Below the pieces are notes generated by a model that was not told where the DNA came from, ran no database searches, and saw only the letters and a program-made list of their open reading frames with translations. From the NCBI GenBank assembly GCA_964459035.1, contig CAYWLO010000047.1, positions 10,182 through 32,000 on the forward strand: a DNA stretch of 21,819 bases, written 5' to 3'. Numbering within the stretch: the first letter of the stretch is position 1; each line of letters starts with the position of its first letter. Position numbers and translations under genes: made by a program. The DNA comes from an uncultured Polyangiaceae bacterium. GTDB lineage: Bacteria; Myxococcota_A; Polyangia; Polyangiales; Polyangiaceae. Below are positions 1 through 21,819 of this stretch, piece by piece.

Positions 1-42
1 TGCCCTCACCCGCCACCGCACTGCCCTCACCCGCCACCGCAT
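1..42 (+). repeat. 21-nt tandem direct repeat (2 full units, cut by the window edge), in frame inside the Hsp70-like CDS
   Basis: Units 1-21 and 22-42 (tgccctcacccgccaccgca + c/t) differ only at the last base. In frame 3 they translate as PSPATAL-PSPATAL. A degenerate third unit (tgccttctcctgg) follows. More copies may lie upstream of the window. Confidence 0.7.
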
Positions 43-743
43 TGCCTTCTCCTGGCGAAAAAAGGACGGATCCTCTCGGGGCAACCATGGTGGGACTTCC
101 GGCCCCCCTCCAAGCGCCTCTCGCAGAGGAATTTGACGAACTCTCTATCGCCTCCTTGCTTCCTGAGGAGGCATCCAGCATGTCGATTTCTCGGGCAGCG
201 AGTTCTCCTTTAGATCTTTCTGACGAATCAGAGCTTTCGGCTCCCCTTGATTTGTCGACCCTTGAGTCTCCCCAGCATTCGACTCAGCCTTTGGGAAATG
301 CCTTAGACTCCTCCATCTCTCTGGACGATTCAACTGTCGGTGCACTGAGCCAGTCCGCAGAGGGGCACCGTCCCCAAGCCCCTCTACTTCTCGATGTCAC
401 TCCTCTTTCTTTGGGGGTTGAGGTCAGCGGCGGATACGTCGACAAGCTGATCGAACGCAATAGTCCGATACCCTGCGAAGTAACTAGGACATTTGCCACA
501 ACCCGCGACAACCAGCCTTTGGTACGAATTCGCGTAAGTCAGGGAGAAGAAGGTCGTTTCGAAAAGAACACTGTTCTAGGAGAAGTCGAACTCACTGGAC
601 TATCACAAGGTCTGCGCGGCACTGTAAAGGTAGACGTCAGTTTCTCTTTGGACGAAAGCGGCATGCTTCAAGTAACTGCCCGCGATTTGGCAAGCGGAAA
701 CGCCGCCGATGCTCGCTTAATGCTTGTCGGCGTTTCAGAATAG
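3..743 (+). CDS. Hsp70/DnaK-family protein, 3' part only (5' end outside window): acidic Ser/Pro/Leu-rich insert followed by the substrate-binding beta domain, with no helical lid
   Basis: Frame 3 is open from base 3, so the track start at 42 is an internal TTG. LLLDVTPLSLGVEVSGGYVDKLIERNSPIP...DNQPLVRIRVSQGEE...VKVDVSFSLDESGMLQVTARD matches the canonical DnaK interdomain linker plus SBD-beta pattern (LLLDVTPLSLGIET..RNTTIP..DNQ..V.I.V.QGER..IEVTFDID.NGIL.V.A.D). The TAG at 741-743 falls shortly after the last beta strand. Confidence 0.8.
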   Translation, partial: PSPATALPSPATALPSPGEKRTDPLGATMVGLPAPLQAPLAEEFDELSIASLLPEEASSMSISRAASSPLDLSDESELSAPLDLSTLESPQHSTQPLGNALDSSISLDDSTVGALSQSAEGHRPQAPLLLDVTPLSLGVEVSGGYVDKLIERNSPIPCEVTRTFATTRDNQPLVRIRVSQGEEGRFEKNTVLGEVELTGLSQGLRGTVKVDVSFSLDESGMLQVTARDLASGNAADARLMLVGVSE

Positions 744-782
744 TCGAATCAATCCACAAAACTCTCGTTTCCCCAGCCAACA

Positions 783-1322
783 ATGACCGCGTCCCCCAAC
801 TACGACCTGATTGTTTCCTGGCTCGATATTCTTGATTCGTCGAGCTACTATGAACTGCTTGGTCTATTAGAAATTGCTGATGACGACGCCATACAGAATG
901 CTTTTCATACATTTTCTAAAAGCTTTCATCCCGATAGACACCGCGCCGCCCCTGAGAATATTCAAAAGGCAGTAGCCAAAATTTATAGTCGAGGAGCTGA
1001 AGCGTATGGGATATTACGTCGCGAGGTGTCTCGACAGGCTTATGATCTCGCCCTATCCCAAGGAGTCTTACGCCTCACTCCGGGTAAGGCCCGCCCCCAA
1101 GTTCTTCGCACCTCAGAAAGTCTCGAGTCCGCCTGCAAAACTCCCGGAGGGCGTTTGCACGCCCGTCAGCTGGAGCGAGCTCTTAGCGAAAATAAGTGGG
1201 AAGAAGCCCGACACCTCCTCAGAAAGGCCCTTCTGAGCGAAAACCTGAATGAAGAGCTTGAAAAGCGTTACCACGCCCTCCTTCAGCTCGCCGGGGTTGC
1301 TCACGATAAAAGTCAACGGTGA
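783..1322 (+). CDS. J-domain (DnaJ-like) co-chaperone, 179 aa, without Zn-finger or C-terminal DnaJ domains
   Basis: YYELLGLLEIADDDAIQNAFHTFSKSFHPDRH...AEAYGILRREVSRQAYD is J-domain helices I-III with the HPD tripeptide. It starts 39 nt downstream of the Hsp70 stop on the same strand. Confidence 0.8.
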   Translation: MTASPNYDLIVSWLDILDSSSYYELLGLLEIADDDAIQNAFHTFSKSFHPDRHRAAPENIQKAVAKIYSRGAEAYGILRREVSRQAYDLALSQGVLRLTPGKARPQVLRTSESLESACKTPGGRLHARQLERALSENKWEEARHLLRKALLSENLNEELEKRYHALLQLAGVAHDKSQR

Positions 1323-1697
1323 TTAAAACTGTTCAGTCTTGGTAAAATTGGACATTCAATGGGAAAACATCGATGTCTTAGCCGTCAGCGGGACCTCAAT
1401 TCCTCGCCTGGACGCTCGTTTTGGGTGACTAGAATGGTTTTAACGCTTGTCAGGAATTTCACTACCCAAAAAAGGCACACAGGAAGATCCGTCTCCCCTG
1501 GAAAATCCTTCAATCGATGTTAATAAGGGGCGCGCGCAAAAAAGCAAAGGGAGAATTTAGACTCCATAAAACTTTTTTCCCGCATAAACGTCGAACTTGA
1601 TAACTGCGATTCATCAGAATCGTGCCCGAATAGACACGGACACAAGCGCCCCCTAGCTCGTATTTTCGCGAGACTAGGAGGACGGAGAGCCCCCCTC

Positions 1698-3044
1698 GTG
1701 AAGATCTCTTGCCCCTCATGCTCAGCTAAGTATTCGATCGCGGACGAGAAAGTCCAAAGTCGCCTTGCCAAGATCCGTTGCCGAAAGTGCGGAACCTCCA
1801 TCGTTATCGATGGAAACGTCTCGCCGGCTAATGTTTACGCCGCAGATGCGGGCGCAAGTGCATCCGCAGGAGCGGTTGCACCGGTCGCCCCTGCAGTAGA
1901 ACCTGCTCCGACAACGACTTACTCAGTTGACCTCGGTGAGAGCGATCAACGACAAATGACCGTTCCGGAAATTGTGGCGGCCTACAACGATGGCACTGTT
2001 ACGCCCGAGACTTTCGTTTGGGCGGATGGTTTCGCAGATTGGACTGCCCTCTCCGAGGTAGAGGAAATCGTGGCGTCTTTACACAGCGCGGCCGCCCAAG
2101 ATTCACCCACTGCACCGACGGATGAGGTCTCTGCTGCTGGTGCCTCAACCGCACCTCAAGAAAACCCCTGGGAGGCCGGTGGGCTCGGCGCACCTGCAGC
2201 ACCTGCTGAAAGCCCCCCAGCCTCCGGTGGTGGCGCAGATCTATTTGGCGGTGTGGCAGAGGCCGGCGGCGAAGCCGACCAGACCTCCGATCCTAGTCCG
2301 TTTGGCGCGGCGGCTGCCGCTGCTCCTGCGGACACAGGCGCGCGCAACGAGTCTTCGGTACTCTTTTCATTGAGTGCTCTCACTTCAGGTGCCACTGCGT
2401 CTCGTCCTAGTTCGCCGCTAGCTTCGGTTCCACCTTCCGCCGTTTCAAACAACGACGACTCGGGTTTGATCGACCTCAAAGCGCTCACTTCAGCCGCAGA
2501 TGCCAGCGCAAGCCCCTTGGCTGCGCCAAGCCCCTTGGCAGCAGCGCCTCTCGGTGCAACGGGTGCAGCAGCTTCTCCTCTCGGTGGACCTAGTCTCGGC
2601 TCTGGAGCATCCATTCCGCCGCAATCCAGCGGCGGTAGCAAAAATGTAATTATTCTTGGTGGTTTTGGTCTTGTGGCGGCAATCGCAGTCGCTGTCATTA
2701 CTCAAATGGGCGGGAGCCCTGAGCCCGAGGTTGCGCCTGCAGCCAGTGCTGTACCCATCGCTACCGCTGCTACGGCAGCCCCAGTAGCAGCAGCTCCAAC
2801 GCTTCCCACTACCGAAGCAAAGGCTCCTTCGACAGGGACAGAAGAGGACGAAGCCGCGCCAAAGAAAAAGTCAGGCTCGACCGCAAAACGTACGACACGG
2901 CGGAGAACCGGCGGGACTGCAAAGAAGGCGACCAGTGGCACCAAGTCCACGGCAAAACCCAAGCCACGAAAAAAGAAGAGTACGCGAAGCAAGTGCGGTT
3001 GTAAGAAAGACGACCTCATGTGCATGATGAACTGCGCACAGTAA
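1698..3044 (+). CDS. MJ0042-type zinc-ribbon + GYF_2 domain protein with a long Ala/Pro/Ser-rich region, one TM helix and a Lys-rich, Cys-containing tail
   Basis: GTG start with GGAGAG 8 nt upstream. N-terminus MKISCPSCSAKYSIADEKV...IRCRKCGTSIVID has two CxxC pairs (zinc ribbon). YSVDLGESDQRQMTVPEIVAAYNDGTVTPETFVWADGFADWTALSEVEEI has the GYF_2 pattern. TM segment NVIILGGFGLVAAIAVAVITQ. Tail KPKPRKKKSTRSKCGCKKDDLMCMMNCAQ. Confidence 0.75.
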   Translation: MKISCPSCSAKYSIADEKVQSRLAKIRCRKCGTSIVIDGNVSPANVYAADAGASASAGAVAPVAPAVEPAPTTTYSVDLGESDQRQMTVPEIVAAYNDGTVTPETFVWADGFADWTALSEVEEIVASLHSAAAQDSPTAPTDEVSAAGASTAPQENPWEAGGLGAPAAPAESPPASGGGADLFGGVAEAGGEADQTSDPSPFGAAAAAAPADTGARNESSVLFSLSALTSGATASRPSSPLASVPPSAVSNNDDSGLIDLKALTSAADASASPLAAPSPLAAAPLGATGAAASPLGGPSLGSGASIPPQSSGGSKNVIILGGFGLVAAIAVAVITQMGGSPEPEVAPAASAVPIATAATAAPVAAAPTLPTTEAKAPSTGTEEDEAAPKKKSGSTAKRTTRRRTGGTAKKATSGTKSTAKPKPRKKKSTRSKCGCKKDDLMCMMNCAQ

Positions 3045-3053
3045 TCGTCCTCT

Positions 3054-3132
3054 GAAAGCCCACCCCCCGGTGGGCTTTTCTTTGTCCATCTTCGAAAAGC
3101 CCCCCCGGTGGGCTTTTCTTTGTCCATCTTCG
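3054..3132. terminator. Tandemly duplicated hairpin/T-tract module between convergent genes (likely bidirectional intrinsic terminator)
   Basis: Copy 1 (3054-3094): gaaaGCCCACCccccGGTGGGCttttctttgtccatcttcg, a perfect 7-bp GC-rich stem, 4-nt loop and T-rich tail. Copy 2 (3095-3132): aaaaGCCCccccGGTGGGCttttctttgtccatcttcg is identical except for a 3-nt loss in the 5' stem arm. The module sits between the stop at 3044 (+) and the stop at 3144 (-). Confidence 0.6.
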
Positions 3133-3143
3133 TCGAAAGAGTC

Positions 3144-6100
3144 TCACTCTTCGGATGATGAGGCAGTGTTCAAATAGTCCAAGAGCGCTTCCGCCGGATG
3201 GCGAGGCACAAAGCCTTCAAATCGCTTCACCTGGCTACGACAAGAATGTCCGGTTGCCATCACACGTGCCCGCTCAGCGCCTGACTCGGGAAGCTGCTTT
3301 TTCCAGCTCATCTCGAAGATGCCTCTAGACTCCTCAAGATGTTCCTCTTCGTGGCCGAAAACACCACACATGCCGCAACAGCCAGTTGCTTTCACGGACA
3401 CCGCTGCACCAAATCTCTCGAACACGGCTTTCCATTTTTCCTGACTTTTTGTCTCAAATGTACGCTCGGTACAATGGCCAAATAGCTGATAAGGCTCTTG
3501 CCTCGATGTCGCTGTGGGCACACGCTTACCTATCAACGCCTCAAGATTTTCTTCCAAATATTCCTGCAAGAGTTGAATGCGAAATTCGGGCATTTCTTTC
3601 CCCAATTCGTGAGGATACTCGTCGCGGTAGGTCAGAGTTACAGCGGGCTCTATTCCCACAATTGGTATGCCGAGTCGAAAAACTTTCGCAAAGTACACCG
3701 AATTGCTTCTTACGACTTTCCTAAATCGCCCTAAGAACCCTTTGATATGAAGCGCTTTGCCATTTTCTCTGAAAGGCAAAAATATCACCCGTCGCCCTAA
3801 CTTTGTGAGCAAGTCATATGCGGCGAGAGCCACTTGAGGCTCATAAAATGTGGTAAAGGCGTCTTGTGCAATGAGTACAACTCGCCCTGCGTCCTCTTTG
3901 GAAAGAGCATTCATTGATGAAAAGTCGAACGATTCGGCGCCGCGCTCTTTGAGCCCTGCTTTCAAGGTATCTTCGGCAAGCAGGGGGGTATCAATCATGC
4001 CAACCCATCTTCGAATGAACCACTTTGAGGGAGCCCACGTCATCAGCCAGTTGCTCAGACGCGGCCAAAGAACCAAAATGCTCAATATGGATTCAAGAGC
4101 GGCTACAAAGTAGTCCTTCAGTGGTCGGCGATAACGCCCGTGGTATTGCTCCAAGAATTCAGCACGGAGCGCAGGGATATCCACCTTGACTGGGCATTGA
4201 GTGGCGCATGCTTTGCACGCCAAACACCCAGCCATTGCGTCGTATACTTGATGAGAGAAATCATCACGCGGCTTATCTCGACCCCGAATTGTGCTCGTGG
4301 ACAATGAATCGTCCGCTCCCATCTTGGCCCCTGCGTCGTGCCCGCTCTGAGCTAATAGTCGAAGCCACTCTCGCAAGATCCCGGCTCGCCCCTTCGGGGA
4401 ATGAATACGGTCGCGGGTCACCTTTGATGAGGGACACATGACAGAATCTGGATTCCAGTCGAAACACGCGCCGTTGCCATTGCAATTGACTGACGCTTCA
4501 AATTTTTTGCGAGTCGGCTCAGCAATTTGGCGATCGTAGGCGCCGCGCTTCATGGCGTCCACGCTCACCAGTTGGTCCGTACTTGCCGATGGGGTGGCTA
4601 GTTTTCCAGGGTTGAGCTGATTGTGAGGATCAAACGCAGACTTTACCCTGCGCAACTCTTTGTAAAGGGCGTCGCCAAAAAAAGTGGGTGTGTACTCACT
4701 TCGGTAGCCCTTGCCGTGTTCTCCCCAAAGCACCCCCCCGTACTTCTTCACCAAAGCAACCACTTCGTCGGTAATTCCCCGAAGCAAGGCTTCATCCTTC
4801 TCCGACTTCAGATCGAGAGCCGGCCGTACATGCAAACAGCCGACATCGACATGCCCAAACATTCCATAACGAAGGCCACGCTTATCCAAAAGAGCGCGAA
4901 AGTCGCGAATATAGTCGGCGAGGTGCTCAGGGGGGACAGCTGTGTCTTCGACAAAGGCGACGGGGCGGCGCGCCCCCTTTGCATTTCCCAAAAGTCCCAC
5001 CCCTTTTTTACGTAAGGACCACAAGGCAGCAATGTCTTGAGCGGTCGTTGCTACAGTATATCCCGAGGCTTGGCCGCTCTTTCCGCAGTGAGTGTTTAGG
5101 CTCGCGCAAAGCTCTTCTACCTTATTCTGAACAAGGGCAGGATCATCCGACTCGAACTCAACAAGATTGATAGCTGCGGCTGGAGGCTCATTTTTTCCTT
5201 CAACGAGATGGGAGATAGAACTCCAAATTGTATCTCCCCGCGCGAGGCCAACTATCGTATCATCAACCGTTTCGATGGCCCCCGGGTTACTTGCCACAAG
5301 TTTTCCGGCGTCACGCAAAGCACTATCAAATTCGGGGTAGCGAATTGCCACCAATTGCCGATGGCGCGCAATGGGCGTGAGGCGCAACTTGGCCTCAGTG
5401 AGAACGACAAGAGTTCCCTCGGAGCCCGCTATCACTCGCGAGAGATCGAATTTTCCGTCGGGTGTCTCAATATGGGCGAGATCGTATCCCGTAAGAAATC
5501 GCTTCAATTTGGGCAGATCTGTTTTGATTCGCTCCCGACTACTTTCCACAATTTCAGCAACTTGACAGTAAACACGCCCCGGCATGCCTTCTTTTTTGCA
5601 AGCCAATGCAAATTCTTCAGGGTCGAGAGGCAAAGTCTCAAGAATCTTGCCGTCCATCATGACCGAACGTAGCGCGAGCACATGGTCGCTCGTTTTACCG
5701 TAGATTCTTGAGCCTTTTCCACTGGCGTCTGTATTGATCATCCCCCCCAAGGTAGCTCGACTACTAGGCGACAAATTGGGGGCAAAGAAGACGTCGTGAG
5801 GGGCCAAAAATGCGTTCAGTTGATCTAATACAACGCCGGGTTGTACCCGTACCCATCCCTCAGCCAGGTTCAGCTCTAATATTTCTCCGAAGTGCCGGGA
5901 TACATCCATGATGACACCGTCACAAAGGGATTGCCCATTCGTGCCAGTTCCGCCCCCCCGAGGACTCAATTTTACCTCACGATATTCTTCATCATTGGCT
6001 AGCTCCAAAACGCAGGCAACATCTGTCTCGTTTCGGGGATAGACCACCGCAAGAGGCACTATTTGATAGACGCTGTTGTCAGTGGCCGTAACTAGGCGGG

Positions 6101-6209
6101 TCGCGTAGTCCGTACGAATCTCCCCCGAGAAACCACTGTTTTCGAGTGCTTTGATGAAAGACGCGTAAATAGCCGGGAGATATTCGTCTGGGGCCAACAG
6201 GGGGATCAT
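3144..6209 (-). CDS. ydiJ: FAD-linked oxidase fused to 4Fe-4S and CCG domains (YdiJ-like, putative D-2-hydroxyacid/D-2-hydroxyglutarate dehydrogenase)
   Basis: About 1020 aa. FAD_binding_4-type motifs PRGGGTGTNGQS and ATLGGMINTDASGKGS. Ferredoxin motif CLACKACATQCPVKVDIP plus an upstream Cys set (CNGNGACFDW..MCPS). CCG-type motif GCCGMCG near the C-terminus. I chose the ATG at 6209 (MIPLL...) because it resembles the E. coli YdiJ N-terminus as I recall it. The track's GTG at 6254 is an alternative start. Confidence 0.85.
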   Translation of the reverse strand: MIPLLAPDEYLPAIYASFIKALENSGFSGEIRTDYATRLVTATDNSVYQIVPLAVVYPRNETDVACVLELANDEEYREVKLSPRGGGTGTNGQSLCDGVIMDVSRHFGEILELNLAEGWVRVQPGVVLDQLNAFLAPHDVFFAPNLSPSSRATLGGMINTDASGKGSRIYGKTSDHVLALRSVMMDGKILETLPLDPEEFALACKKEGMPGRVYCQVAEIVESSRERIKTDLPKLKRFLTGYDLAHIETPDGKFDLSRVIAGSEGTLVVLTEAKLRLTPIARHRQLVAIRYPEFDSALRDAGKLVASNPGAIETVDDTIVGLARGDTIWSSISHLVEGKNEPPAAAINLVEFESDDPALVQNKVEELCASLNTHCGKSGQASGYTVATTAQDIAALWSLRKKGVGLLGNAKGARRPVAFVEDTAVPPEHLADYIRDFRALLDKRGLRYGMFGHVDVGCLHVRPALDLKSEKDEALLRGITDEVVALVKKYGGVLWGEHGKGYRSEYTPTFFGDALYKELRRVKSAFDPHNQLNPGKLATPSASTDQLVSVDAMKRGAYDRQIAEPTRKKFEASVNCNGNGACFDWNPDSVMCPSSKVTRDRIHSPKGRAGILREWLRLLAQSGHDAGAKMGADDSLSTSTIRGRDKPRDDFSHQVYDAMAGCLACKACATQCPVKVDIPALRAEFLEQYHGRYRRPLKDYFVAALESILSILVLWPRLSNWLMTWAPSKWFIRRWVGMIDTPLLAEDTLKAGLKERGAESFDFSSMNALSKEDAGRVVLIAQDAFTTFYEPQVALAAYDLLTKLGRRVIFLPFRENGKALHIKGFLGRFRKVVRSNSVYFAKVFRLGIPIVGIEPAVTLTYRDEYPHELGKEMPEFRIQLLQEYLEENLEALIGKRVPTATSRQEPYQLFGHCTERTFETKSQEKWKAVFERFGAAVSVKATGCCGMCGVFGHEEEHLEESRGIFEMSWKKQLPESGAERARVMATGHSCRSQVKRFEGFVPRHPAEALLDYLNTASSSEE

Positions 6210-6291
6210 TGCCGCTGGATACTCGACGCTTGCACTCGGCGCTAGCCAAAGCACCCAGAAGAAATCAAATTTACCCCTTCAAAAGGTATGA

Positions 6292-8817
6292 TCAATAAGA
6301 AAGGGATGCATCGAGACGCCTATACTCTCCCGTGGGCAGCAGTATTTGCCCCAAACGGTCAGCGATAAAGACCCTATCATGCTCGGCAATGCGGAAAGAC
6401 ACCGGCTGAAGACGGGCGGGCAGCCCCCCCGTGAGTTTTTTTATGGTTACCAGCTGAAAAGGCAAAGAAGCGCCCGGGACCAACTCGCCCCCGCGAGAAA
6501 CGAGTTTCGAAACCCCGGTGGTACTTGAGGGCATTGAACGCACCTTGCCTCTGGTAAGCGCCGCCAGGCGAGCACGACAGGAAGTGGCTACCTCAGCACG
6601 CATCTCGTAAATTGAACAACGTCTCAGAATTCGGAGAGATTCAATACTCTGATCCAAGAGTTGGGCCGCTGTTTGTCGAATGAATGGTTGGGGCTCTTGG
6701 AGGAGAAGCTCGGTCAATGACTGAGAGTCACACGCTTTGCCAAAACTATGAGCCAGGCGTAATGCCTGCCGCCGGAGCGCCACATGGGGAGAGCTGCAGA
6801 CTTCATTGGAGAGTAGGTCGTCGGGCAAGCTTGCCAACTTGCCGCGCTCTCTCAGGAGGCGAAGGGCCAAGAGTGCGCTTGCTTGAACAAAACGAGGGAC
6901 GGGGCGTGGACCCTTGCTCAAGCTGCGCGCGTAGCTTCCTATCAGCGATGCATCCGTAGAATCTCCTAAAGCTCCCAATGCATAGAGCGCCGATGCACTG
7001 GTGCGTGCGTCAAGGTCTTTGGTCAGAAGGCGAGCAAGTCGCGCGCCTTCTGGATGATAGATGGCTAATTGAGCTAGTTTTCTACGATCTTCACGGGCAC
7101 CCTCAGTTCCGATTCTTTTTAATAGGGAAAAGTCCCCATTGCGAGCCAGACCATTGAGAAGAAGGTCACGCTGTGGACCGCGAGTCGTCGAAAGAAGTTC
7201 ACCAAGAAGCAAGGTCGTTGAGCGAGTCAAATGGGCTGGGAAAGCAAAAAACACCTCGATAATTCTGTCGCGCCGACCAGAGGCACCTCTTGCCACGATA
7301 CTCACCAACACCTGTGCTTGCGCCACGCTCGATCCCCGACTGAGTGCGAGGAGTGCGCCCTCGACGGTGTCACGCTCCCCTTGGAGCAAGAGTTCTTCCA
7401 ACGAATTTCCAGCGAGTCCTTCTGAAACGAGTAAATAGGCGGCTGCCCCCTGTACCAGCGGCGAGGTCGAGTCCAAGAACTCTCGCCCCCATAAACTCTC
7501 GCGCTTCCCCGATACTCGCGCCATCACAAGCAATAGCCTCGAAGTGTCCTGGGGTGACCAGCGCTGCTTCTTTACAATATTTACCAGGGGCTCCCATGCG
7601 CCAGAAGGAACGTCCGTGAGAGACTCCAAATAACTAAGTGCCAGCTCACTACTTGAACTCAACGGGCGACCAAGAGCTTCGAGGGCCAAGACAACCACGC
7701 TCTTTTCTTTTCTATGATTGAATAGGGAAAAAAGGCGTTCCTCACCCAGGCGTCCCTGACGCCACGCCGTCAAGAGTGCCTCTACAGAGCCTTCGACTTG
7801 CAACAGGCCCCGCGCACATTGTTCAAGAGTCTCTCCAATTGAGTCCTGAACGCACATTTCGAGTATCGCCTGGGATTCTTGAGGGTACTCCAGCAGGACT
7901 CCGTCGAGGAGGTGCTTATTGTCACCCGCAAGTAATTGCTCCAGCAGTGCAGCCCACGCCACCGCCCCGCCTATTTGCGCTAGGGCGTTCGCTGCCGCCT
8001 CTTGGATCGCTTGGGTAGAACTCGCCGAAAACAGCGATTTCAGGGCAGGCAGGGCTTCATGATAGCCAAGGCTTCCCAAGCTTTGCGCCGCGGCAATCAC
8101 CACATTATCATTTTCGTCCGAGAGGGCCACCACAAGAGCAGGGGCAACGCGCCGCTCCCCTATCACGCCTAGAGCGAGGGCGACTTGTGAACGCACGCTC
8201 TCCTCGGGGTCTTGTAGGTAGGCGGCCAATGAGGAAGCCGACCGAGGCGCGGCGACACTCCCTAAGGCACGCACGACCGCGAGACGCACGGCAAGAGCAT
8301 CATCGTGTAGACCACGCACTAAAAAGGAACTAGCGCGCCCTTGCTCGGTACCCGCCGCACGCCCCAAACCCTGAGCCGCTATCCTTCTTAGATCAGGTGA
8401 AGAATCGGCGAGCGCCCGCCCAAGGGCCAAGAGGACCCGCCCCTTGGGCTCACGCCCCAAGACCTCTGCAGCTAAGAGTCTTTCATCGAGAACACCTGAA
8501 CCCAACCACTGCAGCAGGATGCTCTCTGCGCCCGGCAGACGCCGAGCAATTAGTAGGCTAGCAGCGCTCAACCGAACCTGAATATCTGAGTCCAGGAGTG
8601 CTTGCACAATGAGCGGGCGCGCCACAGAGAGAGGAGTCGTCGCCAATTGAACCACGACAGCACGACGAGAGTTCGTCCCGCCATTCTCCAAGATCTCGGC
8701 CATTGCACGGCCTCCCGAAGGCCACATGGAAGAGGCTTTACTAGGTCCCACATATGCCAAAACAACGCCTCCAAGAGCAAACAAGCAGAAAATTGTTTGA
8801 AAACGTTTTGTGTTCAT
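6292..8817 (-). CDS. Secreted HEAT/PBS-lyase-like repeat protein (about 841 aa)
   Basis: I chose the ATG at 8817 because it gives a classical signal peptide, MNTKRFQTIFCLFALGGVVLAYVGPSKASS. The track start at 8922 would overlap the upstream gene by 76 nt. The body has many repeats of the type D.d..VR..AA.ALG.lG (e.g. DSDIQVRLSAASLL, DSSPDLRRIAAQGLGRA, DDALAVRLAVVRALGSV, DPEESVRSQVALALGVIG, DENDNVVIAAAQSLGSLG). Confidence 0.7.
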   Translation of the reverse strand: MNTKRFQTIFCLFALGGVVLAYVGPSKASSMWPSGGRAMAEILENGGTNSRRAVVVQLATTPLSVARPLIVQALLDSDIQVRLSAASLLIARRLPGAESILLQWLGSGVLDERLLAAEVLGREPKGRVLLALGRALADSSPDLRRIAAQGLGRAAGTEQGRASSFLVRGLHDDALAVRLAVVRALGSVAAPRSASSLAAYLQDPEESVRSQVALALGVIGERRVAPALVVALSDENDNVVIAAAQSLGSLGYHEALPALKSLFSASSTQAIQEAAANALAQIGGAVAWAALLEQLLAGDNKHLLDGVLLEYPQESQAILEMCVQDSIGETLEQCARGLLQVEGSVEALLTAWRQGRLGEERLFSLFNHRKEKSVVVLALEALGRPLSSSSELALSYLESLTDVPSGAWEPLVNIVKKQRWSPQDTSRLLLVMARVSGKRESLWGREFLDSTSPLVQGAAAYLLVSEGLAGNSLEELLLQGERDTVEGALLALSRGSSVAQAQVLVSIVARGASGRRDRIIEVFFAFPAHLTRSTTLLLGELLSTTRGPQRDLLLNGLARNGDFSLLKRIGTEGAREDRRKLAQLAIYHPEGARLARLLTKDLDARTSASALYALGALGDSTDASLIGSYARSLSKGPRPVPRFVQASALLALRLLRERGKLASLPDDLLSNEVCSSPHVALRRQALRLAHSFGKACDSQSLTELLLQEPQPFIRQTAAQLLDQSIESLRILRRCSIYEMRAEVATSCRARLAALTRGKVRSMPSSTTGVSKLVSRGGELVPGASLPFQLVTIKKLTGGLPARLQPVSFRIAEHDRVFIADRLGQILLPTGEYRRLDASLSY

Positions 8818-8846
8818 AGTGTCACCTATCACTCTCCACTCATGTC

Positions 8847-11054
8847 CTAATGAGCACCTACCATACGGCGCACGACCCAATGTAAAGACATAAAAAATGC
8901 CGCCATGGTCGCCCAAGCCCACGGTGGCAATAGAGGACGGCTCTCCCTCTGGGCCAACACAAAAGCAGACGAGGGCGGGGCAAGTAAAGAAATGTCGTCG
9001 GCTGTCACGGCGGTCCCGCCAGTAGCCTCGGCAATCGCGGCCAATCGAGGGGAGTCCGGGCGACTATCGGCCCATGCCTGACCACCGAATTCACATGCAA
9101 AGACTGTCCTGGTAGGAGGGGCTGCCCCCACCTTTACCCGCGCGGCATATCCTCCAGGCTTCAGCCCACGAGCGATGAAGCGGTGCCCACCGTCTTTTCC
9201 AGCGGGAGCCATTGCAATATTACGCACATCACTCACCTTTGTTCCCAATCGTTCCAAAGTAAGAGAAATTTTAGCATCGTCCGAGAAATGTGAGTCAACT
9301 CGAAACAACAGATCGCGCCCTGCTATGCAATCGTTCTCCAAGCGAAGCTGAGCTGCTTCGTATCGCGGATCTCTCATCAACCACCCCAATAGACCTCCCC
9401 ATAAGTCAGCATGAGCTCGCCCTCCCGCTCTCGCCCCCGAGTCGCCAAATCTCAATTGATGGGTTCCGTCCACAGAAATTGCAATCGTGCGACCGTCACC
9501 CACCTCATGGAGTGCCAAAATGGGCATTTTACTACCGTCGGCAAGCGAAATGGACGGATGCTCCCATAAAACTAATGCGTTGTCCCGAGCCGCACCTAAA
9601 ATATTGGCCCCACTCATCGTCGGCAGCTCCTCGCCCATGGTAGCTCGCAGGGCATTGAGCATGGGCGCGGCCCGCCCGGCCTCGGTGTAGCGGGGCTCAA
9701 AGGCCTTTTGAGTAATTAATTCGCCACGACGGGGCAAGTCTACAGGCAGTACGTCGGCAACGAGAGATCCTCCATAGCCACCAGCAGAAAAGCCAGTGTG
9801 CCCTCCCACCAAAATGAGCCCCCCCCCTTTGAGAACGTAATTCTTCAAGGAGCGAAAGTGGCGATCTAGTTGATATTCGCGGGCATTGATATCTTGAAGG
9901 ATCACAGCATCAAAACTCTTAAGATGTTCACTAAAAAGTTCGTCAACAGGAAAAGGAATCAAGGCCATTTCATCAGGACGAGCCTCCACCTGATCACTTA
10001 AAGTACGCAGAATGAAAAATGATCTCAAGGCGATGCTCTCGTCTGACTTAAGAAACATTCTGAGGGCGCGAACATCGTAGGTTGGTCGTCCAGCCACATG
10101 TAGCATGCGCAATCTATCGCGCTCTACGTGCACGGGTAAAATACGTCTATCGTTCTGCGGAATATCGTCAGCTTCGTCTCCAAGGAGTTCCACTTCAATC
10201 ACACGCTCGCCCGCTCGTTCAAGAGTCACGTCCAGATCGAAGCGAGCAATCCCCTCTTGCCCATTTGTCTTACCGCGAACTAACTCGACAGGTTCTTGCC
10301 CCTCAATTAGTTCGCGCACAACAACTTCCACGTCGTTACATGTGCTGTGGGGAAAACAGCCAATTTCGAGAGCTAGGGAAAAGGCTTGATGAGCTATAGC
10401 ACTGCCAGTGAGCCCCACATTTCGAATGCTTCTATCGCGAGGATTCTTATTCGCGATAGAAATAGTGTGAACTTTGATACCTCTTGCAGCCTTTTTAACC
10501 TCTTCGCGCCAGGCTGCCCCGGTGCTTGGTCCAGGACGAGTCAGGCGACCATCACTCACAACGACGATCGCGCGAGGACGCTCCCCTTGAGCACCTGCAA
10601 CGTGCGCAAGCTGCGCGATGAGATCACTCTCCGGAAATTTTTGCACTTGAATGCGCGAGTTTTTCCAATGGGCCTCAAGAGCCTGTGCCGATCTTTCGGC
10701 AAGGGAACGACGGCTTTCACCGCCCACCTCCAGGGGAATTTCTAAACGATGTGAGTCGTCGAGTAAGATAATGCCGACTCCAGGCACAGCGTGCCCTTTT
10801 TGAATCAGCCTGCTTGGACGCATCACTGCAAAGGAGAGAAGTAGACTTCCCAGGGCTCCTGAAGCAAAAAGAAGTATCTTCCAATTTTTTTGCGCGCGCA
10901 CTTCGAAAGCGAGGAGAATCAATGTGCAAAAAAGAAGCCCCAAGACTCCTACTTGAGTCACAACAGAAAGGTCTCCACTGAGACGCAACGGGGCCCACCA
11001 TGACGTCACAAACGACGAAAGCACACTCGAATGAGCAGAAATAAGAGGTGTCAT
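8847..11054 (-). CDS. Large membrane protein: two N-terminal TM helices, degenerate VWA-like region, GATase1-like (PF07090/DUF1355-type) domain, C-terminal TM anchor
   Basis: ATG at 11054 (the track's TTG at 11057 is one codon upstream). TM segments VVTQVGVLGLLFCTLILLAF, ILLFASGALGSLLLSFAVM and the C-terminal WAWATMAAFFMSLHWVV. FDAVILQDINAREY...LKNYVLKGGGLILVGGHTGFSAGGYGGSLVADVLPVDL is the motif I associate with the putative glutamine-amidotransferase-like domain of Bat/DUF4159-neighbourhood proteins. ILLDDSHRLE and AIVVVSDGRLT look like a MIDAS-less VWA remnant. Confidence 0.6.
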   Translation of the reverse strand: MTPLISAHSSVLSSFVTSWWAPLRLSGDLSVVTQVGVLGLLFCTLILLAFEVRAQKNWKILLFASGALGSLLLSFAVMRPSRLIQKGHAVPGVGIILLDDSHRLEIPLEVGGESRRSLAERSAQALEAHWKNSRIQVQKFPESDLIAQLAHVAGAQGERPRAIVVVSDGRLTRPGPSTGAAWREEVKKAARGIKVHTISIANKNPRDRSIRNVGLTGSAIAHQAFSLALEIGCFPHSTCNDVEVVVRELIEGQEPVELVRGKTNGQEGIARFDLDVTLERAGERVIEVELLGDEADDIPQNDRRILPVHVERDRLRMLHVAGRPTYDVRALRMFLKSDESIALRSFFILRTLSDQVEARPDEMALIPFPVDELFSEHLKSFDAVILQDINAREYQLDRHFRSLKNYVLKGGGLILVGGHTGFSAGGYGGSLVADVLPVDLPRRGELITQKAFEPRYTEAGRAAPMLNALRATMGEELPTMSGANILGAARDNALVLWEHPSISLADGSKMPILALHEVGDGRTIAISVDGTHQLRFGDSGARAGGRAHADLWGGLLGWLMRDPRYEAAQLRLENDCIAGRDLLFRVDSHFSDDAKISLTLERLGTKVSDVRNIAMAPAGKDGGHRFIARGLKPGGYAARVKVGAAPPTRTVFACEFGGQAWADSRPDSPRLAAIAEATGGTAVTADDISLLAPPSSAFVLAQRESRPLLPPWAWATMAAFFMSLHWVVRRMVGAH

Positions 11055-11085
11055 CAATTGGCTAAACGTGTGGTAACATAAGTTC

Positions 11086-11886
11086 TCATCGCTTCTTGTG
11101 TCGCCTTCGCATTAGAAATGGAGCGTGTACTTGATCGTCCTTGTAGTCTGAGCAAAGTACATACATGGCGATATTGATGGAAAATCGGATGGCCTGCTCC
11201 CGTGCCTCCCCGCCCCCGCTCTCCATTGCATGAGCCCAGCTTTCGCCTTTTCGCGCAAGTGCTCCCATTAGATCATGGGAGAGAAAAATCACCTGAGCGG
11301 TCTTTCCCCTTACGATAGCTTCAATTTGCGCCGGCCCCTGAAGACGCCCCGCAGGCGCGTCCAGAATATAGTAGGTCTTAAAGAGAACATGCTCTTTAGG
11401 CAGACGAACAATACCTGCATCGGGTACCACCCGAGCAAGCTCTCTGCGTACACCAGCGCCAAACTTTCCAGAGTGAGGGTCCCTATCGTCGACCACCATC
11501 ATTCCGCCCATGCGCAGGTACTGCCGCAACTTCCGTATAGCCCGATTGTCGAGAGTCCCCGGATCGGTCTTTCCTGACCAAACACAAAAAGGTTCCCTCA
11601 GCAGAGCCGCACTAGAAGGTCGAATCGTCTGAGCAGAGAGACGGCCCGGAGCGCTCGTTCGACGCGTCAACTCCCAAGCCCAACGACGCGCGGCCGAGAC
11701 TTCCTCTGGAATAACTTGGGGGTTCATCGACAAAATCCGAGCGTGAAATGCTCCTTCTTCACCAAATGCCAACGCATTGGAAACAGAAGTCAACTGCCCC
11801 CCCGCTAGTGCCAGAGCGCCTCCTAGTAAAACACGACGTCCAGGATCAGTCGCCTCGCCCCTTAGCGAATATCGTCCACCAGCCAC
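11086..11886 (-). CDS. DUF4159 domain protein with a Tat-like/secretory N-terminus
   Basis: EPFCVWSGKT..L.NRAIRKLRQYLRMGGMMVVDD....F....RRELARVVPDAGIVRLPKEHVLFKTYY...VIFLSHDLMGALA.....AREQAIRFSINIAMYVL follows the DUF4159 pattern (PFLY.tG...f.ls..E...LR.YL..GGfL..DD...F..s.r.e....P...l..l...Hpif..fY...v.ys..Dl...W......A.r.GiN...YaLt). The N-terminus GRRVLLGGALALAGG is Tat-like. The start is GTG and overlaps the upstream gene by 25 nt, so the exact start is uncertain. Confidence 0.7.
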   Translation of the reverse strand: MAGGRYSLRGEATDPGRRVLLGGALALAGGQLTSVSNALAFGEEGAFHARILSMNPQVIPEEVSAARRWAWELTRRTSAPGRLSAQTIRPSSAALLREPFCVWSGKTDPGTLDNRAIRKLRQYLRMGGMMVVDDRDPHSGKFGAGVRRELARVVPDAGIVRLPKEHVLFKTYYILDAPAGRLQGPAQIEAIVRGKTAQVIFLSHDLMGALARKGESWAHAMESGGGEAREQAIRFSINIAMYVLCSDYKDDQVHAPFLMRRRHKKR

Positions 11887-12524
11887 AAGCCATCCTCCCT
11901 TTTTAATGTAAGCACCAAACCATTGGACATTTCCAGTACCGCTTTGTCACCACGAAGATTGACCACCGCCTGATCCGAATTCATCAGAGCGAGATCTAAC
12001 GAATTAAATATTTCGCTCAATGCCGCCTGACCATTTTTACTCAGGAGCGCTAGAATACGCGCTGCGTCCCTGGCCTGCACCGCTCGACGAAACAGGGCAA
12101 GCAAGTCGGATATCTCGTGGGAACGCGCCGGGAGAACCCCATCATTTTCTAAAAGAAAATTACCTTCTTCGAGGGTAAGTCCAACAATTTGTCCCTCTTG
12201 CAAAAAGATGAGTGCGCTTCCTTGAATGTGAATTTTTTCTTCGCGAATTGTACGTCCCCGTTCCTCCAGTTCGATGCGATCTTCAGTCAAAAATCGAACG
12301 AGATCCTTTTTGGAAACGTTTTGGCGAGCATGGCTGGACATCAACTGATGCAAAGTGTCTACATCGCTCCGCTCAAGAGCGTCAGCGTACGCCCGCGCGG
12401 CATCCCGCGGATCGGGCATTACTTCGGGAGCGCACGCGGCGCTCAGAAGAACACAAAAGAGAAGCCAGGGGGCGCCGGCAAAAAAGCTGCCCCCTCTTCT
12501 TGTCGCAACATGTGCTTCACTCAT
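11862..12524 (-). CDS. Hypothetical exported/lipoprotein, 220 aa
   Basis: Hydrophobic N-terminus with a lipobox-like LLSAAC. No domain recognised. Coding-like composition, same strand as the downstream DUF4159 gene and overlapping it. Confidence 0.5.
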   Translation of the reverse strand: MSEAHVATRRGGSFFAGAPWLLFCVLLSAACAPEVMPDPRDAARAYADALERSDVDTLHQLMSSHARQNVSKKDLVRFLTEDRIELEERGRTIREEKIHIQGSALIFLQEGQIVGLTLEEGNFLLENDGVLPARSHEISDLLALFRRAVQARDAARILALLSKNGQAALSEIFNSLDLALMNSDQAVVNLRGDKAVLEMSNGLVLTLKREDGLWLVDDIR

Positions 12525-12566
12525 GAAATATCGCCCCAGGTCGCCTCAATTGCCTGAACGCCCAGC

Positions 12567-12595
12567 ATATTGCTAGTTTGGCGCGGGCTTTACAA
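12567..12595 (-). promoter_or_regulatory. Possible sigma70-type promoter for the 12524 gene
   Basis: Read on the minus strand: TTGTAA (12595-12590), 17-nt spacer, CAATAT (12572-12567), about 40 nt upstream of the ATG at 12524. Pattern match only. Confidence 0.25.
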
Positions 12596-12649
12596 TACAA
12601 GAGGCGAATCAGCCCAGGAAATGGCTAAATCAGCCCTCCCGTGACTCAA

Positions 12650-13528
12650 TCATGTCTCAGAACGTAATACAGCAATGATCACGTCGGAGCCCAACTCCGG
12701 TACGAGGGCCAGGGCAATTCCAAATGTATGACGCTCCACTTGAAGGGGACCAGTCCACAGACCTCCCCGACTCCTGGCTTTTTCCAAAGGCTTGATCTTC
12801 AAAAGTTCAGCGCCGTTGATTTGAGGAGAGATCGGTGTCCCATAACTCTTGTCGCCCACAAGTACGTAAACGTAGATGAGCGGAACCTTATGACCTTCGG
12901 GAGTCGCCCCCAAAATCTCAGATCGCAGAGACATCTCTAAACGATACGCGTACGAAGACCAAGACCATCCCGCAACAAAGAGCCCCACGTCTTTCTTATC
13001 GAGTTGAATAGGAGCTGCCCCTACCCACTGTCCGTCAGGACGCCCGTTCACTCCACGGGCAATATCCCACGAGCCACCAAACTCGAAGTATGAACTTTTT
13101 CTGGCTTTTTTTGCCTCGGGATATACCTCAAATAGGTTCTTGCCCACCATGTCGTCTTCTTCAAGATTATTCCTGAGAATTGTGCCATCGCTCGCCGCAA
13201 CCAGCATAAATGTACTCTTTGCCGCATCGAGATCTTCATTCGAATCACGCACAGAAAGCAATGCTTCTCGAACATCCACAGCGGCAGGAATTTCAGGGGC
13301 GGCCTCTTTGAATACGGACGACAAGATCTTAGCCGCGGGCGGCAAGCCTTTGCGCACTTCAGAGACATCTCTCTTTGCTGATTTCACGAGGAACTCGGCG
13401 TGACCTTTGGCCTTCCTGGCGCTGATCTCACTCGAGTCTTCACACCCAAATGCGAGGAGAGAGAGGCTCATGAGCACCAGTAAATGCGTTCTACGAAAAA
13501 AACTCAAAGACATACTTGATGGTTTCAT
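12650..13528 (-). CDS. Hypothetical lipoprotein, 292 aa, possibly a Cache/PAS-like periplasmic ligand-binding fold with no output domain
   Basis: Signal peptide with lipobox-like LSLLAFGC. Its ATG overlaps the bcp stop (ATGA at 13525-13528). Segments such as FMLVAASDGTILRNNLEEDDMVGKNLFEVYPE resemble Cache-type motifs, but weakly. Confidence 0.55.
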   Translation of the reverse strand: MKPSSMSLSFFRRTHLLVLMSLSLLAFGCEDSSEISARKAKGHAEFLVKSAKRDVSEVRKGLPPAAKILSSVFKEAAPEIPAAVDVREALLSVRDSNEDLDAAKSTFMLVAASDGTILRNNLEEDDMVGKNLFEVYPEAKKARKSSYFEFGGSWDIARGVNGRPDGQWVGAAPIQLDKKDVGLFVAGWSWSSYAYRLEMSLRSEILGATPEGHKVPLIYVYVLVGDKSYGTPISPQINGAELLKIKPLEKARSRGGLWTGPLQVERHTFGIALALVPELGSDVIIAVLRSET

Positions 13529-14019
13529 GATTGATCAGCCTCCGCCAAGACAGCTTGCACATGTTCTTTAACACGTACCTTGCGCCACTCGGCCAATACT
13601 TTTCCGTTGGAGCCAACAAGAAATGTACTGCGAACAATTCCCCAATATTCGCGCCCGTAGTTCTTCTTGAGCACCCAAACGCCATATGCATTCGCCAATT
13701 CTTTCTCGGGATCGCTCAAGAGAGAAAAGGGCAATTCGTGTTTGTTGGCAAAGCCAACATGACTTTTTACTGAATCAGGACTCACACCTAATACAGTCAC
13801 CCCCGCCGCACGAAAGTTCTCCTCTTGGTCACGAAAATCACAAGATTCTGTAGTGCAGCCGGGAGTATTGTCCTTTGGATAAAAGAAAAGCACGTAGGCT
13901 TTCCCCTTGAGGCTCGTCGAAGAGATGCTCTTTCCCGATTGATCTTCTAGTTTAAATGGAGGGGCCTTTTTACCAACCAAGCTCAATTCGGTAGAGCCTT
14001 CGACTTCTTTCGCTGCCAT
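13525..14019 (-). CDS. bcp: Thiol peroxidase, Bcp/PrxQ-type peroxiredoxin
   Basis: GKKAPPFKLEDQSGKSISSTSLKGKAYVLFFYPKDNTPGCTTESCDFRD has the canonical PrxQ active site FYPKD.TPGCT.E.C, with peroxidatic and resolving Cys five residues apart. Downstream, GVSPDSVKSHVGFANKHELPFSLLSD is also typical. Confidence 0.9.
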   Translation of the reverse strand: MAAKEVEGSTELSLVGKKAPPFKLEDQSGKSISSTSLKGKAYVLFFYPKDNTPGCTTESCDFRDQEENFRAAGVTVLGVSPDSVKSHVGFANKHELPFSLLSDPEKELANAYGVWVLKKNYGREYWGIVRSTFLVGSNGKVLAEWRKVRVKEHVQAVLAEADQS

Positions 14020-14696
14020 CAGTTCATTCCCCCAGCGCCACCCATTGCCGATGGGTTGGGAGTCGTAAGGGCCGCTATCAACTCTTTACAGCCGAGCAGC
14101 CCCACACACTTGATCACATAGTCAGTGCCCGCGTTGAGCTGCGCGGCCTTGTCGGTGCCCTCAGCACCTGCGACCGAAGAAAATGTCTCGGCGTTGGCGC
14201 ACGAAACCGCTTCTGCGGCAGGAAGTACGCGAGAGGCCATGGCATTGATGCATTCCTCCAACGCAACGGCCTCTACGTCGCACGAACCCGTAAGTTGCGT
14301 ATTGAATGCGGAACAATCGATAGCTGCCGGGGTGGAGCGAATCGATGTCTTGGAGAGCACATCATTGGGAGACACGATACAATCGTTGAGCGAGTCGGTA
14401 CAAGCACTGGTTGTCGCGTGCTCGCCAGTAGCAACGACCTGACAACTCACCTTCTCGTCGGCGTCGGTTACAACCCGGGACAAATTTTCGCAAGCGACGC
14501 CAAGTTCTTGTTCGGACAATGAACTGAGTAGGCGAGACGAATCGAAGCCAAATGTGAGTTTCTGGACCTCAAAGGGACCGGCAGAGGTCCCGGGCCCCTC
14601 GTCAGCTCCCGATTTGGTCCCCTCCGACGCGCAATGGAGGGCGAAAAGAGCACACAAAACGAGAGGGATATTTCTATAACTTGAGAAGATTTTCAT
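14019..14696 (-). CDS. Cys-rich secreted protein of unknown function (about 225 aa)
   Basis: I prefer the ATG at 14696 (MKIFSSYRNIPLVLCALFALHCASEG, signal-peptide-like) over the track start at 14762. The mature part has about 10 Cys. Its stop overlaps the bcp start (TGATG at 14017-14021). Confidence 0.5.
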   Translation of the reverse strand: MKIFSSYRNIPLVLCALFALHCASEGTKSGADEGPGTSAGPFEVQKLTFGFDSSRLLSSLSEQELGVACENLSRVVTDADEKVSCQVVATGEHATTSACTDSLNDCIVSPNDVLSKTSIRSTPAAIDCSAFNTQLTGSCDVEAVALEECINAMASRVLPAAEAVSCANAETFSSVAGAEGTDKAAQLNAGTDYVIKCVGLLGCKELIAALTTPNPSAMGGAGGMN

Positions 14697-14808
14697 GACT
14701 TGTTCGATAAATTCAATGAGAGCGCGCGATATTGCCACGAAGTAGCCCAAAGCGCCTCCCATATTGTGCCGATCTCATACCAAGTTAAAAAAGTCATTGG
14801 GAGAGGGC

Positions 14809-14837
14809 TTGCCACGGGTCGATAGGCTCCTTAGATT
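14809..14837 (+). promoter_or_regulatory. Possible sigma70-type promoter giving a leaderless or near-leaderless mRNA for the 14846 ORF
   Basis: TTGCCA (14809-14814), 17-nt spacer, TAGATT (14832-14837). The ATG at 14846 is 8 nt after the -10 element and has no Shine-Dalgarno sequence. Confidence 0.3.
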
Positions 14838-14845
14838 CACTTCAA

Positions 14846-15304
14846 ATGCTCGACTTACCCGAAAATGGCCTCTACCGCACTACTACAGCAATGCCCGGAC
14901 ACGAGGAGGCTTTCCCCGCGAACGCCCTAGTCTACGTTGGCGAAAAGGCGGGACAAAAGTTTGTAGTACGTCCCGGCGAGAATCGACGAAATCGTTGGTT
15001 TTGGGGCGAGCCCACCACCGCCCTACGCAGCCCCACATGGTCTAGAACCCTTAAAAAGCTACCTAGTGAGGGAATTTACACCCTACCCAACGAAATCAAC
15101 TTCGACGGCGGCGGACGCTGGTTGAAAAATGCTGTAGTTCAACTTGGCTACAATGCCGAGGGACAAGGCATTCTCTTTGTTGCCGAAAGTCACGATACAA
15201 AGAACGACAATGGTCTGTTTTTTAGTGACAAAGGTATGATTATTAAGGACGAACTCCTCGATAGCATTCAATGGGCCCCCATTTTGCCCGTTAAAGAGAA
15301 CTAA
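14846..15304 (+). CDS. Hypothetical protein, 152 aa, no recognisable domain
   Basis: It is the only long ORF in this interval. It is followed by a convincing hairpin/T-tract terminator and is divergent from the Cys-rich/bcp operon. Confidence 0.45.
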   Translation: MLDLPENGLYRTTTAMPGHEEAFPANALVYVGEKAGQKFVVRPGENRRNRWFWGEPTTALRSPTWSRTLKKLPSEGIYTLPNEINFDGGGRWLKNAVVQLGYNAEGQGILFVAESHDTKNDNGLFFSDKGMIIKDELLDSIQWAPILPVKEN

Positions 15305-15366
15305 GTCTCCAGGTTTCTGTCTGCACTATAATTTTCTCAAGGATTAGAGTGTAGAGCAGATGCACT

Positions 15367-15412
15367 GCCCAAATATTTTTCGAATAAAACTTCGAGAAAA
15401 TTTGGGCTTTTT
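15367..15412 (+). terminator. Intrinsic terminator downstream of the 14846-15304 ORF
   Basis: GCCCAAAT (15367-15374) pairs with ATTTGGGC (15400-15407). The intervening AT-rich arms (atttttcgaa / ttcgagaaaa) partly extend the stem. TTTTT follows at 15408-15412. Confidence 0.55.
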
Positions 15413-15430
15413 CTGCTTTAAAGAGAAAAT

Positions 15431-15480
15431 TCAACAATTTGAGTCAACTTTTTTGGGGTCTGGTCTTTAGCAAGTTGACA
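15431..15480. promoter_or_regulatory. Cluster of GTCAAC/GTTGAC half-sites (inverted repeat) upstream of the XRE gene; candidate operator
   Basis: GTCAACTT (15443-15450) and AAGTTGAC (15472-15479) form a perfect 8-bp inverted repeat 21 nt apart. TTGAgTCAA (15439-15447) is itself a palindrome. There is an extra TCAAC at 15431. TTGACA (15475-15480) could act as a -35 element, but I see no good -10. Confidence 0.3.
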
Positions 15481-15539
15481 AGCTGCCGTTATTGCTTCGG
15501 GGACATCGTGTCCTCGAAACCATAGAAGGAGCCAACACC

Positions 15540-15821
15540 ATGGGCGAAGCAGCAGAAGACCGATCATTCATTCTTAACTCAGAAGCACTACTCCCCCCTC
15601 AGCCATTGAAGCGCATGACCCTGCGTGAAGTACGTAAAGAACTGGGTAGGACCCAGGTGCAGGTAGCCAAAGAGGCAGGCATGTCCCAAGGAGACCTCAG
15701 TCGCTTGGAGCGCCGAAGCGATCACCTACTCTCCACTCTGGAGCGCTACGCCGAGGCATTGGGAGGGCGGCTTGATATAGCCATGGTACGCGGTACCCGT
15801 CGCTATCCCCTAGAGTTCTAA
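15540..15821 (+). CDS. XRE-family helix-turn-helix transcriptional regulator (93 aa)
   Basis: The ATG at 15540 is preceded by GAAGGAG (15525-15531) with an 8-nt spacer, which is better than the track's TTG at 15492. LREVRKELGRTQVQVAKEAGMSQGDLSRLERRSD is the HTH_3/XRE signature. Confidence 0.8.
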   Translation: MGEAAEDRSFILNSEALLPPQPLKRMTLREVRKELGRTQVQVAKEAGMSQGDLSRLERRSDHLLSTLERYAEALGGRLDIAMVRGTRRYPLEF

Positions 15822-15877
15822 AGTCTAGTTCTCAGCTCCTCCCGCACAATTTGTACAATTGTTTCCCCGCGGTGAGA

Positions 15878-15909
15878 TAAAAAGGCCCACGACACATGCC
15901 GTCCGGGCC
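15878..15909 (-). terminator. Intrinsic terminator closing the radical-SAM/DUF547/methyltransferase operon (possibly bidirectional)
   Basis: GGCCC-ac-GAC (15884-15893) pairs with GTC-c-GGGCC (15901-15909) around a 7-nt loop. On the minus strand the hairpin is followed by TTTTTAT (complement of 15877-15883), 26 nt after the stop at 15935. Confidence 0.6.
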
Positions 15910-15934
15910 TTCAGCGTTTTGTACTAAGTGAATT

Positions 15935-16756
15935 CTACTTTTTAGCCACGAAAGTGGCGTAACCTAGACCCTTCGCCAAAACAAATTCTCGGGCTGCCCC
16001 TAAGGTCTCTTTCATTTCGAGCAGGTCCAGGCCCTCGACGAACTCTGAAGAGTCCATCTCTGCAACTTTTGAAAGACGAGACTCAATCTGGGCTATTAGT
16101 AAAACGAGGGAATCACTCTCATCTCGATAATGAATATTGTCGAAGCCACCCTCACGAAGAACATCGTGATAGCCCTCTACAGAAAGAGCACCCGAGATAC
16201 ACAATACCTGCCCCACAATGCCCTGTAGCTCGTCGGGTAGTGGACGGTTGAGCACCACATCCGAGAGAGCTAATATTCCGCGATTATCTAATATACGGTG
16301 CACCTCCTTTACGGCTTGAATCCGTTGAGGAAAAGTACAAAGAGCGCACTCACAAAACGCGATATTAAAAGCACCATCCGAAAAAGGCAAATACCCGGCG
16401 TCCCCCTGAACAAACGAGACCCGATGGTCCATATTTTGCTCTTGAGCCCGCGCATTCGCTTTTTGCACCTGGTCTTCCGAATAGTCCAGCCCCACAACTT
16501 GGGATCCATACTTTTTAAGAAGATGAAGCGCAGTATCACCCCGACCACTGGCGATATCGCAAACCTTATCCCTTGGTCCCAATGCCACCGCTCGGGCCAG
16601 TTTATCCGTAAGCTCTAACCCGCCGGGATGATAACTACTGCCCAAGAGCAATCTGGTGAGCGGTAATTCATAGAATCCGGAGCAGCAAGATGTCACACAC
16701 GTCGCTTCTGTGAGAACTTTTGTCACTCTTTTTCCTTCGTCTTGTTTAGTGCCCAA
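15935..16756 (-). CDS. Class I SAM-dependent methyltransferase with an ArsM-like cysteine pattern
   Basis: SAM motif I VCDIASGRGDTA, post-I VVGLDYSEDQV, motif II GAFNIAFCE. N-terminal SCCSGFYE...LLGSSYHPGG, then FCECALCTF and VLCISGALSVEGYHDVLREGGF. The start is either TTG at 16756, or GTG at 16726, which overlaps the DUF547 stop as GTGA and has GAAGGA upstream. Confidence 0.8.
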   Translation of the reverse strand: MGTKQDEGKRVTKVLTEATCVTSCCSGFYELPLTRLLLGSSYHPGGLELTDKLARAVALGPRDKVCDIASGRGDTALHLLKKYGSQVVGLDYSEDQVQKANARAQEQNMDHRVSFVQGDAGYLPFSDGAFNIAFCECALCTFPQRIQAVKEVHRILDNRGILALSDVVLNRPLPDELQGIVGQVLCISGALSVEGYHDVLREGGFDNIHYRDESDSLVLLIAQIESRLSKVAEMDSSEFVEGLDLLEMKETLGAAREFVLAKGLGYATFVAKK

Positions 16757-17616
16757 TCGTATTCATTCATTTCCACGGTGTAATCCCTTGCCCTCTCCAG
16801 CTCTAAAGACATCTCGCCGGTGGCAACCAGCTTCAGGTAGTCAACAATACCTCGACCTGTGCTCTGTCCTTGACGCCTCAATTCGTTGAGAAAGTCCTCC
16901 TTGTACCAAGAGAAAATCTTTGAAACCTTCAAGATCTTTTTTTGGTGATCGAAGGTCACATTCTTTTTATCGCCTACAAAATCCGCTGCTGCCGCCGCTA
17001 AGTACGGCTCAAGTTCCTCCCCCGTAGGCAGGCGCGGTCGCATAATTGGACATCCTCCACTCCCGCAGTTGAGAACAAAGTGCACGCGTGGGTCCTGGGT
17101 TCTCGCCAGTATCTTCTGGTGCTCTAACTCGTAGAGCGAAAGGACTTCGCCTCCCAAGGTGAACTTCAACTTGTAGAAGAAGCCAAGTCCCTGGACGACT
17201 TCAATCGGAGCCTTCACATCGGTAACACTCTCAATCGGCCAACGATCCAAAATTGCGTCAATCACAAGCGCGTTGTAGGCGTACATCCAGTAGGCGGTTT
17301 GGGCGCTAGCATTGGCAAAACGTTGCGGTGCGTTGTCAGGGCTCAACGCGGCCACCGCCCCGAGGTAGCGCTTCAACTTGCGGCGATCTTTGGGCGTGTC
17401 ATGCCAGCGCTGATAATTGACCAGCCCCTCTTCGACGTACTCAAGCAATAGTTCCTCAAAAGAGGTATGACTGAATCCATCATTCGGAAAATTGACCGGC
17501 AACTCATGAGAATAACGAGATACGTCAGGTCGAACGACATAATACACCACCCCTAAGAGAAGCATTAGAACGAATGCGCCTATTGCCAACATTATTCTCT
17601 TTCTTTTCTTTCGCAT
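16723..17616 (-). CDS. Membrane-anchored DUF547 (PF04784-like) protein
   Basis: N-terminus MRKKRKRIMLAIGAFVLMLLLGVVYYVV is a basic stretch plus one TM helix. AYWMYAYNALVIDAIL and VHFVLNCGSGGCPIM match the DUF547 hallmarks as I recall them (aFWIN.YNa..i, hfaLnC.s.sCP.l). The ATG is 6 nt after the radical SAM stop. Confidence 0.7.
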   Translation of the reverse strand: MRKKRKRIMLAIGAFVLMLLLGVVYYVVRPDVSRYSHELPVNFPNDGFSHTSFEELLLEYVEEGLVNYQRWHDTPKDRRKLKRYLGAVAALSPDNAPQRFANASAQTAYWMYAYNALVIDAILDRWPIESVTDVKAPIEVVQGLGFFYKLKFTLGGEVLSLYELEHQKILARTQDPRVHFVLNCGSGGCPIMRPRLPTGEELEPYLAAAAADFVGDKKNVTFDHQKKILKVSKIFSWYKEDFLNELRRQGQSTGRGIVDYLKLVATGEMSLELERARDYTVEMNEYDWALNKTKEKE

Positions 17617-17622
17617 ATCGAC

Positions 17623-19122
17623 TCAATCGACCAATGCCGTACTCGACTTTTTTTCGCCTCGCCCCAACTGAACGAGAGGTAGTGGTCCTGCCTTCTTTCC
17701 TGGCACGCGCTCAGCTCGTAAAGGTTTGAGCACTCGTTCTTCTAGGTCATCTCGATAAAGCATATTGTATGTATCGAAAGGTATGACCCTCTCCCCATCG
17801 GGGTGTAAAATGTGAACGCATGTTTTTCGAATTGAGCGCAGATCAAACGAGTATGCGTCGATAAATTGTATGATGAGTACCCGAAAAACATCTTCCTTTT
17901 TTAACTTTTCTCCGGCGCCGTGATTTGCCACAGATGAAAGTTCCTCGAGGGCAGACGCCTGCCCCACCGAAGAGTGCCGCGTTGAGAATAGATCAAAGAA
18001 TTTCTCTCGCAGGCCAGTTTCAGCTTCGTAGCTAATGGTATTGCGGGCAGCTTCCATCAACATCTTCGGTTCGATGAACCCTGTAAGGGGCAATAGCTTT
18101 CCCTTCTTCTTGAGGGCGTAGGCCATCGAGACCGAGTCCGCGTGGCAAGGAACTGGTATAATATCTTCTGGGCTGAAAGTATCACTTTGCCTGAGAATAT
18201 TACGCCGTACCTCAGTCAACGTCAGTCGATCTCGTCCAGGATCGAAACCGTTTTCGTACCCCTCTAGACGTCCAGCGGCCTGCACAGGCTGAAAGGTAAC
18301 ACCACGAACGCAGGGCTGCTTTTGTGCGTACTCGATAATCGCCCCCAACTCGCCATCGTTTACCCCCCGTTTTACAGTGACGACCAAGGTCGTAGAAATT
18401 CCGAGCGAATTCAGTTTGTCCAACGCCTTTTCGCGAATCGCGCGTAAATCTGCCCCTCGTAAATCCATCAAGGCTGAGCGCTTAAAAGAGTCAAACTGCA
18501 AATAGACCTCAAAGTCGTCCTCGTATTCTTTGAGACGTTCGGCAAATCCTTTCTCGTTGGCGATGCGCAGCCCATTGGTGTTGAGCATCATGTGTTTGAT
18601 GGGACGGGCCCTCACCATGTCAAGAATCTCAAAGAACTGGGGATGTAGCGTTGGCTCCCCGCCGGAAACTTGCAAAATTTCAACCGTCCCCTCGTTGGCC
18701 ACCGCCAAATCGAGCATTTTTTCGATTTGCGCTAGGGAGCGATGAGTTTTTCTCTCGGGGGCGCTTTCCGCGTAGCAAGTGGGGCAGCGCAGATTGCAGC
18801 TATCTGTAACCTCCAACAGCAAGTTGCAACCATGCTGTTCGTGATCGGGACAAATACCACAATCGTAAGGGCACCCGTAGTGGGAAAGCGTATTGTACTG
18901 GCGTACCTGCTCGGGCTCCTTGACGTAGACTTCGCGGCACAGCTTATAGTAGTCAATGTCGTCCGCTATCAAGACACGTTCGGCGCCGTGCTCTGAGCAG
19001 CGCTTGAGCATCCAGACGCACCCCTCTTGAAACACTATCTTTGCATCAACGCGCCTCAAGCACGTCGAGCAAATAGAGACTGCAATATCGTAGAATTGGT
19101 AGGGGCGTACCGGAGCGTTCAT
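17623..19122 (-). CDS. Radical SAM enzyme with an N-terminal rubredoxin/zinc-ribbon-like motif and an extra Cys cluster (MJ0619/Tes-like layout), 499 aa
   Basis: CNLRCPTC (CX3CX2C, nt 18775-18798, checked against the DNA), followed by a GGEP-type motif (QVSGGEPTLHP). Upstream, YGCPYDCGICPDHEQHGC gives four more Cys. The N-terminus is CSTC...C......CSEHG. There is no Cys-rich SPASM-type C-terminus. Confidence 0.85.
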   Translation of the reverse strand: MNAPVRPYQFYDIAVSICSTCLRRVDAKIVFQEGCVWMLKRCSEHGAERVLIADDIDYYKLCREVYVKEPEQVRQYNTLSHYGCPYDCGICPDHEQHGCNLLLEVTDSCNLRCPTCYAESAPERKTHRSLAQIEKMLDLAVANEGTVEILQVSGGEPTLHPQFFEILDMVRARPIKHMMLNTNGLRIANEKGFAERLKEYEDDFEVYLQFDSFKRSALMDLRGADLRAIREKALDKLNSLGISTTLVVTVKRGVNDGELGAIIEYAQKQPCVRGVTFQPVQAAGRLEGYENGFDPGRDRLTLTEVRRNILRQSDTFSPEDIIPVPCHADSVSMAYALKKKGKLLPLTGFIEPKMLMEAARNTISYEAETGLREKFFDLFSTRHSSVGQASALEELSSVANHGAGEKLKKEDVFRVLIIQFIDAYSFDLRSIRKTCVHILHPDGERVIPFDTYNMLYRDDLEERVLKPLRAERVPGKKAGPLPLVQLGRGEKKSSTALVD

Positions 19123-19209
19123 CGCTCAACAATACGCCTCCCTAGCTTTTTGGTTTCAAAGTTTGTGCGCAACGGCTCTATAAGCCCTCAGCACATAAAT
19201 TTTCTCAGC

Positions 19210-20583
19210 TCAACTACCCTCGCACTGCAGGGAAATATCCACAGAAGCTCCGGTGCCGCGAGTATCGCAAGTTGCCGGACATAGATGAACAATTGGATCT
19301 GAGCCTGAAAAATCGACCCAATACTCTTGCGCACTGGTGCAATCGTTTTCAGCAGTAACCCGTGCAAGGGGCAACTGAGTGGCGCCGTTATTAGGGGTAA
19401 ATAGCACTTCTAGAGAGCTAATATTGGCAAGGCCAACGTCTGATTTTGGTAGCACGTACTCGCAACCCAACACGGCACCACGAATATCCCCAAGAGCCAG
19501 CTGAAAAGCAGCGGGATCGCCATTGCCCACAGAATAATAACTGCAAAGGGGATTCGTATCGTCGGCTAGACAGTTAGCGTGAGGGGTTGCCCCGGCGCCC
19601 GCTGCAAGAGTCTCCAAACGGTCACTGTTTACCCCATCCATCCCGATAATAAACGTGGGCACGCCGTTGTTCGTCAGATTGTCTTTGAGGAGCCCATTGA
19701 GTTCGGTAAAATGCTCAATAACATTCTGCACAACATCCTCGTCGGGATCATTATTTAGTTTACGACATGTAGATGAGGGGTCACCGTCCGTAATCAAGAT
19801 GGCAACGGTTTTCCTTGTTCCCGTCGGCATATGGCTCCCGGTCTCAGCAATCAAAGTATCAACTGCTCCCTCCGTGTTGGTGCCACTACGCGGGTCGTCA
19901 TCATTCATCGCGGTGCGAACCGCTGCCAGCTGGACGCCGCTTTGCTGCAAAATTCCAAAGGGTACGTCCATAGAAAATGCGTCGCAAGAGCCACTGTGAA
20001 ACTCTCCGTAGGACACGCCGGTCTCCAACTGCGCAGGGTCATCGAAAAAACCATAGAGTGAATTGATAGAATTACACCAACGCGACCCCACGTTCGCCTC
20101 GCCTATGTCGCAGTATCCGCCACTGTCGTTGTTTCCTGTATTATTTCCATCAACCACGGCCCCCTTGGTCATCGATCCCGATTTGTCCAATATGACAAAC
20201 ATGTCCAGAAACACTTCTCGGGATTCTATTTTAAGGTCGGTGCAAGTCGTGGGGCTAGCATCATTAGTTGGATCGTAGGAGAATGTAATATCCGTCGGAA
20301 GTGTTCGAGTTCCTCCTGCACCGGAGCTAGCTCCGCTTCCTTGTGCGCCCGTTGCGGAACTCGCACCTTCACCAGAGCCCGCCGCTGCCCCCATGGAACC
20401 CGAGCTGGCTCCCTGCCCCGACGTTCCTCCGGATGCGTCGTTTACCCCTTTGCCATCGGCTCCACCCATTGCGCCGCCCTCGTCGCCCAAAGAACTTGAG
20501 CAGGCATTGAGAAGTAGCAAAGAGCAAATGGTCAGCCCGGAAACTACGGTAAGAGTGGGTGTTCTTCTATTCAAGTTCATCAT
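19210..20583 (-). CDS. VWA-domain lipoprotein with a Gly/Ser/Ala linker and a Cys-rich C-terminal domain (paralog 1)
   Basis: Signal peptide with lipobox-like LLLLNAC. Roughly 70 aa of G/S/A-rich linker. MIDAS elements FVILDKSGSM, GTNTEGA, ILITDGDPS. C-terminus CEYVLP...LFTP...C...YW...HLCPATCD...SLQC. AAGGA lies 4 nt before the ATG and overlaps the upstream stop region. Confidence 0.8.
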   Translation of the reverse strand: MMNLNRRTPTLTVVSGLTICSLLLLNACSSSLGDEGGAMGGADGKGVNDASGGTSGQGASSGSMGAAAGSGEGASSATGAQGSGASSGAGGTRTLPTDITFSYDPTNDASPTTCTDLKIESREVFLDMFVILDKSGSMTKGAVVDGNNTGNNDSGGYCDIGEANVGSRWCNSINSLYGFFDDPAQLETGVSYGEFHSGSCDAFSMDVPFGILQQSGVQLAAVRTAMNDDDPRSGTNTEGAVDTLIAETGSHMPTGTRKTVAILITDGDPSSTCRKLNNDPDEDVVQNVIEHFTELNGLLKDNLTNNGVPTFIIGMDGVNSDRLETLAAGAGATPHANCLADDTNPLCSYYSVGNGDPAAFQLALGDIRGAVLGCEYVLPKSDVGLANISSLEVLFTPNNGATQLPLARVTAENDCTSAQEYWVDFSGSDPIVHLCPATCDTRGTGASVDISLQCEGS

Positions 20584-20591
20584 AAGTCCTT

Positions 20592-21819
20592 TCAGCGAAC
20601 AACCGTCACTGTTTCCTGACAGCCAAATATAACGCGAACATCTGCTCCCGCGTCACTCAATATATCGTCACAAACGGTCCCGCAGATCACAATCTGTTTT
20701 CCGTCGGGACTAAACTGCCATCCTTCGGCGTTTTCACATTGGCCCTCACCAGCCTGAACCGCGTCCTGGGCAATGAAGGACTTCTTTCCTCCACTGGGAG
20801 TATACTCAACATTGACCAATTTCGGATCAACGAGCGCATTTGCAGGAACGTCGTACTCACAGGTATTGGCTGTCTCCTCAGTAATTCCCCTGAATTCAGC
20901 TCCGAGATCTTTGGCAAACTCAGTGCTCGTTGTCAGGTCGATATGACACGCCTCGCTCGCGTCGGCAGCGTCTTCCTTACAATCGGTGGATTTTCTCGTT
21001 CCGCCAAGTACGGCTATCTCCGAGAGAAGAGCTCGCGAACCTTCACTTCCAGGCGCTCCAATTGCGTAGGTACGAATACCGTAGAATTTCTCCGCCTCTG
21101 TGACAAAATCCTTCAAGTTTTCGATTGCGTCCGTTTGGCAAGTTTCTACCCCGTCGGTCATGAGGACCAAATAGTTGTCCCCCTCTAACTCACCGGAATG
21201 AATTCCTCGGCGTAAGACCTCTAGGCCACGAATTGCAGCTCCCGCTAGAGGAGTTTCTCCGGCCGCAGCTAGACTCAGGCCCTCACCTAGACTCGCCAAC
21301 TGATCGACAGTGAGTGAATCAAGAGAAACGGTCACATCACCTTGCGCCGGGACACCGCAATGAGCGTCGGTGGGAAAGGCAATGAGCCCCGCACTGACCC
21401 CGACCTGCCCGGCCAAAGTCTGAAGAGCACCGTTGCCCCCGGTAAGTGCGTCTTGAGTAATCTCCCACTTAGAGAGCTCCGTCGAATCGATCTTCTCAGG
21501 TAGCTTGCATTCGCTGTCAAAAGCGTTGCAATTCATACTGCCGCTTTTATCGACCACAAAGAGCAGGTTGGCCGGAACTAAGGTAGCTTCCTCGTCGGAC
21601 TCCGAGCAACTAACAGTTGCTCCCTGACCCGAGGAAGCTGCAGCCCCGCTGCCCCGTGCTCCCCCCAGGCCAAGATCAATATTGGATCCCTTGCCAGCAC
21701 CGGATGAACTAGCACCACTCCCCTCAGAATTCGTGCCCATCTCTCCGCCAGCGAGAGAATCTATCTCAGGAAAACTATTGCAGCCAATCGATAGTGAAAC
21801 AGCCACCGACAAGTACCAC
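20592..21819 (-). CDS. VWA-domain lipoprotein (paralog 2), 5' end probably just outside the window
   Basis: The frame stays open to the window edge (..WYLSVAVSLSIGC, lipobox LSIGC). G/S/A-rich linker. MIDAS elements LFVVDKSGSM, GETPLAGA, LVLMTDGVE. C-terminus CEYDVP...EYTP...C...GW...VICGTVCD...IFGC, parallel to paralog 1. Confidence 0.8.
   Translation of the reverse strand, partial: WYLSVAVSLSIGCNSFPEIDSLAGGEMGTNSEGSGASSSGAGKGSNIDLGLGGARGSGAAASSGQGATVSCSESDEEATLVPANLLFVVDKSGSMNCNAFDSECKLPEKIDSTELSKWEITQDALTGGNGALQTLAGQVGVSAGLIAFPTDAHCGVPAQGDVTVSLDSLTVDQLASLGEGLSLAAAGETPLAGAAIRGLEVLRRGIHSGELEGDNYLVLMTDGVETCQTDAIENLKDFVTEAEKFYGIRTYAIGAPGSEGSRALLSEIAVLGGTRKSTDCKEDAADASEACHIDLTTSTEFAKDLGAEFRGITEETANTCEYDVPANALVDPKLVNVEYTPSGGKKSFIAQDAVQAGEGQCENAEGWQFSPDGKQIVICGTVCDDILSDAGADVRVIFGCQETVTVVR

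Follow-up and report, generated by a model that had tools for sequence, protein, structure and literature searches.

A conserved three-gene cassette pairing a Tes-superfamily radical SAM enzyme with a cysteine-rich methyltransferase in an uncultured Polyangiaceae bacterium

A 21,819-nucleotide stretch of DNA from an uncultured Polyangiaceae bacterium (hereafter the window) contains a cassette of three minus-strand genes, 3.2 kb in total, encoding a radical SAM enzyme (rSAM), a DUF547 protein, and a cysteine-rich methyltransferase. The cassette is a real, self-contained three-gene unit. The constant partner of the rSAM is the methyltransferase rather than DUF547, which is an accessory and not part of the core. 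The cassette is neither a true Tes system nor a true TrsS or arsenic system. We tentatively view it as a variant of an uncharacterized TrsS-like module that may combine radical C-H functionalization of a membrane-resident hydrophobic substrate with thiol-assisted methyl transfer, a joint reading to which we give somewhat less than an even chance.

Organization and conservation of the cassette

The three genes lie where the initial annotation had placed them, and the open reading frames claimed for them agree with the sequence (Table 1). Both junctions are as described: 6 nt separate the rSAM stop codon (TGA) from the DUF547 ATG, and the DUF547 TGA overlaps the methyltransferase GTG as GTGA. 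The hairpin and T5 tract said to close the operon is found about 25-30 nt past the methyltransferase stop, between this gene and a convergent HTH gene. A terminator-like scan match spans 15902-15889, and the RNA fold extends its stem; the folding energy is unexceptional (z = -0.34), and the shape fits an intrinsic terminator. No convincing sigma-70 promoter was found by a promoter scan of the 87-nt gap between the rSAM gene and the gene upstream; the host may employ other promoter types or read-through from upstream lipoprotein genes. At a GC content of 0.485-0.524, the cassette is inside the range of the window and gives no signal of recent horizontal transfer.

Table 1. Coordinates of the cassette genes and associated signals in the window
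Feature	Position	Strand	Details
rSAM gene	17623-19122	-	499 aa, ATG start
DUF547 gene	16723-17616	-	297 aa; gene callers of public assemblies use 280, 289 or 297 aa starts
Methyltransferase gene	15935-16726	-	263 aa, GTG start; start chosen by public gene calls
Methyltransferase gene, alternative TTG start at 16756	15935-16756	-	10 extra residues
Likely intrinsic terminator, GC-rich GGCCC...GGGCC hairpin then T5	~15879-15911	-	Sequence, terminator scan, RNA fold
GGGAGG, possible Shine-Dalgarno	19137-19142	-	14 nt upstream of the rSAM ATG; sequence

The same triad, in the same order, is present at 11 loci in reference genomes (L001, L002, L004-L010, L012, and L016), which span at least four phyla, and at one distant metagenomic locus (L087). 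Junctions in these other loci are mostly -4 nt overlaps. No conserved flanking gene surrounds the triad, and the flanks are otherwise unrelated between loci. Because gene order and tight junctions recur in 11 genomes with unrelated flanks, the association is far beyond chance. The proposal of a coupled, conserved operon is thus upheld. A literature search found nothing on the pathway, in line with its earlier description as uncharacterized.

Core enzymes and the accessory protein

Profile searches bear out the domain identities proposed for all three proteins. The rSAM contains the Pfam domains PF23545 (Zn_ribbon_HMPTM) and PF04055 and matches the GDGT-MAS structure (PDB 7tol) with E = 1.2e-62. 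The Zn-ribbon/rubredoxin-like N-terminal site (C18, C21, C42, and H45) and the radical-SAM motif (C109-x3-C113-x2-C116) align with 7tol, as do the auxiliary-cluster cysteines C84, C88, and C91, to which C435 probably belongs as well. The MJ0619/GDGT-MAS layout attributed to this protein is therefore correct, with all cluster and metal ligands kept. Two further cysteines, C99 and C326, are retained in this rSAM as in most of the superfamily; in GDGT-MAS these positions are Ile and Ser.

Despite sharing a superfamily, a domain layout, and all three ligand sets with Tes/GDGT-MAS (MJ0619, PDB 7tol; MA_1486), the window rSAM falls in a separate clade, and Tes needs neither a dedicated methyltransferase nor DUF547. 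In a neighbor-joining tree without support values, the rSAM belongs to its own clade of the Tes/TrsS/HMPTM superfamily, far from both Tes and TrsS, while 7tol groups with TrsS-like representatives, also far from this clade. Among the NCBIfam models, TrsS (NF045646) scores best but below its cut-off (312.8 versus 490 bits); Tes (NF045702; 253.7 versus 450) and ArsS (TIGR04167; 43.8 versus 300) also fall below theirs. Identity with Tes is ruled out by the score and the distant tree position.

The methyltransferase is a class I, SAM-dependent enzyme (Pfam Methyltransf_31/25/11) of a cysteine-rich “HPGG/CEC” family. The HPGG motif (residues 33-36) is invariant, and SCC (14-15), CECALC (125-130), and C176 are conserved (alignment A1). 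The score against the DVU_1556 family (NF045667) is narrowly below the cut-off (133.5 versus 155 bits), and a true member of that family from a TrsS locus is 34% identical (E = 1e-22). The AF2 model (pLDDT 89) matches AtmM/RebM and phosphoethanolamine N-methyltransferase in Foldseek (E = 4e-21); its closest structures are RebM, phosphoethanolamine N-methyltransferase, and TleD-type small-molecule methyltransferases, not ArsM. The methyltransferase is present at all 13 loci of the rSAM clade, and each of five sampled distant homologs lies directly downstream of a Zn_ribbon_HMPTM (Tes-superfamily) rSAM gene.

The DUF547 protein scores 60.9 bits against PF04784 (gathering cut-off 27) and has a predicted N-terminal transmembrane anchor; we infer only weakly which side of the membrane it faces. 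Its HFVLNCxSxxCP (CX4C) motif, with C184 and C189, is invariant (alignment A2), and 113 of 120 homologs contain exactly two cysteines. The AF2 model is confident (pLDDT 90.5). A fold search of the PDB gave no significant match (best E = 0.7, TM ~0.2), a sequence search of the PDB gave no match, and no functional paper on DUF547 was found in a literature search. Class IV glutaredoxins of plants are fused to DUF547 (PMC13621322).

Eleven of the 13 loci of the rSAM clade have a DUF547 gene and two lack it. More distant DUF547 homologs (48-51% identical, below the top-scoring matches) stand alone in all five sampled cases, which rules out an obligate partnership and suggests that the role of DUF547 may be generic. 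One of the stand-alone genes adjoins a thioredoxin-like gene. These absences and stand-alone homologs, together with the replacement of DUF547 in related modules, are the grounds for treating it as an accessory. The cassette had been expected to give DUF547 its first functional context; it does provide one context, but not a defining one.

The closest described analogue is the TrsS system (NF045646, NF045667, and the DVU_1555-family C-GCAxxG-C-C protein NF045669), catalogued in NCBIfam, uncharacterized, and overlooked when analogues for this cassette were first chosen. It too consists of three genes, for a Zn_ribbon_HMPTM rSAM, a related methyltransferase with the (H/R)PGG and CEC motifs in common, and a small protein with a Cys motif. 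Among NCBIfam models, the two core proteins of the window score highest against TrsS and DVU_1556. Both of these proteins nevertheless fall below the curated cut-offs; the true TrsS members P0435 and P0439 score 607 and 502 bits against the TrsS model. The systems also differ in gene order and in rSAM clade, and the window methyltransferase is extended by an SCC near its N terminus and by a C-terminal lid that bears C176. The window contains no C_GCAxxG_C_C gene; the membrane-anchored DUF547 holds that place. The TrsS locus itself encodes a DVU_1556 methyltransferase and a C_GCAxxG_C_C protein, with flavin reductase and FMN_red genes nearby. In the literature, TrsS was found only in one table listing, and the search for DVU_1554-1556 returned nothing.

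The third gene thus differs among modules and may encode DUF547 (CX4C), C_GCAxxG_C_C, a disulfide reductase, or an SRPBCC protein. The SRPBCC/Polyketide_cyc2 protein occurs in actinobacterial modules and belongs to a family annotated as hydrophobic-ligand binding. Accessory or neighboring genes of related modules include those for disulfide reductases, AhpD-like proteins, AhpC, and DoxX.

Proposed chemistry and alternative readings

The sister clade of the window rSAM is 55-63% identical to it, with only five clade-discriminating positions. These sister enzymes, found in Acidobacteriaceae, Paenibacillus, and cyanobacteria, are paired with an Lgt-like membrane protein at 64 loci and fused to one in P0339 and P0438. 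Unlike the cassette, the Lgt-linked loci include small hydrophobic ORFs and have neither the methyltransferase nor DUF547 within 8 kb, so methyl transfer is not a universal requirement for this type of rSAM. They probably belong to the bacterial Tes homologs that Zeng et al. 2022 mentioned; a literature search found nothing linking Lgt to radical SAM enzymes or tetraethers.

Evidence for a membrane lipid as the substrate comes from the association of the sister clade with an Lgt-like lipid transferase, from the transmembrane anchor of DUF547, and from the actinobacterial SRPBCC/Polyketide_cyc2 proteins. Thiol chemistry is suggested by the methyltransferase SCC, HPGG, CECALC, and C176 residues, the DUF547 CX4C motif, the disulfide-reductase, AhpD-like, AhpC, and DoxX genes, the thioredoxin-like neighbor of a stand-alone DUF547, and the plant glutaredoxin fusions. 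The initial annotation had offered lipid tailoring and thiol or metalloid chemistry as alternatives; our comparison suggests that a lipid-like substrate and thiol-assisted chemistry may both apply. Against this reading, the nearest structures of the methyltransferase act on O, N, or C of soluble small molecules, and a neighborhood comparison of the triad loci found no linked lipid-biosynthesis gene.

In the chemistry that we propose, the cassette would act as a self-contained, co-translated biosynthetic unit with the rSAM and methyltransferase pair at its core. By homology to GDGT-MAS, the rSAM would cleave SAM at the CX3CX2C cluster to form a 5'-deoxyadenosyl radical. The target of this radical would be an unactivated C-H, from which it would take hydrogen; the substrate would be hydrophobic and resident in the membrane, most probably the tail of a glycerolipid. 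The substrate radical could then be captured or coupled by the auxiliary [4Fe-4S] cluster. The methyltransferase, with an active site predicted to be lined with conserved cysteines and histidine, would use SAM to methylate a soft centre (a thiol, sulfide, selenide, or thiol-held heteroatom) either created by the rSAM step or handed to the enzyme; alternatively, the ligand of the cysteines could be a structural metal or Fe-S cluster and not substrate. DUF547, a one-helix membrane tether with a single CX4C, may be an exchangeable accessory for thiol-disulfide exchange or substrate hand-off.

It is unlikely that the cassette is a true bacterial synthase of tetraether or membrane-spanning lipids, in which the rSAM joins tails as Tes does, yielding brGDGT or iso-diabolic-acid-type lipids, and the methyltransferase adds branches or alters the head group. 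The GDGT-MAS homology with all ligands kept agrees with such a role. The Lgt-linked sister clade is abundant in Acidobacteriaceae, reported producers of brGDGTs or iso-diabolic acid. However, the clade and its sister also occur in Paenibacillus, cyanobacteria, and Gammaproteobacteria, groups that are not known for membrane-spanning lipids. One source names clade member P0092 a “tetraether lipid synthase,” and brGDGTs have been proposed to arise from bacterial Tes homologs (PMC8941075, PMC10087280), yet Zeng et al. have better bacterial Tes candidates in a separate group of proteins, with 40-42% identity to MA_1486. The sub-cut-off Tes score and the distance from 7tol in the tree also argue against this reading, the bacterial enzyme with experimental support is Mss, and neither the cysteine-lined methyltransferase site nor the thiol-redox accessories have an obvious part in tail coupling.

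Equally improbable is modification of a soluble cofactor or small metabolite, such as a pterin or the product of TrsS, with the DUF547 anchor incidental. MJ0619/HMPTM was originally proposed to act on pterin, and the Pfam domain name stems from the HMPTM assignment. The rank of TrsS as the top-scoring NCBIfam model for the rSAM, the small-molecule methyltransferases among the structural neighbors, and the flavin reductase and FMN_red genes near the TrsS locus are consistent with a soluble substrate. Against one stand the pairing and fusion of a nearly identical sister-clade rSAM with Lgt-like proteins, the DUF547 anchor, and the SRPBCC accessories of related modules; cofactor-biosynthesis genes are not linked to the triad.

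Slightly less probable still is an organo-metalloid pathway for As, Se, or Te, in which the rSAM would make the carbon-metalloid bond and an ArsM-like methyltransferase would methylate the metalloid. The ArsS/ArsM (arsenosugar) and ArsL/ArsM (arsinothricin) systems likewise place an rSAM beside a Cys-containing SAM methyltransferase. The methyltransferase has weak ArsM matches and a cysteine spacing that we take to be ArsM-like, some sources annotate its relatives as arsenite methyltransferase, and selenoproteins are frequent among TrsS and its partners. The ArsM score, however, is far below the cut-off (90.2 versus 263; PRK11873) and ArsM structures are outside the top 50 fold matches, which together rule out membership in ArsM; the rSAM is likewise of another family than ArsS. 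ArsR-type, CsoR, ArsP_1+YHS, and HMA ATPase genes occur near some actinobacterial pairs, but they lie several kb off and are inconsistent among loci. None of the 12 triad loci has a linked ars gene, neither acr3 nor arsenic-regulator genes are conserved with the triad there, and annotation of the window agrees with the earlier statement that it holds no ars genes and no transporter. The arsenic systems earlier cited as analogues are therefore weak ones, given the sub-cut-off scores, ars-free context, and non-ArsM structures.

Fortuitous adjacency of three unrelated genes is effectively refuted: stand-alone DUF547 homologs and generic methyltransferases are common, but order and overlapping junctions recur at 12 or more loci with unrelated flanks in at least four phyla, and every sampled member of the methyltransferase family is linked to an rSAM.

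Implications for the Tes superfamily and DUF547

The Tes superfamily is central to a question in geochemistry, namely which enzymes produce the bacterial membrane-spanning lipids that serve as palaeoclimate proxies. The label “bacterial Tes homologs” covers more than one kind of enzyme. A cysteine-rich methyltransferase is the fixed partner in no fewer than three clades, and in a fourth the fixed or fused partner is an Lgt-like lipid transferase. Treating these homologs as brGDGT synthases in metagenome counts is consequently risky.

A more speculative version of the proposed lipid chemistry, which we consider a long shot, would yield membrane lipids whose chains end in a methylated heteroatom. 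The terminal C-H of a tail would be activated by a Tes-type enzyme, and the radical would be caught on a cluster sulfide or on thiol-bound Se or As. The adduct would be released without second-tail coupling and capped by the cysteine-lined methyltransferase, with DUF547 recycling thiols at the membrane. If true, the chemistry would resemble methylthiolation in a split form directed at lipids, making the cassette a candidate source of methylthio-, seleno-, or arseno-lipids.

The cassette is small, with three genes and no further required neighbors, and is a convenient target for heterologous expression. DUF547, a domain found from bacteria to plants, gains a testable thiol-linked role.

Gene organization of the cassette

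Three minus-strand genes encoding a radical SAM enzyme (rSAM), a DUF547 protein and a methyltransferase lie exactly where the initial annotation placed them, as an ORF and sequence check established, and the Pfam assignments agree with the domain identities proposed there. The tight junctions that it described can also be read in the sequence: the DUF547 ATG lies 6 nt past the rSAM stop codon, and the DUF547 TGA overlaps the methyltransferase GTG (the start used in public gene calls) as GTGA. The claimed hairpin with T5 is present, as GGCCC...GGGCC followed by T5, about 25–30 nt 3' of the methyltransferase stop; it is shaped like an intrinsic terminator but has an unremarkable folding energy (z = -0.34). 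A GGGAGG motif is found 14 nt 5' of the rSAM ATG; a promoter scan detected no sigma-70-like promoter upstream of this gene. The GC content of the cassette shows no anomaly relative to the window.

Neither ars genes nor a transporter were found in the window, in agreement with the initial annotation. The tandem lipoproteins, which have Gly/Ser/Ala-rich linkers, lie directly upstream of rSAM across a gap of 87 nt; they are not conserved at the other triad loci. The XRE-type regulator is probably unrelated to the cassette because it, too, is unconserved in other triad loci. The Zn-ribbon and GYF_2 protein contains a long region of low complexity, rich in Ala, Pro and Ser, and its tail is rich in Lys and contains Cys. 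The window also encodes a peroxiredoxin and proteins of the HEAT-repeat, GATase1-like and DUF4159 types.

Features of the window and example genes from related loci
Feature	Position	Strand	Remarks
ORF with only part of Hsp70 substrate-binding domain	42-743	+	
DnaJ-domain protein	783-1322	+	
Zn-ribbon + GYF_2 protein	1698-3044	+	
FAD-linked oxidase and 4Fe-4S dicluster fusion	3144-6254	-	1036 aa; FAD_binding_4 + FAD-oxidase_C; long Cys-containing C-terminal region
XRE-type HTH regulator	15492-15821	+	convergent with methyltransferase; hairpin region common to both
Methyltransferase	15935-16756 (TTG start) or 15935-16726 (GTG start, 263 aa)	-	class I methyltransferase (Pfam)
DUF547 protein	16723-17616	-	297 aa; DUF547 (Pfam)
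rSAM	17623-19122	-	499 aa; Zn_ribbon_HMPTM + Radical_SAM (Pfam)
Tandem paralogous lipoproteins	19210-20583, 20592-21812	-	lipobox-like N-termini (LLNAC, SIGC); weak VWA matches
Lgt-like gene, locus L050	7226-8008		
Lgt-like gene, locus L013	6597-7487		
Stand-alone DUF547 region, locus L090	5001-6447		

Conservation of the triad and placement of rSAM

Scanning a single genome for each species yielded 80 loci encoding close rSAM relatives (55-76% identical), which were searched by tblastn with the window's DUF547 protein and methyltransferase as queries. The coupled operon proposed in the initial annotation is conserved: all three genes occur in the same order in 11 loci, from Polyangiaceae (L001, L002), Gemmatimonadota (L004, L009), Gamma-, Beta- and other Pseudomonadota (L005-L008) and Planctomycetota (L010, L012), and in L016, with 4-nt overlaps at most junctions. 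In L011 and the truncated L003, the methyltransferase gene directly follows rSAM without DUF547, so that all 13 loci of the triad clade carry the methyltransferase and 11 of them carry DUF547. A more distant full triad lies on a metagenomic contig (L087), where the methyltransferase is 36% identical to that of the window. All-against-all clustering of neighbouring ORFs identified no other gene conserved around the triad, which is a self-contained cassette whose genomic surroundings are unrelated across at least four phyla. This recurrence counters chance adjacency of the three genes, an explanation with almost no remaining probability.

The best solved relative of rSAM is the archaeal tetraether lipid synthase GDGT-MAS/Tes of M. 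jannaschii (PDB 7tol; E = 1.2e-62). No ligand of the rubredoxin-like site, auxiliary cluster or radical-SAM cluster has been lost, which bears out the MJ0619/GDGT-MAS layout first suggested and gives rSAM the full GDGT-MAS cofactor set. C99 and C326, found in 86% and 80% of superfamily representatives, are replaced in GDGT-MAS by Ile and Ser; the two cysteines may constitute an additional redox or ligand site setting most of the superfamily apart from Tes. The enzyme scores under every curated NCBIfam equivalog cut-off tried: TrsS (312.8 bits, cut-off 490), Tes (253.7 bits, cut-off 450) and ArsS (43.8 bits, cut-off 300).

An exhaustive search recovered 589 clusters at E ≤ 1e-30 among 50%-identity representatives; a single one of them (61% identical) stands for the window's clade, and identity drops to 49% for the next. 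In a neighbour-joining tree (307 columns, without support values), triad-linked rSAMs form a single clade whose sister is the Acidobacteriaceae and Paenibacillus clades, far from both 7tol and the true TrsS members P0435 (607 bits) and P0439 (502 bits). Identification as Tes or TrsS was rejected on score and tree position, and identification as ArsS on score. Elsewhere in the superfamily, the 688-aa protein P0443 joins a Zn_ribbon_HMPTM radical SAM enzyme to DUF5714 at its C terminus, a further partner that is uncharacterised. Bacterial-type rSAMs (58-60% identical) also occur on contigs labelled as archaeal (L043, Halobacteriales MAG; L046, Thermoplasmatota MAG), which could reflect inter-domain transfer or binning error.

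Partners of rSAM across clades

The methyltransferase family is defined by a conserved SCC at 14-15, an invariant HPGG, CECALC at 125-130 and C176 (alignment A1). Among NCBIfam models, it scores best with that of the DVU_1556 family (133.5, cut-off 155). The AF2 model (pLDDT 89) is closest to the small-molecule methyltransferases AtmM/RebM, phosphoethanolamine N-methyltransferase, TleD and MitM. All five distant members sampled (34-39% identical; loci L086, L087, L088, L092 and L093) are encoded immediately downstream of a Zn_ribbon_HMPTM rSAM, and in L087 the pair belongs to a triad. In Actinobacteria, the pair is followed by a flavoprotein disulfide reductase (MerA/lipoamide-dehydrogenase-like) in L086 (Kribbella) and by SRPBCC/Polyketide_cyc2 in L092 and L093; the actinobacterial rSAMs belong to a different clade from the window's in the neighbour-joining tree. 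In the TrsS locus L089, the order is DVU_1556 methyltransferase (168, cut-off 155), DVU_1555 C-GCAxxG-C-C protein (135, cut-off 103) and TrsS; between this methyltransferase and that of the window, identity is 34% and the (H/R)PGG and CEC motifs are shared. The pairing is systematic and the third component swappable. The rSAM and methyltransferase thus recur together as a module in at least three rSAM clades, and the window carries a variant of this module. Genes found repeatedly near the sampled pairs are AhpD-like, DoxX, AhpC, Crp-type regulator and some metal-related ones. The surroundings of L086, L092 and L093 include CsoR, ArsP_1+YHS or an HMA ATPase, a setting that looks recurrent and redox- or metal-flavoured.

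The remaining loci (L013-L080) gave no tblastn match to DUF547 or the methyltransferase. In 64 of them, the gene before the sister-clade rSAM, often overlapping it, encodes an Lgt-like membrane protein (about 256 aa, with HPTQLYE and GRIGCF motifs), a distant paralog of prolipoprotein diacylglyceryl transferase that scores under family cut-offs. Small hydrophobic ORFs lie close to these genes. The sister clade is represented in Acidobacteriaceae, Paenibacillus and cyanobacteria. The tie to a lipid transferase extends to LGT, Zn-ribbon and rSAM fusions (P0339, 733 aa, 47% identical to the window's rSAM; P0438); the L047 rSAM ORF, listed beside these fusions, is 750 aa long. Only five alignment positions discriminate triad-clade from Lgt-clade rSAMs, so the two very probably share the same chemistry. 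Lgt enzymes act on phosphatidylglycerol and diacylglyceryl groups, and the Lgt link is the strongest indication that the rSAM substrate is a membrane glycerolipid or similar.

The DUF547 subfamily comprises proteins of about 290 aa with a single N-terminal TM helix and an invariant HFVLNCxSxxCP; 113 of 120 homologs have no cysteines other than the two in this motif. K/R counts, higher after the helix than before it in 71 of the 120, weakly favour a cytoplasmic domain. The DUF547 model (pLDDT 90.5) has no fold match in the PDB, and no functional literature on the domain was found. The best-scoring matches are probably triad-linked, since their contigs agree in length with those of triad loci or of rSAM and methyltransferase matches; all five homologs sampled lower in the list (48-51% identical, invariant residues kept) stand alone. 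In L090, 35 nt separate one of the stand-alone genes from a downstream thioredoxin/AhpC-like gene, and CMD, DoxX and a further Trx-fold gene are close by. This is a thiol-redox setting for DUF547 outside the cassette. In plants, class IV glutaredoxins have the fused architecture GRX-DEP-DUF547 (PMC13621322). We infer that DUF547 is a thiol-linked accessory whose role is not specific to the cassette pathway.

Candidate chemistry and significance

In the proposed mechanism, rSAM would perform radical C-H activation of a membrane-resident hydrophobic substrate, with the substrate radical captured by the auxiliary cluster; in Tes, the intermediate is joined to the cluster through a carbon-sulfur bond (PMC13459092). 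The Cys-lined methyltransferase would methylate a soft centre made or delivered during the rSAM step, and DUF547 would contribute thiol-disulfide exchange or hand-off at the membrane. This scheme as a whole is put forward tentatively, at somewhat below an even chance. A true tail-to-tail synthase of membrane-spanning lipids shares the GDGT-MAS ligands as its basis, is opposed by the Tes score and tree position, and is unlikely. Modification of a soluble cofactor or small metabolite would suit the structural neighbours of the methyltransferase, is opposed by the Lgt link, and is equally unlikely. An organo-metalloid pathway could be read from the metal-related neighbours; ArsM models place the methyltransferase far under their cut-offs and its AF2 model is not near ArsM, and this reading is slightly less probable still. 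The rest of the probability belongs to chemistry outside these readings.

Earlier work noted Tes homologs in bacteria and proposed them, without experimental test, as brGDGT synthases (PMC8941075, PMC10087280), and TrsS has been listed as a selenoprotein (PMC13188914). TrsS, DVU_1556 and DVU_1555 exist as NCBIfam names. Literature searches found no description of the rSAM-DUF547-methyltransferase cassette, of systematic rSAM-methyltransferase pairing across clades or of Lgt-rSAM pairing or fusion. The cassette is rated a variant of a known but uncharacterised module rather than categorically new. As a compact and conserved unit that lends itself to experiment, it is relevant to how "Tes homologs" are interpreted.
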